The notes under the pieces are model-generated. The model was not told the origin of the DNA and did no database searches. It was given only the letters and a program-made list of their open reading frames with translations. Positions 1 to 64,000 of a stretch of 64,000 nucleotides of DNA are shown in pieces. The position numbers were made by a program, and so were the translations under genes. The DNA lies in the IMG/VR virus record IMGVR_UViG_3300032236_001024, positions 128,001-192,000 of that record; one strand, given 5' to 3'. This DNA is from a virus (Duplodnaviria; Caudoviricetes). How positions within the stretch are numbered: the stretch's first letter is position 1; each line of letters starts with the position of its first letter.

Positions 1-333
1 CTTTTCAAATGTATCGTTTGATGCTTCTTGTTGAAGAACTGGTTTTACTTCTTCTTTCTTTTCTTCTTTTTCTATTGTTTCGGCTGTTTCATCTATAATT
101 TTAACTTCTTCAATAGGTTTTTCTTCTGTAACAACTTCTTCAATTGCAGTAATAGCTTCTTGAGCTACTGAACTTTCCGTTACTTCATCATCAATTGATT
201 CACCATATGCTAATTCGATTGCAATTACTTTCGATTGAAAAACAGCCGAATCAGCTTGCTTTGATAAAATAAATGGTATAATAACTCCTATATGTAAAGC
301 AATTGACGCCAATAATGTAATATATTTTTTCAC
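1..333 (-). CDS. TonB/TolA-like single-anchor membrane protein, N-terminal part (runs off the left edge; not in ORF track)
   Basis: GTG at 333 overlaps the upstream TGA; hand translation MKKYITLLASIALHIGVIIPFILSKQADSAVF...EEVVTEEKPIEEVKIIDETAETIEKEEKKEEVKP; TM helix with SxxLH motif followed by an acidic E/K/P-rich spacer. Confidence 0.6.
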   Translation of the reverse strand, partial: MKKYITLLASIALHIGVIIPFILSKQADSAVFQSKVIAIELAYGESIDDEVTESSVAQEAITAIEEVVTEEKPIEEVKIIDETAETIEKEEKKEEVKPVLQQEASNDTFEK

Positions 334-539
334 TTATGTAAATCTTTCAATAAGTTTAGATCAATTTTTTTCTTATCGTAGCATTTGCCTTCTGTATTAA
401 ACCAACTAAATTTAGACCAGAAGATCATAGTCTTTAATGCTTCTTGACATTGCTGCTCTGTCTTGAACTCTAGTGCTATTTTCCCCGGTATATCGGTAGG
501 AACGCTATTATGTACTACTATTAAAAATAAAATCCACAT
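330..539 (-). CDS. small hypothetical protein with hydrophobic N-terminus
   Basis: 69 aa ORF tightly packed between neighbours on the same strand. Confidence 0.6.
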   Translation of the reverse strand: MWILFLIVVHNSVPTDIPGKIALEFKTEQQCQEALKTMIFWSKFSWFNTEGKCYDKKKIDLNLLKDLHK

Positions 540-542
540 ATT

Positions 543-1271
543 TCACGCCCATTTTATTATTTCAAATGATCCGTCATGGTTTTCTACCAAGGCGGTACAT
601 GATTCTACCCAATCACCACAATTCATATATCTAACGCCGCAAATATCACGAATATTAGCGTGGTGAATATGACCGCAAATAATACCATCTAGCTTTTTAC
701 CTTTAACATAATTACATAATGTTTCTTCATAATTACCAATAAAGTTTACTGATTCTTTAACTTTATACTTCAAATAAGCTGATAGCGACCAGTAAGGTAA
801 CCCAAAAACCGTTCTCACTTTGTTAATGAAACGACTAATATTAATACTAACATCATAAGCCCATCCACCAAAGTGAGCAAGCCATGCAGCATTTCGCATT
901 ACTATATCAAACTGATCGCCATGAGTAACAAGATATAACTTGCCATCAACGCCAACGTGTATGGACTCTTTGACCATGATAATATGACCAAATTCATTGT
1001 CACAATAGTTACGCATAACATCATCATGGTTTCCTGGGATATAAACAATTTCTGTACCTTTTCTAGCTCTACGAAGCAGCTTTTGAATCACATCATTATG
1101 AAACTGAAGCCATATCATTTTCTTAGACATAGCCCAACAATCAACAATATCACCTACTAGATAAACTTTCTCACACTCAAATGTTTTCATGAAATCAAGC
1201 AGTTTGTCCGCTTGACTCATCTTTGTGCCAAGATGAATATCTGAAATGAATACCGTTTTATAAGACTTCAT
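543..1271 (-). CDS. calcineurin-like metallophosphoesterase, UDP-2,3-diacylglucosamine hydrolase (LpxH/COG2908)-like
   Basis: motifs SDIHLG, GDIVD, GNHD, HGDQFD, CGHIH. Confidence 0.8.
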   Translation of the reverse strand: MKSYKTVFISDIHLGTKMSQADKLLDFMKTFECEKVYLVGDIVDCWAMSKKMIWLQFHNDVIQKLLRRARKGTEIVYIPGNHDDVMRNYCDNEFGHIIMVKESIHVGVDGKLYLVTHGDQFDIVMRNAAWLAHFGGWAYDVSINISRFINKVRTVFGLPYWSLSAYLKYKVKESVNFIGNYEETLCNYVKGKKLDGIICGHIHHANIRDICGVRYMNCGDWVESCTALVENHDGSFEIIKWA

Positions 1272-1969
1272 CTAAAATCCTTGTATTCGTTTGTGGTAGA
1301 TTTGTTTTTGAACGTCACTGAGAAATAATTTGTAAGGTATAACCATGTAGTTTTTATGACACCTTGCTCTTCAAGTCTTCTTGGAGATGTTGTAGTAACC
1401 ATATACATATTAAATACTACTTTACCAAGATGCTGAATACGTTTTGCAGTCATAGTATCTTCACCATAGAAAGCAATAGATGTATCATAACCACCAACTT
1501 GATCTAGAGCTTTCTTTTTAATCATACAATTGCCGCCCTGAAGAAATACACCAACATTATCATTACTAAATTTTGCAAGAAAATAATAAAACTTTGTCAT
1601 AATCTTTAAACCAAAACTAGCACCTTCGTATTCGAGAGGACCAGTTACAGCAACAACTTCTTCATTTGATAATACGCTCAATGCTTCCCATATCCATCCA
1701 TCAGTCAACTTTGAATCAGCATCAATGTTAGCAATCAACCAACCTCTAGCAGCTTCATAACCAGCTTGTCTTGCGTACACAACCCCCTTACGAGGTTCTT
1801 TAATAACAAAAGCAAGTTCTTCTTCTGCGATTTCAGCTGTTCTATCAGTACAGTTATTATCAACTACAATAATTTCATACGGAACATACCACATATTTTT
1901 TCTGATTGAACGAATGCAATCTTTGATATGTTTTTCTTCGTTATAACATGGAATTATAAATGTAATCAT
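1268..1969 (-). CDS. GT2 family glycosyltransferase
   Basis: IIPCYNEE, VVDNNCTD, NIDAD, GED motifs. Confidence 0.9.
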   Translation of the reverse strand: MITFIIPCYNEEKHIKDCIRSIRKNMWYVPYEIIVVDNNCTDRTAEIAEEELAFVIKEPRKGVVYARQAGYEAARGWLIANIDADSKLTDGWIWEALSVLSNEEVVAVTGPLEYEGASFGLKIMTKFYYFLAKFSNDNVGVFLQGGNCMIKKKALDQVGGYDTSIAFYGEDTMTAKRIQHLGKVVFNMYMVTTTSPRRLEEQGVIKTTWLYLTNYFSVTFKNKSTTNEYKDFR

Positions 1970-2502
1970 TTTATTGTCATTTCTTTCTTTATTTTATAAT
2001 ATGAAGTGTTATTTTTTCTAGCAGCTTCGTTAATACCATTATACTCTATACCACGATAAATTATTGTTTTTAATAAAGGATGTTTAAGTCTTTTTTCTTC
2101 AGAACAAGGTTGTTTTTTACTTTTATTTGGGGAAGGTTTACCATACATTGGATTTTTATCGCCAATCATTTTTCTTTTTTCAATCCATTCTGGTGATTGT
2201 TTTAATCCTTTTGCTTTCCCTTTACGGTTTTCACTAATTTTCTTTTTTGTTTCTTCTGTGTGTTTTTTGCCATAAAAAAAATTACCATCACTACGTCTTG
2301 CGTCATACATTATTTTCATTCTTTCTTCTTCTGTTATAAGACCCAAAAGACCTTTCCAAGCAAGATAGTCTTGCCACCTTCCATATTCTTCATAAAGAAT
2401 ATGATGAGCTTCTGCGTGTTCTTCAACAGTCAGTTCAATTAAATTGGAAGGTTCGTCAGTTCCTCCCATATGTTTTGGTATTATATGATGTTTATGTTTC
2501 AT
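1966..2502 (-). mobile_element. free-standing HNH homing endonuclease with NUMOD3-type DNA-binding repeats
   Basis: HKHHIIPKHMGGTDEPSNLIELTVEEHAEAH; FYGKKHTEETKKKIS; GDKNPMYGK; own TATAAATA upstream. Confidence 0.85.
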
Positions 2503-2507
2503 ATATC

Positions 2508-2515
2508 TATTTATA
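2508..2515 (-). promoter_or_regulatory. T4-type late promoter TATAAATA
   Basis: exact octamer just upstream of the HNH ATG. Confidence 0.7.
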
Positions 2516-2538
2516 AATTTTATATTTGTACGATAAAC

Positions 2539-4587
2539 CTATTTTACTGAAGTTCTAAAAATTCCATCCCAGTCTTTTGGTAACGGGTTCTTCTTATAAT
2601 CTTCAATTCTTTCCATCATCATATCATAGTATTCTTTCATCTCACCATTAAATGCTGGTATAAGAATTGTAAAATAATTATCTAATTGATGCCACTTCTG
2701 AGCACGATAGTAATTAATAAATTCTTTGTGGTACTTCGCATACTTCTCGTTGATATATGTTTTATCTACTATGGTATAAATGTTCACACCTTCTGACTTA
2801 CCCTTAACAGCAAGACAATCTAGTTCTAAACATAAATAATCATCCTTTACATACTCATATGTTTTGGGACCAATAACCATTTTTACATGGTATGGTTTAC
2901 TCTGTCCTTCAAGACGAGACGCCAAGTTAACAGTGTCACCCAAGCAAGTGTAATCAAAACGCTGGGCTGATCCCATATTTCCGACGACAACAGAACCAGT
3001 ATTGATACCAAGACCCATACCAAAAGGAGGAACACCATCCGCAGAAATTTCTTTGTTGAATCTGTCCAAGTCACCCAACATCTCCAATGCTGTCTTAACT
3101 GCATGTTTCGCATGTTCTGCATCATCTAACGGCGCATTCCAGAATGCCATCTGAGCATCACCAATGTATTTATCCAATGTACCTTCATTTTCAATAATCT
3201 TAGCAGTCATCGCTGTCATATAGCGATTCATTATTTGTGTAAGACCTTGTACATCACTACCATAGTGTTCAGATATAGTAGTAAACCCACGAACATCAGT
3301 AAACATAATCGAAAGTTCACGAGTCTCACCTCCTAATTTCAATAATTCTGGATTCTTTTGCAACTTCTCAACTAGTGCTGGAGATAGATAGGTTCCAAAC
3401 TGTTTTTTGATCTGTTGCTTGAGTCTAAATTCTCTAGCAAAATTGTTAAAAATTAATTGTCCAAATAGAAAAATACCTGAAACTAGCATGAAGCTTGCAT
3501 CGAATAATTGCATATACCATGCGAACATGTAATAGGATGAAGCAACTGCAAGGAGGACAAACGATGCGAACAACGGAATTGTCAACTTTACTGAAGTACG
3601 TGGAACCAGAAATAGCAATAACCCTAATAGTAATGTCAACAGGATTAGTTCTATCTCTTTGGCATCTGGCAAGCGTGTTATCGAGGTTCCATCAATGAGG
3701 TTCTGTAATGTTTGAGCTTGTATCTCATGTGCCCATTTTTCTCCATTTGGGGTGGAGATTATACCGCCAACGCCTTCAATAGTCAAACCAAGTATAACAA
3801 CTTTACCTTCAACTCTTTTATCAATTTCAGTTGCTTCTAATGAACTGAACTTATTATTCCAAGCTAACCAAATACGACCACGTTCATCAGTCTTGATTGG
3901 TGGATATTGAGGAACTCTTACTGCTTCAACTCCAAACTCATTTGTTTTAACTTGGAAACTTGGGTCTCCAGCTGCAACACGAATGGTTTCCAAAGGAATA
4001 GATGGATATAAATTCCCTGCAATATTAACAAGTAGAGGCATACGGCGAACAACGCCATCGATTTCAGGGATAGTAGCTGAAACCCCGACGCCTGAAGCAG
4101 ATTCTGAAAAGATATCCAGAGGGCGTAATCCACCAGGCCAACGATAAACAACATTATTAGGGTCAACAGAACCAATTGCAGCGAACCCACGACGAACAGC
4201 ATCTGGTTTACTATTTTGAGTAGTTGGGGTTTGAGCAAGGATAACACCATCAAGAGTTTTTGCAAGTTCACTATCTCCCCCTGCTCTATCTTTTTCTGAA
4301 AATATCATAGGTGCCACTATAACTGTGGCACCATTTTCCTTCAGTTTATTAATTGTTTTAGCAATATCTCTACGATCAAAAGGCCACTGACCAAACTTCT
4401 CTACAGACTTTTCACCAAAATTGACTAAAACTAATTCATCTGACTGTTTTTCAGGCAATGTTTTTATTAAATAATCAAATGTCTTTAATTGAAGAGTCTG
4501 AACAGGACTTGGGTTATAAATGTATAATACTATTAAAAGACATGCAGTAATTACTGCTGCCCAAGTACTGGTAAGATACTTCATCAT
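2539..4587 (-). CDS. class III adenylate cyclase with extracytoplasmic CHASE2 domain and TM helices
   Basis: N-terminal TM, CHASE2 (GQWPFDR, DGVVRRMPL), three further TMs, catalytic FTDVRGFT, DKYIGDA, GDTVNLASRLE. Confidence 0.92.
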   Translation of the reverse strand: MMKYLTSTWAAVITACLLIVLYIYNPSPVQTLQLKTFDYLIKTLPEKQSDELVLVNFGEKSVEKFGQWPFDRRDIAKTINKLKENGATVIVAPMIFSEKDRAGGDSELAKTLDGVILAQTPTTQNSKPDAVRRGFAAIGSVDPNNVVYRWPGGLRPLDIFSESASGVGVSATIPEIDGVVRRMPLLVNIAGNLYPSIPLETIRVAAGDPSFQVKTNEFGVEAVRVPQYPPIKTDERGRIWLAWNNKFSSLEATEIDKRVEGKVVILGLTIEGVGGIISTPNGEKWAHEIQAQTLQNLIDGTSITRLPDAKEIELILLTLLLGLLLFLVPRTSVKLTIPLFASFVLLAVASSYYMFAWYMQLFDASFMLVSGIFLFGQLIFNNFAREFRLKQQIKKQFGTYLSPALVEKLQKNPELLKLGGETRELSIMFTDVRGFTTISEHYGSDVQGLTQIMNRYMTAMTAKIIENEGTLDKYIGDAQMAFWNAPLDDAEHAKHAVKTALEMLGDLDRFNKEISADGVPPFGMGLGINTGSVVVGNMGSAQRFDYTCLGDTVNLASRLEGQSKPYHVKMVIGPKTYEYVKDDYLCLELDCLAVKGKSEGVNIYTIVDKTYINEKYAKYHKEFINYYRAQKWHQLDNYFTILIPAFNGEMKEYYDMMMERIEDYKKNPLPKDWDGIFRTSVK

Positions 4588-5570
4588 TTTGTTTGCCTTA
4601 TAGTTATTCTATTTGATCCACCATCACCTATTTTCGCTGTATTTATGTCGCTATTTCTTTGTAAGTCAATAGAAGCATTTCCGTTTGTACCAAAGTCAAG
4701 AAACAGATGGTTGTTAGCATCATTGTTTGTTCTGGCTGTAGTATTACCATTTTTCTTCTCTATTATAATAACAGGTGATGCTTCTTCTTTTTGATGGAAC
4801 TTGGATTGAATAGATATCTGTTCTTTTTCTATTTGTTCAGCTTCGTTTCTTTGTCTTTGCGACTCATTTCTTTCTTGTAAAGCTGCCATAATTTCTTTTG
4901 GTACAGCAATAATTAATAGATTGTTTATTTGCTTATCTGTGATACCTGTTATCCTGACTGGCTGAATAGGAGCAGCTGATGGTTGAGAAACATATGTAGC
5001 AGTATATGGTTGATCAAGAACTACTACACCAGAAAGAGACATTACTTCTATCTTTCCAGTAACACAACGTCCAACCTGATCACATGATGGAACAAGAACA
5101 ACAAGACTTCTACCAATCTCATCAACAGTCATATTAAAGTCAGTACCACGAACAGCAATAGTAGCAGTGGGCGTTTGTATATCAACTGATTGAGGATTGG
5201 CGTGTGCTATCTGACCAGAAGCATATCTTACTGTACCAAACCCAACTTTCAATCCAAGTTTGCCACCTGATTGATTAGGATTGAATACAAAATCATCTAT
5301 TAATAGTCTTGAGTTTTCTTTGATGACAACTTTTGTATCATCCTTAAACGAAATGTCCACCGTAGAATTTTTAGTCTCTACGGTGTCCATTGATTCTATA
5401 TTCGAGTCTTTAGTGCCTTCTAATAAATCTTTGTTTCTTTTGATCGAAACAACTGGTCCTTCAAGAGTTCTAATTTTACCTATTTCAGCAAAACTAGTTT
5501 GATGTGTGAACAGTAACGTTATTAGAAGTACCAGTAACCTGAAGCTTAACGGTACTATCAATAGTTCCAC
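4584..5570 (-). CDS. FecR-domain protein with signal peptide (start GTG 5570 or TTG 5561)
   Basis: signal peptide ending TSFA-EIG; FecR-like VDIQTPTATIAVRGTDF, G.VRYASG. Confidence 0.8.
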   Translation of the reverse strand: MELLIVPLSFRLLVLLITLLFTHQTSFAEIGKIRTLEGPVVSIKRNKDLLEGTKDSNIESMDTVETKNSTVDISFKDDTKVVIKENSRLLIDDFVFNPNQSGGKLGLKVGFGTVRYASGQIAHANPQSVDIQTPTATIAVRGTDFNMTVDEIGRSLVVLVPSCDQVGRCVTGKIEVMSLSGVVVLDQPYTATYVSQPSAAPIQPVRITGITDKQINNLLIIAVPKEIMAALQERNESQRQRNEAEQIEKEQISIQSKFHQKEEASPVIIIEKKNGNTTARTNNDANNHLFLDFGTNGNASIDLQRNSDINTAKIGDGGSNRITIRQTK

Positions 5571-6156
5571 CTTGGGTTGTTAATACGGTATTCGAGCTAC
5601 CAAGTATATTAATACCCAAAGTGCTACCAGCACCACCCACAGCGTTCATAGTTGAATTCACATTATTCGCATCTCCAGTGACGGAGATATTGCTCGTTGA
5701 ATTGGATTGTGTAATGTTTGTCGTTACTTGATTTGAAGAACCAGTAATAGCAAGGGTAGAACTAATGTTCTGTCCTTTTATTGTTTGACTGACTGTATTT
5801 AAATTGCCAGTTATAGTCTCAGTTATTTGAGAAGATGAACATGTAGTTAAAATATCACCACATGTTAAAGTGAATTGGTTTGAATCACCATTGATAATGG
5901 AACTATAAGTGTTTGTAGAACCAATAATACTAAAGTTATGAATATTATTACTGCCTGTTTGTTTGACAGTAACATTATTAGTATCACCATTACTTAAAGA
6001 ATAAGTTGTAGTGGAACCAATAGAATTGTTTGTTCCTACCTGTTCTAAATCAATAGTAGAAGCAGAACCAAGCTGCTTCATATATATTGAGTTTTGAGCA
6101 TAAGATGTACTCACAGTTGCCAGCATCATAAAGATTGCTAGTAATATTTTATTCAT
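5494..6156 (-). CDS. curlin-like (CsgA/CsgB-type) beta-repeat secreted protein
   Basis: signal peptide plus about 11 (Q/I/V)xGxxN repeats (QVGTNN, QTGSNN, ITGSSN, VTGDAN, VTGTSN); adjacent to csgG. Confidence 0.75.
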   Translation of the reverse strand: MNKILLAIFMMLATVSTSYAQNSIYMKQLGSASTIDLEQVGTNNSIGSTTTYSLSNGDTNNVTVKQTGSNNIHNFSIIGSTNTYSSIINGDSNQFTLTCGDILTTCSSSQITETITGNLNTVSQTIKGQNISSTLAITGSSNQVTTNITQSNSTSNISVTGDANNVNSTMNAVGGAGSTLGINILGSSNTVLTTQGGTIDSTVKLQVTGTSNNVTVHTSN

Positions 6157-6171
6157 TATTTACTCCCGTTG

Positions 6172-6966
6172 TTATTTGAATTGCCAGTATTTCTTCTTCT
6201 CACCTTCCCTGATCATTTCAACAACAGCAGCTTCAATTGCTCTCTGTGTAGCTAGATTCACACTTTCATTAATAGCATGACCAGCTTCACCTTCTATACT
6301 CAATGTACCAGCGTCAACAAATTTCATTATATTTATATTATCAGAGAAACTTAATATAGTTTTTGATGTAGTAACACTTATTAAAACTTCGCCAGTATTT
6401 ACTGATATTACTCTAAGATTTACTGTCACTAAATCCGATCTGTATTGAGTACTTGGACCAATTCCAAATACTCTTACACCAAGACCATCACTTTGAACAG
6501 TTGTATCATAACCGATTACACCACCTTCAATAATCAAACCAGAAAATAAAAGAGGCTCAAGTGGTTTTGCTTTTTCTCCTTCATAAAGATCACGCATCGA
6601 TTTAATAAGTTGACGTTCTTTGATCAAATTATCAACATCAATACGTTCAATTACACGAAACCATTTTCCATCACCAACATCTTGTAATGCTTTGACAAGA
6701 TAAGCATCAGGTGCTTGTGTAACAGCAGATGAAAACACTGCTAATTTATCGTTAGGTTTACGTTGTCCAGTTTGATCTTTAAAATTATATACACTGACAG
6801 TAACTTTACCACCCTTTGGTGGTTTTAATTGATTTTCTTCACGCTTGAAAAAATCTGGATTGACAATTTTTGGTTGTTCAACTATTTGTTCTGGTTCTGA
6901 ATATAGTATTGTTGACGCACACCCACTCAAAAACAAAAAACTGATTGCAGCAATAACTTTTTTCAT
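6172..6966 (-). CDS. csgG: curli secretion channel CsgG
   Basis: lipobox FLSGC; VYNFKDQTGQRKP, SSAVTQ, WFRVIER, LIKERQLI, EGGVIGYD. Confidence 0.92.
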   Translation of the reverse strand: MKKVIAAISFLFLSGCASTILYSEPEQIVEQPKIVNPDFFKREENQLKPPKGGKVTVSVYNFKDQTGQRKPNDKLAVFSSAVTQAPDAYLVKALQDVGDGKWFRVIERIDVDNLIKERQLIKSMRDLYEGEKAKPLEPLLFSGLIIEGGVIGYDTTVQSDGLGVRVFGIGPSTQYRSDLVTVNLRVISVNTGEVLISVTTSKTILSFSDNINIMKFVDAGTLSIEGEAGHAINESVNLATQRAIEAAVVEMIREGEKKKYWQFK

Positions 6967-6973
6967 TTTTCAC

Positions 6974-7417
6974 CTATTGAACAAAAGTAGTGCTTGGAAC
7001 AATCAATTCAGTTGTTCCTTTGGGGGTTACAGTAGTAACTGTAACTGTTCCATTAAGATTTTTCTGCCAAGAAATAGTTGTAGTACCAAAAGTAATAATA
7101 CCATGATCAACACCATTACCAAAAATAGAATTAGTAACTTGCTGAGATAATTGTTGATAAACCATTGAATTCAATGTCATAACAAACTGATTAATTGGAT
7201 CAGAAGCAGCTTTAGCCGCTTCTTCTGCTTTTGCAAGAGAAATATTATCTTTGATTTTTTGTTTGTTTGCTTGCTCCAACTGATAGATGCTGGTTACATG
7301 TGCTGTATAACCATTACCATTAAATGCTGGAGAATTAAATTGGAATTGTAAATCATCAGCTAATGAGTTTGTTGCAAACAAAGAAAGCAAAAATACAAAT
7401 AATAATCTCATAATCAA
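6974..7417 (-). CDS. csgF: curli assembly protein CsgF
   Basis: signal peptide then FQFNSPAFNGNG, typical of the CsgF N-terminus; next to csgG. Confidence 0.8.
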   Translation of the reverse strand: MIMRLLFVFLLSLFATNSLADDLQFQFNSPAFNGNGYTAHVTSIYQLEQANKQKIKDNISLAKAEEAAKAASDPINQFVMTLNSMVYQQLSQQVTNSIFGNGVDHGIITFGTTTISWQKNLNGTVTVTTVTPKGTTELIVPSTTFVQ

Positions 7418-7662
7418 ACTCCTGTTTTTTTCTTATTTATTGTTTTTCGATTTTCTCTCTTGTTTTTTTCATACCAGAACTTACTACTAGTACGGAGCTT
7501 TTCAGCACTAACTCTTACATGCTCAAGAAGAGCAGTGGCAAGTACCGATTGATGATACCGCCACTCTCTGTCTTCTTGTTCAACCATATCGGTTATTAGT
7601 TCCAGAGCCATATCTACATATGGACAAACGTGCTCAGGAACTACTGGTTTCTTTGTGTTCAT
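7414..7662 (-). CDS. hypothetical protein
   Basis: 82 aa ORF overlapping neighbours by 4 nt. Confidence 0.65.
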   Translation of the reverse strand: MNTKKPVVPEHVCPYVDMALELITDMVEQEDREWRYHQSVLATALLEHVRVSAEKLRTSSKFWYEKNKRENRKTINKKKTGV

Positions 7663-8345
7663 ATGTCAAGCGCATCCTTGAGTGATGGGAACTTCTCAAC
7701 GATCTGATTCCCAGCATCGATAGCAATCTCACGATGTTCCTTCTGAGTCTCTGGACCAGAGCGAAGTTGGCAGTAATGAATCCAAGAACGAAGCGTTCCA
7801 TTCATATACATACGAGAAACAGTCAGACCTTCTGGAAGAACAGCACGAGCCTGTTCCTTAGCAATACCTCTACGAATAGCCCAATTATATGCTTCCTGAG
7901 AGTTTGCAATTACTTCTTCTTGCTTCTTACGCCATCCATTCTGTAGTTCAGGATCATCATATTCAATAGAATTCTGACGATTCTTCTCATCCTGAATACG
8001 TGCTTCACGAGCAAAGAAACCCAAGTCCTGAGTAGGATCAGCATAACGCTGAGAGAATTCCTGAAACGAGAACGAACGGTGACGAAGAATCTGACGAGCA
8101 ATATCACGAGTCGTATTGATTTCCATCACAACACTGACCATTTCAAATGGAGACCAATGCTTATGCTTGGCAAGATAACGAAGAAGCTTGGTTGCAGTCA
8201 GTGTGTTGTTCTGATTGGATGGATTGGAAACACGAGCTACATAAGCAACAAATTCATCAACAGACATTAAAGGAGCAGCAGTTCCAATATTACCATTAAC
8301 GCTAATCGTAGGTTGAGTGATAGCAATAATTCGAGCATTATTCAT
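7659..8345 (-). CDS. thyX: flavin-dependent thymidylate synthase
   Basis: RHRSFSFQEFSQRY signature, HWSPFE, QKEHR. Confidence 0.97.
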   Translation of the reverse strand: MNNARIIAITQPTISVNGNIGTAAPLMSVDEFVAYVARVSNPSNQNNTLTATKLLRYLAKHKHWSPFEMVSVVMEINTTRDIARQILRHRSFSFQEFSQRYADPTQDLGFFAREARIQDEKNRQNSIEYDDPELQNGWRKKQEEVIANSQEAYNWAIRRGIAKEQARAVLPEGLTVSRMYMNGTLRSWIHYCQLRSGPETQKEHREIAIDAGNQIVEKFPSLKDALDI

Positions 8346-8356
8346 AATATAATTCC

Positions 8357-8590
8357 TTATTCGTTAATTTTACCATCCCAAATTTCAATGGTACTTTTAT
8401 TGACCATCTTCATTATTTGATTGGCAGTTTCTTCAACTTCCCATGATTGTGCAGGATTTCCGCCATAAACAAAAGTTTTTTCTCCTTCTATACCATCCAT
8501 ATCATATACACATGTAATGTGATCTGGATTAAAATATAAAGTAGTACCTTTAATGTCTTGACGAGCATTTGTAAGTCTGATGAATTTCAT
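8357..8590 (-). CDS. hypothetical protein
   Basis: 77 aa ORF with AGGA upstream. Confidence 0.65.
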   Translation of the reverse strand: MKFIRLTNARQDIKGTTLYFNPDHITCVYDMDGIEGEKTFVYGGNPAQSWEVEETANQIMKMVNKSTIEIWDGKINE

Positions 8591-8610
8591 AATATATCCT
8601 TATAGAAAAA

Positions 8611-8687
8611 TGGTGCGTGGAGCGGGATTCGAACCCGCCCTGTACTGATTTTAAGTCAGTTGTCTCCTGCCTCTGGACTACCCACGC
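8611..8687 (-). tRNA. tRNA-Leu(TAA), short variable loop
   Basis: cloverleaf, ACTGA-CTTAAAA-TCAGT anticodon arm, TTCGAAT T-loop, CCA. Confidence 0.88.
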
Positions 8688-8692
8688 ATTAT

Positions 8693-8769
8693 TGGCGGTT
8701 CCTGAAGGATTCGAACCCTCGACCTACGGAGTAGAAATCCGTCACTCTGTCCAGCTGAGTTAAGGAACC
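8693..8769 (-). tRNA. tRNA-Arg(TCT)
   Basis: ACGGA-TTTCTAC-TCCGT, CCA. Confidence 0.93.
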
Positions 8770-8788
8770 TTGTAAAAACTATGGATGC

Positions 8789-8817
8789 ATATTAACACCC
8801 ATAGTTTATTTTGTCAA
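8789..8817 (-). promoter_or_regulatory. sigma70-type promoter for tRNA-Arg/Leu
   Basis: TTGACA-N17-TAATAT. Confidence 0.65.
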
Positions 8818-8823
8818 GTGGTA

Positions 8824-9351
8824 TTAGAACTTGTAATTTACGCCAGCTGTGAAAGCGTTATTCTTGGTGCCAGTTTCATTCTTGAAATTAGCAAGATAAC
8901 GATAACGTGCGTCAATTTCGAAGTTCTTAGTTAGACCATAACGAACACCACCACCTATATTATAGATAGTCTGGTTCTTAACATCATTCCATGCATAACC
9001 TACACCAGCAAGAGCATAAGGTGTAATGTTAAAGAAGTTAAGAGGAAGCTGACCAATAACATTACCAGTTACAACTTCTGCCTTACCAACCTTATTCTTG
9101 TCGCTGAAATGATCATAATCAAGTTCCACACGAGCAAACTTATTTACTTCGTATCCAGCATTGCCACCAACTGTCCAGTTGTGAGCTTCATTCTTGTAAA
9201 GATCACCACCACGAATACCAACAAAGAAAGGAAGACTTGCTGAACTTGCTACAGGAGCAGGAGCAGGAGGTGCAATCTTTGATGGAAGATCAGCAGAAAG
9301 TGCTGCAGTTGAAGCAACAATAGCAGCGAGTGTAATAATAGACTTGAACAT
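8824..9351 (-). CDS. Omp25/RopB-like 8-stranded outer-membrane beta-barrel
   Basis: signal peptide, ADLPSK..PPAPAP N-terminus typical of rhizobial Omp25 family, alternating beta pattern, C-terminal NYKF. Confidence 0.8.
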   Translation of the reverse strand: MFKSIITLAAIVASTAALSADLPSKIAPPAPAPVASSASLPFFVGIRGGDLYKNEAHNWTVGGNAGYEVNKFARVELDYDHFSDKNKVGKAEVVTGNVIGQLPLNFFNITPYALAGVGYAWNDVKNQTIYNIGGGVRYGLTKNFEIDARYRYLANFKNETGTKNNAFTAGVNYKF

Positions 9352-9374
9352 TTTTTTCTCCTTGTGTTAATTTT

Positions 9375-9466
9375 TGGTAGGGGCTACAGGATTCGAACCT
9401 ATTCGAGAACGCTAATCGGGCGCTAGAAGGTTTATAAGACCTCCCTGTGTACCAACACCAACCCCC
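9375..9466 (-). tRNA. tRNA-Ile(TAT) with long variable arm and 4-nt D-loop
   Basis: GAGGT-CTTATAA-ACCTT, about 24-nt variable region, ATAGG-TTCGAAT-CCTGT, CCA. Confidence 0.75.
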
Positions 9467-9506
9467 ATCCGTTTATATTACATCATCTTGTTTGATAATG
9501 CAATCT

Positions 9507-9677
9507 CTAATTTGGAATAAGCATTTTCTTTTCTGCCTCGTTTATCTCAGCGATGCGTTTTTCCAAATACTTAATGATGATATCATTATCATCACCCTTA
9601 TATATCTTTAACCTATTGTTCAGTTCATCCACAAAAGCTGATTTCTTTAAAATTTCTACGGAATAGTTAAAATTCAT
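9507..9677 (-). CDS. small hypothetical protein (56 aa; not in ORF track)
   Basis: hand translation MNFNYSVEILKKSAFVDELNNRLKIYKG...KMLIPN; AAGGA upstream. Confidence 0.5.
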   Translation of the reverse strand: MNFNYSVEILKKSAFVDELNNRLKIYKGDDNDIIIKYLEKRIAEINEAEKKMLIPN

Positions 9678-9698
9678 GTGAATGATTCCTTTACAGTT

Positions 9699-10373
9699 TT
9701 AGTCCCAGAGACCATGGTAGTATTTAGCAAATAGACGAAGCCCATTTTTTCGACGTTCCCAAGCCTTGTCCATAGCTTCTCTGTCTACTTTGAATGTATG
9801 ATTAGGACCAGTTCCCATTTTTGTATAGCCAGTTTTTTCATCTTTTTCCCAAGTGAAATCAGATGTTCCTGTTTCAAACTGAAGTTCCCATTCATCATCA
9901 ACTTCACATTCAAATGCATGAATCATTTCATCAATAACCCATTCCCAACGATCATGAACTGTGTTATCAATATCCCATTCCTCAATCTTACCATCTGCTG
10001 CAAGTTTAACACGCTCCGGATCAGGATGCAAATGTTCAGGAACATCTTCTAGATCAACATGTGGACTACCATGTTTTTGATCTTTAAGCTTCAAAAGCAT
10101 AGGATGAACAATTAATGCAAGAGTGTGATCCATAGACCACAAATCATAATCATGTATTTTAATATTGATCTTACGTTTTGAATTGATTTTATTAATAGTA
10201 CGGTTTAGAACAACTTGCCAGTTTTCACAACACCATGTGACAATTTTATCAAGGGTTGTGTAATCTTTTTCATTAATATCCCAATAATTATCACCATACT
10301 TTTTTTCAAAGTACCAACGCTCAAATACATAAGCTGACCAATCAGTTTTATACGGTCCCATATAAACTTTCAT
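9699..10373 (-). CDS. conserved phage hypothetical protein (likely start MKVYMGPY)
   Basis: long ORF with HDYDLWSMDHTLALI..PML and W..LF.KYY..LWD pattern. Confidence 0.75.
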   Translation of the reverse strand: MKVYMGPYKTDWSAYVFERWYFEKKYGDNYWDINEKDYTTLDKIVTWCCENWQVVLNRTINKINSKRKINIKIHDYDLWSMDHTLALIVHPMLLKLKDQKHGSPHVDLEDVPEHLHPDPERVKLAADGKIEEWDIDNTVHDRWEWVIDEMIHAFECEVDDEWELQFETGTSDFTWEKDEKTGYTKMGTGPNHTFKVDREAMDKAWERRKNGLRLFAKYYHGLWD

Positions 10374-10540
10374 TAGTCTTCCCTTTCCACTTTCAAACCT
10401 TGTTTGGCAAACCAAGTGATAGCTATCAATTTTTCTTCATCTGTGTAATAAGAAGATTCCAGAACCATATTAATTCTTTTTAGGATATCTGTCAACCAAT
10501 TTATTTGTGCTTGCTTAAGGTCAAGTTCAACATTCGCCAT
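10373..10540 (-). CDS. small hypothetical protein (55 aa; not in ORF track)
   Basis: MANVELDLKQAQ...KVERED, coupled to both neighbours (TGATG and TAATG overlaps). Confidence 0.6.
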   Translation of the reverse strand: MANVELDLKQAQINWLTDILKRINMVLESSYYTDEEKLIAITWFAKQGLKVERED

Positions 10541-11298
10541 CAGAACACCATCCAGTTATTTTTATAATCCATACGATACTTTTCATGATTTACAATTCCC
10601 ATCAAAGTCTTATCAGGCGGGATCATGTTGTATCTTGCTGTCTTTTCATTTGGCTGTGTATAAGATTTCTTTTCTTCAATTGCAGCAATACAAGGACTAG
10701 GATCAACTACACGAAGAGGAATACTAAAAGCATTAGTAACACCCATCATATGATCAATAGAAACACCAAGAGGAAGCATAGGCAATCTATCAAGTGCTTC
10801 TAGACATGCATTCGCAGTCCATGGGGTCAATGCATAAGCATGTGTTCCTTCAAACTTTGTGATATCAACTTTCGTATAAGGAGCATCAATACACTCATAA
10901 TCATCACGATTATCAAACCGATAACCTAAAAAAACAAATTCATGATCTACAACGTCCACATCAAGAAAATTCTTTTTAACCAATGCATCATGTTCAAACA
11001 CTGCAACAGCACCTTTATGATCTGCAGCAATCTTCTTCCATATAGCAAGATGACCAGTTATACAACACTGTTCCTTAAACCATACATCAAAAACAGGATC
11101 ATCCTTATTTTCTTCTACAACACGATTTACACGAAATCCCCATTTCTCATGTATATGATCAACAGTTGTAGGAAGCTTCAAACCAAGAAAAGGAGTTACT
11201 GGAATGCCATGCTCTTCGCAGGACTTCTTACACTCTTCCATATACTTAATTGAATTTGGCTCATCAATGTAAAGAATATATGCATGTTCAATTTTCAT
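10540..11298 (-). CDS. GT25-like glycosyltransferase
   Basis: C..GHLAIWKKI, VFEHDA, GTHAY.L, ID..M. Confidence 0.7.
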   Translation of the reverse strand: MKIEHAYILYIDEPNSIKYMEECKKSCEEHGIPVTPFLGLKLPTTVDHIHEKWGFRVNRVVEENKDDPVFDVWFKEQCCITGHLAIWKKIAADHKGAVAVFEHDALVKKNFLDVDVVDHEFVFLGYRFDNRDDYECIDAPYTKVDITKFEGTHAYALTPWTANACLEALDRLPMLPLGVSIDHMMGVTNAFSIPLRVVDPSPCIAAIEEKKSYTQPNEKTARYNMIPPDKTLMGIVNHEKYRMDYKNNWMVF

Positions 11299-11378
11299 AT
11301 TTCACCTTATGATTTTTTAAATTTTCTTCCTTTATAATACCCTAAAGATATCCATTTTTCAAGATCATCTTTTTTTAT

Positions 11379-11771
11379 TTAGGCGTCTCTCGTAACAAAG
11401 TGAGGACGAATCTTGGTAGGTTCAAAATACTTCTGAACAACTTCAAATACTACATCATCTTCGAAGTCTTTGCAAGAGAAAACATCCATATAGAAATCAC
11501 CATTGTTTTCACAGAAGTGACCAGCAATATGTGATGTTTCAATCATCTGAACAAAACTAATACCAGCCTTATCAGGATCATGTGTTGCAAAACGACTAAT
11601 TATTGGTTCTCCATATGCAACCATGTCAATAGCAAAAACTAACTCTTTTACAAAATTATATACATTTTCTTCAGAAGTAATCAACTCATGATTACCACCA
11701 GAACAATCCAAAAGCAAGTGCCAGCCCCAAGGTTCTACAATCATTTCATTTCTCCATAAAAAAGAATACAC
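11379..11771 (-). CDS. speD: S-adenosylmethionine decarboxylase proenzyme
   Basis: GWHLLLDC, QMIETSHIAGH, DVFSCK. Confidence 0.85.
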   Translation of the reverse strand: MYSFLWRNEMIVEPWGWHLLLDCSGGNHELITSEENVYNFVKELVFAIDMVAYGEPIISRFATHDPDKAGISFVQMIETSHIAGHFCENNGDFYMDVFSCKDFEDDVVFEVVQKYFEPTKIRPHFVTRDA

Positions 11772-11789
11772 CCTATGTATTCGGTTGTG

Positions 11790-12554
11790 TTAAACAGGTC
11801 TTCTATAATCTAAAACATAATTAACGGGGAAATAAGCAACATTTACGGATTTGCTTTGGTTTCCACCAAGAACCTTCACGTATAGTTGATTACCTTCCCA
11901 TTCATAACCATTAAAGAAACCGACATGTCCTGTTTCTGAGCTTTTTCCACGCTTCAAAACAACAATGTCCCCTTCTCTAGGGGTTTTAGTTTTAATACCA
12001 TAAGAAAGAAAACTTCTAGCCATAAGACTATCTGTTCCTTCATATCCAGTACGACGAAGTACTGCATTAGCAAAAGCAGCACACCATGGCGTCCTTACAG
12101 GATCAACAGGTGTGTCATGTGTAGTCGAAGCTTTGAGATAAGTTTTAATTTCTTCTCTATTCTTTCGAGTATTTAGCCCCTCAAGTCTAGAAGCTTCATT
12201 TATAATTTTAGTTTTGGAATTGTTAAATCCTTGATTTGAAATATCAGCAACTTTATTGGTCTGACGAGGTTCAAATTTAGTAGGAACAAATCCAATATTT
12301 TCACAAGCAAAAAATGCAGAAGCTGAAATATCAGAACCAAGATTATAATTATTATAACACTGTGTTTTCAAATCTGCAATAGTTGGTGTTTTATCTTTTA
12401 CCTTATTTTTTACTTGTTGTTTTTTTGTCACTTTTTTCTTTTCCTTCACAGGAATTACAGAAGAAAGTGGTTCAGCATATACATTATTTGGAATCATTTC
12501 TCCAATAGCAAATACACCTAATAATGCAAATACTGAAGTATTTATTTTTTTCAT
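11790..12554 (-). CDS. TIGR02594-like CHAP/NlpC peptidoglycan hydrolase with N-terminal signal/anchor
   Basis: TPWCAAFAN, GHVGFF, VLGGNQS. Confidence 0.8.
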   Translation of the reverse strand: MKKINTSVFALLGVFAIGEMIPNNVYAEPLSSVIPVKEKKKVTKKQQVKNKVKDKTPTIADLKTQCYNNYNLGSDISASAFFACENIGFVPTKFEPRQTNKVADISNQGFNNSKTKIINEASRLEGLNTRKNREEIKTYLKASTTHDTPVDPVRTPWCAAFANAVLRRTGYEGTDSLMARSFLSYGIKTKTPREGDIVVLKRGKSSETGHVGFFNGYEWEGNQLYVKVLGGNQSKSVNVAYFPVNYVLDYRRPV

Positions 12555-12727
12555 TTTAATCTCCTCTCATATGCAGCTATAAATGACAACTTGCTGCAGT
12601 ATGAACACATAGGGTGTATGTGTATTTATTGTTTTTTAATACTTGTTATTCTTCCTTTATAAAATCCATCCCTCATTTATATAATAGTCTTATTGATATT
12701 GCTATTTATATAAATGAGGTGTTTATG

Positions 12728-12798
12728 CTGAGAGACAGGGACTCGAACCCCGATAAGCAGATTCAAAGTCTGCGGTCCTACCATTAGACGATCTCTCA
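12728..12798 (-). tRNA. tRNA-Gln(TTG), CCA not encoded
   Basis: GCAGA-CTTTGAA-TCTGC; acceptor TGAGAGA/TCTCTCA. Confidence 0.88.
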
Positions 12799-12801
12799 AT
12801 T

Positions 12802-12839
12802 ATTGACATAGTTTAATATGATTTGTTAACTATGTCAAT
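12802..12839 (-). promoter_or_regulatory. 12-bp perfect inverted repeat containing TTGACA-N17-TAAACT (tRNA-Gln promoter and/or hairpin after nuclease gene)
   Basis: ATTGACATAGTT-N14-AACTATGTCAAT. Confidence 0.45.
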
Positions 12840-12844
12840 TAATA

Positions 12845-13642
12845 TTATGACTTACAGATTCTTTTCTTATCGTCTGCGATAGTCTTTAAATCAGTTACAG
12901 GAACTGGATTCTTAATATTCTTGGCATCTGGAACAGGGAATGACAAACTTGACATTTTTTCGATATCGTTAACTGTTACTTGATACGTAGCAAAATCAGA
13001 TACCAATCCATCCTTATGAGGGAAATAGAAAGCATAAGATTTCTTAGTTACATTATTAATAATAATTTTAAATAGAGCATCTGGAACAACTACTTTGTTT
13101 GCTCCAATAGTTTTTATTCCACCAATATTACCAGCAATAATAGTATGAGCCTGCTTTGAAGAATACACCCATGCTCTACCAGCTGATTCTAAGTTCTTCC
13201 ATACACCACGATTAACAGAAGGAAGTTGTGGTGACATATTAGACATATAAAATGATTCACGTTCTACAGCCAAATCCCAAGACTGATCAGCATCATTAGC
13301 AAGATGCCCCTGATCATAACCAGAACCAGCATAATCAGTAGGCTTAGGCGAAGCAGCACCAAGTGACTGATCTGCAGTGAATGCATTGGTACGTGGAATA
13401 CATCCAATAGCATGATCAGGTGTTAGTGTCCAAGAAACCCAATCAGGTGTCTTAGTCTGTGGATTAAATGCAAGCAAATAACCTGTACGACAAACAAGTG
13501 TATAACCAGTCTTAATTGCAGGCTGACCATAAGGAATATGAACAGCGCACTGAGCAATAGGAAGAGGTGGTGCTTGGTCTGCAGCGTATACACCAAATGA
13601 TGAAGCCAAGAACAAGAAAGAAGTAATTAATAATTTATTCAT
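12845..13642 (-). CDS. secreted DNA/RNA non-specific endonuclease (NucA/Serratia type)
   Basis: signal peptide; YDQGHLA, SFYMSNMSPQ...NRGVWKNLE. Confidence 0.9.
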   Translation of the reverse strand: MNKLLITSFLFLASSFGVYAADQAPPLPIAQCAVHIPYGQPAIKTGYTLVCRTGYLLAFNPQTKTPDWVSWTLTPDHAIGCIPRTNAFTADQSLGAASPKPTDYAGSGYDQGHLANDADQSWDLAVERESFYMSNMSPQLPSVNRGVWKNLESAGRAWVYSSKQAHTIIAGNIGGIKTIGANKVVVPDALFKIIINNVTKKSYAFYFPHKDGLVSDFATYQVTVNDIEKMSSLSFPVPDAKNIKNPVPVTDLKTIADDKKRICKS

Positions 13643-13674
13643 AATATTTCTCCAAGAAATTATATACCCCTTAT

Positions 13675-14466
13675 TTAGGCATAAAATTTCTTGGTGGCTC
13701 TAGCTTCAAATAACCTAGTACTAGTTACTGATGAAATATCTTTGATATTAAATGCATTTGTTTCTTTTTCAGAGCACACCCACATTTCATCTTTATATCT
13801 AATAGATGCATGTCTGAACCATTCATGCCAATGATCTTTTTGTAAATCAAACCACCATTGATCTGTAATAGGATCAGGCAATTTTTTCACATGAGATGAT
13901 TTAGTCCACCAAAAATTTCCACTATAATGAGGCTCAGGCTCAGTCATATAATTTGTTCCTGCAACGTCAAAATTACTGTCTAGTGAATTTATACATTGCT
14001 TCCATTCATCAATGACTCCCCATACAAGATATTCTTTCCAATAATAATAATTTATAAAACAATCAAAATTATAAGTTTTCAAATATCTTTCAAATGATGT
14101 AATTCCTTTTGAATGATTGTAAAGAAAATATGCATCTTCTTTACATGCATGATCATATAAAAGTTTTATTGTAGTATTTTCATTAACTTGTGGAGGAAAT
14201 GAATGAGCATCATTCAGTGACAATAAATTATTATCATTCCCCATAGGATTATCATATGCTGTGAACTCATACTTATTCGAAAGAGTTTTAGCTAATCCAT
14301 ATGCTAATCTGATATTATCTATGTTGCCGATTACTATTAGATGAATTTTTTCTAACTCATCTAATAGTCCAGAGTCTTCCATTTTTTTATAATTATCTAA
14401 AAGAAATGAAGACCATGCAGCAACATCATCTGTCAGATATAGATGATAGTACGCATATTTTTTCAC
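13675..14466 (-). CDS. hypothetical protein, glycosyltransferase-cluster associated
   Basis: YNHSKG and HYSGNFWW motifs; in sugar operon. Confidence 0.6.
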   Translation of the reverse strand: MKKYAYYHLYLTDDVAAWSSFLLDNYKKMEDSGLLDELEKIHLIVIGNIDNIRLAYGLAKTLSNKYEFTAYDNPMGNDNNLLSLNDAHSFPPQVNENTTIKLLYDHACKEDAYFLYNHSKGITSFERYLKTYNFDCFINYYYWKEYLVWGVIDEWKQCINSLDSNFDVAGTNYMTEPEPHYSGNFWWTKSSHVKKLPDPITDQWWFDLQKDHWHEWFRHASIRYKDEMWVCSEKETNAFNIKDISSVTSTRLFEARATKKFYA

Positions 14467-15725
14467 TTCTTCATCTCAACCTTTGGGAAATAAGTAATGA
14501 AACGATCATACTGATGTTCTTCCTTATTCCTACGTTCCTTAATCTTATTACGAATCTCATCAAAGAAATTCCATGCAAGAGGAACGAAAAGAGTTGTACC
14601 AATATTATCAATAGCATCAGCTGATACAATCGGTATGGAAGAACCGGGAGTAAATCTTCCCTGCTTCAATGGATTATCATCAACAATAAAATCAAGCTTG
14701 ATCTTAGAATAGTTGAGTAGAGTCATACCCTTTGCAGCTGCGCCATAACCAACAACATTCCAACCAATATCATTCTGACGAACAAAATCAGTTTCGTACT
14801 TAAGTTTAGTCACAATATTCTCAGCATTCTGTGCATACTTAATATAAGTATCTTCATCATAACGCTTATTATTTCTTTCAATCTGAATCAATTGATCAAT
14901 CTTACCTTCGAAGAAAGGAAAACGAATTTCAGGATTCTTTGAAATAACAAACACGTAACTAGTGCCATGAATTGGCATATACTGAACATCAAGAAGATGA
15001 AGACCAGCTCTCTTACACAATTCATTCATAGACTGAATATTAAAGAATGAAATGTGCTCATGATAGATGGTATCAAATTCATTGTTTTCAATCATGAATG
15101 CCTGTGATGTTTGAATAAACAACAAAGTATTATCATGCATAGCGTGTTTTGCAGTTTCCAAGAACCCAAGAGGATTTGGTCCATGTGCAAATACATTCTG
15201 TGCAGTGATAACATCAAATGTCATTGGGTCGCCATCAGGCGAAAGAATAGTATCATCAAGGAAATCTTCACCAAAGTAATCGCACCATACTGTGTGATTC
15301 TTAGAAGAACGCTCATACAAATTTTGAGCAGGGTCAACACCATAAGTAATGAATCCCAATTCCTTAAAATAATCTAATTGAGTACCATCATTGCATCCAA
15401 TATCAAGTACAGACAATTGCTTATCAGTTTCACCAAGCGTAGTTTTTACATACTTGGCAAAATGACCACAATGACTATGCATTGTAGTGGCTGTTCCACT
15501 AACATAAAGATAATCATCAAACATAAGATGAGGATCGACAGAATGAGTTAACTGAATGTGATAACAATCAGTACAACGATTAATAGCAAGAGGATACTCT
15601 TCCTGCACATCGTCTTTATTCAATTTATAAGAGTTTGCAAGAGGCTGAGTATTAAGATCAAGAGTAAGCTTAAGATTGTGTGATCCACATGCCACACATG
15701 ATGTAAGTTCTGTACAATTTTCCAT
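14463..15725 (-). CDS. NDP-hexose 3-C-methyltransferase-like SAM methyltransferase
   Basis: N-terminal zinc site CVACG...C..C.HIQL, DIGCNDG, YHEH, GYGAAAKG. Confidence 0.9.
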   Translation of the reverse strand: MENCTELTSCVACGSHNLKLTLDLNTQPLANSYKLNKDDVQEEYPLAINRCTDCYHIQLTHSVDPHLMFDDYLYVSGTATTMHSHCGHFAKYVKTTLGETDKQLSVLDIGCNDGTQLDYFKELGFITYGVDPAQNLYERSSKNHTVWCDYFGEDFLDDTILSPDGDPMTFDVITAQNVFAHGPNPLGFLETAKHAMHDNTLLFIQTSQAFMIENNEFDTIYHEHISFFNIQSMNELCKRAGLHLLDVQYMPIHGTSYVFVISKNPEIRFPFFEGKIDQLIQIERNNKRYDEDTYIKYAQNAENIVTKLKYETDFVRQNDIGWNVVGYGAAAKGMTLLNYSKIKLDFIVDDNPLKQGRFTPGSSIPIVSADAIDNIGTTLFVPLAWNFFDEIRNKIKERRNKEEHQYDRFITYFPKVEMKK

Positions 15726-16414
15726 TATTTAAATGCTCCAATATTTGCTTCTTCAATTCCTCTACTAAACTTTCGAGTCATTTCAACAAGAGGTTCTTTT
15801 TCGAACACAACCATACTATCATAAAATGATATTCCAGACAAGCCAGTTGACATATTCTTTTTTTGTTCAATTTGACCATGACCATCACGCATATGGTTGT
15901 AATTAAGTACATCGACAAAATTTTTACTATACTCATTGAATGACATTAGATTTTTATATCCACCGCCAAATTCACCCCAATAACTTGTATGTGTATCTTC
16001 ACATACATACACACCACCTTCATTTATTATGGGGAAAACTTTTTCAAATGTTGTGATCTGTTGATTCATCGTATGACCACCATCTTCAACAATAGCATCA
16101 ATATTACCAATCTCAGAAAGTGTTCTATCCCAAAAATCTTTAGATGATTGATCGCCAATAATAATTTTTATATTTGGATTGTCATATACCAATTCAGCAC
16201 ATTTTGGTTCAATATCAATACCATACAATTTACTTTCTGGACCAAAATACTTGGACCACATTTCAAGTGATCCACCATTTTGAACTCCAACCTCTACAAA
16301 TGTTATATTTTTTCCTTTAAATTTATGAAAATGTTTTTCATAAACATCGAAATACCTATCCCATTTATCAGAGAATTTATTCAATCCATAGAATATTTCT
16401 CTTAATGTACTCAT
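15725..16414 (-). CDS. class I SAM-dependent methyltransferase
   Basis: KWDRYFDVYE, EVGVQNGGS, EDGGH, CEDTHTSYW. Confidence 0.85.
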   Translation of the reverse strand: MSTLREIFYGLNKFSDKWDRYFDVYEKHFHKFKGKNITFVEVGVQNGGSLEMWSKYFGPESKLYGIDIEPKCAELVYDNPNIKIIIGDQSSKDFWDRTLSEIGNIDAIVEDGGHTMNQQITTFEKVFPIINEGGVYVCEDTHTSYWGEFGGGYKNLMSFNEYSKNFVDVLNYNHMRDGHGQIEQKKNMSTGLSGISFYDSMVVFEKEPLVEMTRKFSRGIEEANIGAFK

Positions 16415-17451
16415 AGTTCAATCCATTCTTTATTTGCAAGAGACCAATCAACAACTTCTTGGATACGTTCCTTCAAAGTCAAACGAGGTTCCCAACCAAG
16501 CTGACGCATAAAATCACCATCCAAAGCATAACGAAGATCATGACCGGGGCGTGAAGTATGAAAGTCAACCATTTCATAATTAAGCTTCTTGCCTTGTGCA
16601 TCAGCAATATATGTAGCAAGCTGTAGATTATTAATTTCTTCCTTGCCAACAACATTAAACTTAGGGCACTTTGCATGACCATAATCAGGTGTATAAACAA
16701 TCTTCTTCTGTTCTTCATTTAAGTGAAGAAGAAAATACATTGCCTCTGCAACATCCTTAGCATGAATATAATAACGAGAACCGGGAATTGTCTTAGAAGA
16801 ATCTGAATGAATAGTAATAGTTTCTTCATCACGAACTTTACGGATACACATAGGAATAAACTTTTCTGGATGCTGACGCTCACCAAAAACGTTCATAGTA
16901 TGCGTAATAAAGATAGGAAGCTTATAAGTATTCTCATAAGCAACACAAAACTCTTCTGCAGCTGCTTTAGAAGCAGAATAAGGATTAGTAGAATTATACC
17001 TATCACGTTCCTTATATGAAACACCTGGAGGTGCAACACCAAAAATTTCATCTGTACTGAAATAAATGAACCGCTCTAGATTCTTTAATGTACGTGCAAA
17101 GTTAAGAATGTTTACAGTACCTACAGTATTGTCCATAACAAATTCCATGGGATGCGTAATAGAACGATCAACATGGCTACTAGCAGCAAGATGCAAGATT
17201 ACATTAACATCGCCAATGAAATTATTATTGATCTCTGTGATTTCTGCCTTAAGATCATGCCATACAATCTTGACTCTCTTACGAGTTTCAGCATCATACT
17301 GAGATACTACACTATGCAATCGGTTTAGATTACCAGAATAATCCAAACGATCTAATGTAACGATTTCCCAATCTGTCTTCTTAAGGAAAAGATCAATAAT
17401 GTGATGCCCAATAAACCCAGCACCACCAGTGATAAGAACACGCTTTGTCAT
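16411..17451 (-). CDS. rmlB: NAD-dependent dTDP-glucose 4,6-dehydratase-like epimerase/dehydratase
   Basis: GGAGFIG, HLAASSHVDRS, STDE, YSASK, RPGHDLRY. Confidence 0.85.
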   Translation of the reverse strand: MTKRVLITGGAGFIGHHIIDLFLKKTDWEIVTLDRLDYSGNLNRLHSVVSQYDAETRKRVKIVWHDLKAEITEINNNFIGDVNVILHLAASSHVDRSITHPMEFVMDNTVGTVNILNFARTLKNLERFIYFSTDEIFGVAPPGVSYKERDRYNSTNPYSASKAAAEEFCVAYENTYKLPIFITHTMNVFGERQHPEKFIPMCIRKVRDEETITIHSDSSKTIPGSRYYIHAKDVAEAMYFLLHLNEEQKKIVYTPDYGHAKCPKFNVVGKEEINNLQLATYIADAQGKKLNYEMVDFHTSRPGHDLRYALDGDFMRQLGWEPRLTLKERIQEVVDWSLANKEWIEL

Positions 17452-17476
17452 TTATTTCTCCATATTAAAATTTTTA

Positions 17477-18247
17477 TTATTCAGAATTGTCCTGAATTTT
17501 CCACGCTCGCAAAACTTCAACAGATTTCTTGTATTCGTAATTATAACCAAGCTTCTCTGTCATGTATTTAGGGAAGAATTCTTTGGTCAAATATTCCATT
17601 TCTTGATATGCTTCAGAATGATCATATGTACTTTCATCTGGTCGCATATGCTTCACAGTATTCTTATGTATAACATATGCAGTGGTTTGTAAATACTGAC
17701 ACCAAATTAAATCCAACCCCCAAACACCTTTTTTGAATTTATAATCAGCCAACAACCTTAAAAGTTTTCTAAAGTTATCATTCCTAAAGAATGGCATCCC
17801 ACATTCAATAAAATCTGTTTGTGTATAAAATAATTCTGGATTGTGTTGCATTAAAGGCCAATTTGACCATGATGTGACAGCTTGATGAAACATTCCAAAA
17901 TCATAGTGTCTAGCAATTGCTAATGCCTCATTCACTGATTGAATATCAGTAGCAAAATCATCATCAAAGCATCCAATATAATCGTAGTCTTCCCATTTAA
18001 TTATTTTAGATGCTTCTTCAATAATATTCCACTTCAAACCTTTACGGCGAATGATATAATCATATGTTCCCGGTTCTGGTTCAAAATCATTATATACTAT
18101 TGCACATGTATCGTATGTGCGTTCAGGTTTAGTAAATCTCCAATGATTATCCTTATCATAATCATCATCAAAAAATAACCCAGTTCCCAATGCAACAAAT
18201 ATTAATGCTCTATTCATATTAAAACCCCGTTCTGTACGAGTTGTCAA
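17477..18247 (-). CDS. DUF707-like glycosyltransferase (likely start MNRALIF)
   Basis: YDYIGCFDDD, DFIECGMPFF, WGLD.IW. Confidence 0.6.
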   Translation of the reverse strand: MTTRTERGFNMNRALIFVALGTGLFFDDDYDKDNHWRFTKPERTYDTCAIVYNDFEPEPGTYDYIIRRKGLKWNIIEEASKIIKWEDYDYIGCFDDDFATDIQSVNEALAIARHYDFGMFHQAVTSWSNWPLMQHNPELFYTQTDFIECGMPFFRNDNFRKLLRLLADYKFKKGVWGLDLIWCQYLQTTAYVIHKNTVKHMRPDESTYDHSEAYQEMEYLTKEFFPKYMTEKLGYNYEYKKSVEVLRAWKIQDNSE

Positions 18248-18926
18248 TTCTGATCTTATTTATCAAGGCTGGCATATCCCTGTTATATACAATTCCTTCT
18301 GCGTTCATCATAGGAACTGCTTCTGGAATAGTCGAAGTTGTTGTAGCATATGGCGTATGATGAAGAAGATTGGTAATTAAATAATTCTGATTCATCATAA
18401 AATACTGTGTATCATATACAAAATTATCGCCCCAACAAATATCTAAACCATCAATAATAGGAATCCAATTATTTCTATGAAGAAACATAAGCATTCCAAA
18501 TCCAAGATGTTCACGGAAATGATATGGGTTTGGGCTATGAACAATATCAATCGTTCCAGTCGTCACAGGAATTTGTGGTGTATCTTTAACACCGGGAGAA
18601 ATACCATACACTCCCCTATGAGGAGAAATATGAGGATAAATTCTATGAAACAACTTAAGATCAAATATCAAATCATCGCCATAAAGACAAATCTTATCAT
18701 ACTTTACTTCTGGTACAGCATAATTCCATGCTGGGTTTACATAAATGTTTTTCCCAAAAGTATGCATAGTGATATTAGGATGATTAAGAATTTCAATATT
18801 TGGTCTTTCTTCTGGGTTGTTATCAATAATAAAAATCTCACCCACATATGAGCTAGATAACATATCCCCAAGAAATTGATAAAATGGTTTATATTTCCAC
18901 ATTGTGGGTACAATAACACTAATCAT
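18219..18926 (-). CDS. GT-A fold glycosyltransferase
   Basis: MISVIVPTMWK, IIDN, NIYVNPAWN, GDD. Confidence 0.7.
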   Translation of the reverse strand: MISVIVPTMWKYKPFYQFLGDMLSSSYVGEIFIIDNNPEERPNIEILNHPNITMHTFGKNIYVNPAWNYAVPEVKYDKICLYGDDLIFDLKLFHRIYPHISPHRGVYGISPGVKDTPQIPVTTGTIDIVHSPNPYHFREHLGFGMLMFLHRNNWIPIIDGLDICWGDNFVYDTQYFMMNQNYLITNLLHHTPYATTTSTIPEAVPMMNAEGIVYNRDMPALINKIRIDNSYRTGF

Positions 18927-18935
18927 AATAACCTC

Positions 18936-19652
18936 TTAAAGACTGATTAAACCATGACCAAAAAATTTAGTTTCTTTAGTTCCAAATCTGCTTTCATTCA
19001 TTTGCTTATAATAATATCCATGCCAACTCAACTTACAAAAATACATCTTATTATTTCCAACAGCAAATGGAATTAATGTAGGATATGAAAGCATATACTT
19101 ACATACGCCTTCAACAACACTCATCCACCAATGATTAGTAATATCATCAATGATGACAACACCTTCATTGTGAATTAAATCACTAGCAATCTTTAAATCG
19201 TTGATTGTATGCTCTACTGTATGACCACCATCAACGGACATGAAACGAAGAGAACCAGCTGGAATAGTTTTTCTCATAATATCTTTGGAATCTGTAGAAT
19301 CTTCTTCAAGCAAGATAATATTATTTCCCTTATGCCTATCATACTTGATGATATTATCAGCGAACATATCCTTTCTTCCTTGACCAGAATTATCAATGTT
19401 CAAGTGTTGAAGATCAAATACATCTACAGCATATGACTTATATTTTTCTTCGATTGCTTGATTTAAGAGAAGGAAAAGTTTTCCATGATGAATACCAATT
19501 TCACATGCGCCGCCTTCTTTGTTTAGCGGCAAACTATCAAAATGGTCTACAATTTCTGCCACTCTTTCGTGACACCATCCCTCAACATTATTAAATCCAT
19601 TATTCACATAATTTTCAATATACTTATTATTAAAATTCATAATATACCTCAC
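18936..19652 (-). CDS. class I SAM-dependent methyltransferase (Methyltransf_24-like)
   Basis: EIGIHHGK, SVDGGHT, IIDD. Confidence 0.85.
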   Translation of the reverse strand: MRYIMNFNNKYIENYVNNGFNNVEGWCHERVAEIVDHFDSLPLNKEGGACEIGIHHGKLFLLLNQAIEEKYKSYAVDVFDLQHLNIDNSGQGRKDMFADNIIKYDRHKGNNIILLEEDSTDSKDIMRKTIPAGSLRFMSVDGGHTVEHTINDLKIASDLIHNEGVVIIDDITNHWWMSVVEGVCKYMLSYPTLIPFAVGNNKMYFCKLSWHGYYYKQMNESRFGTKETKFFGHGLISL

Positions 19653-19663
19653 TCATTTTCTTC

Positions 19664-19692
19664 ATAATATACTATTATTTATGTAATGTCAA
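19664..19692 (-). promoter_or_regulatory. sigma70-type promoter of the sugar/methyltransferase operon
   Basis: TTGACA-N17-TATTAT. Confidence 0.7.
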
Positions 19693-19722
19693 TAGGGGGT
19701 AGAATTGATTTCCTACCCCCTA
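19693..19722 (-). terminator. GC-rich hairpin after the autotransporter-like gene
   Basis: TAGGGGGTAG...CTACCCCCTA; weak U-tract. Confidence 0.5.
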
Positions 19723-19730
19723 AAGTATTA

Positions 19731-21761
19731 TTAAAATTTAATCTTCAATCCAACCATACCAACAGCGGCAGTATATTCCTTGCCTTTATCAAATCCACCA
19801 GTTAAATCAAAATATACATCCTTAAAGATTTCATTTTTAACAGAAGCACGAATTTGTCCTACTGTTTTGAAATCCTTAGATTGTGTTACTCTGGTTTCTA
19901 CACCAAACCAATCAATATCATATCTGACACCAACGTATGGAGTATAAGTGAATGAACTATCTTTTTCTGGAAGTGTTGAAAGAAGTGGTGAACCAGTTTC
20001 AACAGCTGATGAAATCATTGATTTATTCAATGTAACACCAACAAGTGGTCTGAATCCACTATAATCTTCTCCAGAATAAAAAGTAAAATCAGCATAATAG
20101 TTCTTTACTTTTACCTTGCTTGAGTTGGCAAGAGCAAAGATTGGAAGTGAAATTGATGTATTATAGTCAGTCACACCAAATCCAATAGATGCTTTTGTCC
20201 ATACTTCGCTTTGCTTGTTGAGAATATAAGCAGTAGCGCCATATGAATCAGAACCAGAAGTTGTGTTTAGATATTCATGACTATTTGACTTGTTAAATGT
20301 GCCAGCAATACCTAAAGTATTATTCTCAATTGTATTTTGAGCACCAAATCCAAGTGAACTATTACGAATTGTTCCACCAATCTTGGCATATCCCAATGAA
20401 GGAGTTGTCCATGCACCATCTTTTGTTGAAATTACATCAACTAAAAATGGATTAAAATTACGGACAGCAATCGCATCTTTTAATCCAGCTGCGGAAACAG
20501 AAGCAGTTTGATTGGAAGAAGTAGAACGAACAATATTATCTCTTACAGTAGTAACAATAACTTCATTAGTTGTCACTGGTGTTTGTACAACTACATTAGT
20601 AGTAGATGTAGTTACAACAGGAGTACCATCAGTAGAAGTTGTTGAATTATCAGAATATGTGGTTACTGTAACAGGTATTGTAGTTGTAGTTGTAGTTCTT
20701 GGAGTAGTAGCTGTAGTCACAACAGTAACTGGTGTAGTTGCTGTATTTACAACAGTTCTTGGTGTTGTTCCAACAACAGTAGTAGTTCTAGTTATATCAA
20801 TTGTCTTTGGTGTTTTAGCAGCAACATCACGATTACTTGATGTATATGTTGTTGGTGCAAGTGTTGTAGTTGATACTGTAGTAGTTATTCCTCTTGTAGT
20901 AGTAGAGGATGTAGTTGTAGTACCATTAGAAGAACTTGAAGATACTTTTGGTGTTCCAGCTGCAGTACTTACTACAGTTGGAGGTGGTGGTGTTCCAGTA
21001 TTACCGTTTTGAGCAGCTGCGCCATTACCATTAGCACTAATTGTTCCGCCAACAGTACCAGCAACAATACCCTTAATGATATCGTCGAGTGCAGTTACGT
21101 TTTGCTTTTGTGCAGTAGTAGCTGTTGCTGCGGTGCTGAAACGAGTAGAATCGAGCCAATTTGTATCAGCAACTGTAACAATAGTACCTGTTACACCTTG
21201 ACCAAGATTACCAGCACGACCAATCCATGACATACCAGAAACAGCACCAGCACCGTCAGAAATAAGTGGAATGCCTTGACTATTTACGATAGCAGAAACA
21301 GCTGCATAGTTAACAGTGATGCCAGCAGTCATATACTTTGTATTAACATTGCTGGATACATTGTTTGTCATAGCAGAATTTGCACCGATAGTGGTAGTTC
21401 CACCACCTAGATTAGTAATAAGTGCAGCAACTGAATTATTTCTTGCCTGACAACAACCAGGATTTTCAGTTACGAAATAAGCAAAACCGCCATTTGTAAC
21501 ATATGTCTGATACTTTGTTTGTTCACTAGCAGTCAAAGCAGCAGAATATCTTAAGTCCCAAACTTGTTGATATGTGCTTGTGGCAGTTGGAATTTGTGCA
21601 AGGTCTGTAGTTACAGTTACTGTATGACCAGCAGCTTCTAGTCTGCCCTTGACGTTATTAGTAACTTGATCGTATTGTGCATCGATAACAAGAACATTAT
21701 CGGCATATGCAGTTGTTATGAGTGCGAATAGCATAGCTATCGCAGTTAATATCTTTTTCAT
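19731..21761 (-). CDS. secreted surface protein: N-terminal globular domain, Thr/Val-rich stalk, C-terminal autotransporter-like beta-barrel
   Basis: signal peptide MKKILTAIAMLFALITTAYA; PPPP then long T/S/V run; C-terminal amphipathic strands ending GLKIKF. Confidence 0.7.
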   Translation of the reverse strand: MKKILTAIAMLFALITTAYADNVLVIDAQYDQVTNNVKGRLEAAGHTVTVTTDLAQIPTATSTYQQVWDLRYSAALTASEQTKYQTYVTNGGFAYFVTENPGCCQARNNSVAALITNLGGGTTTIGANSAMTNNVSSNVNTKYMTAGITVNYAAVSAIVNSQGIPLISDGAGAVSGMSWIGRAGNLGQGVTGTIVTVADTNWLDSTRFSTAATATTAQKQNVTALDDIIKGIVAGTVGGTISANGNGAAAQNGNTGTPPPPTVVSTAAGTPKVSSSSSNGTTTTSSTTTRGITTTVSTTTLAPTTYTSSNRDVAAKTPKTIDITRTTTVVGTTPRTVVNTATTPVTVVTTATTPRTTTTTTIPVTVTTYSDNSTTSTDGTPVVTTSTTNVVVQTPVTTNEVIVTTVRDNIVRSTSSNQTASVSAAGLKDAIAVRNFNPFLVDVISTKDGAWTTPSLGYAKIGGTIRNSSLGFGAQNTIENNTLGIAGTFNKSNSHEYLNTTSGSDSYGATAYILNKQSEVWTKASIGFGVTDYNTSISLPIFALANSSKVKVKNYYADFTFYSGEDYSGFRPLVGVTLNKSMISSAVETGSPLLSTLPEKDSSFTYTPYVGVRYDIDWFGVETRVTQSKDFKTVGQIRASVKNEIFKDVYFDLTGGFDKGKEYTAAVGMVGLKIKF

Positions 21762-21820
21762 ATATTGCTCCTTATGATTGATACATATCAAATAATATCA
21801 TCACATCATAACGAACATAG

Positions 21821-21828
21821 TATTTATA
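21821..21828 (-). promoter_or_regulatory. T4-type late promoter TATAAATA
   Basis: exact octamer upstream of the autotransporter-like gene. Confidence 0.65.
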
Positions 21829-21833
21829 TAAGA

Positions 21834-21909
21834 TGGTAGTCCGTGACGGGATCGAACCGCCGACACTCTGCATGTAAAGCAGACGCTTCTACCTCTGAGC
21901 TAACGGACC
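21834..21909 (-). tRNA. tRNA-Val(TAC)
   Basis: TCTGC-TTTACAT-GCAGA, CCA. Confidence 0.93.
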
Positions 21910-21914
21910 AAATT

Positions 21915-22553
21915 TTACATTAACTTATCTACAAATTCTAAAAGCAATTGGTGATGTTCACCTTTATGCCAGAATTTATTTATATACTTATATTGATCTT
22001 CATACCAAAATTCTTCACTCTCTGGATGACAACCAATCAATCCTATATTACCCTGAATGATTGCCATTGGCTCATCATTAGAATATTTGGCTATAGTATC
22101 ATAATATCCAGACCCTGTAAAGGTGCAACCATCATAAAAGAACATTTTTTGTTTCTGACCTAGCCATTCTATATCAGCAACAGTTCCGTAACTTCGTTTT
22201 ATGTCAGATGTTGGACGCTTAATATATTGTACTGCGTCTACATCTTTAAGGAGATCAAAATATCTAGACCCAGCCCAATAAGCACCCATACAAATACCCA
22301 CATACCTGCCGCCTCCATCAACAAACGATGCAATTTTGTTAGCTTTAGTACGTGTAAAAAAATCGAAATAGGAATCAGAATCACCAATCCCACCAGGAAA
22401 AAGAATCCCATCAGACTCATTTAAAACCTCGTCCAGATCATCATTAATAGTAAATATTTTAATTTCATATTTTGGTGATAAAGATTTTATCATTCCATCA
22501 CAACATTGTCTGGAACATTCAGGATGATGCTGAAACAAAGCTATTCTTTTCAT
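21915..22553 (-). CDS. class I glutamine amidotransferase-like protein (BPL_N-like)
   Basis: FPGGIG, YVGICMGAY nucleophile elbow, GCHPE. Confidence 0.75.
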   Translation of the reverse strand: MKRIALFQHHPECSRQCCDGMIKSLSPKYEIKIFTINDDLDEVLNESDGILFPGGIGDSDSYFDFFTRTKANKIASFVDGGGRYVGICMGAYWAGSRYFDLLKDVDAVQYIKRPTSDIKRSYGTVADIEWLGQKQKMFFYDGCTFTGSGYYDTIAKYSNDEPMAIIQGNIGLIGCHPESEEFWYEDQYKYINKFWHKGEHHQLLLEFVDKLM

Positions 22554-22591
22554 GATATCTCCATCTTATGATGGTATTTATGATATTTATT

Positions 22592-22677
22592 TGGTGGGAA
22601 GAGATGGATTCGAACCAACTCACCTATAAGGAACGGTTTTACAGACCGTCGCATCTCTCCAACTATGCCGCCTTCCC
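22592..22677 (-). tRNA. tRNA-Tyr(GTA)
   Basis: ACGGT-CTGTAAA-ACCGT, long variable arm, CCA. Confidence 0.93.
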
Positions 22678-22683
22678 ATAATA

Positions 22684-22759
22684 TGGTGCTGCCAGAGAGA
22701 TTCGAACTCCCGACAACCTGATTACTAATCAGGTGCTCTACCAACTGAGCTATGGCAGC
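22684..22759 (-). tRNA. tRNA-Thr(AGT)
   Basis: CCTGA-TTAGTAA-TCAGG; canonical D and T arms; GCTGCCA/TGGCAGC-A-CCA. Confidence 0.88.
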
Positions 22760-22762
22760 ATT

Positions 22763-22891
22763 TTAGTGCAAAAAGAATGAAAGAAATGTAAGTACGAAAA
22801 TAGGCATCCAAAACAGGAAAGCTACAATTCTACTCACTTCAAAAGCAGCTTCTGCTTTTTTTATAAGATTATCTTTATCGTATACAAACAA
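22763..22891 (-). CDS. small membrane protein (42 aa, TTG start)
   Basis: GGAG upstream of TTG; hydrophobic C-terminus; track ORF extends spuriously into tRNA-Leu. Confidence 0.5.
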   Translation of the reverse strand: MFVYDKDNLIKKAEAAFEVSRIVAFLFWMPIFVLTFLSFFLH

Positions 22892-22910
22892 TTTCTTTAC
22901 TCCTAAATTT

Positions 22911-22987
22911 TGGTGCCCCAAGTTGGATTCGAACCAACAACCCTCAGTTTCTAAGACTGATACCTCTACCAATTGGGCTATAAGGGC
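22911..22987 (-). tRNA. tRNA-Leu(TAG), short variable loop
   Basis: TCAGT-CTTAGAA-ACTGA, CCA. Confidence 0.88.
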
Positions 22988-22991
22988 ATTA

Positions 22992-23819
22992 TTAGATATT
23001 TATACCATACTTTTCAAAGATTGTCAATACCTCTGGATCAATAGAATTTCTGTCTGCAGGTAAAAGAACATTGCCTCTGGTATCAGAAAAAACATCCTTA
23101 CCATTTTTAATATTATCAACAATATTGTTAATATCTCTTACTCGTTCACTATTAAATTCTTGATGTGAGTAAGTTATTATTTTATGTTGAATAGTTTCAG
23201 GTGATCCCCAGAAACTAAGATGCCAACCTCCACCATATATGAATGGTATCTGGTGTCCCCAACGACTTTCTCTTATCCATTGAGGACCATTTTGTTTTGC
23301 TATTCTATTTGTACAAAGAACAGTTCCAAAACAGTCGTTCTCTTGCAAATAGTTAAAATTGTAATAAAACATATCTTGTTTGAAGCCAATCATAGGATTG
23401 TATTCATAATCGATATGTTGTAATGCCATATCTATTCCATACTTGGAAGGAATTTCATCAGCATCACCTATTAATACAAGAGCATCATCTTCAAAAAATT
23501 CTAATGCCTTTGCAATATGATTCCTTTGATATTGCTCTACTGCCCAATATCCTGTATCTCGACTTCCTGGGTCTAGGGCATATTGTCGCAAAGAAAAATC
23601 ATAATTGTTTTTGTTTATAAAAACTGGATAATAAAATATCTTGTCAATATAATTTTTATATCTATTGATGTTGTCTAAAAAATTTAACGATTTATCAGCA
23701 CCATTAAAACTTATATTAGCCTCAACTATAATAAATTTATCAACTTTATCATATAGATATTCTAATCTACCTTCAAGTATATCATACTCAGTTGAAAACA
23801 TAAAACAATCAAGTAACAT
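22992..23819 (-). CDS. GT17-like glycosyltransferase
   Basis: DCFMF..EYDILEGRL, IVEAN, QRNHI, DADEIP, GGWHLSF. Confidence 0.8.
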   Translation of the reverse strand: MLLDCFMFSTEYDILEGRLEYLYDKVDKFIIVEANISFNGADKSLNFLDNINRYKNYIDKIFYYPVFINKNNYDFSLRQYALDPGSRDTGYWAVEQYQRNHIAKALEFFEDDALVLIGDADEIPSKYGIDMALQHIDYEYNPMIGFKQDMFYYNFNYLQENDCFGTVLCTNRIAKQNGPQWIRESRWGHQIPFIYGGGWHLSFWGSPETIQHKIITYSHQEFNSERVRDINNIVDNIKNGKDVFSDTRGNVLLPADRNSIDPEVLTIFEKYGINI

Positions 23820-23828
23820 ATTAAACCC

Positions 23829-24866
23829 TTATATCAATTCTTTAAGTTTATTTTCTAATGCATTTATTCTATTATCATGAATTTCATTTTTGTTTTGATC
23901 AGAAAGATTGCACAACTCAATTGTAATAAAATCAGATAAAACCTTTGAATCATAACCATTCGTATTATTTATAAGAGTGTTCATTCTATTTTTCATGTTA
24001 CAAAATTCATATACTAAATGTTCTGCATAAGGTCCAATCAATTCTCTTATCACATCTCTAGTAATATCTGGATTACTATAATTAAATGATTCAGTTCCAT
24101 ATATCGAATGATACAATCCAGCCAAAAGAACTTCATCAGAAACTTTATTCTTTCTGTTCTCCAAACTCAACATAGTGCCAAAAAGATGTTCGAAAAACGA
24201 TCTACCACTATGCTTCACATCAGAAGAAATTTTTGTGATGAACTTCATCTGTGGACATACAATAGCAGGATCAATAGTTTTAATAACAAGAACAGACCTT
24301 AACACTGTACATGCTCTTGATAATGGTCTAGAAGCATGAAGTGTCTTTGATTCAAATATAAAAACTTTACCCAATCTTGGTAGAACTGATGCTACAATCT
24401 CATTCGATTCATCAGTCTTCAAATTCTCATATATAACAGTTTCTCCACCCCAATCTATATTCCATGTTGGGTTGAGATAAATTACAGCTGTTTCAGAAAG
24501 AGCAGATTCGCCGTACTTTTTAATTATCCATGAATCATCTTGGTGAGCATATCCTTCAGTACCAAAAGTATATCCATTGATATACGTTCTATAAAATCCT
24601 CTAGAACCAATCACAGACTGAATGATCTGCCATATTTTATTAATCTCAGGATAATTATTCAGATAAGGAGTATCATTATGATCACATGGGATACGAGTGC
24701 TATTTGTTATAAGTAATTTATTCCAATGCCCCTGATCATATGACTTATTATTATTGGATCGCCATCCATATGTGAGACCAGTATTAACATACTTCCTGCG
24801 GACTGTATTAGTTAATTCTAGATCATCACCTTCCAATTGGAAGACAGCACTTTTTACACTGTTCAT
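23829..24866 (-). CDS. 2OG-Fe(II) oxygenase fused to an HD-like (DUF6817-like) domain
   Basis: HQD, WGGET, H.SRP in the N-half; HSGRSFFEHL and AGLYHSIYGT in the C-half. Confidence 0.75.
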   Translation of the reverse strand: MNSVKSAVFQLEGDDLELTNTVRRKYVNTGLTYGWRSNNNKSYDQGHWNKLLITNSTRIPCDHNDTPYLNNYPEINKIWQIIQSVIGSRGFYRTYINGYTFGTEGYAHQDDSWIIKKYGESALSETAVIYLNPTWNIDWGGETVIYENLKTDESNEIVASVLPRLGKVFIFESKTLHASRPLSRACTVLRSVLVIKTIDPAIVCPQMKFITKISSDVKHSGRSFFEHLFGTMLSLENRKNKVSDEVLLAGLYHSIYGTESFNYSNPDITRDVIRELIGPYAEHLVYEFCNMKNRMNTLINNTNGYDSKVLSDFITIELCNLSDQNKNEIHDNRINALENKLKELI

Positions 24867-24900
24867 ATATAATTCCTCATTTTCACCGTATTCGTATTTA

Positions 24901-24908
24901 TATAAATA
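24901..24908 (+). promoter_or_regulatory. T4-type late promoter TATAAATA
   Basis: exact octamer 29 nt before the ATG at 24937. Confidence 0.75.
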
Positions 24909-24936
24909 TTTGAATAATCATATAGGGCAATCATAA

Positions 24937-25845
24937 ATGTGTACAATTGTTGCAAAATATTTTAAGAAAACTGGTTGGGTTTTAGCCAAGAATCGTGACC
25001 AAGATTATGTTTCTCAAATATCTTTTGAAGACGAAAAGGACAAAAAAGTTGGCGAAATACTTCTTATGTATGACTATGAAACAAAATACAAAGAAGGTAT
25101 GAATTATAAAGGACTAGTCATAATAACAACCAGTCTTACACCTACTCTTCTTGGTGAAACAAACGGAAAAGATGGAAAAAATATAGAAATTGCACTCCAT
25201 ATGACTGATCCAATGGAGGCTGCAAAGTTTTTAGTCAAAAATAAAATGACTGGTTATATTTTCTGTGCGACACCAGAAAAATTAGTTTTAGTCGAAGCAG
25301 CAAAAACTGATCAGGGAAAAGGCGAATATCATAGTACAATTCGTGAAGTTTCAAAGACTGAAGTTGTAGCTCGCACAAATCATGGAATTGATTTTGAATG
25401 GGCAGGATTCCAATATGGCGTCATGAAACAACAAGACATTTGGAGAAAATCTAGCGAAATGCGTATGGAACAAGCATTAAAGGCAACCAAAAATTGTAAG
25501 GATGCCAAAGAAATGATTGAAGCCATGTCTAGTAAAATGACTAAAGACTTGCAATTCAATGTCTTTAGAGTAGAAAATAAACCAAGACAAATGCGTACAA
25601 TATTTCAATCAGCTTATGTTCCATCTGAAACAGTATTAATAATCAGACCAATTCAATGCAAGATGGATGTTAACGTAAGCCGTGAAAAAATCCATATTGA
25701 AATTCTTGACAACACAGAACTACATAAAATTTATGATGGAAGAATAAAACACTTCTCAAAAATCGTACAAAAGAGTGATGAAGAATTCAAAACTGTTGTT
25801 CAAGAAGAACAATTTTTAGGATTTAGAGAATACGTAAATTATTAA
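24937..25845 (+). CDS. Ntn-hydrolase-like protein (N-terminal Cys nucleophile)
   Basis: MCTIV...AKNRD, G.N..GL, RTNHG. Confidence 0.65.
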   Translation: MCTIVAKYFKKTGWVLAKNRDQDYVSQISFEDEKDKKVGEILLMYDYETKYKEGMNYKGLVIITTSLTPTLLGETNGKDGKNIEIALHMTDPMEAAKFLVKNKMTGYIFCATPEKLVLVEAAKTDQGKGEYHSTIREVSKTEVVARTNHGIDFEWAGFQYGVMKQQDIWRKSSEMRMEQALKATKNCKDAKEMIEAMSSKMTKDLQFNVFRVENKPRQMRTIFQSAYVPSETVLIIRPIQCKMDVNVSREKIHIEILDNTELHKIYDGRIKHFSKIVQKSDEEFKTVVQEEQFLGFREYVNY

Positions 25846-25848
25846 TAA

Positions 25849-25926
25849 TGGTGCATCAGGAAGGATTCGAACCTTCAACCTTCGGTTTCGAAGACCGCTG
25901 CTCTCATCCAGTTGAGCTACTGATGC
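25849..25926 (-). tRNA. tRNA-Arg(TCG)
   Basis: GCGGT-CTTCGAA-ACCGA, CCA. Confidence 0.88.
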
Positions 25927-26122
25927 TGAATAAATTATCAACCAATCCTTTAGCTTCTTCTTCAGTAAATTCCTGCAAGAAAATACGAAAAGATGCCTGA
26001 CACATATTAGATGCAAGAAGAAGTAATTCATTTCTATCATTAGTCATATATATTTGCATTTCAATTGGTGCAAATAATTCTTGTTTCCTCTTCAATAGAC
26101 TTTGTATCTGTTTTTCATCCAT
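25904..26122 (-). CDS. hypothetical protein (3' end runs into tRNA-Arg)
   Basis: 72 aa ORF with AGG upstream. Confidence 0.55.
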   Translation of the reverse strand: MDEKQIQSLLKRKQELFAPIEMQIYMTNDRNELLLLASNMCQASFRIFLQEFTEEEAKGLVDNLFSISSSTG

Positions 26123-26138
26123 TATAACAACCTATTTT

Positions 26139-26216
26139 TGGAGGGGAAGATGGGAGTCGAACCCACCTAAAAAGGTTTTGCAGACCTTGCCATAACCGCT
26201 CTGGACTCACTTCCCC
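26139..26216 (-). tRNA. tRNA-Cys(GCA)
   Basis: AAGGT-CTGCAAA-ACCTT, U73 discriminator, CCA. Confidence 0.88.
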
Positions 26217-26226
26217 GTATAAATGA

Positions 26227-26299
26227 TGGTGGAGTAAGTGGGACTCGAACCCACCTCAGATTCCTTGCAAAGGATTCCTGCTTGCCCTGAGCCTACCCC
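26227..26299 (-). tRNA. tRNA-Ala(TGC)
   Basis: TTTGCAA loop; G3:U70 pair in acceptor GGGGTAG/TTACTCC; CCA. Confidence 0.85.
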
Positions 26300-26308
26300 A
26301 ATTCTTAT

Positions 26309-27739
26309 TTAGTAATCGTAACGCTCATTCATGATAGTCTTGAGCATGATTGCTTCTGGAGTGAAATCATCCATATCAGCTGCAAGAACTGACTTGACGA
26401 TTGCAGGAGAGAAACCAGAAACAAGAGCAGCACCACGAGTATCATACTTCACAGGTACGTTGTCGTTAGCATTAAGGTTCCAGAAGATGATATTAGGCAC
26501 CTTATAACCAGCTTCAGTATACTTGCGAGCAATCATTTCCATTGCAGAATCATCATGGTGAGTGCACTGATCAAACTGCATATCAGAAAGGATCAACAAA
26601 GCTTCAGGCATTTCCTCTTGAGGAACATTACCATTCTTTGCAACAACAAGGATATTATCCAAAGCCATATGAAGATTGGTGTTCATTTCCCACTTCGAAG
26701 TCACCATCTGCTTGATCTTGTCGAGGATGTTGCCACGAAGATTAAGCAACTGAGGCTGTGAAGAAAACGTTAGGAACGTATCTTTGAACTTACCTTTGTT
26801 CTTGTCAGCAAGATACAGACCCAGTGAGACTGCAACTTCAAGACAAGTTACAGTAGACTTCGACTGCCAACCACCAGCTTTTGTAGTCATTGATCCAGAA
26901 ACGTCAACTAGAGGAAGGATGTTAGCATCGCCAATATAGTTAGGCAAAGCTTCCCACTGAGCAAGGATATGATTCAAATTATGCTGATCATAATGATCAT
27001 AATGATTAATCATACCCTTCAGCACATCATAAGGATACACTGCACCAGCGTTAACCTTGACTTCCTTCTTGACTTCAGGATCAGTCGAAACGAGAGCAGC
27101 AGTCCATTCCTTATACTTTTCAGTATGACGAGAGAACGCCTTCTTATAACGACCAGAAGCAACAGAAGGAACATGGTTGAAGTTGATGTTATCCCAATCA
27201 TTGGCGCACATCTGAGTTTCAACAACCTTAGTCAGTTCAACCAGACGTTTACGATAGAACTTAGGAGTCCAACCAAGGTGGTTACGAAGCTTCACAGCTA
27301 CTTCACCTTGACGAGGCATCCACTTAGCACAGAGACCATTTGAATCCTCAAGGGCATAACGAATTTGTTCAAACGCATAGTATTCAGCACGAGTGCCAAC
27401 AAGAACCAACAGATCATCCCAGCGTCCAAGTTCAGGAACCTTACGCATCATAATCATACAATAGTCCAAATCTTCCTTAGCGAGATCAACAAGGATATCA
27501 CGAAAAATCTTGCGTTCTCCTGCACCTCCACGAACGTCACGAGCCCAAAGTGCAACACGAGTTGCAAGATCAAGGTTCTCAACACGAGCAGCAGTCCATG
27601 AAGGAATTACATCCTTGCCACGCATAGCACCAATCTTAAAGAAAAGATCAGTAACTGCGTTGGCAGTGGACTTACGAGCCTTCATACCATTCTGGGTACG
27701 AACCTCTTGATTGATTACAGCATTCACGAAGGTATTCAT
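26309..27739 (-). CDS. TROVE-like/vWA protein (DUF2828 family, Ro60-like)
   Basis: ARDVRGGAGER, GRWDDL, AKWMPR, MIDAS DVSGSM, SDMQFD, LVSGFSP. Confidence 0.85.
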   Translation of the reverse strand: MNTFVNAVINQEVRTQNGMKARKSTANAVTDLFFKIGAMRGKDVIPSWTAARVENLDLATRVALWARDVRGGAGERKIFRDILVDLAKEDLDYCMIMMRKVPELGRWDDLLVLVGTRAEYYAFEQIRYALEDSNGLCAKWMPRQGEVAVKLRNHLGWTPKFYRKRLVELTKVVETQMCANDWDNINFNHVPSVASGRYKKAFSRHTEKYKEWTAALVSTDPEVKKEVKVNAGAVYPYDVLKGMINHYDHYDQHNLNHILAQWEALPNYIGDANILPLVDVSGSMTTKAGGWQSKSTVTCLEVAVSLGLYLADKNKGKFKDTFLTFSSQPQLLNLRGNILDKIKQMVTSKWEMNTNLHMALDNILVVAKNGNVPQEEMPEALLILSDMQFDQCTHHDDSAMEMIARKYTEAGYKVPNIIFWNLNANDNVPVKYDTRGAALVSGFSPAIVKSVLAADMDDFTPEAIMLKTIMNERYDY

Positions 27740-27758
27740 TTCACTTTCTCCTTTTCTA

Positions 27759-27817
27759 CAGATTCAACTTTTGTTTGTTTTCAAGACAAATTTTGGTTTG
27801 TTGCGGAACTGAATCTA
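27759..27817 (-). ncRNA. Y-RNA-like unit 3 (short) upstream of TROVE gene
   Basis: AGATTCA...TGAATCT closing stem, TTCCGCAA motif, inner hairpin TTTGT-CTTGAAA-ACAAA. Confidence 0.55.
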
Positions 27818-27824
27818 AACTCAA

Positions 27825-27917
27825 CAGGATACACTTACTGTGGATTCGAACCACTAAGTCTGATTAAAAGTCAGATTGATAACCAATATCAAGTAATTGT
27901 TTGCTGAAGGTATCCTA
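27825..27917 (-). ncRNA. Y-RNA-like unit 2 containing a tRNA-Lys(TTT)-like cloverleaf
   Basis: AGGATAC...GTATCCT closing stem, TTCAGCAA motif, D, anticodon and T arms, no CCA. Confidence 0.65.
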
Positions 27918-27925
27918 AAACTCAA

Positions 27926-28043
27926 CAGACTGACCCCTACTTTCATTTTTTTATAGTGGATTTCATCGAAACATAACCACTTTGATTGCCTGTGGGGCAA
28001 TTACCTAGCTTTTTTGATAGGTTTATGCTGAATAGTCAATCTA
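27926..28043 (-). ncRNA. Y-RNA-like unit 1 upstream of TROVE gene
   Basis: GATTGACT...GGTCAGTC closing stem, TTCAGCA motif, inner hairpins ATTGCC/GGCAAT and GTGG/CCAC. Confidence 0.55.
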
Positions 28044-28060
28044 AATTCTATTAACGTATA

Positions 28061-28294
28061 TTAAAGCATTCTCGACACAGTGTCAACATCAAAAATGCCT
28101 TCAACGAAATTTTCTGCACAATCTTCTGCATAACTTATGCTATGCCTACTAACATCACGAACTTCTACCAAAACATCGTTAACATACAATCTAACATGAT
28201 AACCATTATCTGCTTTGATTATATCAGCACGACGCTTTTCATTATTCAAACTACCTGAACTATAAAAGCTAGACAAAACCATGAGTGACTCCAT
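28061..28294 (-). CDS. small hypothetical phage protein
   Basis: 77 aa ORF, S..YAED.AENFV pattern. Confidence 0.65.
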   Translation of the reverse strand: MESLMVLSSFYSSGSLNNEKRRADIIKADNGYHVRLYVNDVLVEVRDVSRHSISYAEDCAENFVEGIFDVDTVSRML

Positions 28295-28302
28295 GTCGTA
28301 AT

Positions 28303-28386
28303 TGGCGGAGGGTAAAGGAATCGAACCATCAACCTTGCGGTGGCAGAGTTTTCAAGACTCTTTGAGCACCTTGCTCGCTACCCTCC
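28303..28386 (-). tRNA. tRNA-Ser(TGA), copy 1
   Basis: AGAGT-CTTGAAA-ACTCT, long variable arm, G73, CCA. Confidence 0.88.
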
Positions 28387-29553
28387 AATTATTAATTCAG
28401 TGATCATTTCAGCTGTTGCAGGACTTAGCGTCCAACCCAAATGACCATGACCTGTATTATACCATACATTATCTATTGTCCTACACTTTCTAACCACAGG
28501 AAGCATGTTTGGAGTCATAGGACGCAAACCAGCCCAAGGATTAGTGTGTTCTGTAGATATATATGGAAAATTCTTACGCACCCATTTTACTAGTGGATCG
28601 ATTCTGTCCATTCGAATATCATAGTTAATACCAGCAAGTTCTGCCGTACCAGCTACTCGAAGTCTAGAACCCAACCTAGATGTTACAATCTTTGCTTCAT
28701 CATCAAGAAGACTTACCACAGGGGCGTCTTCAATGCCATGACCAACATCAAGAGTAATACTATACCCCTTCACAGGGTAAATGTCAATAGGGTCATGCAA
28801 CTTTTTTGAGAATTCTGCACTATTTACACCAGCACAAAGAACAACATGATCATACAAAGAACGTGATTCTTCAGGATCAGCCTTCATACCATACTCAAAC
28901 TTTACATTGTATTTTGATTTGAGAACTTTTTCCATTTCAACACAGAACTTGTGAATATCGCCATTCATATCAGATGGTGTGAAGGTTCCGCCGATAATGT
29001 CCTTAGAATACTGGAGCGAAGGCTCATAGTGCATCACCTGATTTTTGGTCAGTATGAAACGTTTGATACCAATTTTTTCATAGACCTCATCACAGCTACG
29101 TTTTGCAGCTTCAAAGTACTCTTCGTTTTTATAAAAATGAAGGATACCTTGCTTAGTTAGATTGAAGTTGATCTTTTCCTTTTCTGCAATCTCAAGATAA
29201 TGTTTTCTTGATTCAAGTCCCATTTGTGCGGTAGCAATCGTTCTCTCATTCGCATCACCAGTGAGGCTATGATAAAGAAATTTGCTGATCCACTTGTATT
29301 TTGAAATCGATGGAGTTGGATTAATCAACAAAGGCGCATCCTTCTTGATCATCCATTTCATTCCCTTGATGACATTGGGAACTGTAGTCCATACATCACT
29401 GTTGCTAACTGAAAGCTGACCACCATTTGCATATGAGGTTTTCATAGCTGGGTAGTTCTCTTCGTCAATTACAGTAACATCAACTCCACGCCTAGCTAAA
29501 CTATATGCAGTTGTTATTCCTGTAATACCAGCACCAATAACAAGAATTTTCAT
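28378..29553 (-). CDS. dadA: FAD-dependent D-amino acid dehydrogenase (DadA-like)
   Basis: GAGITG, TSYANGGQLS, YPVKGYS, WAGLRPMTP, NTGHGHLGWT. Confidence 0.88.
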   Translation of the reverse strand: MKILVIGAGITGITTAYSLARRGVDVTVIDEENYPAMKTSYANGGQLSVSNSDVWTTVPNVIKGMKWMIKKDAPLLINPTPSISKYKWISKFLYHSLTGDANERTIATAQMGLESRKHYLEIAEKEKINFNLTKQGILHFYKNEEYFEAAKRSCDEVYEKIGIKRFILTKNQVMHYEPSLQYSKDIIGGTFTPSDMNGDIHKFCVEMEKVLKSKYNVKFEYGMKADPEESRSLYDHVVLCAGVNSAEFSKKLHDPIDIYPVKGYSITLDVGHGIEDAPVVSLLDDEAKIVTSRLGSRLRVAGTAELAGINYDIRMDRIDPLVKWVRKNFPYISTEHTNPWAGLRPMTPNMLPVVRKCRTIDNVWYNTGHGHLGWTLSPATAEMITELIIGG

Positions 29554-29571
29554 TTTACCCTCATATTAAAA

Positions 29572-29645
29572 TGGCACCAGTGGAAGGAGTCGAACCCTCG
29601 CCTGCGGTTTTGGAGACCGCCGTGCTACCGTAACACTTCACTGAT
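29572..29645 (-). tRNA. tRNA-Trp(CCA)
   Basis: GCGGT-CTCCAAA-ACCGC, G73, CCA. Confidence 0.92.
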
Positions 29646-29646
29646 A

Positions 29647-30096
29647 TCAAAATCTCTTAAGAACTACACCAACTTCTATAGCTCCAACAGCTTTAGAATT
29701 ATAGAATGGATCAGGCATCAATCGAACTCTAGCAAAAACATTATCACACTTGATTGATGACTGCAATCCTATCATTGGAGTAACATCATATTTATATCCA
29801 GTGACAACTCCATAATAAGCGCCAGCATGTAAATTCAAACAACCAGATATATTTGCTTTGAAAGGACTCCAATCAACACCAAAATAAGTACTGTTTCTAC
29901 GAATACTATTATGATAGTTTCCAACTTGTGCTCCAAATTCATCCATATCAAGTCTAAGACCAATACCATAATTTTTTTCATTAAAATTATGATTATCTAG
30001 ATGTTTGGAAAATCCATGTCCAACAACAGAAATCTCTTGTGCTTGAACAGAACTAATAGCAATAGAACTCAATAGAGCAATAATTAACTTTTTCAT
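29647..30096 (-). CDS. small outer-membrane beta-barrel, PagP/PagL-like
   Basis: signal peptide, SKH....FNEKNYGIG, Y.NS....STY.G, GVVTGY, C-terminal F. Confidence 0.55.
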   Translation of the reverse strand: MKKLIIALLSSIAISSVQAQEISVVGHGFSKHLDNHNFNEKNYGIGLRLDMDEFGAQVGNYHNSIRRNSTYFGVDWSPFKANISGCLNLHAGAYYGVVTGYKYDVTPMIGLQSSIKCDNVFARVRLMPDPFYNSKAVGAIEVGVVLKRF

Positions 30097-30115
30097 GATG
30101 ATTCCTTTGAATGGT

Positions 30116-30205
30116 TGGCGGGGAGTATAGGATTTGAACCTATGGTAGACTTTCGCCTACGCTTCGTTAGCAATGAAGTGCTTTAGACCACTCAGCCAAC
30201 TCCCC
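30116..30205 (-). tRNA. tRNA-Ser(GCT)
   Basis: CTTCA-TTGCTAA-CGAAG, long variable arm, CCA. Confidence 0.92.
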
Positions 30206-31090
30206 CTTTCTTTTATACATTTCTGAAATGAAAACACTAAGACACATATCGTCTAGACCATATTGACAATCAACATAATCAGATATTTTTGAATCTGGTG
30301 GAATCAATGAAGTAACAGGATCGCCTTCACGCCTACCAGTTTCAATAACTTTGAAATTGATACCAGTCACATTTTTCATCGTATTAATAACATCACGACA
30401 ACTATATTCATTGCCTGATGCAACACATTCATACTCTGTATTCTTTGGATTGTCAACTGCTTTAACAACTGAATCAACCAAATCTGATACATGAATATAA
30501 TCTCTGATACATGTACCATCGACGGTATCATAATCAGTACCAAACAAATGCATGTATGGTCTAATCCCAACCGCAGTCTCTGCAGCAATTCTAATTATGT
30601 GGGTCGCTTTGCCAATTTGACTAAATGATCCATTATTGCCAGCAACATTGAAAAATCTAAAGATGGTGTAATTTGTGTTTTTTTCTTTTGCATGTTCTTT
30701 AATGATACTTTCTGCTAAGAGTTTGGATTGTGCATATGGTGATGATGCAGGATCAAATGCAGCCGCAGTGGATGCAAAAATAAAATTATCTGTTGGAGCA
30801 TGTTTAAGAATGTTCTTTGTTCCAATAATATTGGTATTTACATAATACCAAGGAACACTAACAGACTCACCTACAGCAAGTAGAGCAGCATAATGGATAA
30901 CAACATCATAGTTACCCCAATACATATCATGTCTGATATCACTAATCATATTCTTTCTTACAAATGGTGATATATCATTTGATGAAGGTTTAATGTCAAG
31001 TGAATCAACTACATATCCACATTCAGCTAATCTCTTAATCGTATGTGAACCAATATAGCCATATCCACCTGTCACTAAAACTTTTTTCAT
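30167..31090 (-). CDS. galE: UDP-glucose 4-epimerase
   Basis: GGYGYIGSH, AVGESV, YAQSK, RFFNVAG, DGTCIRDYIHVSDL. Confidence 0.9.
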   Translation of the reverse strand: MKKVLVTGGYGYIGSHTIKRLAECGYVVDSLDIKPSSNDISPFVRKNMISDIRHDMYWGNYDVVIHYAALLAVGESVSVPWYYVNTNIIGTKNILKHAPTDNFIFASTAAAFDPASSPYAQSKLLAESIIKEHAKEKNTNYTIFRFFNVAGNNGSFSQIGKATHIIRIAAETAVGIRPYMHLFGTDYDTVDGTCIRDYIHVSDLVDSVVKAVDNPKNTEYECVASGNEYSCRDVINTMKNVTGINFKVIETGRREGDPVTSLIPPDSKISDYVDCQYGLDDMCLSVFISEMYKRKGELAEWSKALHC

Positions 31091-31109
31091 TACATCCTCA
31101 ATCAAATAG

Positions 31110-31184
31110 TGGAGCGGAGAATGGGGATCGAACCCACGACCAACAGTTTGGAAGACTGTGACTCTACCACTGAGTTACCTCCGC
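31110..31184 (-). tRNA. tRNA-Gly(TCC)
   Basis: ACAGT-CTTCCAA-ACTGT, U73, CCA. Confidence 0.93.
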
Positions 31185-31194
31185 AAATTATAAA

Positions 31195-31758
31195 TTACTT
31201 ACCTCGTTCTTCTTCAACAGCACGAGCATTCAGATGTGCCATAATATTTTCTGGTGAAGATACGCCATAAGGATCATCTTCTGCGTTATCAACGTAACCT
31301 GGCTCTTCAAACCAAGCTTCAATCAAACCATTGTTAACAACCGCAGCATATCGCCAAGAACGACGTCCAAACCCAAGGTTGTACTTGTTCACAAGCATAT
31401 CCATCGCCATAGTAAACTGACCATTACCGTCGGGGATAACCTTTACGTTCTTAATTTCCTGCTGCTTCGCCCATGCATTCATAACAAACGCATCGTTGAC
31501 TGACAAACAATAAATCTCATCGATGCCATGAACTTCCTGAAACTCGTTATACATCTGTTCGAAGCCAGGAAGCTGGAATGTAGAACAAGTAGGAGTGAAA
31601 GCACCAGGAAGCGAGAAAAGAATAACACGCTTCCCAGCAAAATAATCAGCAGTCGTCATATCCTGCCAACGATAAGGGTTTGGTCCCCCAATCGAATCAT
31701 CACGAACACGAGTCTTGAAAATAGTATCAGGAACTCGCTTAACAATCATATCTTTCAT
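31195..31758 (-). CDS. peroxiredoxin (Prx5 type)
   Basis: LPGAFTPTCS, SVNDAFVM.AW, RSWRYA. Confidence 0.93.
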   Translation of the reverse strand: MKDMIVKRVPDTIFKTRVRDDSIGGPNPYRWQDMTTADYFAGKRVILFSLPGAFTPTCSTFQLPGFEQMYNEFQEVHGIDEIYCLSVNDAFVMNAWAKQQEIKNVKVIPDGNGQFTMAMDMLVNKYNLGFGRRSWRYAAVVNNGLIEAWFEEPGYVDNAEDDPYGVSSPENIMAHLNARAVEEERGK

Positions 31759-31779
31759 AACAAAACTCCATATTATATA

Positions 31780-33081
31780 TTACTTATTGATACGGATAAC
31801 GCCATCCTTATCAACCTTGTTTGCAAACTTCTTAGCAGCTTCGTCGCTAACACCTTTAAGCTTCAAAGCAGAAACAACACCATGACCTGTTTTACCTTGT
31901 GTAAGTCCAGCCTGTGCATGACGATCAAACGTATTATCATCTTCGTCACCACCCATAACAGGATAACGTTTACCAGACTTTACATCTTCAACATGAGTTG
32001 GCTTTGGTGTTCCCTTTGCTCTTTTATAAACCATTGCAACTACACCACCTTTATGAAGTGCTGCTGCTGCTTGCTTATCATTTGATTCTGGATGATCAGA
32101 ACCAGTATGTGAAAGAGCAAGATGATAATTCTTTGGAAGATTTGGATGATCTACTCTATTATGCATCTTTGTATAATCATAGAATTGTGCTTCTGAATGG
32201 CGCTTAAATAATTCTGGTGCATGATGTTCCCATGCAAAATCAGAAGTAACATTTAAACGAACTCCAGGCTTATAACCTTCTTTTGTTGCAGACTTAACAT
32301 GCTTACCAACTTCATCATCAAGGATTCTTGCTGCATGTTCTGGGTGCTTGGCAAGAAAATGTGTCTTAAATACTTTACTTGCAAGAGCAGAATCTGGATA
32401 TTGTCTATTACCACCAGCTTCAGTTCCAAGACAATTTGCACGACAATCATGAGAAGCTCTTGGACAAACATCAAATCCATGAAGACCACTTGTAGCATGT
32501 GGTGCAAGTGCAAATCCCATAGTATGAACACCTTCACCTGTAGATTTTCTTGTTTTACCATTTTCGTTAAGAAGCTTAGGTGCTTTCTTGTATCCACGAG
32601 ATTTGGCAAAATCTTCAAAAACTTTTCTTGATTCTTTTAATTTTGCTCTACTTTCAGCAGGAGTTTCACTTGCCATACCACCAAAAGTTTTACGAAATCC
32701 TTCATGTATTTTCTTATGAAGATTTTCACCAACACCAATACCTTCTTCTCTTGCCTTATCGATAAGAGCTTTTGTCTTTGGCATATTCATAGCTTTATGT
32801 GCTACTGCAGGTGGTGCAGATGATGCAGATGATGCAGTTGTAGAAGCTGGTGCTGGAGTAGATGCGCCACTTTTACCAACTAACTTACCGGGTTTATCGC
32901 CACGATTAATATCAAAAAGAGTTGCTTCATCAAGATCAACTTCTTCTGAAAGATTTTTCTTTTTCCCATAAGGATCAGAAGGACCACTTACATGAAAAAG
33001 AAAATCATGTAAAACCTTTGGTACTCCCGGTAGATCACTCTCTGACATAGATTCTGTAAGAAATGCACTGAATGAAAGCAT
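31780..33081 (-). CDS. Gp88-like phage protein with capsid-targeting-like N-terminus
   Basis: MLSFSAFLTE start; CP.AS..C..NCL cysteine motif, VRLNVTSD, QFYDYTK. Confidence 0.65.
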   Translation of the reverse strand: MLSFSAFLTESMSESDLPGVPKVLHDFLFHVSGPSDPYGKKKNLSEEVDLDEATLFDINRGDKPGKLVGKSGASTPAPASTTASSASSAPPAVAHKAMNMPKTKALIDKAREEGIGVGENLHKKIHEGFRKTFGGMASETPAESRAKLKESRKVFEDFAKSRGYKKAPKLLNENGKTRKSTGEGVHTMGFALAPHATSGLHGFDVCPRASHDCRANCLGTEAGGNRQYPDSALASKVFKTHFLAKHPEHAARILDDEVGKHVKSATKEGYKPGVRLNVTSDFAWEHHAPELFKRHSEAQFYDYTKMHNRVDHPNLPKNYHLALSHTGSDHPESNDKQAAAALHKGGVVAMVYKRAKGTPKPTHVEDVKSGKRYPVMGGDEDDNTFDRHAQAGLTQGKTGHGVVSALKLKGVSDEAAKKFANKVDKDGVIRINK

Positions 33082-33113
33082 GTTTGAATTCCTCTAAAAA
33101 TTGATTTATTCTA

Positions 33114-33121
33114 TATTTATA
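33114..33121 (-). promoter_or_regulatory. T4-type late promoter TATAAATA
   Basis: exact octamer upstream of ATG 33081. Confidence 0.75.
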
Positions 33122-33269
33122 TAACTTTCTTATTCAAGATTTTAGAAGGCTTGAACTTTTTACCTATAGAAGGAGCTTTTGGCTCCTTCTTTTCTTTCGG
33201 TTCTTGATTGAACTTTTTATTAAGCTGTTCAACAAACTGATGAAAGGTTACGATCTTTGGCTGGTTCAT
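33117..33269 (-). CDS. small basic protein (50 aa; not in ORF track)
   Basis: AGGAG RBS; MNQPKIVTFHQFVEQLNKKFNQEPKEKKEPKAPSIGKKFKPSKILNKKVI. Confidence 0.65.
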   Translation of the reverse strand: MNQPKIVTFHQFVEQLNKKFNQEPKEKKEPKAPSIGKKFKPSKILNKKVI

Positions 33270-33281
33270 TTCTTACTCCTA

Positions 33282-33755
33282 TTAAGCTGCAAGCAATTCT
33301 TTCATACGATCTGCCGCAATAGAAGCAGCAAACGCATTAGGTTTAACCATTGGAGTGACATTACACATACCACGAATATATCCAATAGCTTCGTTAAGAA
33401 CACATGATGAACCATGCATTTCATCAGGATTGATATCCAGATGAACTTCTACATAACGATCTTCAAGAACTTCTGCCAACTGTAAATACAGTTCTGCAAC
33501 TTTATAAACCTCAGTCATCAGACGCATACGAGGACGATCTTTCCTCGTCATATCGTAATCTCGCTCACGATGAACTGAACCAAAAACCTTACATCCATTT
33601 TTACCGTTGATGTGAACAACAACTGCTAGAGTGTAATCTGCATACCATATGCCCTTGACATTAAGTTTCTCAGAATCAGCACCAATATAAATCTTAGTGT
33701 CTTCTCCTTGTGTAGAAATAAATTCAATAACTTCGTCGATGTTCATATTCTGCAT
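33282..33755 (-). CDS. RNase H-like YkuK/DUF458 family protein
   Basis: IYIGADS, RLMTEV, EVHLDIN, KPNAFAAS.AAD. Confidence 0.8.
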   Translation of the reverse strand: MQNMNIDEVIEFISTQGEDTKIYIGADSEKLNVKGIWYADYTLAVVVHINGKNGCKVFGSVHRERDYDMTRKDRPRMRLMTEVYKVAELYLQLAEVLEDRYVEVHLDINPDEMHGSSCVLNEAIGYIRGMCNVTPMVKPNAFAASIAADRMKELLAA

Positions 33756-33775
33756 ATTACACTCTCCTATGTTAA

Positions 33776-33910
33776 AGCTGGGACTCACGTAAATATAGAG
33801 GCAAGTAAGGAACTCGTACTATATATTTGTCCCGAATGTGTCTGGCATTGCGACTAGTAGTTATGGTAATTACGCACGACTTTATCTCATAACTCTAGTA
33901 TCCAGATCAA
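33776..33910 (-). ncRNA. putative structured 5' leader (two long hairpin domains)
   Basis: CTAG-AGTTATG/CATAACT-ACTAG and GGGAC-AAATATA/TATATTT-GTCCC stems in an intergenic gap. Confidence 0.45.
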
Positions 33911-33916
33911 ACTCTA

Positions 33917-34135
33917 TTACTTAATAATGAAAGAATCTTTCACTATATCAAGATGGTCGAAGTAATATCCAGCCGCCTTCAAGAAGGTTTCGACTTGACC
34001 AACGACAACATCAAGAGGCGCATCAGTACCATCAAACGTAAGAGTATTGAAAGTATTTAATGGATAACCTTCGATGTGCATATTCTCATGCTCTACGCTC
34101 AGAGTGTAAGTTACCTTGTAGTTTTTATCAGTCAT
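33917..34135 (-). CDS. hypothetical protein
   Basis: 72 aa ORF, FL.AAGY.F pattern, AGAGG upstream. Confidence 0.7.
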   Translation of the reverse strand: MTDKNYKVTYTLSVEHENMHIEGYPLNTFNTLTFDGTDAPLDVVVGQVETFLKAAGYYFDHLDIVKDSFIIK

Positions 34136-34280
34136 GATGAACCTCTTTCATTTCTTTGATCACTTCTTTCTTCTTCAACTTATCTCTAAAGTCTTGGACC
34201 GTACAACAGCGACAATATAAAAGCTTATATTTCTTACCACGTAGATTAAAGTTACCAGCGTGAAGATTGCTTTTTGCCAT
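34128..34280 (-). CDS. small Cys-containing hypothetical protein (50 aa; not in ORF track)
   Basis: AAGGA RBS; MAKSNLHAGNFNLRGKKYKLLYCRCCTVQDFRDKLKKKEVIKEMKEVHHD. Confidence 0.65.
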   Translation of the reverse strand: MAKSNLHAGNFNLRGKKYKLLYCRCCTVQDFRDKLKKKEVIKEMKEVHHD

Positions 34281-34295
34281 GTACTATCCTTAAAA

Positions 34296-34369
34296 TGGTG
34301 CCCCCACACAGAATCGAACTGCGAATTGCTCATTACAAGTGAGCTGTTATACCATTTAACTATAGGGGC
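34296..34369 (-). tRNA. tRNA-Thr(TGT)
   Basis: GCTCA-CTTGTAA-TGAGC, CCA. Confidence 0.92.
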
Positions 34370-34428
34370 AAAAACTGTTGTGGGCTAACCGTGGACCCAC
34401 ACGAGTCTATTTAGCGACCAACCTATAT

Positions 34429-34504
34429 TGGCTCCCCCGCTTGGACTCGAACCAAGGACCATTCGATTAACAGTCGAATGCTCTACCAACTGAGCTACAG
34501 GGAA
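34429..34504 (-). tRNA. tRNA-Asn(GTT)
   Basis: TTCGA-CTGTTAA-TCGAA, G73, CCA. Confidence 0.93.
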
Positions 34505-34510
34505 AAATAC

Positions 34511-34759
34511 TTAGTTACAAACTCGACGCTCGATGTAATCACCACGATGTGTACGATCCCATGTAATATAACAATGAGGACGACGAGGCGGAACAACTAC
34601 ATAAGTAGGCTGTTCGACATAAACTGGACGAGGAGGAGGAGCAGTAAGTGCTGAACCTACAATCGCACCAGCAACACCAGCTGTAGCCAATTGCTGTTCT
34701 CTTGCCGTACAGCCAGCTAATGATACAGCAACTGCACCAATAATCAAGAACTTTTTCAT
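34511..34759 (-). CDS. small lipoprotein with glycine zipper and Pro-rich tail
   Basis: lipobox LAGC; GVAGAIVG; PPPRPVYV. Confidence 0.75.
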   Translation of the reverse strand: MKKFLIIGAVAVSLAGCTAREQQLATAGVAGAIVGSALTAPPPRPVYVEQPTYVVVPPRRPHCYITWDRTHRGDYIERRVCN

Positions 34760-34947
34760 TACTTCTTATCCACTACTTCAAGATCAAGACCAGCTGCACG
34801 AAGCCAAGTGTTGAGATTATCCCTCACTTCTTCTACAGGGCGATTTTCCCAATTCATGCTAACAGAAACAATATCGTCATGTGTGTTAGCATCACGAAGA
34901 GTGTAGCTCACGTTGTAGTTGTCTTTTGTCTTACTTGCTTTTGCCAT
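34759..34947 (-). CDS. hypothetical protein
   Basis: 62 aa ORF, GGAG RBS. Confidence 0.65.
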   Translation of the reverse strand: MAKASKTKDNYNVSYTLRDANTHDDIVSVSMNWENRPVEEVRDNLNTWLRAAGLDLEVVDKK

Positions 34948-34983
34948 TTTAAAACTCCATGTTATAAGGGCGAACCGTGTATT

Positions 34984-34991
34984 TATAAATA
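34984..34991 (+). promoter_or_regulatory. T4-type late promoter TATAAATA for the ADP-ribosyltransferase pair
   Basis: exact octamer 37 nt before ATG 35028. Confidence 0.75.
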
Positions 34992-35017
34992 CTACATCAA
35001 ATCAATCTCAATGTCAA
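34989..35017 (-). promoter_or_regulatory. sigma70-type promoter (divergent)
   Basis: TTGACA-N17-TAGTAT. Confidence 0.65.
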
Positions 35018-35027
35018 TAGGGTTATA

Positions 35028-35849
35028 ATGAAAACTTTCAAATTATTTGTCGAAGAAAAAAATAAAGAAATACCTTGTGTGATAATTCATCAGGGCGAAC
35101 ATTCTATTTCTAAAAGCGACATTAAAGAAGCATGGGGTGAGGGTAATGAGTGGGTTCATTCAGAGGCAGATCATAAAAAACATGATAAAGCCTTAGCAAA
35201 AATAAGTAATGATGCCAACTCACATATTGGCAAAACTTCAGGGATAGTTCAAAAAGAAATGGAACAAAGACATTCGTTTTCAAGAGTGTCATTAGATGAA
35301 ATGAATGCTGTTAAAAAATACACAAATCATAGTAGAACTTTAAATGATACTCTTTATAATAGCCATGTAGATAAAAAACCTTTGGATGGCTATTATACTA
35401 ATAAAATAAAAGATTTAGATTCTGCCGTAACACGTTATAAACTACACACACCTTTAACTGTATTTTCTGGTGTAAAATTTCATCCAGAAAAAGAAGCTTC
35501 TAAAACTCCATCAAGACAAGTTCATCTTCCAGCATACACTTCTACATCATTAGATTTACCAGTTGCAAGACAATTTGCTTCAGCCCATACACCTAACCCA
35601 GATGATCATGAAAGCGACAGAACTGAACATCATGTATTAGCAATTCATCTTCCAAAAGGACATCATGGATTGTATATTGGAAAGATGTCAAAGCATCGTG
35701 GAGAAAAAGAATTCCTTTTACCAAGACATACAAGATTAAGAATTAGTAGTAAACCACCAATTATAGCGACTCATCCAACATTAAAAGGTCACACAGTACA
35801 TGTATGGGATGCTCATGTCGTAAGGAGAAATAAAGATGAAAACTTTTAA
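35028..35849 (+). CDS. ADP-ribosyltransferase (VIP2/Alt-like fold), paralogue 1
   Basis: KKYT..S..LN..L, LTVFSG, YTSTS, GEKEFLLPR. Confidence 0.8.
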   Translation: MKTFKLFVEEKNKEIPCVIIHQGEHSISKSDIKEAWGEGNEWVHSEADHKKHDKALAKISNDANSHIGKTSGIVQKEMEQRHSFSRVSLDEMNAVKKYTNHSRTLNDTLYNSHVDKKPLDGYYTNKIKDLDSAVTRYKLHTPLTVFSGVKFHPEKEASKTPSRQVHLPAYTSTSLDLPVARQFASAHTPNPDDHESDRTEHHVLAIHLPKGHHGLYIGKMSKHRGEKEFLLPRHTRLRISSKPPIIATHPTLKGHTVHVWDAHVVRRNKDENF

Positions 35850-36819
35850 GAAATTTGTAGATGATAAAAATAATGTTCCTGCGGTATTAATTTCTCAGGG
35901 TAAGCATTCTATTCCTCGTGATTCAAAAGAAAAAGAAGTACCATCATTGATGAACATGCATGGTGGACATGCTAGAGACCCAAAAGACAATGTTCCATCA
36001 TTAATGAATATGCATGGTGGTCATGCAAGAAAACCTGATAAGAAACTTAAAAAAGAAGAATGGGATACCAAAAAAGGTGAGTGGACAGGTGATGCAGCTA
36101 AACATGGTGCAAATAATTCAACACTTAAACATGCGGACTATGCATCTGAACATCAAGATAAGATGGATAATAATGCAAATCCTCATATAGGTAGCAATAC
36201 ACATGAAGTTCAAAGCGAGTTAGAAACTCGTCATGATATGAGTAAACTAGAACCTAATGAAAGAGCAGCTTTAGGACATTATAGCAGTTCTAGTTTTTAT
36301 TTAAACCGTGATTTACATGATGCTCGTGCTGAAGGTAGAGGACCAAGCCCAGAACATAAAGAACAAACAGAACATCTTGACTCAGCTTTAAAAAAACAAA
36401 AACTTTCTTACCCACTCACTGTTCATCATGGTGCATATGCTGATATTGGTAAGGAAGCTGCTAAAACTTCATCAAGAGAAGTTCATGTTCCTTCATATAC
36501 ATCAACATCAATTAAACCTTCTGTAGCAATGAGATTTTCTAATATTCATCATGATCCACAAACAGGTAAAAGTGTGACTCATGTTCTTAGAATTCATCTT
36601 CCAAAAGGTCATCATGGAATTTATCTTGGTACACGTTCACAATTTTCAAATGAACATGAATTTCTTATGCCAAGAAATACTAGACTTAGAGTAGCTCAAC
36701 ACCCAGAAATTCATCCACATCGTCATGATAAAGATACTGAAGTTCATGTATGGGATGCTCATCCTGTTGAACATCATGAAGACGATCATGGTCAAAAGAG
36801 TTTTGATTTCAATAAGTAA
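35836..36819 (+). CDS. ADP-ribosyltransferase (VIP2/Alt-like fold), paralogue 2
   Basis: HYS..S..LN..L, LTVHHG, YTSTS, NEHEFLMPR. Confidence 0.8.
   Translation: MKTFKKFVDDKNNVPAVLISQGKHSIPRDSKEKEVPSLMNMHGGHARDPKDNVPSLMNMHGGHARKPDKKLKKEEWDTKKGEWTGDAAKHGANNSTLKHADYASEHQDKMDNNANPHIGSNTHEVQSELETRHDMSKLEPNERAALGHYSSSSFYLNRDLHDARAEGRGPSPEHKEQTEHLDSALKKQKLSYPLTVHHGAYADIGKEAAKTSSREVHVPSYTSTSIKPSVAMRFSNIHHDPQTGKSVTHVLRIHLPKGHHGIYLGTRSQFSNEHEFLMPRNTRLRVAQHPEIHPHRHDKDTEVHVWDAHPVEHHEDDHGQKSFDFNK
35938..36033 (+). repeat. 54-nt tandem duplication encoding VPSLMNMHGGHAR twice
   Basis: gtaccatcattgatgaacatgcatggtggacatgctaga versus gttccatcattaatgaatatgcatggtggtcatgcaaga. Confidence 0.9.
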
Positions 36820-36822
36820 TTA

Positions 36823-36843
36823 GTGGGGGTCTAGTGCCCCCAC
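36823..36843. terminator. hairpin between convergent genes
   Basis: GTGGGGG-TCTAGTG-CCCCCAC. Confidence 0.55.
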
Positions 36844-37157
36844 CTATCTTCATTACGTTGATAATCATAATGAAGACCCCAGAAATTAGCATAAAGATCA
36901 TGTAGATCATAATCATTGACACTATTCTTAAAATTATCATACTTTATATTCATGATTGAATCAGCAACAAGCTTTGCAAATTCTTCCTTTGAACAGAAAA
37001 CACGATAATTATAATCGGTAGAACCACCAACGATAATTTCCTTATCAGGAAAAATGTTTTCAATATCTTTCCTACGCCTTGCACGAACAACTAGACCATT
37101 AGGATCAGCACGATCCTGAACCGCAGAACAAAACCCATCATTAAAGCAGAACCACAT
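36831..37157 (-). CDS. conserved phage hypothetical protein
   Basis: MWFCFNDGFCSAV, VRAR, TDYNYR, Y.NFK pattern. Confidence 0.7.
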   Translation of the reverse strand: MWFCFNDGFCSAVQDRADPNGLVVRARRRKDIENIFPDKEIIVGGSTDYNYRVFCSKEEFAKLVADSIMNIKYDNFKNSVNDYDLHDLYANFWGLHYDYQRNEDRWGH

Positions 37158-37160
37158 TTT

Positions 37161-38540
37161 TCACTCCTTATATGTGTCTAGCAACTTCTTTTTTCTCTCC
37201 ATGAAATTCTTGTGCAAGTCTTGCCAATTAGAAAGTCCAGAGTTTTTAAAAAGGCTATGAACGTGAGTATCGTCCATCTTCCTTACACTGTCAAGTCCTT
37301 TTTTCTCAGCTTCCGGATGTTGTGCAAAAACACTTTTAAACACATGACCAGATGCTTGATTGTTGTCTCTCAATGATTGATGTTCGCCAATATCAGGACC
37401 ATAATCTTTATGACCACCTCTGGCTCTGAATTCGAATGATCCGCCATGATCAATAGCATGAAGATCACCATTCTTGTGCTTCATAATATTATCGTGTTCC
37501 AAACCAACAATATCCCAATTCTTAGTCAATGTAGCAGCATGATACATCTTACCAATATGATGTGCTTGCTCTGGAGTTGTATCATTAAACTCTCTTGGTT
37601 TCATTGATTTTAAATCAGGATTGTATTTCGTAACAATAGCATGTCTACCATTGATCATTTCATGCTTTGGTTGAAGAGTATGAATACCCATATGATGATA
37701 TATTTGACCAGTCAAAGCTTCTGACTTTGCCTGATCTCCATTATTGTAGTATTTTATATAATACTTTTTACCATTTTTGTCAGTATGAATTCCACCTTCA
37801 TTGGAACCCATCTGTGTTCCTCCTTCTGGTGTATATGTAGTATCTTCTTTGAAATAGATATCATATGTACTTTCAACAAAGAAACTCTCATGCATTGAGA
37901 CTTGTGAAGGCGCATCACCTTTTCTCTTTGGTGCAGTTTCAGGTGTGTGATATTCAATCTTTCCACGAAGATAAGCACGATGCCCATGCAATGTAACTTC
38001 TTCTGCAGAACGAATAGCTCGACCTTTTTCATCAACAAAAAGATGATGACGCTTTGGATTGAAGCCAGCAACAACACCATTGAAGTTGTGTGATGCATCA
38101 TGATACTCACCATCTACTGATGCCATAGGAAACTTGTTTTGTGTTCCAGTAGCAATAGCTTCACGCCCTTTTTGATGAACATTGAAGTGAGCATTACGAA
38201 GAGTCACAACATGACCATATTGTTGTGCTTCACCACCATAGAAACCTCTACCCTGACGATACCCACTCTTGTTAGTGGGTTTATGCATCGTTAAAACAGG
38301 AACACCAGTGTTGTTCAAAACATTGATGTTAAGACGAACTCCAGTGAGATCACCGTTTTTCTTCTTGATACCCTTAGCCATAATACGCTTAGAGGTTGTG
38401 TCAGTGTTCAAAGCTTTCTGAACTTCATCATCAGAATGAAGTTTTCCTTCTGGTGCAGAACGATTTTTATACAAAGGACTTTCTTCTGCTTGAACAATTT
38501 TTCCTTGTCTTTCTTCTAAGAAGAGTTTAAACGATTTCAT
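37161..38540 (-). CDS. two-domain protein with C-terminal HipA/PI3K-like kinase domain and capsid-targeting-like N-terminus
   Basis: MKSFKLFLEE; GSNEGG loop, YIKYY, SEAL, NWDIVG..HDNI, IDHGGSF. Confidence 0.7.
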   Translation of the reverse strand: MKSFKLFLEERQGKIVQAEESPLYKNRSAPEGKLHSDDEVQKALNTDTTSKRIMAKGIKKKNGDLTGVRLNINVLNNTGVPVLTMHKPTNKSGYRQGRGFYGGEAQQYGHVVTLRNAHFNVHQKGREAIATGTQNKFPMASVDGEYHDASHNFNGVVAGFNPKRHHLFVDEKGRAIRSAEEVTLHGHRAYLRGKIEYHTPETAPKRKGDAPSQVSMHESFFVESTYDIYFKEDTTYTPEGGTQMGSNEGGIHTDKNGKKYYIKYYNNGDQAKSEALTGQIYHHMGIHTLQPKHEMINGRHAIVTKYNPDLKSMKPREFNDTTPEQAHHIGKMYHAATLTKNWDIVGLEHDNIMKHKNGDLHAIDHGGSFEFRARGGHKDYGPDIGEHQSLRDNNQASGHVFKSVFAQHPEAEKKGLDSVRKMDDTHVHSLFKNSGLSNWQDLHKNFMERKKKLLDTYKE

Positions 38541-38571
38541 GGTAGTCAGGCTCCTTAATATTATTGAATAT

Positions 38572-39093
38572 TTAGGTCTTTGTTAATTTGACCTGAAGAC
38601 ATTCAGTTATAGGAACCTGACGTACATACTCACCTTCCGCCTTACGGTTTGACCAAGGCTTCAAAGGATATTCAAGAATTTTACGACTATCAATCACAAC
38701 AGCCCTTGTGCATTCTTTGTTTAGTTGAACGTATGACACGCCATACTTTTCATGAAGCTTGAAAGGAATTTTCTTGGTGAAGCTTTTCTCACGCCTCCAC
38801 TGATGATCTTTGCGTTCGATGCAGTTGATCTCACGGAAAGGAAACTTGATATCACCTTGCCAGTTACCATGACGAACCTCAATCTCCCAGCAATGAACAA
38901 CTTCATCCTTATCATTCAACGTCAGAAGATCGATACCATGAGCATTGGGATTATCGATGGTACGAAACTTGTCAAACTTTTTATTGAGGAATTCCTTCAT
39001 GGCGTCACGCCCAAGCTGGTCATACTGAATGTGGTCAGCACGATCAAACTTCTTGATTACCCCAACCATCCCACGCCGTTCTGCTTCGCTCAT
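38572..39093 (-). CDS. hypothetical protein, PD-(D/E)xK nuclease-like
   Basis: GIDLL...WEIEVRH; higher GC than flanks. Confidence 0.5.
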   Translation of the reverse strand: MSEAERRGMVGVIKKFDRADHIQYDQLGRDAMKEFLNKKFDKFRTIDNPNAHGIDLLTLNDKDEVVHCWEIEVRHGNWQGDIKFPFREINCIERKDHQWRREKSFTKKIPFKLHEKYGVSYVQLNKECTRAVVIDSRKILEYPLKPWSNRKAEGEYVRQVPITECLQVKLTKT

Positions 39094-39125
39094 GATCGCC
39101 TCCTGTACCTATTTTATACCACACA

Positions 39126-39938
39126 TCAAAGACTATTGCAATAGTCAAATGCAGCCTTAAATGTAACATTTTCTGTAAGATTGTATGCTTGTTTTGCTAA
39201 ATGACAATGTTCACTTTCATACCATTCAGGGTCCATCAAAAAATGAGTTCCCCTATTTTCTTGAGCATCTCTTTTATTAATTCTTTTACCAAATTGCTCA
39301 ATTCTTTTTGTCATGTTTTCATTCCAAGGACAAAATTTGTATTTCAATGTGAAAATACTATCTGATGTTATCATACCAGTATTATTATGCAATGCATGTC
39401 TTCCTATTGAATAACACCCACTACTCATATTATGATAATATCTACTATACAATATATAATACAAATCATTTGTCAAACCAGAATTGACATCATTTGCTGT
39501 ATAATTGTTTATCATACCATGATGTTTTTGCTCTATTAATGATTTAGAATGTGTTGGCAAATCTTTTAAATTTTCATCTACCATGCATACTGCATGTGTC
39601 TTCAAATAATTTGCATTATTTTTTTGCATATAATCATTAACATCATTCAATGACATGGATGTTAAAAGAAATTCGCCTACAGTGAGAGCTATCTTAAATC
39701 CTTCAACTGTAGTTTCATGTTCTTTAACTTCATTATCAATTGCTTGAGCATCAAAATCATTAGTAGTTGTATCGACAATCTTCCAATTAGAAGGACATAG
39801 TTCTTTGCATATCTCTAATGATCTATCTGTTGAATTATGATTGATCATGATACCATAATCAAACAACTTTTTGTGATGATTAATCCACCATGGTAAAAGA
39901 TATTCTTCATTATAGAAGTGTGTGATGACTGTATTCAT
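39126..39938 (-). CDS. GT2-like glycosyltransferase, paralogue 1
   Basis: MNTVITHFYNEEYLLPWWINHH, STDRS, GRH motif. Confidence 0.7.
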   Translation of the reverse strand: MNTVITHFYNEEYLLPWWINHHKKLFDYGIMINHNSTDRSLEICKELCPSNWKIVDTTTNDFDAQAIDNEVKEHETTVEGFKIALTVGEFLLTSMSLNDVNDYMQKNNANYLKTHAVCMVDENLKDLPTHSKSLIEQKHHGMINNYTANDVNSGLTNDLYYILYSRYYHNMSSGCYSIGRHALHNNTGMITSDSIFTLKYKFCPWNENMTKRIEQFGKRINKRDAQENRGTHFLMDPEWYESEHCHLAKQAYNLTENVTFKAAFDYCNSL

Positions 39939-40735
39939 ATGTAACTCATACAATAATTGTGAGCGTTTAAAAACGATATATCAGTTCTAAGATCATAAGC
40001 ATATTGTGAATAATGTATATGATTTTTATCAATATCTTCTAATGATACTAAATGAGTGTTGCCTCTACCTTGATTTAAATCAGATTGTGGTACTCTTTCA
40101 CCAATTTGAAGCATTCTTTTTTTAAGATTTTCATTCCAAGGTGAATATTTATATTTTAAAGTAAAAACATTTGTTACTCCAGAATGAATCATATCATGAA
40201 CCATGTGTCTTCCTGGGGTATATTTTCCAAATGGCTGATTGTGATAAAATCTTCCGTATACCAATTTAAAATTTTCATTCCATCCATAAATTGTTGGGCA
40301 ATCTTCAATCACGCCATGATATTTTTGAAAAAAAAGAGGATAATCATATGATGGTAATTCATCTGAATACATATCAACCATACGCACACCAATTGTTTTT
40401 ATACATTGCACGTTAAAATGTTTCATATAATCATTTAAATTATTTAATGATATTGGAGTTAGAAAAAATTCTGTGGTGGTTAAAGCTATTTTAAATCCTT
40501 CTACAGAATTTTCATGAAACTTTACTTCCATATCACATTTTTCAGCATCAAAATTTTCATTGATACTATTAACAATCTTCCAATGTGGAGGACACAATTC
40601 TTTACAAATTTCTAATGATCTGTCTGTAGAATGATAATTGATCATGATACCATAATCAAATAATCTTCTATGATGTTTGATCCACCAAGGTAAAAGATAT
40701 TCTTCATTATAGAAGTGTGTGATGACTGTATTCAT
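39935..40735 (-). CDS. GT2-like glycosyltransferase, paralogue 2
   Basis: MNTVITHFYNEEYLLPWWIKHH, STDRS, GRH. Confidence 0.7.
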   Translation of the reverse strand: MNTVITHFYNEEYLLPWWIKHHRRLFDYGIMINYHSTDRSLEICKELCPPHWKIVNSINENFDAEKCDMEVKFHENSVEGFKIALTTTEFFLTPISLNNLNDYMKHFNVQCIKTIGVRMVDMYSDELPSYDYPLFFQKYHGVIEDCPTIYGWNENFKLVYGRFYHNQPFGKYTPGRHMVHDMIHSGVTNVFTLKYKYSPWNENLKKRMLQIGERVPQSDLNQGRGNTHLVSLEDIDKNHIHYSQYAYDLRTDISFLNAHNYCMSYI

Positions 40736-40736
40736 T

Positions 40737-41528
40737 TTACAATCTCCTACAATATTCAAACGCTGCATTAAATGAATGATCGTCTCTTAAATCATGAGAT
40801 AAATTTAAGAAATGTTTATACCATCCATTATGATCTTGCGCCGAATGTAGTGGATAATCTGAAGAAGCGTCTCTTACCTTAGATTCATATTTTAAAATTC
40901 TATCAATCGAAATATCATTCCATGGTGAATACTTATATTTCAATACAAAAACATTATTGACATGCATAACATTATCACAATCTACCAGATTATGTCTTCC
41001 CGGCGAATACTTTCCAAATCTGTTATTATGATAGTATCTACCAAAATTGTGATTCCATGCATCAGGCAACCATGGTTGATTTGGATCAACATAATTTCTA
41101 ATTACGCCATGATGCTTTTGTACAAACAATGGTAAACCATGCGATGGTAAATTGTTTGTATCATTATCTACCATACATACACCAGTTGTCTTTAAGTAGT
41201 TTATATTATTATCAATGATAAATTTATTGATATCATTTAACGGACATGGTGGTAATAAAAATTCAGTGACAGTAAGAGCTATCTTAAATCCTTCAACTGT
41301 GCTTTCATGATATTTAACTTCTAAATCATTTGTTGAAGATAAAAAAACTTCGTTTATCGTATCAACAATTTTCCAATGTGGAGGACATAATTCTCTGCAT
41401 ATCTCTACAGAACGATCAGTAGAATCGTAATTAATCATAATACCATGATCAAATATTTTCTTATGATGATCAATCCACCATGCAAGCATATACTCTTCAT
41501 TATAGAAGTGTGTGATAACTGTATTCAT
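40737..41528 (-). CDS. GT2-like glycosyltransferase, paralogue 3
   Basis: MNTVITHFYNEEYMLAWWIDHH, STDRS, GRH. Confidence 0.7.
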   Translation of the reverse strand: MNTVITHFYNEEYMLAWWIDHHKKIFDHGIMINYDSTDRSVEICRELCPPHWKIVDTINEVFLSSTNDLEVKYHESTVEGFKIALTVTEFLLPPCPLNDINKFIIDNNINYLKTTGVCMVDNDTNNLPSHGLPLFVQKHHGVIRNYVDPNQPWLPDAWNHNFGRYYHNNRFGKYSPGRHNLVDCDNVMHVNNVFVLKYKYSPWNDISIDRILKYESKVRDASSDYPLHSAQDHNGWYKHFLNLSHDLRDDHSFNAAFEYCRRL

Positions 41529-41561
41529 AACCAACTCCAATATTATATTGGTTATTTATAA

Positions 41562-41639
41562 TGGTCCTCTGTATCGGATTTGAACCGATGATCTTCACGC
41601 TTGAAAGGCGGATATGTTTGACCGCTACACTAACAGAGG
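41562..41639 (-). tRNA. tRNA-Glu(TTC)
   Basis: CTTTCAA loop, TTCAAAT T-loop, CCA; one mismatch in anticodon stem. Confidence 0.82.
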
Positions 41640-41644
41640 ATATA

Positions 41645-41734
41645 TGGCGGAAGAGGTAGGATTCGAACCCACGATACCCGTTAAGGTATGCTAGTTTTCA
41701 AGACTAGAGCCATCAACCACTCGGCCACTCTTCC
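41645..41734 (-). tRNA. tRNA-Ser(TGA), copy 2
   Basis: CTAGT-CTTGAAA-ACTAG, long variable arm, CCA. Confidence 0.93.
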
Positions 41735-41738
41735 ATAT

Positions 41739-41815
41739 TGGTCTTGGCGGAGAGATTCGAACTCCCGACCCTCTGGACCCAAACCAGATGCGCTACCAGA
41801 CTGCGCTACGCCAAG
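41739..41815 (-). tRNA. tRNA-Pro(TGG)
   Basis: TCTGG-TTTGGGT-CCAGA, CCA. Confidence 0.93.
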
Positions 41816-41824
41816 TTATTCTTT

Positions 41825-41901
41825 TGGTTGGGACAGATGGACTCAAACCATCGACCTCACGATTATCAGTCGTACGCTCTAATCAACTGAGCTATGCCCC
41901 A
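41825..41901 (-). tRNA. tRNA-Ile(GAT)
   Basis: TACGA-CTGATAA-TCGTG, CCA. Confidence 0.92.
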
Positions 41902-42290
41902 ATTAAACCTGAATATTTGTGTCTTTCTCTATTACCTTTACCCTTGTTTAAGGCTTTCCATGTCTCAGTAAGAGAATGACAATTCGGACACAAAACTTTT
42001 AAATTTTCTTTTTTACAGTTCGAACAATCACCATCGATATGATCGATTTCTAATGGAGAATTTCCTGTTTTTGGATTAATTTTATTCCAGCCACATTCTA
42101 CACACTGAAAATTTGATTGTTCTAACATATATTTTCTTACAGCTGTTTTAATTCTATATCCAACTTTGTATCCATGATCTGATCCTTTTAACCAATTTTC
42201 TACAACATCACGAGATTTTTTATCTCCTTGACATTTATTACTACAATATTTTCCAGTTTTTATTTCTGTTTTACAATTTAAGCAGTGCAT
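41892..42290 (-). mobile_element. free-standing HNH endonuclease inside the tRNA cluster
   Basis: YCSNKC, CVECG, LEIDHIDG...N...ENL..LCPNCH; TATAAATA at 42322-42329. Confidence 0.9.
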
Positions 42291-42332
42291 CTAAACCTCC
42301 GAGTTTACAGCCTTCTGCTTTTATTTATAAAA

Positions 42333-42408
42333 TGGTAGACCCTCCGGGGCTCGAACCCGGGACAATTCGATTAAAAGTCGAGTACTCTACCTACTGAGCT
42401 AAGGGTCC
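42333..42408 (-). tRNA. tRNA-Lys(TTT)
   Basis: CTCGA-CTTTTAA-TCGAA, CCA. Confidence 0.92.
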
Positions 42409-42417
42409 AAACTTATT

Positions 42418-42603
42418 AGGAGTGATGTTATGTTATGGATATGGATAGACCGCCATATCGTTCGCTTTACTCTGCAATCTTATTTCAGGTCATGACTCCT
42501 ATTTCGATTGCAACTCAGTTTATGCCGTGCCTGCAGGACAGAGAGCTTTAGGGACTGTGCGCTGCCCAGGAACACTGGGATTTTCCATAACACCACACCT
42601 AAC
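42418..42603 (-). ncRNA. unidentified ~185-nt multibranched structured RNA
   Basis: outer stem TTAGGTGTGGTGTTATGGA/TCCATAAC..CATCACTCCTAA; inner CCCAG/CTGGG, TGCAATC/GATTGCA, ATATGG/CCATAT. Confidence 0.55.
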
Positions 42604-42605
42604 AA

Positions 42606-42722
42606 GTTGTTTCTACAAAGAAGTACCGTTCTGTATAGGATTTGCACCTATCTTTCACCCGACTCCGCAGATGTGTCCTAACTTATAGACGAACAAAACG
42701 ATACTCCTTTGAAGAAACAACC
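42606..42722 (-). ncRNA. tRNA-like domain on a long closing stem
   Basis: GTTGTTTCT..AAAGGAGTATCGTTTTGT/ACAGAACGGTACTTCTTTGTAGAAACAAC stem; D-like GTC/GAC; T-like ATAGG-TGCAAAT-CCTAT. Confidence 0.55.
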
Positions 42723-42812
42723 GTTACACCCACGATGGGGTAAGAATCCCTACTCAGAGAGTACGAATCCCCGATGTTTCTCGTTCCAACAATGTCAAAC
42801 AGCGTATGATGT

Positions 42813-42841
42813 ACAATACCCCACTCCCATATCCGTGTCAA
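42813..42841 (-). promoter_or_regulatory. sigma70-type promoter for the ncRNA/tRNA transcript
   Basis: TTGACA-N17-TATTGT; shares GTTGACACGGA.ATGG with the promoter at 53109-53137. Confidence 0.75.
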
Positions 42842-43455
42842 CTACTATTTTTAGGATATGGCATTATTTTATATTTCAAACTTTGTAACAACTCTTTCTT
42901 TCTTTTCCCCTTAGCATTCAAAAACACATACCTGTGTTTTCTTGGTCTAGGTTTGAGAGAGAACTTGTCGCCATAAAGTTCTTTCAATTCCTGTGATGAG
43001 TATTTATCTGCAATTGTCTGACAATGCCTATCAATACCATCAACAACCCAATTCGTTCTCTTAGCAGATAGTCCTGTATAATACCAGTTTGTTGCCTGAT
43101 ACACAATACCTAAATGCCCTTGTTCTATCTCAGCATATGATACAACAATCTCCTTACCACATTGTTTGATTGTATTCCCTATCAAGAAACTTTCACCATT
43201 CCTTGGTACTGAATCACAAACCCACAACCTAGTAAGTTCTACTACATTGTTTACATTATCATCACCAGCAATTCCTCTCCTTAGAGGCGCAGATGATGGT
43301 GTACCATATACTACAACACCTTTGCATTCATCATCCAGAAACAATCCAAATGCAACACTACAAGGTGCTTTTCTATGAAGATAATGCTTCTCAACAATTA
43401 TCTTCATAGCAGTGTGATAATCAATCCTCTTGATACAGTAGTTCTCAAGAGCCAT
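42838..43455 (-). CDS. mom: Mom-like adenine-modifying acyltransferase
   Basis: HYLHR, ELTRLW, ESFLIG, VSYAE..QGHLGIVYQATNWYYTG, KHRY. Confidence 0.8.
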   Translation of the reverse strand: MALENYCIKRIDYHTAMKIIVEKHYLHRKAPCSVAFGLFLDDECKGVVVYGTPSSAPLRRGIAGDDNVNNVVELTRLWVCDSVPRNGESFLIGNTIKQCGKEIVVSYAEIEQGHLGIVYQATNWYYTGLSAKRTNWVVDGIDRHCQTIADKYSSQELKELYGDKFSLKPRPRKHRYVFLNAKGKRKKELLQSLKYKIMPYPKNSS

Positions 43456-43457
43456 GA

Positions 43458-43556
43458 TTATTCAAAACAAATGATCTTGAATCGTGTATTATCGACCCAA
43501 TATCCTACAACCCACTTACCCAACTCGACACTATAAGTCTTGATGATCTTTTCCAT
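43458..43556 (-). CDS. tiny hypothetical protein (32 aa; not in ORF track)
   Basis: GGAGAG RBS; MEKIIKTYSVELGKWVVGYWVDNTRFKIICFE. Confidence 0.55.
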   Translation of the reverse strand: MEKIIKTYSVELGKWVVGYWVDNTRFKIICFE

Positions 43557-43567
43557 TTCACTCTCCA

Positions 43568-43756
43568 TCAATACAACAAAGTTTCTTTCCTGAGATAATC
43601 AGGAGTTGTTTCTCTAACATACTCTTGGATATCTTTCAATACGTCTTCCTCATCCTCTGGGATCAATACAACATCCATATAGTTAGCGTTGTATTTTACA
43701 GCCTCATACGTAGATGGCTGGTAGGAAGGTTTTCTTTTACTATCTTTTGGAGTCAT
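43568..43756 (-). CDS. hypothetical protein
   Basis: 62 aa ORF, AAGGA RBS. Confidence 0.6.
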   Translation of the reverse strand: MTPKDSKRKPSYQPSTYEAVKYNANYMDVVLIPEDEEDVLKDIQEYVRETTPDYLRKETLLY

Positions 43757-43854
43757 CTATTTATATCCTTTCAATCAGACATGGCTAGTATACAGGATAA
43801 AAAAAGCTTGTCAAGAAAAAAATCTCACTTTTTAGGGTGAGATTTGTATTTTTT

Positions 43855-45234
43855 TTATTTAAAAAGACTCTTGATCTTTTGCTTTTTATCTTCATCCAAT
43901 CCACCAAACTTGGATTTGGAGAAGACTGGTTTCTCATCAGCAATATCTTCTTGTGCTGACTGTTCAACGTCATACAATCTCATCTTGGCTCTGTCAATAC
44001 CCACTACAAACTTTTTATGGATTGTAGGATCATTGTAGCGATTCTTGAGTTGCTTGATCATGATCTGATTCAACTCTTCAAGTTTTTCAGAACTGATCAA
44101 TGCAAACATAAAATCTGCTGTTGCAGGCAAACCAAATGATTCGGATGTATCAGTTAACTCAACATCTGAGTTTCCGTATCCGCTTCTAGTTGTCTGAGTT
44201 GCAGAGACAATTGGAACATTAAACTCAACAGCAAGTCCTCGTAGCTCTTCTGCAATAGATTTAATGTAGGTGTAGCTATTAACATTAGAACCAGTTTTAA
44301 TACGAGAAGAACAACAGATATTGAGATAATCAATATAGATGATATCAGGAATGAAGTTTCGCTTGATACGCAACTCATTGATCAAATGCCTAAAGTGTGC
44401 TGCACCAGCTGATGCTGTTGGATATTCTTTTATGATAAGTTTTCCAGTCGTTTTTTCCTTAACACGATTGATCTTTTTATCATACACATCTTTTGGAAGA
44501 AGAAGCAATTCATCAACAGTGACGTTAAGCAAATTAGCATCAATGCGTTCTGCAATCTTTTCTTCTGCCATTTCCATCGTGATATAAAGAACATTCTTTC
44601 CTTGTGCCAGATTGTTTGTAGCACAATGACACATGAACAATGATTTACCAACACCAGTACCAGCAAGAGCAATATTCAAACTCTTATTGATAAGACCGCC
44701 TTTGGTAATCTTATTCATATAATCCAAATCAAATGGAATACGTTCTTTCTTCTCATGATAGAAATCAAATCGATCATCAGAGTTATTAAAATAATCATGA
44801 CCAATAGACACATCAAAAGATACTCCCAAAGCTTCTGTCAGAAGATTGGGAATTGAACCTTTTGATTGTGAACTTGTTTTATCATCAAGGATTTTGATTG
44901 ATGCCATGATAGCATTATAAATGGCTTTGTCCTGACAAAACTTTTCAGTTGAGTCAAGCAGCCATTCAATCTTAGTATCTTCTTTATTAAGGTCATCAAT
45001 CAAGGTCTTTGAGTCCTTGAAGATGTTTTCAGAAATACCGTCCTTGTTATCTAATTCAAGATACAAAACTTCTTTTGTAGGAAGCGCATTGTACTTCTCT
45101 ACATAATCCTTGATTAGATTATAAACAGTCTTATCCGAAAGATTATGAAAATACTCATCCTTAATAAAAGGAAGAACCTTACGTGAGTAAGGTTCGTTGT
45201 AGATCAGATGAGATAGAATTGTTTTTTCGATCAT
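43855..45234 (-). CDS. 41: DnaB-like replicative helicase gp41
   Basis: AGTGVGKS, TMEMAEEKIAERIDAN, IKEYPT, DYLNIC, TSESFGLPATAD. Confidence 0.97.
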   Translation of the reverse strand: MIEKTILSHLIYNEPYSRKVLPFIKDEYFHNLSDKTVYNLIKDYVEKYNALPTKEVLYLELDNKDGISENIFKDSKTLIDDLNKEDTKIEWLLDSTEKFCQDKAIYNAIMASIKILDDKTSSQSKGSIPNLLTEALGVSFDVSIGHDYFNNSDDRFDFYHEKKERIPFDLDYMNKITKGGLINKSLNIALAGTGVGKSLFMCHCATNNLAQGKNVLYITMEMAEEKIAERIDANLLNVTVDELLLLPKDVYDKKINRVKEKTTGKLIIKEYPTASAGAAHFRHLINELRIKRNFIPDIIYIDYLNICCSSRIKTGSNVNSYTYIKSIAEELRGLAVEFNVPIVSATQTTRSGYGNSDVELTDTSESFGLPATADFMFALISSEKLEELNQIMIKQLKNRYNDPTIHKKFVVGIDRAKMRLYDVEQSAQEDIADEKPVFSKSKFGGLDEDKKQKIKSLFK

Positions 45235-45510
45235 TTACTTCTTTCGATTGTGTTTGATCAGACCCCCAATAAAGGTTTCTAAAAATCCGTACATGAATAC
45301 GCATATAGCAATAATAATAATGAGACCAGCAATAACTGTGAATGGCAACCATATAGGTGAGAGAACCCATAGCCAATCCCAATCAATATGTCCAGTAAGC
45401 TTAAGCCCAATGAACAGGATTGTCAATAGTCCACTAAATCCAATACCGTTATGAGTTACCTCAACGGTTTCTCTATCCTTAAGACTCATCTTCACCGTCC
45501 TCTTCATCAC
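45235..45510 (-). CDS. small membrane protein
   Basis: GIGF.GLLTILFIGLKL.G.IDWDWLWVLSPIW. Confidence 0.75.
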   Translation of the reverse strand: MMKRTVKMSLKDRETVEVTHNGIGFSGLLTILFIGLKLTGHIDWDWLWVLSPIWLPFTVIAGLIIIIAICVFMYGFLETFIGGLIKHNRKK

Positions 45511-46540
45511 GAATCAAAGAACCAGACACAGTTGTATACTTATTCTTCAACCAATCTGCAAAGTCAGTTTCATCAAACAACTTCTTCCAGAAAGCACCAT
45601 TGCTTTCAATATCAGCCATTCGCATCTTGTCGCCAATGAATTCACCAGTCGCACTATCAAAACGCTGGAACCATCCAACAGAAGGCTTGACAACATACTT
45701 ACCTTCTTCTGCAAGTTCAACAAGGCCAGACCACTTATTAATACCACCTTCATAGGTGACGTTAATAGGAATCTTGCTCTTTTCCTTTACATAACGAGAC
45801 TTCTCGATATTGATGATGAAGCTATAGCCATCAATTTCCTTTGTCTTTGCATCCTTGTCTTGCTGACGACCAAGAATCCAGATTGTATCAGCGGAATAAT
45901 AGATACCAGTACCACCACTGACAACATCCTTGCTATACATTTCAAGAGTCTTGTAGGTATGGTTGACAACAATCAAAGGAATATTCTTGAGCGTCAAGTG
46001 AGGTGTGACAATACGGAACAATGACTTCAATGCCTTTGAACGAGACATATCAGTGACAGACTTGCTATCCATTGCATCTTCGACTTCTTTCTTGGAAGCA
46101 AGATTGCCAACAGAGTCAACAACAATAATAACATGATCATTACGGTCAATATTTTGCAATTGATTTGCAATATCGAATTTCAATTCTTCAATGTCGGTGA
46201 TTGGAACGTGAACAACACGATTCATATCAATATCAAAAGATTTAAAATAACCTTCTGGCGTACCAAACTCAGAGTCATAAAAAAGCATAACAGCATCTGG
46301 ATACTTCTTTAGATATGCAGCTGCCATAAGCAAAGAGAATGCAGACTTGAAGTGCTTTGAAGGACCAGCAAGAACAGTAAGACCGGGAGTCAAACCACCA
46401 TCAATGTTACCAGACAATGCGACATTAATCATGGGAATGCTTGTTGGGATCATATCCTTCTTACCATAAATCTTGCTCTCAGAGAGAACAGAGATTTGCT
46501 TGATCTTTGAATTCTTAATAAGACGATCTACTAGTGACAT
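45479..46540 (-). CDS. uvsX: RecA-like recombinase UvsX
   Basis: AGPSKHFKS, FYDSEFG, DSVGNLASKKE, VVSGGTG. Confidence 0.97.
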   Translation of the reverse strand: MSLVDRLIKNSKIKQISVLSESKIYGKKDMIPTSIPMINVALSGNIDGGLTPGLTVLAGPSKHFKSAFSLLMAAAYLKKYPDAVMLFYDSEFGTPEGYFKSFDIDMNRVVHVPITDIEELKFDIANQLQNIDRNDHVIIVVDSVGNLASKKEVEDAMDSKSVTDMSRSKALKSLFRIVTPHLTLKNIPLIVVNHTYKTLEMYSKDVVSGGTGIYYSADTIWILGRQQDKDAKTKEIDGYSFIINIEKSRYVKEKSKIPINVTYEGGINKWSGLVELAEEGKYVVKPSVGWFQRFDSATGEFIGDKMRMADIESNGAFWKKLFDETDFADWLKNKYTTVSGSLIRDEEDGEDES

Positions 46541-46550
46541 AATATTTTCC

Positions 46551-46802
46551 TTAACTTTCGAGGATTGAATTGAGTTTTGCAATAAATTCGTTGATTCTTT
46601 CTTCACGATTAGGCCAATTGATTGTTGGCTTATCTGGATTCTTCTTTAGGTTATTTAACAGTGGCATAATCATGCTGTGCATTTCACTACACTTGCTCTT
46701 CCACTTCATAACATCTGCTGACTTTGCAGTCAAGTCACCTTGCATCTTTTTTGATGACTCTTCATGATTATCTGAAAATGTAAATCCAAAATCATCTGTC
46801 AT
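46551..46802 (-). CDS. hypothetical protein
   Basis: DDFGFTF, PLLNNLKKNPDK.TINWPNR. Confidence 0.75.
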   Translation of the reverse strand: MTDDFGFTFSDNHEESSKKMQGDLTAKSADVMKWKSKCSEMHSMIMPLLNNLKKNPDKPTINWPNREERINEFIAKLNSILES

Positions 46803-46807
46803 TTATT

Positions 46808-48148
46808 TTACTCCCAAAATTCGTCTAGTGTGTTTCTCTTTTCGACTTGCCAACCAATCACATCAAGAATGGTTTTGATCGGTTCGACAAATGCCTTACT
46901 GTATTGTAGTTCATAATCAATGTACTTGTCAAGATTCAATTGACGAGGAATATTATGATGACATGCTATCACGTTTTCTTTGATAGGATTTGGCATCTTC
47001 ATATAACAGAACTTGATCTTATCTCCATCTTGGATAAGAGGATAACGCTTATCCAATCCTTCTTTCTTCAAAAGATTATTATACACAAGTGATGCACGGA
47101 CATGCATTGGCGTACCTGACTTGTATATATCATACTTATCAGACCACTTAGAAAGATTCTTGCAACCACGGGGGAATGCAACTTCTTCAAACGAAAGCTT
47201 CTTGAACTCTTGACGGAAATCAGCGATGAACTTTATCATATCATCTTCCTTTTTTGTCATGAGAACTTCCATAGCTTTCTTGATATTATCTCGACAAGCT
47301 TGTGGAGTAGATGAACGAACAGCTTCGATGCCCATCATCTTCAACTTAGGTTCATGATATTGAACACCTTCGTTGTTCCATACATGTAAGATGTAACGCT
47401 TTTTCGCAGTCCAAATACCTTTGCTTGCAATAGACTCACGCTTCATCTGCATCTTCTGTGCATATGCATTCATGTATTCTGCTAGTTCATTGTAGCACTT
47501 ATCAATGAATGCTTGAACCTTAGTCTCACAGAATGCATCGATAGCACCAACAATGAATGGAGCATCATCAGTGTTGAGAAGTTTTACCATTTCTGCCATC
47601 TTCACATAAATTGAATCAGTATCAGATGCAATCACATAATCAACATCCTTTGTCTTGCATACCTTGTTCATAAATTCATTCATCTTCTTTTCAATCCACT
47701 TGATTGAAAGCTGACCAGATAGAGTAATAGAAGTAGCAAGATTATCATCATACCAACGGAAGTACTCATTAGACAACGCACCATATGCAGAGTTAAGCTG
47801 AATCTTCTTAGCCAACTGCATATTATGATTGCGAGCAATCATCTTCACGTTCTCTTCTGATGGTGAAGCTTCTTGTGCTTTCTTAGCTTCGATCATGCGC
47901 TGCTTGAACACCACACGATCATTGTACATGTTCTCCATCAGAGTAGGAAGGAAGCCCTGCTTTCTTATATCATACAATTCTTTATTTGGCGTAATCGTTA
48001 GATTATAATTCTGCAATATGCTGGTATCAATTTTTTTACATAATGCATTTTCAACACTCATATATTTTTTAATATAAAGTATCGAATTCAAATCCTCTAT
48101 TTCGCAAATTATTTCTTCATCAGACATAGTGTCTATTGATCTGAACAT
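46808..48148 (-). CDS. 43: family B DNA polymerase, C-terminal subunit
   Basis: QGFLP, KIQLNSAYG, ASDTDS, KKRY.L, GIEAVRSSTP. Confidence 0.95.
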   Translation of the reverse strand: MFRSIDTMSDEEIICEIEDLNSILYIKKYMSVENALCKKIDTSILQNYNLTITPNKELYDIRKQGFLPTLMENMYNDRVVFKQRMIEAKKAQEASPSEENVKMIARNHNMQLAKKIQLNSAYGALSNEYFRWYDDNLATSITLSGQLSIKWIEKKMNEFMNKVCKTKDVDYVIASDTDSIYVKMAEMVKLLNTDDAPFIVGAIDAFCETKVQAFIDKCYNELAEYMNAYAQKMQMKRESIASKGIWTAKKRYILHVWNNEGVQYHEPKLKMMGIEAVRSSTPQACRDNIKKAMEVLMTKKEDDMIKFIADFRQEFKKLSFEEVAFPRGCKNLSKWSDKYDIYKSGTPMHVRASLVYNNLLKKEGLDKRYPLIQDGDKIKFCYMKMPNPIKENVIACHHNIPRQLNLDKYIDYELQYSKAFVEPIKTILDVIGWQVEKRNTLDEFWE

Positions 48149-48681
48149 TTGTTACTCTTCTTTCTATTTTCTGAAATAGTTAAATATTGAAGATTGTCTG
48201 GATGATGTTTTCCACCTTTTGAAATGGGTATTATATGATCAACTTCATAACCTTTTGGACATTCAATGTACATCTTCATTGTACGTTCTTTTTCTTCTTT
48301 AGTCAAATCAACTAAAGCGTCCCGCATGTATGCTCTTCTATTAGCAGCAACATTATTTAACATTTTTCTCTTATGATTTGCACCAAGATATCTATAATCA
48401 GAAGAACATTTATGGGAACAAAATTTTATCTCCCATCTTCCCTCATAACGAGAAGGAACAACTTTAAAAATATTTTTGCAATGTTGGCATATCTTTTCTA
48501 ACTTACGTTCTTTATTTTCATTTTCAAGATTTTTAGGTTTTTTTATATCAAATTCTTGACATTTTTTCTTTATTAGAACTGAAGAACATCCATAAAATGA
48601 TGCTATCCAGTCTCTTGTTTTATTTTGAATTATAAAAAGTTTATATAAATCTTCTTTTTTTATTAAAAATTTATGCTTCAT
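48133..48681 (-). mobile_element. HNH endonuclease inserted between the two polymerase halves
   Basis: CQHC..FCSHKC; YEVDHIIPISKGGKHHPDNLQYLTISENRKK; AT-rich; CTAAATA at 48713-48719. Confidence 0.9.
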
Positions 48682-48701
48682 TTTATCCTCACTATGTTAA
48701 A

Positions 48702-50000
48702 CTACTTATGTCTATTTAGTGAATTTTGAAGTTGATAAATTCTTTTATGTATATGAGTTTCTGATACCATATTTTCTGGTGAAATTGCATACTGCATGAT
48801 CAGATGTGGATATAGTGAATTCAAATCGAATGACACCACCCAATCATGCATACCAAGCAAGGGGTCTTTCACATATGCACCAACGATCTGTTCGTCCTTG
48901 TGGGTACGTTTGTTCTGAGGAATGACGATGCGTTGATTGATAAGGTAGTTGTGAATGATAACATCCCACAAGCGCACAGAAGTAAACGCATCTGCAAAGT
49001 TCACCTTCGCATCATACGCAATAGCATAAACCTGTTCAATAAATTTCAGCTTGTCATCAAGACGATCAACAAGATCAACGTCCTTGATATTGTACTCAAT
49101 GAAAAGCTGATAGTTCTTCTTATACAAATCAAACAGCGATTCATACTCAGAGTAATCAAGCTTGCGTTCACCAAGTTCAATGTGGGCGATGTGATCTAGA
49201 CGATATGATTCTTGATTGGTGAATGAGAACTTCCTATAAAGTTGCAGATAATCAAGAATTGTAATTCCAATAGGAAGATACGACTTCTGAACAGAACCAA
49301 ACTTTTCTACTGTACGTTCTTCAATGATGCCCCAAGGAGAAATCTTCTTAGCCATTTCATTGCCAAGCAAACTACGCACACGATTGATGATGTAAGGAAT
49401 ATCGAAGTACTCGACGTTCCAACCAGTCACAACATCAGGCTGAAACCATTTGGAACGCCAGATATCAAGAAACTTGATGAGCAAAGATTCTTCATCCTTA
49501 CACCTAAAGTACTTCACATTCTCATTATCAGTTTTGAATTCACCACAACCAAGAACGATATAGAACCCATCCTTCTTCATTGTGATAGCAGTGATCTCTT
49601 TATCAGCTGTCTCGATATTAGGAAACCCTTGATCAGCTGCAACCTCGATATCGATGTTTACGATAGAGATTTGCTTTGGGTCATAATCGATTTCGCCGGG
49701 ATAATAATCGTTGATGAATGGGTAGACGAATTGTGTCATGCCATAAATCTCAAAGTTGGAAACATCCTCATACTTCTTTGCGAAGTCACGAGCATCTTTT
49801 GGCGAGTCAAAGTCCATACGCTTTACAGCATCACCTTTGAGTGTCCTGAATTCAATCTCATCCACATTGTTTGGATTGTTATTGTGGACAAACAGATACG
49901 GCTTGCAAGGTATCTTTTCAAACACACGATTCCCACCATCGTAACCACGAAGCAGGATGTTGTCGAAGTGAAGATGTGCATGGGTGTAAAATTTGCTCAT
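48702..50000 (-). CDS. 43: family B DNA polymerase, N-terminal subunit (exonuclease plus motif A)
   Basis: DIEV, TGWNVEYFDIPY, SYRLDHIA, YNIKDV, SFDLNSLYP. Confidence 0.95.
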   Translation of the reverse strand: MSKFYTHAHLHFDNILLRGYDGGNRVFEKIPCKPYLFVHNNNPNNVDEIEFRTLKGDAVKRMDFDSPKDARDFAKKYEDVSNFEIYGMTQFVYPFINDYYPGEIDYDPKQISIVNIDIEVAADQGFPNIETADKEITAITMKKDGFYIVLGCGEFKTDNENVKYFRCKDEESLLIKFLDIWRSKWFQPDVVTGWNVEYFDIPYIINRVRSLLGNEMAKKISPWGIIEERTVEKFGSVQKSYLPIGITILDYLQLYRKFSFTNQESYRLDHIAHIELGERKLDYSEYESLFDLYKKNYQLFIEYNIKDVDLVDRLDDKLKFIEQVYAIAYDAKVNFADAFTSVRLWDVIIHNYLINQRIVIPQNKRTHKDEQIVGAYVKDPLLGMHDWVVSFDLNSLYPHLIMQYAISPENMVSETHIHKRIYQLQNSLNRHK

Positions 50001-50039
50001 ACGAATACCTTATACCAAAGTGAGCCAAGATGCAAGCTA

Positions 50040-50068
50040 AAAATTAGGGGGCAATGAAGCCCCCTAAC
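50040..50068 (-). terminator. intrinsic terminator
   Basis: TAGGGGGC-TTCATT-GCCCCCTA followed by ATTTTT. Confidence 0.75.
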
Positions 50069-50072
50069 AAGA

Positions 50073-50237
50073 TTATTTTCTACAATTTTCCATTGCTAAG
50101 TTCAAGATATCTCCACGAGTAATGCCAATATCAGCAAGTTCTCTATCAGTCAAATTAGATAGCTCATTGATGATACTGTAATATCTTGTACTGACCGAAA
50201 TTTCTTTCAGCCAATAATCTATCCATGTTTTTATCAT
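50073..50237 (-). CDS. DUF1127 family small protein (54 aa; not in ORF track)
   Basis: hand translation ...INELSNLTDRELADIGITRGDILNLA, matching the L..L.DR.L.DIG..R.DI pattern. Confidence 0.85.
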   Translation of the reverse strand: MIKTWIDYWLKEISVSTRYYSIINELSNLTDRELADIGITRGDILNLAMENCRK

Positions 50238-50244
50238 TTATTTT

Positions 50245-50766
50245 TTATTCTGTGATAAGTTGTTTCTTTGACTTCTTTGCAGTAACTTCTGTTTCTGCAT
50301 CGTCGGTGATATCAATCTTCTTAGGCTTCTTGCTTTCTGGAATAATATGCTCAAGCCAAATCTTGAGGATACCATTCACCATCGAAGCATTGTTCACAAC
50401 AACATTATCAGCAAGCGAGAAGGTACGAGTGAACGCACGATCCGCAATTCCCTTATGAAGATATTGTACATCAATACCATCAGATGTGAGAGTATCGATT
50501 GTGGTATTTCCCTTGACGACAAGCTTGTTCTCTTCAAGAGTCAATTCGATATCCTGCTTACCAAATCCAGCAACAGCAAGTTCGACAACGTAAACATTTT
50601 CGTCTGTCTTCTTGAGATTGAATGGAGGATATCCATTCCCAGCTGTCTTCTGAATGTGTTCGTAAGTTTCGGTCATCTTTTGAGCCAGCTTATCTGCTCC
50701 AACAAAAAACTTATCGAACTTGGCAAGGTCAGCGAATGTGTGATCGAATTTATATGGTGTATTCAT
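50245..50766 (-). CDS. small heat-shock protein Hsp20 (IbpA-like)
   Basis: YPPFNL, ELAVAGF, YLHKGIADRAFTRTF, NGIL. Confidence 0.95.
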   Translation of the reverse strand: MNTPYKFDHTFADLAKFDKFFVGADKLAQKMTETYEHIQKTAGNGYPPFNLKKTDENVYVVELAVAGFGKQDIELTLEENKLVVKGNTTIDTLTSDGIDVQYLHKGIADRAFTRTFSLADNVVVNNASMVNGILKIWLEHIIPESKKPKKIDITDDAETEVTAKKSKKQLITE

Positions 50767-50772
50767 CTCATT

Positions 50773-50790
50773 TCTCCTATGTTAGCGAGA
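50773..50790 (-). promoter_or_regulatory. ROSE-like RNA thermometer hairpin over the hsp20 SD
   Basis: UCUCGCU-aacau-AGGAGA pairs with a bulged G opposite the SD. Confidence 0.6.
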
Positions 50791-50877
50791 TTCATAAATA
50801 TGCCGTCCAATTATGCTACGGCATAAATATATTTAGGTTGGATTGAAGCAAAAATCAAGAGTAGAGGATAAAAAAAT

Positions 50878-51330
50878 ATGGCTGATGAACCAAATAAACC
50901 ACATACTGAAGATTTTGCTACTGCGAAGTGGAGACCCTTTATGGGTTGGACATATATGGCTATATGTTTCTTTGATTTTGTTATTGGTCCTGTTATGAAT
51001 GTGGCATTTTCTATTATAACAAAAACACCACTGATACCTTGGAAGTCACTCACACTAGACAATGGTGGATTGTTCCATCTTGCTATGGGTGCAGTTCTAG
51101 GTGTTGCTGCTTATGGAAGAACACAAGAGAAGGTCGCTAAGATTGATAATGGTATTCCGTTGCCGGGATCGCCTACACCATCTGCACCGTCTCCTGCACC
51201 AGCACCAATGCCTGATCCTACACCAGTCCCTGCGCCTGTAGTATCAGCACCAGCACCAACTGCAATAGTAAATGCTGATCCTGCACCAGCACCAACACCA
51301 GTTGTGTCAACACGCAAAAGATTTAGTTAA
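50878..51330 (+). CDS. holin-like membrane protein (3TM family) with Pro/Ala-rich tail
   Basis: KWRPFMGWTY..ICFFDF, GAVLGVAAYGRTQEK. Confidence 0.65.
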   Translation: MADEPNKPHTEDFATAKWRPFMGWTYMAICFFDFVIGPVMNVAFSIITKTPLIPWKSLTLDNGGLFHLAMGAVLGVAAYGRTQEKVAKIDNGIPLPGSPTPSAPSPAPAPMPDPTPVPAPVVSAPAPTAIVNADPAPAPTPVVSTRKRFS

Positions 51331-51338
51331 AAAATATT

Positions 51339-51362
51339 GGGGCGGTTATGCCGCCCCTTTTA
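51339..51362 (+). terminator. intrinsic terminator
   Basis: GGGGCGG-TTATG-CCGCCCC-TTTT. Confidence 0.75.
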
Positions 51363-51546
51363 TCTTGAAGTGCGTAAACACGTTGTCCTTATCAAAGGAT
51401 TGAACATCACGTATCCAAGCTAGAGCATCTTTTTCTGTTGCAAAATGCAATCTATCTTTAATGGTTAGACCGTTTAGAGCGCCTCTATTGAGGAGTTTTT
51501 CGAATTCAACAACATATCTACAAGTCTTTTCTTTTAGGTCAGTCAT
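51346..51546 (-). CDS. hypothetical protein (start MTDLKEK)
   Basis: GGAG RBS; track ORF extends into tRNA. Confidence 0.65.
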   Translation of the reverse strand: MTDLKEKTCRYVVEFEKLLNRGALNGLTIKDRLHFATEKDALAWIRDVQSFDKDNVFTHFKIKGAA

Positions 51547-51588
51547 TTTCAGTCTCCATTTTTGCACCAGTCTATTTATCAAAAAAGA

Positions 51589-51664
51589 TGGTAGGCGTGG
51601 AGGGAATCGAACCCCCAACCAGACTATTATGAGTAGTCGGCTCTGACCGTTGAGCTACACGCCT
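51589..51664 (-). tRNA. tRNA with CAT anticodon (elongator Met or lysidine Ile2)
   Basis: GACTA-CTCATAA-TAGTC; fully paired position 1:72 so not initiator; CCA. Confidence 0.88.
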
Positions 51665-51672
51665 ATTGGTAT

Positions 51673-51834
51673 TTAGAAGGGAACAATAAAGTCCTCTCCA
51701 ACTGAAATTAATCTTTCCAGATTCTTGATCTCAGTTTTCAATTTCTCTACGTTTTCGCCGTTCCATTCTGCTTCACTCAATTGCTTTCGTTTAGCTTTGA
51801 GTACATCATATGTACGGGGGAAAGGATCGTTCAT
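51673..51834 (-). CDS. small hypothetical protein (53 aa; not in ORF track)
   Basis: MNDPFPRTYDVLKAKRKQL...GEDFIVPF, TAATG-coupled to gapR. Confidence 0.6.
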   Translation of the reverse strand: MNDPFPRTYDVLKAKRKQLSEAEWNGENVEKLKTEIKNLERLISVGEDFIVPF

Positions 51835-52079
51835 TACATCATACCAATCTTTTGCATGTAAAGTTCAAGAAGTGTCTCTTCCTCTTGACGCTCTTCCCTT
51901 GACTTACGACGAAGAGAAACGATCTTGCGGACAATCTTGGTATCATATCCTGCAGACTTCACTTCAACATAAATCTCCTTGATATCCTCAGAGATTGCTC
52001 GCTTGTCTTCATCCAGTCGCTCAATACGATCAATGTATCCCAGCAACTGATCCTTATTCACATTATCACTCATTGTCAA
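51834..52079 (-). CDS. gapR: GapR/DUF2312 nucleoid-associated protein
   Basis: QL..YIDRIERL.E.K..I..DIKEIY.E.KS.GYD.K..R.IV.LR. Confidence 0.9.
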   Translation of the reverse strand: MTMSDNVNKDQLLGYIDRIERLDEDKRAISEDIKEIYVEVKSAGYDTKIVRKIVSLRRKSREERQEEETLLELYMQKIGMM

Positions 52080-52100
52080 TATCCTTTTAGAGAAAGTGGA

Positions 52101-52120
52101 GGGGGAGATTTCTCTCCCCC
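52101..52120 (-). terminator. GC hairpin after DUF932 gene
   Basis: GGGGGAGA/TCTCCCCC. Confidence 0.55.
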
Positions 52121-52127
52121 GTTTTTA

Positions 52128-53069
52128 TTAGGCAGCGTCAGCGAATTCCACTGCCTTTTCCAGAGCCAGAACCTTGCGGTTGCGGTTGGGACCATACCAT
52201 GCAGACTGCAAACGAGTCTCAGGGTTATGACCAAGAACGTGATCGGTGGTGAAGGTCACAGCATTGAAAGCCTGCCACCACGAACCCTTACCAAACTCTG
52301 CTCCCGGCTGAGTGTCGAGAACTTCCATAACCTGAGTCGCAGGACGAGAAAGAACCTTCTTGTTCTCCTTTGACATAGCAGGAAAGATAGCCTGCAGATA
52401 TTCAGTGAGGTTTTCCTCATTGTACTGGCGAGACGAAAGAAACTCAGCAGTTTCCTTGTAGGTGTCCATCTTGGTGTGAGCGATACCCAAAGTGCGACGA
52501 ACCATATCAGCATCAAAAGCACGGCGATGGTTCAACTTCACCATAAGGTCACTAGAAGTACCAAGAGCCAAGGTGAGCGTGTTGTTGCAGACCACACGAA
52601 TGGGAGTAAACCGAATGTCAATCGACTTACCATATTCATGAGGATTGCTGAACAGAAGATACGAATCCACACGATCACCACCAAGGATTTCGAAGCTATC
52701 CTTGACCTTGGCGAGAGCCCAAACATTCTTACCCTCACGAAGCGAACCAGCAGTGTGCATTTCCATGTCACCAGCCATCACGAAGTCATGAAAGAATTCG
52801 AAAGCTTCGTGATTCTGGACAGGCTTCCAGTCAGCGGAAACCATCGTCAGAATCTTGTCGTCAGACGAACGAACCAGGGCCTGAGTGTCAGTGACAATCT
52901 TTTTACCCTTGCGAGTGATGAAGGTCGGAACCTTCTCAACCGTCCAATCCAAACCAGCCTCTACGAGCATCTGGTCAGGAGTGAGATCATGATGAACGCT
53001 CTTGCCAAGACCATGCCAAGGGGTTTCACCAGCGTAAGCCATCGTTTCCATATTGTGCGCCATAACCAA
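52128..53069 (-). CDS. DUF932 domain protein
   Basis: MAYAGETPWHGLG, PVQNHEAF, TAGSL, TPIRVVCNNTL. Confidence 0.9.
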   Translation of the reverse strand: MVMAHNMETMAYAGETPWHGLGKSVHHDLTPDQMLVEAGLDWTVEKVPTFITRKGKKIVTDTQALVRSSDDKILTMVSADWKPVQNHEAFEFFHDFVMAGDMEMHTAGSLREGKNVWALAKVKDSFEILGGDRVDSYLLFSNPHEYGKSIDIRFTPIRVVCNNTLTLALGTSSDLMVKLNHRRAFDADMVRRTLGIAHTKMDTYKETAEFLSSRQYNEENLTEYLQAIFPAMSKENKKVLSRPATQVMEVLDTQPGAEFGKGSWWQAFNAVTFTTDHVLGHNPETRLQSAWYGPNRNRKVLALEKAVEFADAA

Positions 53070-53108
53070 GTTCCTTTCAGTTCATGAGTCCCTTGACTCA
53101 ATATAAAG

Positions 53109-53137
53109 ATACTACCCTATCACCATTTCCGTGTCAA
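53109..53137 (-). promoter_or_regulatory. early sigma70-type promoter
   Basis: TTGACA-N17-TAGTAT. Confidence 0.75.
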
Positions 53138-53156
53138 CTGCTTTTTTGAAAAAAAT

Positions 53157-53753
53157 TCAACTTCCATCATCTTCGTCGAGATTTTCTTCGTCCTCGTCTT
53201 CCTTATTCCATTCCTTCCAATTTTCGTAGTCATCCTCAAGGTTGAAATCTTCAATCAGGCTCTCAGGAATGTCATCACGCCAATCTTCATCCTCAAAGTC
53301 AACATTGTAACATTCATCGCCATCTTCGCTGGTGTAGATACCAACAAAAGACATACCTTCCTCACGATACTTAAGCTCAACAATAAAACCAAGGTCTGTG
53401 AGTGCTTCCATAGCTGTCACAGGTGGAGACCATGCAGATTGGAACCATCCTGTGGCGGATTTGGTCTCAGGATCATAATCAAACTCTCCTTCCGCAATTT
53501 CCCACTTTGTTCCCCAATTTTCGACACGCCATGAGTACCAGCTTGCATGACCAAACTTTTCGAGATTTTCAGCCTCCAAAGCCTTAGCACGATCATTGTA
53601 ACCTTCGCCAATCCCAACTTCAACAAGAAGTTCAGGAGGACAAGGAACAAATTCGTTCAGGAAATTTCCTTCCTTAAACGCTTTATCAAGACGCTCCATC
53701 ATAGCGGGGTCTTCATGTGAGATATGAATTGAATTGTCGCACCAGTTAGGCAT
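53157..53753 (-). CDS. YubB/DUF1281 ferredoxin-like domain protein
   Basis: MPNWCDN, WYSWRVENWGTKWE, F.SAWSPP, Y.EEG..F.G. Confidence 0.85.
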   Translation of the reverse strand: MPNWCDNSIHISHEDPAMMERLDKAFKEGNFLNEFVPCPPELLVEVGIGEGYNDRAKALEAENLEKFGHASWYSWRVENWGTKWEIAEGEFDYDPETKSATGWFQSAWSPPVTAMEALTDLGFIVELKYREEGMSFVGIYTSEDGDECYNVDFEDEDWRDDIPESLIEDFNLEDDYENWKEWNKEDEDEENLDEDDGS

Positions 53754-53764
53754 AGGTTCTCTCC

Positions 53765-53998
53765 TTAGTTTGTATAACGGAAATAGCAGTCAACGATATC
53801 TTTCAGTTGTTGATCTGCTTCATAGTAATAGTCCTCATCCATGATGGCAAGAAGAATCTCTTCATAATCATCTGTTGAAAGATGATTCTTCAAAACCTTT
53901 AGATATTTCTGACCTGTATCAGTATTCCTCACCTCTTCCTCAAGAGGATCATACATAGGCTGTTCAGCCATCTTTGGGAATTGCACAACATTGCTCAT
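53765..53998 (-). CDS. hypothetical protein
   Basis: 77 aa coupled ORF. Confidence 0.7.
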   Translation of the reverse strand: MSNVVQFPKMAEQPMYDPLEEEVRNTDTGQKYLKVLKNHLSTDDYEEILLAIMDEDYYYEADQQLKDIVDCYFRYTN

Positions 53999-54231
53999 TC
54001 TTCAAACTCCAGATTAAAGTGTTTAGCAATCATTTCTGATGGGAGGAATGTATCATATTCCTCAGTAAGTGCCAAGTCAGAAACTTCCACACATTCCTGA
54101 ATGATCAATTCAGCAAAATCTCGAAGGATATCGTTGATTGAACCAAACATATCGCCAACATAGGCTTTGTCTCCTTCAATCATGAATCCAGCTTCGTTTG
54201 CAATTTCCAACAGTCGATCCATTTTCATCAC
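53995..54231 (-). CDS. hypothetical protein
   Basis: 78 aa, FAELIIQEC pattern. Confidence 0.7.
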   Translation of the reverse strand: MMKMDRLLEIANEAGFMIEGDKAYVGDMFGSINDILRDFAELIIQECVEVSDLALTEEYDTFLPSEMIAKHFNLEFEE

Positions 54232-54566
54232 GCAGCCACCTTATCACGAAAGTTAACACGGAACTTCATCATCTTCAAGTTATCCTCAGTGCCGCAAATC
54301 TCAACACGCTTGTAGGCATACATGTCCATATACTGAATCATGATCCAAGGAACGATGGTTCCAGCAGCGTTGAGACCCAGACGCATATCGACAACCTCAC
54401 CACGCATCAGACCAGCTGAACTGGTATAGCGAACACGATCACCAAGCTTCACGCCACCAACCTTGTCCACATTGTAGGAATTCGTATCCATGACCATCTC
54501 CATCAGTTGATGATTGATATTAGCATACCCACAAACGGTGTCAACTGTTTTTTTATTCAGGCGCAT
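54228..54566 (-). CDS. hypothetical protein
   Basis: 112 aa coupled ORF. Confidence 0.7.
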   Translation of the reverse strand: MRLNKKTVDTVCGYANINHQLMEMVMDTNSYNVDKVGGVKLGDRVRYTSSAGLMRGEVVDMRLGLNAAGTIVPWIMIQYMDMYAYKRVEICGTEDNLKMMKFRVNFRDKVAA

Positions 54567-54777
54567 CCGTAGGAGGTGATGTGCGTATGTCTGTTAGACC
54601 ATTTTCAGCACATTCGTCTGGATATTTTGCCCACATTTCGCCAAAAAGCACCATGCGGACTGCATCTGCACCATGAATGTCAATCACATCAGAATACAAC
54701 ACAACCGCATTGTAATACTGATCGAATGACCAAAAATCTCTTACGTTAACATTTTGTTCTACAATTTCTTCGTCCAT
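54553..54777 (-). CDS. hypothetical protein
   Basis: 74 aa; EMWAKYPDEC shared with the upstream ORF. Confidence 0.7.
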   Translation of the reverse strand: MDEEIVEQNVNVRDFWSFDQYYNAVVLYSDVIDIHGADAVRMVLFGEMWAKYPDECAENGLTDIRTSPPTDAPE

Positions 54778-54787
54778 TAGTCAACCC

Positions 54788-54955
54788 CTATCTTGGAAGA
54801 GAAACGAAATTATCTTCGCATTCTCTAGGGTATTTAGCCCACATTTCCGTCAGCATGGTCTGGACAGCATAATCCACTCCCGGCACATCTGAGATTTCAG
54901 CAAGGAAGATGATCTCTTCCATATATTCAGAGAACTTCCAATCACTGCGCTTCAT
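54788..54955 (-). CDS. hypothetical protein (55 aa; not in ORF track)
   Basis: MKRSDWKFSEYMEE...EMWAKYPRECEDNFVSLPR. Confidence 0.65.
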   Translation of the reverse strand: MKRSDWKFSEYMEEIIFLAEISDVPGVDYAVQTMLTEMWAKYPRECEDNFVSLPR

Positions 54956-55125
54956 GACAATTTATCCTGTTCAATAGTAATAATTTGAAACCAAATGAAC
55001 TGAGCCTCACGCTCAAATTGCTGAGTTGTAGCTTCAGAAAAGTCCAAAACCATGTTCTGGAATACCTTACGAGCAGCAGCTTCATCGCAGTTGAAAAGGT
55101 TCATGATTTGCTTGATGTAGATCAT
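54952..55125 (-). CDS. hypothetical protein (57 aa; not in ORF track)
   Basis: AGGAGAG RBS; MIYIKQIMNLFNCDEAAARKVF...LDFSEATTQQF. Confidence 0.65.
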   Translation of the reverse strand: MIYIKQIMNLFNCDEAAARKVFQNMVLDFSEATTQQFEREAQFIWFQIITIEQDKLS

Positions 55126-55139
55126 TGTTCTCTCCTATA

Positions 55140-55334
55140 TTAGCGAGGGGCGAAAGGATTGTGGTCCTTGAAGTCGATGGTATACAAGTCCATGCTCTCA
55201 CGATAGTACTGATCTTCCAGCTTGTCAAGAATTTTCATAGCTTCATGGTAGTCATTCAACTGAATTTTCTGATCAACACTGTAACGCTTGGTCTTACGAT
55301 TCATGACCTTGCAGATGATGGTGTAGCGAGACAT
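55140..55334 (-). CDS. hypothetical early protein (start MSRYTII)
   Basis: GGAG RBS; promoter directly upstream. Confidence 0.65.
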   Translation of the reverse strand: MSRYTIICKVMNRKTKRYSVDQKIQLNDYHEAMKILDKLEDQYYRESMDLYTIDFKDHNPFAPR

Positions 55335-55359
55335 TTGCTTTCTCCGTTGTTGATGATCA

Positions 55360-55388
55360 TTTATATGATAAAAACAGGGTGGTGTCAA
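55360..55388 (-). promoter_or_regulatory. early sigma70-type promoter
   Basis: TTGACA-N17-TATAAA. Confidence 0.75.
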
Positions 55389-55711
55389 GCGGCTTTTTTA
55401 GCCGCTTCTTCAGAAAGTTGCTTCCAGTACTTGACGATACGAGGAGTACCACGAACGTCAGTCCTAAGCCACTGATTTACCTGCCATTCCAGCAGCGTAC
55501 CATGTTTGATGAAATACTTGGCAGTGATCGAACCTTGACGAGCATCAGCCTGCGTAAAACCACGATTATTCTGATGCGTAGCAGCATTCACAACCTTTTC
55601 GTCCTCAGTCTGGCGACGAAACAGAGCAACACAGGCTCGACCAACAATGCGAGTCAGCTTTTCCTGATCAGCGGTTTCGATCATGTTGAGAAGAGAGTTC
55701 TTGGTAAGCAT
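55385..55711 (-). CDS. hypothetical early protein (start MLTKNSL)
   Basis: GGAG RBS; RQTEDE...N.RGF..ADA pattern. Confidence 0.7.
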   Translation of the reverse strand: MLTKNSLLNMIETADQEKLTRIVGRACVALFRRQTEDEKVVNAATHQNNRGFTQADARQGSITAKYFIKHGTLLEWQVNQWLRTDVRGTPRIVKYWKQLSEEAAKKAA

Positions 55712-55736
55712 TGGTATCTCCATCAGTTGATGATCT

Positions 55737-55765
55737 TTTATAGACCATGATGGAATTTGTGTCAA
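55737..55765 (-). promoter_or_regulatory. early sigma70-type promoter
   Basis: TTGACA-N17-TATAAA. Confidence 0.75.
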
Positions 55766-55767
55766 AC

Positions 55768-55794
55768 AAAAAAATAGCCCCGAAGGGCTATTTT
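55768..55794 (-). terminator. intrinsic terminator after regA
   Basis: AAAATAGCCC-TTCG-GGGCTATTTT plus U-tract. Confidence 0.85.
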
Positions 55795-55809
55795 GCAATT
55801 ATTTTTTTA

Positions 55810-56214
55810 TTAATATTTGTTACCAATTGTGTATTTTGTAACAAGATTCCACTTGTCTTTTTCCTTGAAAGGAATGATCTTGATCTGGTTCAATGGTGAT
55901 TGCAATTCATCCACCTTGTCTGGATCAACAATATCGAGCAATTCCCATTCTTCTAAAAGAGTGACAATCCTGTTGCGTCTGGCAACATCACTCTCTGCTA
56001 GTGTGGAATCTTTTCCATCAAGCAAAAATAATTCCTTGAAGTGAACTATGTAGTATTTCCCCTGCTTATGAAGAATGTGGCAGGATTGATATAGAGTATT
56101 TTCTTTTTTTGAGGCTAGACCAATACGAGAAAGGGTTTCTTTAATTTTCAAGAAATCTTCTGGATTCTTTAATCTAACTTCCACCAATTGATTGAGATTG
56201 AACATTATTACCAC
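55810..56214 (-). CDS. regA: translational repressor RegA
   Basis: FLKIKETLSRIG.AS, LYQSCHILHKQGKYYIVHFKELF.LDG. Confidence 0.97.
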   Translation of the reverse strand: MVIMFNLNQLVEVRLKNPEDFLKIKETLSRIGLASKKENTLYQSCHILHKQGKYYIVHFKELFLLDGKDSTLAESDVARRNRIVTLLEEWELLDIVDPDKVDELQSPLNQIKIIPFKEKDKWNLVTKYTIGNKY

Positions 56215-56593
56215 CTTTTATTAATTTTCTTATTATCAGGTCCAATTGCTCATTAGTCAGTACATTACCAATTTCACGAGCCTTTGCATAGTTTACGTTA
56301 TAATATTCCATGATGGCTTCAATCTTAGGTTCATCCTCTTTTTTATGCCACTTAGAATACCTTTTGCCTTTTCGTATACTATTTAGGTAATAATCATTTT
56401 GAAGTTTGTTATCAACATTGGGATACATGTTAATCTCATTGGCATACATAACAGTATCTTTATAATAAGAAAAAGCCTTATTAATAACATAAGGCTTGTA
56501 GAAAGTTTCAGCAAGATCAGGATTTTCAGAATCCCTAATCAGGTCTTGTTTGCTATCATTAATTGCTTTGACAAAATCAAACGGATTCATCAT
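56174..56593 (-). CDS. 62: clamp loader small subunit gp62
   Basis: NPFDFV..IN, Y.PY.IN, KR.SKW.K; synteny. Confidence 0.92.
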   Translation of the reverse strand: MMNPFDFVKAINDSKQDLIRDSENPDLAETFYKPYVINKAFSYYKDTVMYANEINMYPNVDNKLQNDYYLNSIRKGKRYSKWHKKEDEPKIEAIMEYYNVNYAKAREIGNVLTNEQLDLIIRKLIKGGNNVQSQSIGGS

Positions 56594-57528
56594 TCAAACT
56601 CAATGTCGATCATGATGCGTGTGAATGCAGCAACAAGATTGATTTCAGGATCAGCCACAAACGCAGCTTTATATTGATATTCAGCCAAGATCAAAACCAA
56701 CTCTGGGATAGAGTTAGATTTAACAACATCATTAGACATATCATAAAGCTTACGGAATGTGGTGGTAGTATCAGTATCAGAATTCTCTGCTACCCATTTA
56801 CGCATTTCACCAAAGTTTTTATTCTTTAAATGATTAACCAAAACTTTGATATTATCGTTTGAGGGGTTAACAAAAATACCAGTATCAATAGAACCATTAA
56901 CGGAGTATCTTTGGAGTTCGTTGATAACTCTTCGCCAATCAGGTACGTGCTTAGAAATAAGTTCAGCGACAACAGACTTATCAAAAGTAATTCGCTCAGT
57001 ATTGAGAACATGTATAATCCTTTTCATAAATTGAGAAGCAAGCTTTGGAAGATCATCCTTCGTAATCTTAAACTCTATGACTGAACAGCGAGAATGTAGC
57101 GGTTCAATGATTCTGTTCTTAAAATTGCAAGTGAGGATGAAACCACAATTCTTTGAGAATTCTTCCATAAAATTTCGCAAAGCTGGTTGTGTGCTGTTTG
57201 CGTTGAGGTAATCAGCTTCGTCCAAGATGACATACTTTCTGCTTCCAGTAAAAGACACTGTGGATGCAAAACTGAGGATTTCGTTGCGAAGGGTATCAAT
57301 ATTTCCATTCATACTTCCATTAATTACAATATAATCAGCATCAATCTGATCAAGCATAGCACGAGCAACTGTTGTCTTACCAACACCAGCTGAACCAGAC
57401 AAGATCAAATTAGGGATATCATTTTGAGAAACGAAAGCCCTGAAGGTCTCTTTAAGACCATCAGGTAAAATGCATTCGTCAATAGTCTTGGGTCGATACT
57501 TTTCTACCCAGAGAAATTCATCAAGCAT
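56590..57528 (-). CDS. 44: clamp loader large subunit gp44
   Basis: LWVEKYRP, GSAGVGKT, LDEADYL, LHSRC. Confidence 0.97.
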   Translation of the reverse strand: MLDEFLWVEKYRPKTIDECILPDGLKETFRAFVSQNDIPNLILSGSAGVGKTTVARAMLDQIDADYIVINGSMNGNIDTLRNEILSFASTVSFTGSRKYVILDEADYLNANSTQPALRNFMEEFSKNCGFILTCNFKNRIIEPLHSRCSVIEFKITKDDLPKLASQFMKRIIHVLNTERITFDKSVVAELISKHVPDWRRVINELQRYSVNGSIDTGIFVNPSNDNIKVLVNHLKNKNFGEMRKWVAENSDTDTTTTFRKLYDMSNDVVKSNSIPELVLILAEYQYKAAFVADPEINLVAAFTRIMIDIEFE

Positions 57529-57540
57529 TTGATTTTCCTA

Positions 57541-58206
57541 TCAAGAGTTGTACTTGGATTCTGCCTCAGTCATTACGAAATATTGAATATTATCGCCAGT
57601 GAATGATGAAATACCTTTTGAGTTAATCTTAATATCATAACTCAAAGGAAGCAACTTAACAAGATACTCAACACGGAAAACCATATTAAAAATCTTTTCA
57701 GTTGGTCCAACTTCAATGCTAAATGTATCAGATGTTGGATTCCTAGAATTGATAGCACAAACCTTAATAGTTTTACCATCACCAACAACTGCAATATTAG
57801 GAACTTGAAGAACTGCAGCTGCTTTCAATACCTTATGAAAATCATAATGATTGATAGAAAACTCAACATCAGCTGGGTCAACAACAATCTTCTTATCTTC
57901 TGGAGGCGCAATGATTGATGAAACATCAGCATATGTATAATTAACAACCTGATTGCCAGAAGCAATCGTTAGTTGATGATCACCAAAATCAATATCATGA
58001 TCTTGGAAAAGAGAAAGAACGCCAAGAAACTTTGGCAATTCATAGATTGCAAACTGTTGAGGAAAACTCTCCTCAACAACTGCAGTGGCGTAAATAGACC
58101 TTTGAGTACCAACAGTCTTAAGAACATTTCCCGGTCGCACCAAAATAGAACCATTGATGCTAGAAAAGTTTTTCAAGATATTGATAGTATTTTCACTGAT
58201 TTTCAT
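57541..58206 (-). CDS. 45: sliding clamp gp45
   Basis: MKISENTINILKNFSSIN, F.IYEL..FL; synteny. Confidence 0.95.
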   Translation of the reverse strand: MKISENTINILKNFSSINGSILVRPGNVLKTVGTQRSIYATAVVEESFPQQFAIYELPKFLGVLSLFQDHDIDFGDHQLTIASGNQVVNYTYADVSSIIAPPEDKKIVVDPADVEFSINHYDFHKVLKAAAVLQVPNIAVVGDGKTIKVCAINSRNPTSDTFSIEVGPTEKIFNMVFRVEYLVKLLPLSYDIKINSKGISSFTGDNIQYFVMTEAESKYNS

Positions 58207-58229
58207 AATATAGTATTCCTTTTCACGAG

Positions 58230-59195
58230 TTAGATAGGCTTGAACTTCTTCAACATTTCAGGACTTGCGATTGTATCTATTGGTATAGCCTTTGGAACTG
58301 TCGGAACTGGTGCTGCAACTTTTGGAACAGCAGCGCCGGGTTTAAACTTATTCAAAAGGTCTGCATCAGCAGTAGCAGAAGCGCCAATAGATGCAAGTGC
58401 GGGAAGCTTACCAGAAAATACATATGTACCAGCATGTTGCAAGTGCATCCATGGGCACAACCAAACCTTCATTCCCATCTGACGAACATTCTGACAGAAC
58501 ATATAATCTTCTGAAAGATAACGACGAGTCTTAGGGTCAATGATACAATCAAAGTAAGCATGGATTTCACGAGAACCATCAAACTCTGCAGTGCGAACAT
58601 GGTCTGGCTTATAAGAGTACTGAGGATAATGCTGCCTGTACTTGTCGAATGTAGGACGACGAATCATCATAAATCCAGTACCAGTCTCTAACACTTCTGC
58701 AGGTTCGTCAAGTCGAATTGTCTTGCTCGTCACACCATCTTCCATTGCTGGATTGAAAACAAAGTCACCAACAAAATCTTCAAGAGCATTAGGATTCTTA
58801 TCTGCAGCACCAGCATTAACTGCCTGCAAAATCTTTTCCCATGTAATACACTTCTTAGGATAAGGTCCAGCAATAACATCATAAGGCGAATCCTCATCCT
58901 GTAATGCCATCAATGCAATAACATCTTTTGGATCAAATCCAATATCAGAGTCGATGAACAAAAGATGATGAGCATCTGAACGCAAGAATTCATCAACACA
59001 ATAGTTTCTTGCACGAGTGATTAATGACTCATTAAAAAGAAAATAAGAACGGATTTCAATTCCATACCTTACACACATAGCAGTCAAATCACACATAGAC
59101 CTAGTGTAAATACCACCAGCAACACCACCATACATTGGTGTTGCTACAAATAGCTTTCTATTTCTTAGCTTTTCAATATCAATTTTAATTTCCAT
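58230..59195 (-). CDS. conserved GT-A-like hypothetical protein
   Basis: ATPMYGG, NESLITRARN, LFIDSDI, TGFMMI, YLSEDYMFC. Confidence 0.75.
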   Translation of the reverse strand: MEIKIDIEKLRNRKLFVATPMYGGVAGGIYTRSMCDLTAMCVRYGIEIRSYFLFNESLITRARNYCVDEFLRSDAHHLLFIDSDIGFDPKDVIALMALQDEDSPYDVIAGPYPKKCITWEKILQAVNAGAADKNPNALEDFVGDFVFNPAMEDGVTSKTIRLDEPAEVLETGTGFMMIRRPTFDKYRQHYPQYSYKPDHVRTAEFDGSREIHAYFDCIIDPKTRRYLSEDYMFCQNVRQMGMKVWLCPWMHLQHAGTYVFSGKLPALASIGASATADADLLNKFKPGAAVPKVAAPVPTVPKAIPIDTIASPEMLKKFKPI

Positions 59196-59197
59196 TA

Positions 59198-59587
59198 TTA
59201 TTTTCCTCTATAATGATCAACATAAAGACACATCATAACATAATGTAATGCCTTCATCAAGTCTGCTTTGTTGTTTCCGTTCTTTTTTCCATATCGCCAG
59301 AGATACTTGAGTGCTGTATTCCTGAAAGTGTCTGTGGAGTTACCAAGTGCAATCCACGCATCAAAGCATTCGATTGACTCTTCATCTGTCTTGTAATGCT
59401 GAGAATAGGTTGCGTCGATGTAATCTTTGAAATCCGCAATGATATCTCCTTCTGCATACTTATAATAAAAATTATTCCCATGTCTTTCTGGGATATACTT
59501 ATTTTCAAAAGTGAACGTCACTTCTGGTTCAGGCATATTCTCATACGCTTCTTCTACTTGCTTATATGCAATATCTTTCTTCACCAT
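59198..59587 (-). CDS. DUF3310-like protein
   Basis: YIDATYSQHY, LKYLWRYGKKNG, DLMKALHY. Confidence 0.75.
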   Translation of the reverse strand: MVKKDIAYKQVEEAYENMPEPEVTFTFENKYIPERHGNNFYYKYAEGDIIADFKDYIDATYSQHYKTDEESIECFDAWIALGNSTDTFRNTALKYLWRYGKKNGNNKADLMKALHYVMMCLYVDHYRGK

Positions 59588-59600
59588 AATATAAATCCTT

Positions 59601-59984
59601 TCACAAAGTAATACAGTCTCTTAGAATTCTTTCAACATCAGGTGGTTCCCAACCTTCTGGCTTTTGAACCTTACCATCTGCACGGCGAATAACCTTACCA
59701 TCAACAAGCTTCGCCATGTTAGAAGCATGTACTTCTTCAAAAACATCATCAAGAGGAATGCCATAAGAAACAGCAGTTCCACAAATAATATAAATCATAT
59801 CAGCAAGAGCATCAGCAACTTCTACAAGATCATTATTAAGTTCTGCTACAACATATTCTGTATACTCTTCTGCAAGAAGCTTCTTACGAAGTTCACGTTC
59901 TTCTTTAGAAGGAAATTCTGGCTTCTCACCAACACGTTGCTCAAAAGCTCGTTGAAAAGCTCGCACATCTGTAAACATACTCAT
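59601..59984 (-). CDS. MazG-like nucleotide pyrophosphohydrolase
   Basis: EEYTE, EVADALAD..Y, EVHASNMAK, GKVQKP. Confidence 0.88.
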   Translation of the reverse strand: MSMFTDVRAFQRAFEQRVGEKPEFPSKEERELRKKLLAEEYTEYVVAELNNDLVEVADALADMIYIICGTAVSYGIPLDDVFEEVHASNMAKLVDGKVIRRADGKVQKPEGWEPPDVERILRDCITL

Positions 59985-60259
59985 TACTTGACTCCTTTTG
60001 ACATATCTTCGAATTTAGCACCTTCTGTGAGAAGGCGATTAACTTCATCAGATATCATCTTTTCAACTTGTGGGGTGATTTCCGATTCTTTCAGCTTATA
60101 CGCTGTTGTCTTGTCATTGTCAATCTTATATATATCCGCTAAGATATAAAGTCTACCACTTTCCTCATCTTCTTTAATAAATTCATCATCTGGGAAAGTT
60201 ACGAAATAATCACCAAGTCTAAATCCCGGTCTCTTATCTTTGCTTATTTCTTTTACCAT
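59984..60259 (-). CDS. hypothetical protein
   Basis: 91 aa coupled ORF. Confidence 0.7.
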   Translation of the reverse strand: MVKEISKDKRPGFRLGDYFVTFPDDEFIKEDEESGRLYILADIYKIDNDKTTAYKLKESEITPQVEKMISDEVNRLLTEGAKFEDMSKGVK

Positions 60260-60740
60260 TTAATTTCTCCATTTTCTTGAACGCTTGTTCTCTATGAATA
60301 CGATTTGCTCTTTTATGAAATAAAATACCATTCAAATGATCCAACTCGTGTTGAAAAACTCTGGCAGTCAAACCATCAAATACTTTAGTTACAATAGTAC
60401 CAGATGGTGTCTGAAAACGAACACGAATTTGTTTTGGTCTCTTTATCTTAATAAGAAGGTTTGGATAAGAAAGACAACCTTCTTCTAAAACAATTTGTTC
60501 TTCTTCCATATGAACAATACGAGGATTGAAACAGACAAAATTTTCTGGATGACCACGCATCACAAATACACGATGTAACTTACCAATCTGATTGGCAGCA
60601 AGACCAATACCATTATTTTCATTCATAATCGTCATGAGTTCTAATGCAATATCATTAGGATTATCAGGCGAATTTGTGAAATCAAACTCAGGAATAATAG
60701 TAGTTAAAAATGGATCATTACCTTTAATAATTTCTGTCAT
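60234..60740 (-). CDS. def: peptide deformylase
   Basis: GIGLAANQIG, EGCLSYP, QHELDHLNG. Confidence 0.96.
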   Translation of the reverse strand: MTEIIKGNDPFLTTIIPEFDFTNSPDNPNDIALELMTIMNENNGIGLAANQIGKLHRVFVMRGHPENFVCFNPRIVHMEEEQIVLEEGCLSYPNLLIKIKRPKQIRVRFQTPSGTIVTKVFDGLTARVFQHELDHLNGILFHKRANRIHREQAFKKMEKLNGKRNKQR

Positions 60741-62449
60741 TATGCAATCCTCGAAAAATTCTGACTCTTTTCAAACTTAATCACCTGATTAAATTTATCA
60801 AACAACTGATCAGTCTTATGGCTTATGATAAACGTATTTGTATCATTTGTCAAGTTCGTCAATATCTTCATGAATTCATTTGTTCCATTAACATCAAGTG
60901 AACTATCCATCACTTCATCCATTATAAGAATATTAGTGCTGGCACTATTACGCATCTTGGCAACCGCTCTCCATGTAAAGAGAATAGCCAAGTTAATACG
61001 CATTTTTTCACCTTCAGAGAATGAAGCATAAGAAAATTCATCACGAAAGCGAGACTTAATTTTCTCATTGAATGTCTCGTCCAATTCAAACTGAACAAAG
61101 AAATCCATAGCAGAAAGATACTTATTGATTAGTTTATTGATGACAGGAACATACTGCTTGATGATACGTGCTTTAATACCACTATCTTTCAAGATAAGAG
61201 AAGCAACTTGTAAGGAATCCTTAAACCTTGCCAGTTCACTTTTTTCTTCAATATAACTTTGAAGATCAATCTCAAGCTGCTTCATCTTATCATCAGACAC
61301 ATGTTCATCTGTCTTCTTATTAAGTTCTTCTATCTGCTTATTGAGTTTGACAATATATGCTTTATGTCCATTAGCAGTATTGATATGTGCTGCTTGTTTA
61401 ATCTTTAAATCAGTGATCTTCTTTTTTGTTTCATCAATAGTGATGATGTGATCGTATACTTTTGTCAATTCAACTTTTAATTGCTCAAGACCATCTTTCG
61501 TTTCTTCAATTGAATTATTTTTTTGATGAATAGTATCCGTCTTAAAACTTTCTTCAATAGATTGTTTGCATGTAGGACAATTATCATGCTTATGATAGAA
61601 ATCAATCTCTTGTTTGTTCTTGTTTATCTTATCATTCAATTGACGTTCTAGAATGACTATCTTTTGTTGTTTATTACGAATCTTTGCTTCATCATCAATG
61701 TCACTTAAATGACTACCAATTTCATGATTTAATTCATCAATCATAAATGTTTCTGATGCAATCAAAGCATTAGTTTCTTCTATCTCTTTCTTAATCTTCT
61801 CTATCTGTTCTACGGTATTATCACGCATCTTAGATGCGAGTAGATTTTCCATTCTGATTTTTTCAGATGTGAGATTGTAATTATACTCTGCTTGTTGAAG
61901 AGCCTTAATATTTTCAGTAATATCATCCTTGAGCAGAGAATTCATTGTAGAGAAGATTTGAATATCCAAAAGGTCTTCAATAACTTCTCTACGTGCTTGT
62001 GCTGCCAACTGCATAAATGGAGTGAAAGATGCAGAGCCTAGCACAACTACCTGACAGAAAGACTTATGATTCAGTTTAAGAATCTGCGTCTCAAGAATCT
62101 CTTGATAGTCTTTCGATTCGGCATTTTGATTTAATAGATTGTCATTCTGATATACTTCAAACACAGTAGGCTTTATACCACGAATGACTTTATATGAAGC
62201 AGAACCAATATTAAACTCAACCTCTACCACAAGTTCTTTTTTGTTGATAGAGTTGAGCAATTGAGGCTTATTGATTTTACGAAATGGTTTGTTGTATAAG
62301 GCAAACGAAAGTGCATCAAGCATTGTTGATTTGCCTGATCCATTCTCACCTACAATCAATGTGGTGTTTGACTTATCAAGTTGAATTTCGGAAAAAGCAT
62401 TCCCAGTGGAGAGAAAGTTTCTCCATTTTAAATTACGAAATATTATCAA
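60740..62449 (-). CDS. 46: recombination endonuclease subunit gp46 (SbcC/Rad50-like)
   Basis: GENGSGKST, CPTC zinc hook, FSEGEK, MDEVMDSSLD. Confidence 0.97.
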   Translation of the reverse strand: MIIFRNLKWRNFLSTGNAFSEIQLDKSNTTLIVGENGSGKSTMLDALSFALYNKPFRKINKPQLLNSINKKELVVEVEFNIGSASYKVIRGIKPTVFEVYQNDNLLNQNAESKDYQEILETQILKLNHKSFCQVVVLGSASFTPFMQLAAQARREVIEDLLDIQIFSTMNSLLKDDITENIKALQQAEYNYNLTSEKIRMENLLASKMRDNTVEQIEKIKKEIEETNALIASETFMIDELNHEIGSHLSDIDDEAKIRNKQQKIVILERQLNDKINKNKQEIDFYHKHDNCPTCKQSIEESFKTDTIHQKNNSIEETKDGLEQLKVELTKVYDHIITIDETKKKITDLKIKQAAHINTANGHKAYIVKLNKQIEELNKKTDEHVSDDKMKQLEIDLQSYIEEKSELARFKDSLQVASLILKDSGIKARIIKQYVPVINKLINKYLSAMDFFVQFELDETFNEKIKSRFRDEFSYASFSEGEKMRINLAILFTWRAVAKMRNSASTNILIMDEVMDSSLDVNGTNEFMKILTNLTNDTNTFIISHKTDQLFDKFNQVIKFEKSQNFSRIA

Positions 62450-62456
62450 GGAAACC

Positions 62457-64000: not shown

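Follow-up and report, generated by a model that had tools for sequence, protein, structure and literature searches.

A pelagiphage-type curli secretion cluster with a putative FecR-CHASE2 sensing pair in a 202-kb T4-like phage

A cluster of five genes in a 202-kb phage was found, as judged from its sequence, to be a member of the published pelagiphage-type type VIII secretion system (T8SS) plus sensor module, and we read the "FecR" and "AC" genes of that module as a putative CHASE2 sensing pair. The cluster was located in a window of 64,000 nt (positions 128,001 to 192,000 of IMG/VR record IMGVR_UViG_3300032236_001024), where its five ORFs ran along the minus strand from 7417 to 2539 in the order csgF, csgG, curlin-like gene, FecR-fold gene, and CHASE2 cyclase. 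We lean towards an explanation with two functional halves, a curli secretion unit and a FecR/CHASE2 cyclase sensor, which would move as one block. The first half would be a pared-down type VIII (curli) secretion system: CsgG would form the outer-membrane channel, CsgF would cap this channel and anchor or nucleate the fibre, and a beta-solenoid subunit of CsgA/B type would be exported via CsgG and polymerise on the infected cell. In the second half, a Sec-exported FecR-fold protein would assist the periplasmic CHASE2 domain, as an accessory or by presenting a ligand to it, and the inner-membrane class IIIb cyclase would answer a periplasmic cue by making cAMP in the cytoplasm. The search of the phage genome detected no second cyclase and no cNMP-binding domain; with no cNMP-binding protein of the phage's own, the cAMP would need a receptor from the host, or a phage receptor that has escaped recognition. 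Fibre formation, cAMP synthesis, FecR-CHASE2 contact, and a cue related to curli or the envelope are what we infer.

The cluster, its conservation, and the published module

The source virus genome was complete (202,141 bp, with direct terminal repeats) and T4-like, and its gp44-like clamp loader shared 57-61% identity with its counterparts in Stenotrophomonas phage DLP6, Melnitz, and HTVC008M. The genes were separated by +7 nt (csgF/csgG) and +15 nt (csgG/curlin), or overlapped by 77 nt (curlin/FecR, where the first 77 nt of the FecR gene cover the end of the curlin gene) and 4 nt (FecR/cyclase, adjoining and co-directional). The co-directional, tightly coupled run of genes extended past the cluster in both directions. 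Upstream were thyX and an 82-aa ORF, and downstream an HNH endonuclease, a GT2, and an LpxH-like gene; other phages with the cluster did not share these flanks. The phage origin and physical coupling of the five genes, as read earlier from the sequence alone, were thus supported by the genome and the junctions, and the five gene identities by Pfam domains and catalytic residues, more weakly for the curlin.

The sequence-only reading had also proposed a gene-neighbourhood survey of csgG homologues, which was carried out and found FecR and the cyclase conserved beside csgFG. Where a viral contig extended far enough, FecR came after csgG (63/63) and the cyclase was present (32/32). csgF was found in 80/80 viral loci, and the curlin-like subunit kept the same position in nearly all of them. 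CsgG identity among the syntenic viral loci fell to about 41%, and their flanks were otherwise unconserved. The cyclase was located elsewhere or on the opposite strand in three viral loci (L006, L008, and L009). In two Caulobacteraceae MAGs, the whole cluster stood among chromosomal genes, and these copies branched from within the viral clade. The synteny among phages can partly stem from a single acquisition of the block.

The earlier statement that no function was known for a curli plus FecR plus cyclase unit needs correction, as the unit is already in the literature. Wittmers et al. (2022) described csgF-csgG-csgA/B-FecR-(csgA/B)-adenylate cyclase in myo- and podo-pelagiphages and discussed aggregation, superinfection protection, and import as its roles (PMC9599517). 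Expression of the module was detected in metatranscriptomes, the module had passed between phage families as a unit, and podophage versions kept FecR and were often missing the cyclase (PMC9599517). Curli genes are absent from the presumed hosts of the cultured relatives (PMC9004378, PMC9599517), and published surveys place such phages across the surface ocean. In GenBank, HTVC008M and Melnitz are both annotated with these genes in an identical order. The 202-kb phage shared genes, gene order, PHROG families, and a T4-like backbone with these pelagiphages (PMC7029224, PMC9004378, PMC9599517), with a cyclase 41-44% and a CsgG ~48% identical to those of the cultured phages, but differed in a larger genome (202 kb versus 141-147 kb), a shorter FecR linker, and the lack of the optional second csgA/B gene. 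This second curlin-repeat gene was also absent in its near relatives (L003-L005, plus L011 and L014-L020), and because of its absence FecR abuts the cyclase in the 202-kb phage and near relatives. The 202-kb phage has the module in this minimal form. New relative to the literature are the linkage counts, the reading of a CHASE2 sensing pair, the structural match to CsgA, the link to an adhesin anchor domain, and the bacterial copies.

The CHASE2 cyclase and the FecR-fold protein

The cyclase gene (2539..4587, minus strand) encodes a protein of 682 aa that matched Pfam CHASE2 (1.5e-38, residues 17-324), Pfam Guanylate_cyc (5.1e-21; cyclase domain 423-605), and, over its full length, phrog_35576 (1.7e-219). 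Its hydropathy profile contained an N-terminal segment (3-29) and a block (308-380) flanking the CHASE2 domain, and by analogy to other CHASE2 sensors the latter would form about three TM helices. The layout of a CHASE2 receptor was present, with an N-terminal TM, a periplasmic CHASE2, a TM cluster, and a cytoplasmic output domain. All catalytic residues that had been claimed for a membrane class III cyclase were found, namely the two metal Asp (D431 and D477), the substrate pair (K473 and T547), and the transition-state Asn and Arg (N554 and R558). The catalytic D, K, D, and R were invariant in 14 homologues, position 547 was T, S, or D, and N554 was Ser in 2/14; the change of the transition-state Asn to Ser occurred in a minority subgroup (viral contigs L011 and L068). 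The best PDB sequence match of the cyclase domain was P. aeruginosa CyaB (3r5g, 4.1e-32), a class IIIb enzyme with which the phage protein shares the Lys/Thr substrate pair, the two metal Asp, the Asn, and the Arg. The phage sensor is CHASE2, whereas CyaB presumably senses through a membrane module of its own, and the phage cyclase carries an extra conserved C-terminal tail of ~70 aa that matched no family or known fold in the domain searches. The protein was confirmed as a predicted class IIIb adenylate cyclase with a CHASE2 sensor.

The FecR-fold gene (4584..5570, minus strand) encodes a secreted protein of 328 aa (Pfam FecR 1.1e-10; phrog_37870 2.2e-68), composed of a cleavable-looking N-terminal signal peptide ending S-F-A, a FecR domain (~29-205), a long helix (225-258), and a small beta module of low confidence, with an I-x-I-x-Q at the C-terminus that was invariant in the family alignment. 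The AF2 model had a pLDDT of 75 overall and about 60 in the C-terminal module. Foldseek matched the model to the periplasmic domain of PupR (6ovk_R, E 3e-4) and also to the anti-sigma factor BDI_1681, and the periplasmic FecR fold was confirmed at the level of this model. A role as an iron anti-sigma factor was ruled out, since the protein has no anti-sigma domain and no membrane anchor: its signal peptide leads straight into the FecR domain, and the N-terminal cytoplasmic anti-sigma part is absent. A search of the phage genome for partners encoded by the phage detected neither an STN domain nor a TonB-dependent receptor, and the lone Sigma70_r2 match for an ECF sigma partner was sub-threshold and ~57 kb from the cluster; the host may encode such partners. 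Hence, of the proposal that FecR relays signals across the envelope, the FecR fold stood and the anti-sigma/transmembrane part, the transducer, and the ECF sigma did not, and for lack of these parts the analogy to a FecR relay holds only loosely.

Outside the cluster, FecR and CHASE2 genes were found together repeatedly. A CHASE2 gene adjoined FecR in 18/74 of the non-cluster bacterial FecR loci sampled, and several of these were cyclases. Viewed from the CHASE2 side, 4/20 of the alphaproteobacterial CHASE2 cyclases sampled had a FecR-like neighbour and 16/20 had no FecR nearby, so the pairing is recurrent, not obligatory; 19/20 of the sampled CHASE2 genes had an adenylate cyclase architecture. 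As in the phage, the bacterial pairs consist of a secreted FecR-fold gene (COG4254) directly upstream of a TM-CHASE2-TM sensor gene whose output can be adenylate cyclase, but no CsgG/CsgF was nearby in the bacterial loci sampled. Judged from gene numbering, S. meliloti smc02177 presumably adjoins the CHASE2 cyclase gene cyaD1. smc02177 bears a FecR domain, and CyaD1/D2/K are CHASE2 cyclases (PMC5498481). A Burkholderia operon combines LysM/FecR with a CHASE2 histidine kinase (PMC5192318), differing from the phage pair in the added LysM and the kinase output. In the FecR tree, the viral clade (support 100/100) was sister to a clade with 15 CHASE2-adjacent FecRs, at moderate support (95 UFBoot / 65 SH-aLRT), and apart from giant-adhesin FecR domains. 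The predicted FecR:CHASE2 complex scored 0.00, a value telling neither for nor against contact, and the literature on any system yielded no published biochemical proof of a FecR-CHASE2 partnership.

The podophages keep FecR, often without the cyclase, and FecR may therefore serve the secretion unit instead of the cyclase. It would then be a CsgG plug or adaptor replacing CsgE and/or a fibre anchor acting through its C-terminal beta module, much as giant RTX adhesins are held in their outer-membrane pore by an N-terminal retention domain, with the cyclase as an add-on read-out. We regarded this as unlikely, though it fared best among the alternatives. The FecR-family profile matched 5ix9_A, the N-terminal domain that anchors a Marinomonas ice-binding RTX adhesin to the cell surface (E 0.0078), and Foldseek aligned the model to 5ix9 over 62 columns with 32% identity and an rmsd of 1.0 A; the N-half of the FecR domain (first ~70 residues) resembles the periplasmic anchor domain of this giant adhesin. 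Both are periplasmic domains of systems displaying a fibre via an outer-membrane pore, if the phage fibre is as predicted. Consistent with such a role, 14 bacterial matches were N-terminal FecR-like domains in ORFs >1000 aa, CsgE had no match anywhere in the 202-kb phage genome, the C-terminal I-x-I-x-Q was invariant, and FecR was steadier than the cyclase in podophages (PMC9599517). However, the phage FecR is small and stand-alone, with no RTX region and no T1SS, and the tree places it with the CHASE2-linked clade, not with the giant adhesins. The C-terminal module, besides its low pLDDT, did not resemble the curlin family (hhalign probability 4%, not significant). Curli secretion presumably begins from the N-terminus of the subunit, and an N-terminal plug does not fit with that.

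The secretion half and the pore and independence alternatives

The csgF gene (6974..7417, minus strand) encodes a secreted CsgF-like protein of 147 aa (Pfam CsgF 1.2e-14, over the cut-off; phrog_35372 1.9e-24), with a signal peptide followed by a mature N-terminus bearing the motif F-Q-F-x-x-P-x-F-x-G-N. In E. coli CsgF, this motif inserts as a plug in the CsgG barrel. The csgG gene (6172..6966, minus strand) encodes a predicted outer-membrane lipoprotein secretion channel of 264 aa (Pfam CsgG 8.5e-49, over the cut-off; NCBIfam CsgG 1.4e-52, under the equivalog cut-off). Aligned along its whole length, it shared 38% identity with E. coli CsgG (E 3e-58), and it carried a lipobox, L-S-G-C, at residues 13-16. 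In contrast to E. coli curli, the phage has no CsgE, Pfam recognised no CsgC or CsgD near the cluster, and the constriction loop of CsgG, in which Phe was retained, had Asn in place of the E. coli Tyr and Val in place of the E. coli Asn. CsgE, a periplasmic gate or adaptor of the gammaproteobacterial type of curli system, is also missing from alphaproteobacterial curli operons (PMC9599517).

The curlin-like gene (5494..6156, minus strand) encodes a secreted repeat protein of 220 aa, ~2x the length of E. coli CsgA. A signal peptide was followed by ~19 short strands, and strand and turn recurred with a period of 11 residues, as in a Q/G/N-rich strand-turn-strand beta-solenoid. The claim of about 11 xGxxN repeats agreed with the count of ten G-x-x-N and two G-x-x-S turns, spaced mostly 11 or 22 residues apart, and the G/N/Q positions were conserved in the family alignment (18 sequences). 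Curlin profiles recognised the protein marginally, and its best structural match was a solved CsgA. Structure, hhalign, NCBIfam, and summed Pfam repeats formed four weak but concordant lines pointing to a curlin.

CsgG-CsgF may alternatively be a gated pore and not a fibre exporter, either a pinholin- or secretin-like lysis timer, as suggested by Buchholz et al. 2022 (PMC9004378), or a channel that imports cofactors or iron (Zaragoza-Solas 2020, PMC7029224; Wittmers 2022, PMC9599517), with FecR and the cyclase as its regulators. No clumping was seen in Melnitz-infected cells (Buchholz et al. 2022, PMC9004378), and the changed constriction residues and the missing CsgE gate would also suit a pore. 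Against this, the secreted curlin-like subunit, with CsgA as its best structural match, is conserved in nearly all loci, a pure pore needs neither such a subunit nor CsgF, and the lysis-timing idea leaned on neighbours, thyX among them, that other phages do not keep beside the cluster. We rated the pore below the placement of FecR in the secretion half. Least likely of all, the two halves may be independent, with the cyclase flooding the host with cAMP to redirect its metabolism, or sensing an outside cue that has nothing to do with curli, and the adjacency reflecting a block acquired and inherited whole, as stand-alone CHASE2 cyclases common in Alphaproteobacteria, the displaced cyclases of three viral loci, and the cyclases often missing from podophages would allow, but the cyclase persisted in every scorable viral contig despite deep divergence and variable flanks, the module moved between phage families as a unit (PMC9599517), and the cluster was intact in two bacterial chromosomes.

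Implications for infected cells and CHASE2 sensing

It is unusual for a phage to supply a curli-less planktonic host with both an export machine for amyloid fibres and a receptor cyclase. If the module works as two coupled halves, infection would alter the cell surface as well as the second-messenger state of marine bacteria that are very abundant, which might in turn affect aggregation, superinfection, and carbon export. To our knowledge, no ligand for any CHASE2 domain is known, and these strictly linked genes make up a small, self-contained system in which to find what CHASE2 and its FecR-fold neighbours sense. Less probable than the gated pore is a version in which FecR, related to the RTX retention domain, sits as a periplasmic plug or adaptor under CsgG in place of CsgE and reports the state of secretion or of the fibre to CHASE2. 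If true, an event at an outer-membrane pore would be turned into cytoplasmic cAMP in the infected cell by a true trans-envelope sensor, and a CHASE2 domain would for the first time have a ligand or partner.

The five-gene unit of the window and its encoded proteins

The source record was a complete virus of 202,141 bp with terminal repeats. Its clamp loader was 57-61% identical to the counterparts in Stenotrophomonas phage DLP6 and in the cultured phages Melnitz and HTVC008M, and we therefore consider the phage a T4-like myophage. The sequence-only reading had described a phage operon of five genes, and every detail of that description was borne out, including the open reading frames, domain matches, lipobox, and catalytic residues. 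Five closely packed ORFs occupied the minus strand from 7417 to 2539 in the order csgF (6974-7417; Pfam CsgF, 1.2e-14), csgG (6172-6966; Pfam CsgG, 8.5e-49), a Ser/Thr/Asn/Gly-rich repeat protein of 220 aa (5494-6156), a FecR-domain protein (4584-5570; Pfam FecR, 1.1e-10), and a cyclase of 682 aa (2539-4587) with a CHASE2 domain (1.5e-38) and a class III cyclase domain (5.1e-21). The junctions between them, in cluster order, were +7, +15, -77, and -4 nt. The curlin gene overran the start of the FecR gene by 77 nt in a different frame, and this overlap encoded the whole FecR signal peptide; comparable open-frame overlaps of the two genes were seen in related loci. PHROG families covered four of the five proteins, with the cyclase matched over its full length. 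CsgG carried the lipobox LSGC and aligned along its entire length with E. coli CsgG at 38% identity, and the signal peptide of CsgF was followed at once by the N-terminal motif F-Q-F-x-x-P-x-F-x-G-N.

The repeat protein found no match in per-protein Pfam and PHROG scans. In an alignment of 18 family members the Q, G, and N columns were invariant, and the consensus, I-Y-I-x-Q-x-G-x-x-x-T-I-x-I-x-Q-x-G-x-x-N, resembled the curlin repeat. The AlphaFold model was confident (pLDDT 88.7) and all-beta, with about 19 short strands in an 11-residue rhythm. Three weaker matches pointed the same way: hhalign against E. coli CsgA (E 1.1e-4, probability 56%), a sub-threshold NCBIfam CsgA match (1.5e-4), and 26.9 bits to the Pfam curlin repeat as the sum of two matches in the frame. 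On the alignment, the model, and these matches, the protein is best read as a putative CsgA/B-like subunit.

The cyclase aligned best with P. aeruginosa CyaB (3r5g, 4.1e-32). It possessed the metal aspartates D431 and D477, the Lys/Thr substrate pair K473 and T547, Asn N554, and Arg R558, and the D, K, D, and R positions were invariant across 14 cyclase homologues. In the hydropathy profile the CHASE2 domain lay between a single hydrophobic segment at the N-terminus and a hydrophobic block spanning 308-380, so that the predicted topology is that usual for such receptors. In a subgroup of the phage cyclases, seen in viral contigs L011 and L068, the transition-state Asn was replaced by Ser and the Thr/Ser of the substrate pair by Asp, with both metal Asp, the Lys, and the Arg kept; activity or specificity may differ in this lineage. 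Three viral contigs carried an ORF of about 115 aa immediately upstream of csgF (L009:9097-9468, L010:9112-9483, and L011:8962-9480). It belonged to no Pfam family and was homologous to cyclase residues ~564-677 (E 4e-5 to 3e-12), which comprise the final strands of the catalytic domain and a conserved, family-less C-terminal tail. This ORF is a stand-alone paralogue of the cyclase tail. The short 'histidine kinases' that precede csgF in podophage clusters (Wittmers et al. 2022; PMC9599517) may be the same gene.

Neither a cNMP-binding domain nor a second cyclase was found in the phage genome. A phage-encoded cAMP reader was rejected for lack of a cNMP-binding domain; a receptor for cAMP would have to come from the host or belong to an unrecognised kind.

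Conservation of the unit in viruses and in bacterial chromosomes

The neighbourhood of csgG was surveyed, as the sequence-only reading had proposed, in 80 viral contigs gathered by CsgG similarity at identities from 80% down to ~41%. CsgF was present in 80/80. In all 63 contigs that extended 1.5 kb or more downstream FecR followed csgG, and the cyclase was present in all 32 that extended 7 kb or more, in 31 of them downstream and on the same strand; the linkage thus held wherever the flank was long enough. The spacing from FecR to cyclase was bimodal: the two genes abutted in nine contigs, as in the window, and lay 0.3-3.5 kb apart in the remainder, where the gap held a second repeat protein in HTVC008M, Melnitz, and several contigs. 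Since FecR abuts the cyclase with no second repeat gene between them, the window represents a minimal five-gene variant.

In the window the cluster is flanked by thyX, an 82-aa ORF, an OMP beta-barrel, an HNH endonuclease, a GT2, and an LpxH-like phosphoesterase; in other loci these genes were almost never near it, and the conserved unit is csgF through cyclase. Downstream, behind an HNH/NUMOD3 homing endonuclease, the GT2 glycosyltransferase and the metallophosphoesterase were translationally coupled (543-1969); L004, the closest relative, was the only other locus with the pair near the cluster, and L021 shared just the phosphoesterase. The phosphoesterase (543-1271) was rejected as the cAMP phosphodiesterase of the module because its likeness to LpxH was weak (NCBIfam 7.8e-15, below cut-off) and it was not conserved with the cluster. 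About 1.4 kb upstream lay an outer-membrane beta-barrel protein of 175 aa with a signal peptide (8824-9351; Pfam OMP_b-brl, 9.9e-17), which was dismissed as an NsrA-like co-sensor since it was near the cluster in only 1 of 82 scanned loci. A search of public RNA runs found none containing the stretch of the window, which occurred only in its probable source metagenome.

Bacterial loci were surveyed with the phage FecR alignment as query and one genome per species, and the best 80 were kept. Six of these held the whole cluster, 18 an adjacent CHASE2 gene, 14 a FecR-like domain in a giant ORF, and 42 other contexts. Among the six, homologues of the phage's replication genes flanked the cluster in L084, L089, and partly L085, which identified L084 and L089 (L085 in part) as mis-binned phage contigs. 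L086 and L087 were contigs of two Caulobacteraceae MAGs with the complete content csgF-csgG-curlin-curlin-FecR-CHASE2 cyclase at ~7000-13100, flanked by genes for methylmalonyl-CoA mutase, acyl-CoA dehydrogenase, amidohydrolase, TetR, and DsbA. A calcineurin-like phosphoesterase gene preceded the cluster in both. Given this chromosomal context, type VIII (curli) secretion system (T8SS) operons with FecR and cyclase are not confined to phages, and the statement that FecR, kinase, and cyclase lie outside bacterial T8SS operons (PMC9599517) needs qualifying to that extent. These copies were rejected as the ancestral bacterial source of the module: in the FecR tree they were nested within the viral clade (96/89, UFBoot/SH-aLRT), the cluster was lower in GC (47-54%) than its flanks (54-59%), and a search of 400 sampled genomes of the order of the Caulobacteraceae found no further phage-type FecR. 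Transfer from phage to bacterium is the simpler and more likely reading of these sequences.

The FecR protein and its pairing with CHASE2

In the FecR protein a signal peptide was followed by a FecR domain, and the structural model matched the periplasmic domains of two anti-sigma factors, PupR and BDI_1681 (E 3e-4). The protein had no cytoplasmic anti-sigma part, and no STN domain, TonB-dependent receptor, or credible ECF sigma factor was found in the phage, so Fec-type iron signalling does not apply. A curlin-repeat identity for its C-terminus was rejected (probability 4% and E 0.01 in hhalign against the curlin family; AF2 confidence ~60), and a curlin HMM matched none of the FecR ORFs of the viral and bacterial loci.

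Among solved proteins, the ice-binding RTX adhesin of Marinomonas was the only one matched in sequence by the FecR-family profile, through its N-terminal 'cell surface anchoring domain' (5ix9_A; profile positions 30-99, E 0.0078). Foldseek superposed the FecR model on this domain with an rmsd of 1.0 A over 62 columns, of which 32% were identical. The anchoring domain is periplasmic and holds the adhesin in its outer-membrane pore. By analogy with this role, FecR could be a plug or adaptor on CsgG; CsgE is absent from the phage, and FecR is reported to be constant in podophages that have no cyclase (PMC9599517), both of which likewise prompt this rival reading. The FecR tree, however, favours a CHASE2-linked origin. 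In the maximum-likelihood tree the viral and cluster sequences formed one clade (100/100), whose sister, with moderate support (95/65), comprised 27 sequences, 15 of them CHASE2-adjacent, and the domains from giant proteins formed a clade of their own. The latter stood at the start of open frames exceeding 1000 aa (over 3000 aa in some cases) in Rhodospirillales, Magnetococcales, and related MAGs (loci L090, L095, L102, L104, L111-L114, L117, L122, L126, L142, L143, and L160), an arrangement consistent with an N-terminal retention module of giant adhesins.

Earlier papers had placed FecR-domain proteins next to CHASE2 sensors. A Burkholderia operon pairs a LysM/FecR protein with a CHASE2 histidine kinase, and P. 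aeruginosa has one too (PMC5192318); smc02177 of S. meliloti, a FecR-domain protein, belongs to the regulon of the CHASE2 cyclases CyaD1/D2/K (PMC5498481). Several of the 18 CHASE2-adjacent loci had cyclase output, and none of the 74 non-cluster bacterial FecR loci had CsgG or CsgF within 10 kb. The association was weaker from the CHASE2 side: 19 of 20 genes from 20 alphaproteobacterial genomes were CHASE2 cyclases with the architecture of the phage protein, but only 4/20 had a FecR-like gene within 4 kb. By our rough estimate a FecR-like gene occurs in ~1% of random 9-kb windows; the pairing is well above this level, yet clearly not obligatory. Complex prediction for FecR 29-222 with CHASE2 28-312, run on our alignments, scored 0.00, a value that bears neither way on their contact. 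The mechanism of the cluster is one that we infer.

Relation to the published pelagiphage module

The sequence-only reading had named no known function for a unit of curli genes, FecR, and cyclase; the unit itself is already on record. HTVC008M (KC465899) and four Melnitz genomes have the identical gene order, already annotated as curli assembly components CsgF and CsgG, curlin-associated repeat protein, and adenylate/guanylate cyclase, with FecR labelled 'FecR domain protein' in Melnitz and 'hypothetical protein' in HTVC008M. Zaragoza-Solas et al. 2020 (PMC7029224) reported the curli operon of pelagimyophages and suggested 'sibling capture', and Buchholz et al. 2022 (PMC9004378) suggested that it helps to time lysis in the manner of a pinholin or secretin; both left the cyclase and FecR unmentioned. 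Wittmers et al. 2022 reported csgF, csgG, csgA/B, FecR, a frequent second csgA/B, and adenylate cyclase in myo- and podo-pelagiphages, found the module genes ubiquitous in ocean viromes and also expressed, and inferred an alphaproteobacterial origin with transfer between phage families; that paper does not use the term CHASE2 and treats FecR as an iron regulator (PMC9599517).

The finding is therefore real, but is another member of a module published in 2022. The present analysis quantified the linkage, recognised the cyclase as a CHASE2 receptor and the 'FecR' as the periplasmic type that accompanies CHASE2, not an iron anti-sigma factor, and added structural support for the putative curlin, homology to an adhesin anchor, and chromosomal bacterial copies.

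What the first reader, a model, noticed from the sequence alone, without database searches (positions are those of the whole stretch)
27825..27917. Complete tRNA-Lys(UUU)-like cloverleaf locked inside ncRNA unit 2; unit 3 shows a Ser(UGA)-like anticodon hairpin
Seen: unit 2 has TTACT/AGTAA, a D arm TGATA-TTGGT-TATCA, TCTGA-CTTTTAA-TCAGA and GTGG-TTCGAAT-CCAC, but no CCA end; the stem continues into the closing helix. Unit 3 has TTTGT-CTTGAAA-ACAAA. Genuine tRNA-Lys(TTT) and two tRNA-Ser(TGA) genes lie elsewhere in the window. Known: tRNA-Lys(UUU) is the target of PrrC-type anticodon nucleases. Inference: non-chargeable decoys.
Basis: partly seen in the sequence, partly recalled or inferred. 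Interest (0 to 1): 0.65.

Follow-up and report, generated by a model that had tools for sequence, protein, structure and literature searches.

The report
tRNA-Lys mimic on Ro60-like RNA handle
A lake phage carries a well-conserved look-alike of lysine tRNA that is not an ordinary tRNA gene: it is the cargo of one of three small "handle" RNAs encoded just upstream of a Ro60-like RNA-binding protein, a protein-RNA pairing that I found in nine phage groups and in no paper.

Summary
On the minus strand, 27831-27899 folds as a tRNA-Lys(UUU) cloverleaf. Rfam tRNA scores it 30.8 bits (gathering 29), and ARAGORN calls it only at 90% thresholds. It has no CCA, whereas 20 of 21 ARAGORN tRNAs in the window, and a 22nd Rfam-only tRNA-Cys, encode one. 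Its 3' acceptor strand runs straight into a closing helix.

It is the insert of unit 2 of three tandem units. Each unit is a 7-bp covarying helix, then (Y)UUC(A/C)GCAA, a variable insert, the 3' strand and CUGU. A sigma-70-like promoter precedes the array, and a 476-aa DUF2828/DUF7788 gene follows it. That protein's predicted fold matches Ro60.

The same handle lies beside this gene family in all 80 related IMG/VR loci and in phages of Listeria, Enterococcus, Staphylococcus, Campylobacter, Mycobacterium, E. coli, Sinorhizobium and Synechococcus. Other inserts are anticodon-arm look-alikes or permuted, YrlA-like tRNAs.

Best reading: a non-decoding tRNA mimic displayed by a Y-RNA-like ribonucleoprotein. 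The PrrC-decoy idea is untested.

The handle has the grammar of Dictyostelium Class I RNAs, and dictyostelids encode this protein family.

This scan had already noted the handle-protein pairing on other genomes (at least 18 findings). I found no publication describing it.

The parts
28058..28086 (-). Sigma-70-like promoter TTGACA-17 nt-TAATAT, placed just upstream of unit 1
   Evidence: 10 of 12 consensus matches, the best site in 26200-28400. This is a consensus match only; no transcript data exist.
27927..28042 (-). Unit 1: closing helix AGAUUGAC/GUCAGUCU, motif UAUUCAGCAU and an insert of about 90 nt containing three hairpins
   Evidence: minimum-energy fold equals centroid; z -2.09. Equivalent units are present in L001 and L002.
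27826..27916 (-). Unit 2, the finding itself: handle helix AGGAUAC (27916-27910) with GUAUCCU (27832-27826), and unpaired motif CUUCAGCAAA (27909-27900)
   Evidence: Frame model R1, which was not trained on this unit, scores it 39 bits with E 3e-5 in the whole 202-kb genome. Rfam RF01414 gives its best genome-wide hit here (22 bits).
27831..27899 (-). tRNA-Lys(UUU)-like cloverleaf. D arm 27891-27877. Anticodon arm 27875-27859, with UUU at 27868-27866. T arm 27855-27839. No CCA, and U at position 73.
   Evidence: Rfam tRNA 30.8 bits. ARAGORN calls tRNA-Lys only at 90% thresholds. Two compensatory changes relative to L001. 94.4% identity against 78.4% for the adjacent gene.
27815..27825 (-). Linker GUUGAGUUUAG between units 2 and 3; the same linker, GUUGAGUUUUAG, lies between units 1 and 2. 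Its first letters continue the conserved 3' CUGU of the handle.
   Evidence: The handle's 3' CUG(U) is conserved across the aligned units.
27760..27816 (-). Unit 3: helix AGAUUCA/UGAAUCU, motif GUUCCGCAAC, and the insert hairpin UUUGU-CUUGAAA-ACAAA (27790-27774), whose loop matches the loop of tRNA-Ser(UGA)
   Evidence: R1 scores it 58.6 bits, but it was in the training set. In L001 and L002 the hairpin stem differs and the loop is kept. The genuine tRNA-Ser(UGA) loop is CUUGAAA.
27748..27753 (-). Shine-Dalgarno AAGGAG, 6 nt after the unit 3 helix and 8 nt before the ATG
   Evidence: In nearly all 80 related loci the last unit ends 13-21 nt before the start codon.
26309..27739 (-). 476-aa DUF2828 + DUF7788 protein with a Ro60-like predicted fold (helical-repeat ring plus vWA domain with a DxSxS MIDAS motif)
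   Evidence: Pfam hits. AlphaFold2 model with pLDDT 73.7 and pTM 0.74. The top 12 Foldseek PDB hits are all Ro60: 9KOP E 1.2e-7 and TM 0.56, then 2NVO, 1YVR and 1YVP. D279, S281 and S283 are invariant in the alignment.

Best explanation
Unit 2 is one gene of a three-unit array of small Y-RNA-like RNAs, co-transcribed with the Ro60-like protein gene that follows it.

Each RNA has a constant handle: a 7-bp terminal helix, an unpaired (Y)UUC(A/C)GCAA next to its 5' strand, and a 3' CUGU. I infer that the handle is the binding site of the Ro60-like (DUF2828/DUF7788) protein. Each RNA also has an exchangeable cargo.

In unit 2 the cargo is a complete, unpermuted mimic of tRNA-Lys(UUU). It is fused to the handle through its acceptor stem, so its 3' end is not free, and it is not meant to be charged or to decode.

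The ribonucleoprotein would present a tRNA body and an authentic-looking Lys anticodon arm to a factor that recognises tRNA-Lys. In unit 3 it would present a Ser(UGA)-type anticodon arm. The factor could be a nuclease, a modification enzyme or a host immunity protein, which the particle would tether, titrate or sense. This is how bacterial Y RNAs of the YrlA type couple Ro60 to other proteins.

The last unit abuts the ribosome-binding site, so the protein probably also represses its own translation.

Shown here: the cloverleaf, its conservation, the handle's covariation, the handle-gene linkage across distant phages, and the predicted Ro60 fold.

Inferred: protein binding to the handle, processing into separate RNAs, the identity of the target, and autoregulation.
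For: (1) The cloverleaf is real and under selection.

(2) It does not look like this phage's working tRNAs. It has no CCA, against 20 of 21 ARAGORN tRNAs plus the Rfam-only tRNA-Cys. It has U73 and a weak acceptor stem whose outer pair is claimed by the handle. It is no closer to the phage's own tRNA-Lys than to any other of its tRNAs: 45 of 69 identities, with a range of 38-46.

(3) The handle helix covaries. In 25 short units, 88% of cells are paired and 54 cells changed on both sides. None of 500 shuffles reached this, and sliding the partner columns drops pairing to 27-44%.

(4) The handle is linked to the gene.
- Arrays lie upstream of all 80 related loci.
- Frame model R1 finds units that were not in its training set beside the homologous gene in Synechococcus phage BUCT-ZZ01 (41.8 bits), Listeria A511 (39.7 and 32), Mycobacterium phage Nicholas (27.7), E. 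coli phage Bas63 (27.1), a Staphylococcus phage (27.4) and a Campylobacter phage (24).
- By eye the handle is also present in Enterococcus EFDG1, Sinorhizobium phiM7 and KVP40.
- In the phage's own 202-kb genome, R1 hits only units 2 and 3.

(5) The protein folds like Ro60. Homologues in mycobacteriophages are annotated 'Ro-like RNA binding protein'.

(6) tRNA-like cargo recurs. Anticodon-arm-like hairpins occur in 32 of 111 distinct inserts, against 8.2 expected (maximum 16 in 200 shuffles). T arms occur in 6, against 0.15 expected. Permuted T-arm / closed acceptor / D-arm bodies occur in L001, L050, Nicholas and EFDG1.

(7) Precedents exist. Bacterial and mycobacteriophage Ro60 bind tRNA-like YrlA RNAs encoded next to the gene (PMC4201824). 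Thermus phage phiLo Ro60 binds two upstream Y-like RNAs (PMC12135203). Bas63 gp130, a homologue at 37% identity, was reported as Ro60-like and as a counter to the Ppl defence system (PMC11482910).
Against: - There are no expression or RNA-end data. Only DNA metagenomes hold the sequence, and the one RNA run does not cover the array.
- No binding data exist. The protein-handle contact is inferred from co-occurrence alone.
- The Ro60 similarity rests on a medium-confidence model (pLDDT 73.7; TM 0.56 to 9KOP). There is no TROVE Pfam hit and no sequence hit to solved Ro60 structures.
- The handle motif differs from the Ro60-binding motif GNCGAAN0-1G of YrlA, and Rfam's YrlA model does not match.
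- M. smegmatis YrlA is cut by RNase P and receives CCA in vivo. Maturation of this mimic into a CCA-tailed species therefore cannot be excluded from sequence.
- Folding energies are not better than shuffles (z -1.14 for unit 2).
Confidence: 0.7

Rival explanations
1. Free anticodon-nuclease decoy. The mimic and the Ser(UGA)-type hairpin act without the Ro60-like protein as non-chargeable substrates or inhibitors. They soak up PrrC/RloC-type or other tRNA-Lys-cleaving defence nucleases and so spare real tRNA-Lys.
For: The anticodon loop CUUUUAA is identical to that of the genuine tRNA-Lys. Loops of the CUU-N-N-AA type (Lys UUU, Ser UGA, Thr UGU, Gln UUG) recur in inserts of related arrays. The phage encodes no RtcB or Rnl2 ligase that could repair cleaved tRNA; the Rnl1 search was uninformative. 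A homologue of the neighbouring protein counters a defence system in Bas63.
Against: No nuclease, host or cleavage data exist. The strict coupling of every unit to a conserved handle and to the Ro60-like gene across phyla is unexplained if the RNA acts alone. Many inserts are not anticodon-like at all. The only experimentally linked defence system, Ppl, is proposed by its authors to attack DNA.
Confidence: 0.12
2. A real, low-scoring second tRNA-Lys(UUU) gene. RNase P and 3' trimming release it from the array, the host CCA-adding enzyme completes it, and it decodes AAA/AAG.
For: Rfam tRNA score is just above gathering and ARAGORN calls Lys at relaxed thresholds. The conserved tertiary nucleotides are in place: U8, A14, G18-G19, U33 and the T loop UUCGAAU. 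The array lies in a tRNA-rich region with 21 ARAGORN tRNAs on the same strand. M. smegmatis YrlA is cut by RNase P and CCA-tailed.
Against: It has no encoded CCA, unlike essentially all tRNAs of this phage. It has U73 instead of A73. The acceptor is AU-rich with an A.G mismatch in the window and a bulge in L001. Nucleotide 9 is missing. A canonical tRNA-Lys(UUU) scoring 65 bits is already present. The mimic sits inside a handle that elsewhere carries non-tRNA inserts.
Confidence: 0.08
3. A purely cis-acting leader. The units are structured 5'-UTR elements of the Ro60-like mRNA, serving as an autoregulatory operator, mRNA stabiliser or RNase P 'punctuation' signal. The tRNA shape serves only processing.
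For: One promoter precedes the array, no terminator-like site lies on the coding strand between array and gene, and the last unit abuts the ribosome-binding site. KVP40 and phiM7 keep only a minimal handle in the 5' UTR.
Against: In Bas63, mycobacteriophage Nicholas and the Staphylococcus phage the units lie downstream of the gene or between tRNA genes, not in its leader. Unit number varies from 1 to 7 (L001). Selection keeps the anticodon arm intact (94.4% identity), which a processing signal would not need.
Confidence: 0.07
4. A decaying tRNA pseudogene or a chance cloverleaf that happens to lie in the intergenic array.
For: The tRNA score is low, ARAGORN makes no call at default thresholds, and folding energy is unremarkable.
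Against: The unit is more conserved than the flanking gene, and the orthologue carries compensatory changes. The T loop and anticodon loop are perfect. tRNA-like inserts are statistically enriched across the family.
Confidence: 0.03

Closest known systems
Bacterial and mycobacteriophage Y RNAs of the YrlA type with Ro60/Rsr (Chen et al. 2014, PMC4201824), and Thermus phage phiLo Ro60 with Yrl1/Yrl2 (PMC12135203)
   Same: Small RNAs are encoded on the same strand next to a Ro60-fold protein. A terminal stem formed by the two RNA ends carries a short conserved motif on its 5' side. A variable module mimics tRNA (T arm, D arm). Several such RNAs can occur per locus.
   Different: The protein belongs to DUF2828/DUF7788, not Pfam TROVE. 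The motif is (Y)UUC(A/C)GCAA plus a 3' CUGU, not GNCGAAN0-1G. Rfam's YrlA model does not match. In unit 2 the tRNA mimic is unpermuted, joined to the handle by its acceptor stem, and keeps a full anticodon arm with UUU. In YrlA the body is permuted, the acceptor is closed by a loop and there is no anticodon arm. Permuted YrlA-like bodies do occur in other units of this family (L001, L050, Nicholas, EFDG1).
Dictyostelid Class I RNAs (Rfam RF01414; Kjellin et al. 2021, PMC7919456)
   Same: The grammar is the same: a 6-7-bp terminal stem with a conserved 5' G, free stem sequence with compensatory changes, an unpaired motif next to the 5' strand (CCUUACAGCAA in Dictyostelium, CCUUCAGCAA in unit 2), a variable remainder and a 3' end CUGU. 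RF01414 gives its best genome-wide hit on a handle unit in five of six phage genomes tested. All dictyostelids encode a roughly 500-aa DUF2828/DUF7788 protein. The D. discoideum one, DDB_G0281913, is 31% identical to the phage protein with E 1e-64.
   Different: Scores of 15-24 bits are well below the gathering score of 41.5. Unit 2 is about 90 nt, against 42-65 nt. Class I RNAs are dispersed eukaryotic genes with a DUSE promoter. Their reported pull-down partners (Rnp1A/CIBP, GuaB, NdkC, DDB_G0281243) do not include the DUF2828 protein. Common descent versus convergence is not settled.
Canonical tRNA-Lys(UUU), including the phage's own copy at 42333-42408
   Same: Cloverleaf with D, anticodon and T arms, loop CUUUUAA, T loop UUCGAAU, and G18-G19.
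   Different: No CCA, U73, one nucleotide instead of two between the acceptor and D stems, a 4-nt variable loop, mismatches at 3:70 and 49:65, and ends buried in the handle helix. It scores 30.8 bits against 65 bits for the genuine gene.
Phage-encoded tRNAs that escape or neutralise tRNA-targeting defences (for example T5 tRNA-Lys against PARIS; recalled from my own knowledge, not checked here)
   Same: A phage-borne RNA with a tRNA-Lys anticodon arm could interact with a host system that targets tRNA-Lys.
   Different: Those are functional, chargeable tRNAs. This one is a non-tRNA chimera tied to an RNA-binding protein.

Membership tests
tRNA (RF00005), functional tRNA-Lys gene | Covariance-model score at or above the gathering score, and a call by a tRNA finder | tested here: inconclusive
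   30.8 bits against gathering 29, and only in a local scan. The whole-window scan missed it. ARAGORN makes no call at default thresholds and calls tRNA-Lys at 90% thresholds.
tRNA (RF00005), functional tRNA-Lys gene | A free 3' end with CCA, which this genome encodes in its tRNA genes | tested here: not met
   The sequence after the acceptor reads U-AUCC and pairs into the handle helix. 20 of 21 ARAGORN tRNAs and the Rfam-only tRNA-Cys end in CCA.
tRNA (RF00005), functional tRNA-Lys gene | A regular 7-bp acceptor stem and discriminator A73 (a lysine identity element in E. coli, from my own knowledge) | tested here: not met
   There is an A.G mismatch at 3:70, which is a bulge in L001. The C1-G72 pair competes with the covarying handle pair. 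Position 73 is U, whereas the genuine phage tRNA-Lys has A73.
tRNA (RF00005), functional tRNA-Lys gene | Aminoacylation and decoding | not testable with these tools
   This needs a charging assay and acid-gel northern blots.
Y RNA / YrlA | Encoded on the same strand within a few kb of a Ro60 orthologue | tested here: met
   The array ends 20 nt upstream of a gene whose model matches Ro60 structures over its full length. By Pfam, however, the protein is DUF2828/DUF7788 and not TROVE.
Y RNA / YrlA | GNCGAAN0-1G motif near the 5' end, and a match to the YrlA covariance model | tested here: not met
   The motif is CUUCAGCAAA. No YrlA or Y_RNA hit appears at E up to 10.
Y RNA / YrlA | A tRNA-like domain with T and D arms whose acceptor is closed by a loop (permuted order) | tested here: not met
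   Unit 2 has normal tRNA order with an open acceptor fused to the handle, plus an anticodon arm. Permuted bodies occur in sister units elsewhere.
Y RNA / YrlA | Physical binding by the Ro60 protein | not testable with these tools
Dictyostelid Class I RNA (RF01414) | A 6-bp terminal stem with conserved 5' G, an 11-nt motif with invariant U3, C6, C9, A10 and A11, and a 3' CUGU | tested here: met
   Unit 2 reads GGAUAC-CUU-CAGCAA...GUAUCC-UGU in the model alignment. The helix covaries.
Dictyostelid Class I RNA (RF01414) | Score at or above the Rfam gathering score (41.5 bits), and length of 42-65 nt | tested here: not met
   It scores 22 bits, although that is the top hit in the 202-kb genome. 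Unit 2 is about 90 nt. Unit 3 is about 57 nt and scores 15.2 bits.
Ro60 / TROVE protein (the neighbouring gene) | Helical-repeat ring plus a C-terminal vWA domain with a MIDAS motif | tested here: met
   The top 12 Foldseek hits are all Ro60, aligned over about 500 columns. D279-x-S281-x-S283 is invariant. This rests on a predicted structure only (pLDDT 73.7).
Ro60 / TROVE protein (the neighbouring gene) | Match to Pfam TROVE, or sequence similarity to solved Ro60 structures | tested here: not met
   Only PF11443 and PF25043 match. phmmer against the PDB finds no Ro60.

The most novel reading that the evidence does not exclude
The Ro60-like ring and its handle RNAs form a phage counter-defence particle whose exchangeable cargoes are baits. 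These are whole tRNA-Lys mimics and bare anticodon arms (Lys UUU, Ser UGA, Thr UGU, Gln UUG). They capture or blunt host factors that attack or read tRNA anticodon loops, and phages swap cargoes as hosts change. The same handle-protein pair would survive in eukaryotes, where the enigmatic Class I RNAs of Dictyostelium would be the partner RNAs of the DUF2828 protein DDB_G0281913.
Probability: 0.25. Interest if true: 0.9.

Novelty: new variant of a known kind. Interest (0 to 1): 0.7.

Why it matters
- DUF2828/DUF7788 is a large protein family of unknown function. It has 711 phage records in one collection and is widespread in protists and fungi. This locus gives it a concrete candidate RNA ligand with a simple, mutable handle.
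- It extends Ro60/Y-RNA biology to a second protein-RNA lineage that is common in phages.
- It shows a new way of building a tRNA mimic: a whole cloverleaf with its anticodon arm, tethered by the acceptor end.
- The cargo repertoire of anticodon arms points to tRNA-directed conflicts between phage and host. This can be tested in cultivable relatives such as Bas63, A511 and BUCT-ZZ01.
- The match to Dictyostelium Class I RNAs turns a question open since their discovery (reported in 2004) into one experiment: does DDB_G0281913 bind them?

Tried and rejected
- Megablast of the locus against GenBank phages found no match.
- The protein has no NCBIfam family and no sequence hit to solved Ro60 structures.
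- Expression could not be assessed. Only DNA metagenomes hold the stretch. The single lake metatranscriptome run has contigs only over the N-terminal coding part of the gene and over tRNA-Ser, all from relatives, and none over the array. No conclusion is drawn.
- Folding energy gives no support. The z-score is -0.19 for the 321-nt array, -1.14 for unit 2 and -0.01 for unit 3.
- I asked whether the neighbouring FAD oxidoreductase (28378-29553) is an MnmC-like U34 modification enzyme. It is not. It is D-amino-acid-dehydrogenase-like (NF009074, 488 bits), and MnmC matches only the FAD-binding N-terminus.
- I looked for phage RNA-repair partners. There is no RtcB or Rnl2 in the 202-kb genome. The Rnl1 search was uninformative because its control matched nothing.
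- I asked whether the uncharacterised Class I RNA pull-down protein DDB_G0281243 is the Dictyostelium DUF2828 protein. It is not; the DUF2828 protein is DDB_G0281913. The original pull-down paper (PubMed 21941123) is not held.
- A pattern scan of viral contigs for more orthologues of the mimic found only the L001 contig. Covariation of the cloverleaf itself therefore rests on two sequences.
- Frame model R1 missed unit 1, whose insert is long. It missed unit 2 in the window scan with default filters but found it in the genome scan.
- The Rfam gathering scan of 20 related loci returned only tRNAs.
- Searches for 'DUF2828' (5 papers, none about phages or RNA), for 'DUF7788' (1 unrelated paper) and for phage Ro60/Y-RNA terms found no description of the handle RNA.
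Full report
**Setting.** The window is bases 128001-192000 of a complete 202,141-bp IMG/VR virus record with direct terminal repeats. It is a T4-like phage, with UvsX, a gp41-like helicase and a split family-B DNA polymerase. DNA runs that hold most of the stretch are labelled only 'metagenome'; freshwater and lake runs hold only small shares, which I did not lay. ARAGORN finds 21 tRNA genes, all on the minus strand. Rfam adds a 22nd, a tRNA-Cys(GCA) at 26142-26216. Everything below is on the minus strand.

**The observation.** Rfam's tRNA model aligns 27831-27899 end to end at 30.8 bits (gathering 29), but only in a local scan. The whole-window scan filtered it out.
- The alignment gives an acceptor stem CAAUUAC/GUAAGUG with an A.G mismatch.
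- U8 is present but nucleotide 9 is missing.
- The D arm has G18-G19.
- The anticodon arm is UCUGA-CUUUUAA-UCAGA.
- The variable loop has 4 nt.
- The T arm has the textbook loop UUCGAAU and an A.A mismatch at its first pair.
- Position 73 is U.

ARAGORN is silent at default thresholds and calls tRNA-Lys(ttt) at 90% thresholds, both here and in the orthologue. RNAfold's minimum-energy and centroid structures show a four-way junction of closing helix, D, anticodon and T hairpins. The cloverleaf lies within 1 kcal/mol of the optimum. Folding energy itself is not better than shuffles.

**Not an ordinary tRNA gene.**
- 20 of 21 ARAGORN tRNAs, and the Rfam-only tRNA-Cys, encode CCA. The mimic does not.
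- Its 3' acceptor strand continues without a break into GUAUCCU, the 3' strand of the closing helix. That helix claims G72 and U73.
- The genuine tRNA-Lys at 42333-42408 scores 65 bits and has A73-CCA.
- The mimic is no more similar to the genuine tRNA-Lys than to any other tRNA of the phage, so it is not a recent copy.

**Under selection.** The nearest relative, L001, has a neighbouring protein 81% identical. It carries the same unit at 94.4% identity, while the adjacent gene's DNA is 78.4% identical and units 1 and 3 are 64.5% and 76.4% identical. The few differences include two compensatory pairs: T stem U-A to C-G, and acceptor U-A to A-U. The mismatched A of the window is deleted in L001, which leaves a bulge. 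A scan of viral contigs found no further orthologue.

**The unit architecture.** The 320-nt intergenic stretch holds three tandem units. Each unit reads, in order:
- (U)AG and a 5' helix strand;
- an unpaired (Y)UUC(A/C)GCAA;
- a variable insert;
- the 3' helix strand;
- CUGU.

A TTGACA-17-TAATAT promoter lies about 15 nt upstream of unit 1. Unit 3 ends 6 nt before the Shine-Dalgarno sequence of a 476-aa gene.

All 80 related IMG/VR loci retrieved with that protein show arrays of one to seven such units upstream of the gene. The last unit nearly always ends 13-21 nt before the ATG.

In an alignment of 25 short units the 7-bp helix covaries strongly. 88% of cells are paired and 54 cells changed on both sides. 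None of 500 shuffles reached this, and slid controls pair at only 27-44%.

**The neighbouring protein.** Pfam sees DUF2828 plus DUF7788. An AlphaFold2 model (pLDDT 73.7, pTM 0.74) has Ro60 as its top 12 PDB matches, aligned over the full length. These include Thermus phage phiLo Ro60 (9KOP, E 1.2e-7, TM 0.56), Deinococcus Rsr (2NVO), and Xenopus and human Ro60. The vWA MIDAS motif DxSxS is invariant. tblastn finds homologues in 711 phage records, some annotated 'Ro-like RNA binding protein'.

**Linkage across distant phages.** A covariance model of the handle (R1) hits only units 3 and 2 in the phage's own genome. Unit 2 was not in the training set and scores 39 bits with E 3e-5.

R1 also finds untrained units beside the homologous gene in these phages:

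| Phage | R1 score (bits) |
|---|---|
| Synechococcus phage BUCT-ZZ01 | 41.8 |
| Listeria A511 | 39.7 and 32 |
| Mycobacterium phage Nicholas (downstream of the gene) | 27.7 |
| E. coli phage Bas63 (spacers between tRNA genes downstream of g130) | 27.1 |
| Staphylococcus phage | 27.4 |
| Campylobacter phage | 24 |

By eye the same handle is in Enterococcus EFDG1 (three units), and in the 5' UTRs of Sinorhizobium phiM7 and KVP40 as a minimal form.

**Cargo diversity.**
- Inserts are enriched for anticodon-arm-like hairpins: 32 of 111 distinct inserts, against 8.2 expected and a maximum of 16 in 200 shuffles.
- They are also enriched for T arms: 6 of 111, against 0.15 expected.
- Loops seen include CUUUUAA (Lys), CUUGAAA (Ser UGA), C/UUUGUAA (Thr) and CUUUGAA (Gln).
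- Several units carry permuted tRNA bodies, with T arm, loop-closed acceptor and D arm, as in YrlA (L001, Nicholas, EFDG1). L050 carries a permuted body that also includes an anticodon arm.
- The complete, unpermuted cloverleaf joined through its acceptor was seen only in the window and in L001.
- A variant contig in one metagenome has about 145 extra bases between units 3 and 2, which suggests that units are gained and lost.

**Literature.**
- Bacterial Ro60 binds Y RNAs. YrlA has a tRNA-like domain, is encoded next to Ro60 (including in 22 phages with TROVE proteins), and carries the motif GNCGAAN0-1G (PMC4201824).
- Thermus phage phiLo Ro60 binds two upstream Y-like RNAs (PMC12135203).
- Bas63 gp130 is a homologue of the protein here. 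It was noted as Ro60-like and as a counter to the Ppl defence system. The authors guessed that some annotated tRNAs might be Y RNAs (PMC11482910).
- I found no paper that describes the ACAGCAA handle or links DUF2828 to an RNA.
- After I reached this reading, a look-up showed that this scan had already reported the same pairing on at least 18 other genomes. Two first-reader notes on this genome describe the array. My results agree with them and were obtained independently here.

**Link to Dictyostelium.** The only Rfam family that matches across the whole of unit 2, other than tRNA on its core, is Dicty_Class_I_RNA (22 bits). It is also the only family matching the Listeria units (23.1 and 19.6 bits).

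In whole-genome scans with RF01414, the best hit is a handle unit next to the gene in five of six phage genomes:
- this phage (unit 2);
- the L001 contig (24.2 bits);
- BUCT-ZZ01 (23.6 bits);
- A511 (23.1 bits);
- Bas63 (20.1 bits).

The GC-rich mycobacteriophage gave no hit. All scores are below the gathering score of 41.5.

The published definition of Class I RNAs fits the handle: a 6-bp terminal stem with a conserved 5' G, the 11-nt motif CCUUACAGCAA beside the 5' strand, a variable remainder, and a mature 3' end CUGU. The same paper reports them as absent outside Dictyostelia (PMC7919456).

All dictyostelid lineages encode a roughly 500-aa DUF2828/DUF7788 protein. The D. discoideum protein is DDB_G0281913, 31% identical to the phage protein with E 1e-64. 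It is not among the four reported Class I pull-down proteins, so this link is a hypothesis.

**Mechanism.** I commit to the following.
- The promoter drives one transcript through the three units and the gene.
- The units, released or not, fold into handle plus cargo.
- The Ro60-like protein binds the handle. Binding at the last unit would occlude the ribosome-binding site and so give negative autoregulation.
- The particle displays a tRNA-Lys look-alike (unit 2) and a Ser(UGA)-type anticodon arm (unit 3) to a tRNA-recognising factor.

The architecture, covariation, linkage and fold are shown. Binding, processing, autoregulation and the target are inferred. A bait role against tRNA-directed host defences is plausible but untested, and nothing points specifically to PrrC. 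The phage lacks RtcB and Rnl2, so a self-contained repair module is unlikely.

**Verdict.** The reading 'non-chargeable tRNA mimic' is well supported, and 'decoy' remains open. The thing is a new variant of the Ro60/Y-RNA kind of ribonucleoprotein. It has a distinct protein family, a distinct handle and a new tRNA-mimic topology, and it may connect to an unexplained eukaryotic RNA class.

Noticed in passing
L084:3396-3638 (Cronobacter phage S13) and L083:3583-3830 (Synechococcus phage BUCT-ZZ01): Just downstream of the Ro60-like gene lie pairs of over-long 'tRNAs' (113-121 nt in S13, where they are annotated tRNA-Ser and tRNA-OTHER). They have normal acceptor, D and T arms and a CCA end. The anticodon loop is replaced by a hairpin followed by AUUCAGCA or AUUCUGCAAU. 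This is the handle closed by a loop and inserted into a tRNA, a third topology alongside the acceptor-joined and permuted forms.
   Followed up: partly
e.g. L013:2657-2899, L033:2686-2918, L044:2037-2275: Many related arrays contain one unit with a conserved insert of about 225-260 nt. Shared blocks include GGAAAGAC and CAGGGGAUGGGG...AAGCAGAAAAUAAAAA. No Rfam family reaches gathering on these loci. It may be an undescribed large structured cargo.
   Followed up: no
window 26227-26299 (-): Directly after the stop codon of the Ro60-like gene lies a tRNA-like element. It has a GGGGUAG/UUACUCC acceptor, a perfect T arm (GUGGG-UUCGAGU-CCCAC) and ACCA. It has no D arm and carries one long irregular hairpin. 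It gives only weak tmRNA-type hits (13-16 bits) and has no ACAGCAA handle.
   Followed up: partly
window 26142-26216 (-): A tRNA-Cys(GCA) with an encoded CCA and a 3-nt insertion before the D stem. Rfam finds it (38.9 bits) but ARAGORN misses it, which brings the window to 22 tRNA genes.
   Followed up: yes
window 33282-33788 (-); L082:3482-4012 (KVP40.0299): A PF04308 'RNaseH_like' gene lies about 5.5 kb from the Ro60-like gene here, and immediately downstream of its homologue in KVP40. It could be a functional partner.
   Followed up: no
window 27818-27828 junction, seen in metagenome run X1 (record 2): A co-occurring strain variant carries about 145 extra bases between units 3 and 2. This is consistent with unit gain or loss, as in L001 (seven units) and L002.
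   Followed up: partly
L099:1830-2300 (Enterococcus phage EFDG1): Each of the three handle units is preceded by a second repeated element, roughly GGUUUUG...AUAGUUCC...CCGGAACAUAAAGAA. This suggests a longer composite repeat in Herelleviridae.
   Followed up: no
window 9375-9466 (-): ARAGORN calls a 92-nt tRNA-Ile(tat) with CCA that Rfam does not report at gathering. Its extra length was not examined.
   Followed up: no

What the first reader, a model, noticed from the sequence alone, without database searches (positions are those of the whole stretch)
42418..42603. Orphan ~185-nt multibranched RNA immediately 5' of tRNA-Lys
Seen: a GC-richer non-coding block with an ~17-bp outer stem and at least three inner helices, inside the tRNA transcript. 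I could not find tmRNA, RNase P, SRP, hammerhead or group I signatures. Inference: an unannotated ncRNA, ribozyme or protein-binding RNA.
Basis: partly seen in the sequence, partly recalled or inferred. Interest (0 to 1): 0.6.

Follow-up and report, generated by a model that had tools for sequence, protein, structure and literature searches.

The report
New structured RNA heading phage tRNA operon
The block is a real, conserved, folded non-coding RNA found only in the tRNA gene clusters of a group of freshwater T4-like phages; no RNA database lists it, and its loops carry the sequence signature of RNAs that pair with copies of themselves, as the phage RNAs GOLLD and ROOL do.

Summary
Confirmed, and larger than described. 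The 186 nt are the conserved 3' module (window 42410-42608, minus strand) of a 397-nt non-coding transcript (42409-42805). This has its own sigma70-type promoter and ends 1 nt before tRNA-Lys.

I found about 55 distinct homologues, all in freshwater-lake viral or metagenome contigs, one copy per phage genome, always abutting a tRNA. On 48 sequences my 58-pair model is 95% paired, and 28 pairs change on both sides (0/500 shuffles; slid controls 33-42%). RNAalifold recovers seven of my eight helices.

Rfam 15, ARAGORN and the GOLLD and ROOL models give no match at the RNA.

One hairpin loop is self-complementary in 48/48 sequences but in six different spellings. A second loop does the same in about two thirds. 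This signature was used to validate the kissing loops of OLE and GOLLD.

Upstream lie a boxA-like motif and a long hairpin whose tip is swapped between unrelated cassettes, some tRNA-like.

Best reading: a new self-associating phage RNA made with the tRNAs; its function is unknown. First readers of this scan noted the same RNA in other genomes.

The parts
42813..42841 (-). Sigma70-type promoter: TTGACA, 17 nt, TATTGT
   Evidence: Best promoter-like site of the region, 10 of 12. TTGACA is invariant in the two closest relatives. A site scoring at least 9 of 12 lies 5-26 nt upstream of the RNA in 41 of 49 homologues.
42409..42805 (-). Whole non-coding RNA unit, 397 nt, from the conserved 5' motif up to the base before tRNA-Lys
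   Evidence: Homology starts just after the -10 hexamer and ends at the tRNA in 49 distinct full-length homologues of 282-413 nt.
42793..42803 (-). Conserved 5' motif GCUGUUUGACA (family consensus GYUGUUUGAMA), boxA-like
   Evidence: Only exact copy in the window. Present in almost all homologues. Matches 9 of 11 positions of the published boxA consensus GYTCTTTAANA (PMC5725501).
42711..42780 (-). Helix P2 (GAAACAUCG with CGGUUGUUUC), enclosing an optional 48-nt two-hairpin insert (42724-42771)
   Evidence: In other homologues the same helix closes a GAAA tetraloop instead. It shows compensatory changes in L120, L123 and the L003 group. Its 3' strand is also the 5' strand of the next hairpin, so the two helices exclude each other.
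42606..42721 (-). Long hairpin (about 23-bp stem) with a hypervariable tip
   Evidence: The lower stem is kept with compensatory changes: U-A to C-G in L118, L120, L123 and L129, and U-A to A-U in L002, L003 and L132. The tip is replaced by at least seven unrelated cassettes or by nothing.
42628..42694 (-). Tip cassette in this phage: cloverleaf-like tRNA mimic with no free acceptor end
   Evidence: The minimum-energy fold reads: 2 nt, a 4-bp arm with an 8-nt loop, 1 nt, a 6-bp arm with a 6-nt loop, 4 nt, then a 5-bp arm with a 7-nt loop. It gives no tRNA model hit here. The related cassette in L146 scores 39.7 bits on Rfam tRNA.
42410..42608 (-).
   Evidence: Structure counts and RNAalifold. 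Model R1 finds one copy per genome at 226-246 bits. In L119 the module stands alone between two tRNAs with a wholly rewritten but still complementary outer stem.
42565..42579 (-). Hairpin Ha, CCCAG-UGUUC-CUGGG
   Evidence: C-G changes to U-A in 14 sequences and C-G to G-C in 10.
42525..42541 (-). Hairpin Hp; its loop holds the self-complementary CCUGCAGG (42530-42537)
   Evidence: The loop is self-complementary in 48 of 48 sequences, in six spellings: CCUGCAGG 29, CUAGCUAG 5, UCCUAGGA 5, CCAGCUGG 5, CUGCAG 3, CGGCCG 1. Self-duplex energies are -7.7 to -14.3 kcal/mol.
42472..42513 (-). Helix S4 (UUGCAAUC with GAUUGCAG) enclosing hairpin Hb (42487-42500); the Hb loop holds the palindrome GUCAUGAC (42489-42496)
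   Evidence: Four S4 pairs change on both sides. The Hb palindrome switches between GUCAUGAC and GUCGCGAC in about 32 of 48 sequences. It is replaced by a plain GGGGUUGCUCCC hairpin in the rest.
42438..42459 (-). Hairpin Hc, GAUAUGG-loop-CCAUAUC
   Evidence: U-A changes to C-G in 3 sequences, and G-U alternates with A-U and G-C.
42333..42408 (-). tRNA-Lys(UUU) directly downstream; its 5' processing site would set the 3' end of the RNA
   Evidence: ARAGORN and Rfam. In homologues the next gene is always a tRNA: Lys, Pro or Ile.

Best explanation
The element is the universally conserved 3' module of a new family of structured non-coding RNAs, 282-413 nt long. These RNAs are encoded at the head of, or inside, the tRNA arrays of freshwater T4-like phages.

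Shown here:
- It is transcribed-strand specific, single-copy and not protein-coding.
- It folds into a 22-bp closing stem around a four-way and a three-way junction, and all eight helices are kept in the homologues, each with at least one pair changed on both sides.
- It always abuts the 5' end of a tRNA.
- In one phage the module stands alone between two tRNAs, so it is an autonomous RNA and not merely a spacer.

Inferred:
- It is made from its own early sigma70-type promoter together with the tRNAs.
- A boxA-like 5' motif may recruit host Nus factors, so that the long untranslated transcript escapes termination.
- RNase P cutting at the tRNA would set the 3' end.
- The 22-26-bp stems may be cut by RNase III, releasing the modules.
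- One hairpin loop in all members, and a second in most, is self-complementary. The loop varies only in ways that keep this property, so two or more copies most likely join by symmetric kissing loops. Such an RNA-only particle would be a small counterpart of GOLLD, ROOL and OLE.
- The long hairpin upstream acts as a socket for exchangeable cassettes, including non-chargeable tRNA mimics.

The biological target is unknown.
For: - Homologues: 49 full-length and about 55 module sequences, all in lake viral or metagenome contigs.
- Covariation: 95.2% of cells paired, 28 of 58 pairs changed on both sides, 0 of 500 shuffles, slid controls 33-42%. RNAalifold independently gives seven of my eight helices; only the Hp hairpin differs.
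- Strand and copy number: 226-246 bits, one per genome; 30 bits on the opposite strand.
- Autonomy: L119 carries the module alone between two tRNAs, with a rewritten complementary stem.
- A tRNA always follows.
- Promoter in 41 of 49 homologues.
- Palindromic loop in 48 of 48 sequences, in six spellings. Second palindrome GUCAUGAC/GUCGCGAC.
- The same palindrome-switch signature supports the kissing loops of OLE L9.3 and GOLLD L21a, according to bioRxiv 10.1101/2024.12.08.627333. That paper also reports that GOLLD and ROOL lie near tRNA islands, that tRNAs occur in the GOLLD linker, and that GOLLD has a conserved 3' part and a variable 5' part.
- No match to any Rfam family at the RNA.
Against: - There are no expression, processing or oligomerisation data. 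Everything past the secondary structure is inference.
- A single 6-8-nt palindrome in a 36-nt stretch is common by chance (P about 0.43 for 6 nt, 0.13 for 8 nt). The argument rests on six spellings at one aligned position.
- RNAalifold prefers a different local pairing for part of that loop. That pairing is broken (C/A) in the five CUAGCUAG sequences.
- The second palindrome is missing in about a third of members.
- The homologues are closely related (mean column identity 81%), so some covariation counts reflect few events.
- The boxA-like motif differs from the published consensus at positions 4 and 8, and a change at position 4 (C4T, made together with T6C) abolished function in E. coli.
- 8 of 49 homologues have no recognisable promoter.
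Confidence: 0.6

Rival explanations
1. The block is purely a cis-acting leader of the tRNA operon, built like an rRNA operon leader. BoxA gives Nus-dependent antitermination, and long stems serve as RNase III processing stalks and co-transcriptional folding aids. The enclosed RNA has no function of its own after processing.
For: - The boxA-like motif lies 5-26 nt after the -10 hexamer.
- There are two consecutive stems of 22-26 bp.
- Two mutually exclusive helices (P2 and the lower hairpin stem) both carry compensatory changes, as expected of a folding pathway.
- Other first readers of this scan read it this way.
Against: - A spacer would not need about 155 nt of interior with seven conserved helices and invariant joining strands.
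- In L119 the module sits alone between two tRNAs, without boxA or the upstream hairpin.
- The loop palindromes have no role in this model.
Confidence: 0.2
2. The module is the RNA partner or decoy of a protein. Candidates are the phage's Ro60-like TROVE/vWA protein, or a host tRNA-processing or defence factor. The palindromes would then be incidental or would bind a dimeric protein.
For: - The long closing stem with one mismatch, and the unusually sequence-conserved stem strands, recall Y RNA handles.
- tRNA-mimic cassettes sit on the neighbouring hairpin.
Against: - The Ro60-like gene is absent from the complete genome G003 and from G001 (93% complete), and both carry the RNA.
- There is no YrlA model hit at the RNA.
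- No protein gene is consistently adjacent: the upstream gene is Mom-family here and different in other loci.
Confidence: 0.15
3. It is a self-cleaving or otherwise catalytic RNA that helps to process the tRNA precursor.
For: It has a complex multi-junction fold with invariant joining strands, next to processing sites.
Against: No match to any ribozyme family in Rfam, even at E up to 10. RNase P already accounts for the 3' end. No conserved cleavage-site signature was seen.
Confidence: 0.03

Closest known systems
GOLLD RNA (Rfam RF02032) and ROOL RNA (RF03087)
   Same: Both are phage-encoded and lie near tRNA islands. GOLLD has a conserved 3' part and a variable 5' or linker part that sometimes holds tRNAs. 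Both carry symmetric kissing loops, and GOLLD's L21a loop varies while staying palindromic. Their function is unknown.
   Different: No sequence or structure-model match. This RNA is far smaller: 282-413 nt against about 580 nt and over 800 nt. Its helix layout is different. Oligomerisation is not shown here. It is restricted to freshwater T4-like phages.
Phage T4 stable RNAs rnaC and rnaD (species 1 and 2)
   Same: They are small stable RNAs of unknown function encoded inside a T4-type tRNA array. That array is also interrupted by a homing endonuclease gene, segB in T4 and an HNH ORF here. rnaC carries a T-arm-like hairpin.
   Different: They lie at the 3' end of the array and are 119 and 139 nt long. 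Model R1 scores them at 8 bits or less.
rRNA operon leaders (boxA/Nus antitermination plus RNase III processing stalks)
   Same: Promoter-proximal boxA-like motif, matching 9 of 11 positions of GYTCTTTAANA. Stems of 22-26 bp bracket structured RNAs in a long untranslated transcript.
   Different: The motif differs at positions 4 and 8. The enclosed RNAs are not rRNA. Neither Nus binding nor RNase III cutting has been tested.
Bacterial and phage Y RNAs (YrlA, RF02553)
   Same: A tRNA-like domain mounted on a long closed stem, as in the hypervariable cassette. The phage also has a Ro60-like gene.
   Different: No YrlA model hit at this RNA. The RNA occurs in complete genomes that lack the Ro60-like gene. 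The conserved 3' module is not tRNA-like.

Membership tests
GOLLD (RF02032) | Match to the family covariance model | tested here: not met
   No hit at the RNA in G000-G004 at E up to 10. No hit in the all-family scans.
GOLLD (RF02032) | Phage-encoded, next to tRNA islands, with a conserved 3' region and a variable 5' or linker region that can hold tRNAs | tested here: met
   compared with the description read. This is a likeness of design, not of descent.
GOLLD / ROOL / OLE | Homo-oligomer held by symmetric kissing loops | not testable with these tools
   Only the sequence signature is present: a palindromic loop in six spellings and a second loop.
ROOL (RF03087) | Match to the family covariance model | tested here: not met
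   No hit in G000-G004 at E up to 10. The control genomes also gave nothing, so the all-family scans are the firmer basis.
tmRNA | tRNA-like ends plus a tag reading frame; detection by ARAGORN or Rfam | tested here: not met
   ARAGORN finds no tmRNA. Rfam gives no tmRNA hit at the RNA.
RNase P RNA, SRP RNA, 6S RNA, group I/II introns, small ribozymes | Match to the Rfam models | tested here: not met
   No hit at E up to 10 over 42200-43100, and none at E up to 5 in ten homologous loci. A by-eye likeness to RNase P conserved regions lies in the hypervariable part and is not conserved.
YrlA / Y RNA (RF02553) | Model match and linkage to a Ro60/Rsr gene | tested here: not met
   No hit at the RNA. 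The Ro60-like gene is absent from the complete genome G003, which has the RNA.
T4 rnaC / rnaD | Sequence and structure similarity | tested here: not met
   Model R1 scores 8.2 bits or less across the T4 tRNA region.
boxA (NusB/NusE site) | Match to the consensus GYTCTTTAANA near the transcript start | tested here: inconclusive
   The family consensus GYUGUUUGAMA matches 9 of 11 positions and the placement fits. It differs at positions 4 and 8; position 4 was one of two changed in the E. coli mutant that lost function. The host and its own boxA are unknown.
RNase III processing stalk | About two turns of near-perfect duplex flanking the released RNA; cleavage by RNase III | tested here: inconclusive
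   Stem lengths fit: 22 bp for S1 and about 23 bp for the hairpin. Cleavage cannot be tested here.

The most novel reading that the evidence does not exclude
A compact, self-assembling phage RNA particle. The conserved 3' module joins copies of itself through two symmetric kissing loops into dimers or closed rings. The adjacent long hairpin is a socket that displays exchangeable cassettes, among them non-chargeable tRNA mimics. The particle would present baits for host tRNA-directed enzymes or defences while the phage tRNAs are being made.
Probability: 0.2. Interest if true: 0.85.

Novelty: new variant of a known kind. Interest (0 to 1): 0.62.

Why it matters
Large orphan phage RNAs near tRNA islands (GOLLD, ROOL) were recently shown to build RNA-only cages, but their function is unknown.

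A much smaller RNA of about 200-400 nt has the same genomic habit, a well-supported fold and the same palindrome-switch signature. It would be an easier object for structural and genetic work.

Its socket for exchangeable cassettes, including tRNA mimics, hints at what such particles may carry or bait.

It also suggests that T4-like phages may run their tRNA arrays as rRNA-operon-like transcription units, with a boxA-like signal and processing stems.

Tried and rejected
- **RNase P by eye.** GGGUGAAA...ACAGAAC resembled RNase P conserved regions. It lies in the hypervariable cassette and is not conserved in relatives, and Rfam gives no hit.
- **tmRNA, including two-piece forms.** No ARAGORN or Rfam signal.
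- **Protein coding.** Only short unconserved ORFs are present. Relatives differ by 1-nt indels and by paired changes.
- **Synteny with the upstream Mom-family gene.** Of 80 Mom loci, only the two closest carry the RNA.
- **blastn against 50,697 phage records.** Only the tRNA part matched.
- **First pattern scan** (from the hypervariable part): no hits.
- **Chance 19-mer or pattern matches.** L127, L145, L154, L158, L160, L165 and L170 hold no module.
- **Pairing of the 5' motif with the Ha/S2 region.** Predicted at -19 kcal/mol, but the 5' bases involved are not conserved.
- **Extra long-range or pseudoknot pairs.** A covariation scan found none that was convincing.
- **RNAalifold's alternative pairing of the palindrome loop.** It is broken in the CUAGCUAG sequences.
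- **Link to the Ro60-like gene.** Not kept across genomes.
- **A mistyped Rfam accession.** RF01998 is a group II intron part; that search is irrelevant.

Full report
**Setting**

The window is bases 128001-192000 of a complete 202-kb viral record with terminal repeats. The phage is T4-like. Its gp41-type helicase DNA is about 72% identical to that of cyanomyoviruses. The window carries 21 tRNA genes, all on the minus strand.

The finding lies in the only sizeable non-coding gap of the region. This gap runs between a Mom-family gene (42838-43455, Pfam PF25680, E 3e-43) and tRNA-Lys(UUU) (42333-42408). GC is about 0.45 in the gap against about 0.30 around it. Only short ORFs cross it.

**Observation**

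The 186 nt do fold into a closed multi-branched shape on either strand, but not better than shuffles (z = -1.4). The whole 432-nt gap does fold better than shuffles (z = -4.1). Thermodynamics alone would therefore not have carried the claim.

**Homologues**

- Of 80 loci holding a relative of the Mom gene, only the two closest have the RNA. Their alignment already showed conserved blocks, paired changes and a hypervariable middle.
- Scans with conserved 19-21-mers brought in viral and metagenome contigs.
- One short contig came from a binned betaproteobacterial MAG.
- After removing duplicates there are 49 full-length RNAs of 282-413 nt, plus further module-only or truncated copies.
- Four large contigs (108-173 kb) share the helicase at 65-71% identity, so the carriers form one group of related T4-like phages.
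- No isolate phage in 50,697 records has the RNA at blastn level.

**Architecture**

The parts run from 5' to 3' on the minus strand; coordinates are.

1. A sigma70-type promoter, TTGACA-17-TATTGT (42813-42841). It is the best site in the region. A comparable site lies 5-26 nt upstream of the RNA in 41 of 49 homologues, and in many of them it follows the upstream gene's terminator.
2. A conserved 5' motif, GCUGUUUGACA (42793-42803), with family consensus GYUGUUUGAMA.
3. Helix P2 (42772-42780 with 42714-42723). It encloses a 48-nt two-hairpin insert here and a GAAA tetraloop in about half of the homologues.
4. A long hairpin (42606-42721) with a stem of about 23 bp. Its tip differs completely between homologues: at least seven unrelated cassettes, or none at all.
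6. A tRNA 1-3 nt later: Lys, Pro or Ile.

**The 3' module**

On 48 sequences (alignment A2) I wrote a 58-pair structure from the window sequence. It consists of:

- outer stem S1, 22 bp with one U/U mismatch;
- hairpin Ha;
- a 3-bp helix S2 leading to a three-way junction of S3 (with hairpin Hp) and S4 (with hairpin Hb);
- hairpin Hc.

The counts are 95.2% of cells paired and 28 pairs with changes on both sides in 140 cells. No shuffle out of 500 reaches any of the five measures. Sliding the partners by 1-3 columns drops pairing to 33-42%.

Every helix has at least one pair changed on both sides. S1 has 14, because L119, L120 and L123 rewrite it almost entirely while keeping it complementary.

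RNAalifold, run blind on the same alignment, returns S1, Ha, S2, S3, S4, Hb and Hc. It differs only around Hp.

A covariance model built from the alignment (R1) finds exactly one copy in each of five genomes, at 226-246 bits. The opposite strand scores 30 bits. Conserved G-U pairs agree with the minus strand.

**Autonomy of the module**

In L119 the module follows the CCA end of one tRNA directly and precedes the next tRNA by 3 nt. That locus has no 5' motif and no long hairpin. The module therefore behaves like a gene of its own within a tRNA array.

**Known families**

- Rfam 15 gives nothing but tRNAs at gathering scores.
- It gives nothing at the RNA at E up to 10, or at E up to 5 in ten homologous loci.
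- The ROOL and GOLLD models give nothing at the locus in five genomes.
- ARAGORN finds no tmRNA.
- The T4 tRNA region, with its stable RNAs rnaC and rnaD and the segB endonuclease, has the same layout. Model R1 scores it at 8 bits or less, so this is an analogy and not homology.

**Self-complementary loops**

- The Hp loop holds a palindrome in all 48 sequences, in six spellings.
- Moving between spellings needs paired changes at mirror positions. Positions 3 and 6 read U-A, A-U or G-C; positions 2 and 7 read C-G or U-A.
- In a divergent sub-group the hairpin itself is rebuilt as a 6-bp stem with a 13-nt loop, and its loop again holds a palindrome, CCUAGG.
- A palindrome cannot pair within one loop, so the simplest reading is pairing between two copies.
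- Kretsch et al. use exactly this argument for OLE L9.3 and GOLLD L21a. They also describe GOLLD and ROOL as phage RNAs near tRNA islands, with tRNAs sometimes in the GOLLD linker.
- A second loop, Hb, carries GUCAUGAC or GUCGCGAC in about two thirds of members and is a plain hairpin in the rest.
- Self-duplex energies are -7.7 to -14.3 kcal/mol for the Hp palindromes and -10.4 to -13.3 kcal/mol for the two 8-nt Hb palindromes. The calculation gives -10.9 for GCGCGC, which from my own knowledge is the HIV-1 dimerisation loop.

Cautions:

- Single short palindromes are common by chance.
- RNAalifold's rival local pairing exists, although the CUAGCUAG sequences break it.
- Nothing here shows dimers.

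**The 5' part**

The motif GYUGUUUGAMA matches 9 of 11 positions of the gamma-proteobacterial boxA consensus GYTCTTTAANA, and it sits where a leader boxA would. It differs at positions 4 and 8. In E. coli a C4T/T6C double change abolished function. The host is unknown, so this stays a lead. Other first readers of this scan proposed it, and I reuse it as an inference.

Helix P2 and the lower stem of the long hairpin use the same U-rich strand, and both show compensatory changes. This suggests either a folding pathway or a switch.

The stems of 22-26 bp have the length that RNase III needs. That length requirement is established knowledge; cleavage was not tested here.

**Cassettes**

In this phage the hairpin tip (42628-42694) folds as a cloverleaf on a closed 23-bp stem. 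It gives no tRNA model hit. The related cassette in L146 scores 39.7 bits on the tRNA model but has only a stub in place of the anticodon arm. Other cassettes are unrelated multi-hairpin units, and two homologues have a bare hairpin.

**Link to the Ro60-like gene**

Earlier notes describe a Ro60-like gene with Y-like RNAs at 26309-28043. That gene is present in G002 and G004. It is absent from G003 (complete) and G001 (93% complete), and both of these carry the RNA. The RNA therefore does not depend on that gene.

**Verdict**

This is a real, new family of structured phage RNA. Its fold is well supported and its function is unknown. The most likely mode of action is a stable RNA that associates with itself, is made with the phage tRNAs, and resembles GOLLD and ROOL in design but is unrelated to them by the model tests. 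The main rival is a purely cis-acting, rRNA-leader-like processing scaffold.

First readers of this scan noted the same RNA in windows of other genomes. I saw no follow-up of those notes.

Noticed in passing
window 42606-42721 (-), tip 42628-42694: Cloverleaf-like tRNA mimic with D-like and T-like arms (T-loop UGCAAAU), mounted on a closed stem of about 23 bp with no free acceptor end. It is one of at least seven exchangeable cassettes at this position in the family.
   Followed up: partly
L146:1806-1873 (+): The hypervariable cassette of this homologue scores 39.7 bits on Rfam tRNA, above the gathering score. It has only a 3-bp stub where the anticodon arm should be, so it is a tRNA mimic and not a decoding tRNA.
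   Followed up: partly
window 41892-42290 (-): A 132-aa HNH-type endonuclease ORF (weak Pfam HNH_3 hit) sits between tRNA-Lys and tRNA-Ile. This is the same arrangement as the segB homing endonuclease inside the T4 tRNA array.
   Followed up: partly
window 42711-42780 and 42606-42723 (-): Two mutually exclusive helices share the strand GGUUGUUUC. One is P2; the other is the lower stem of the long hairpin. Both are kept by compensatory changes in the homologues, which may reflect a folding intermediate or a switch.
   Followed up: partly
L099, about 3600-3680 (-), and L095, same array: ARAGORN calls a tRNA with anticodon UCA (labelled SeC) between tRNA-Lys and tRNA-Glu, just upstream of the RNA. 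It may be an opal-suppressor-like tRNA.
   Followed up: no
L090, L082, L110, L085, L096, L118, L129, L123: In 8 of 49 homologues no sigma70-type promoter is recognisable. In most of them the RNA starts right after the upstream gene's intrinsic terminator.
   Followed up: no
L119 (reverse strand), gaps between its tRNA genes: Gaps of about 270-310 nt without ORFs lie between tRNA genes of this different phage fragment. They may hold further unclassified RNAs. One stretch gave a weak tRNA-Sec-like hit of 34.8 bits.
   Followed up: no
window 39935-40768 and 40737-41540 (-): Two adjacent paralogous ORFs of 277 and 267 aa lie just downstream of the tRNA cluster. The one scanned (40737-41540) has a weak glycosyltransferase family 2 signature.
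   Followed up: no
window 42838-43455 (-): A Mom-family protein (DNA adenine-modification family; Pfam PF25680, E 3e-43) is encoded directly upstream of the RNA's promoter.
   Followed up: partly
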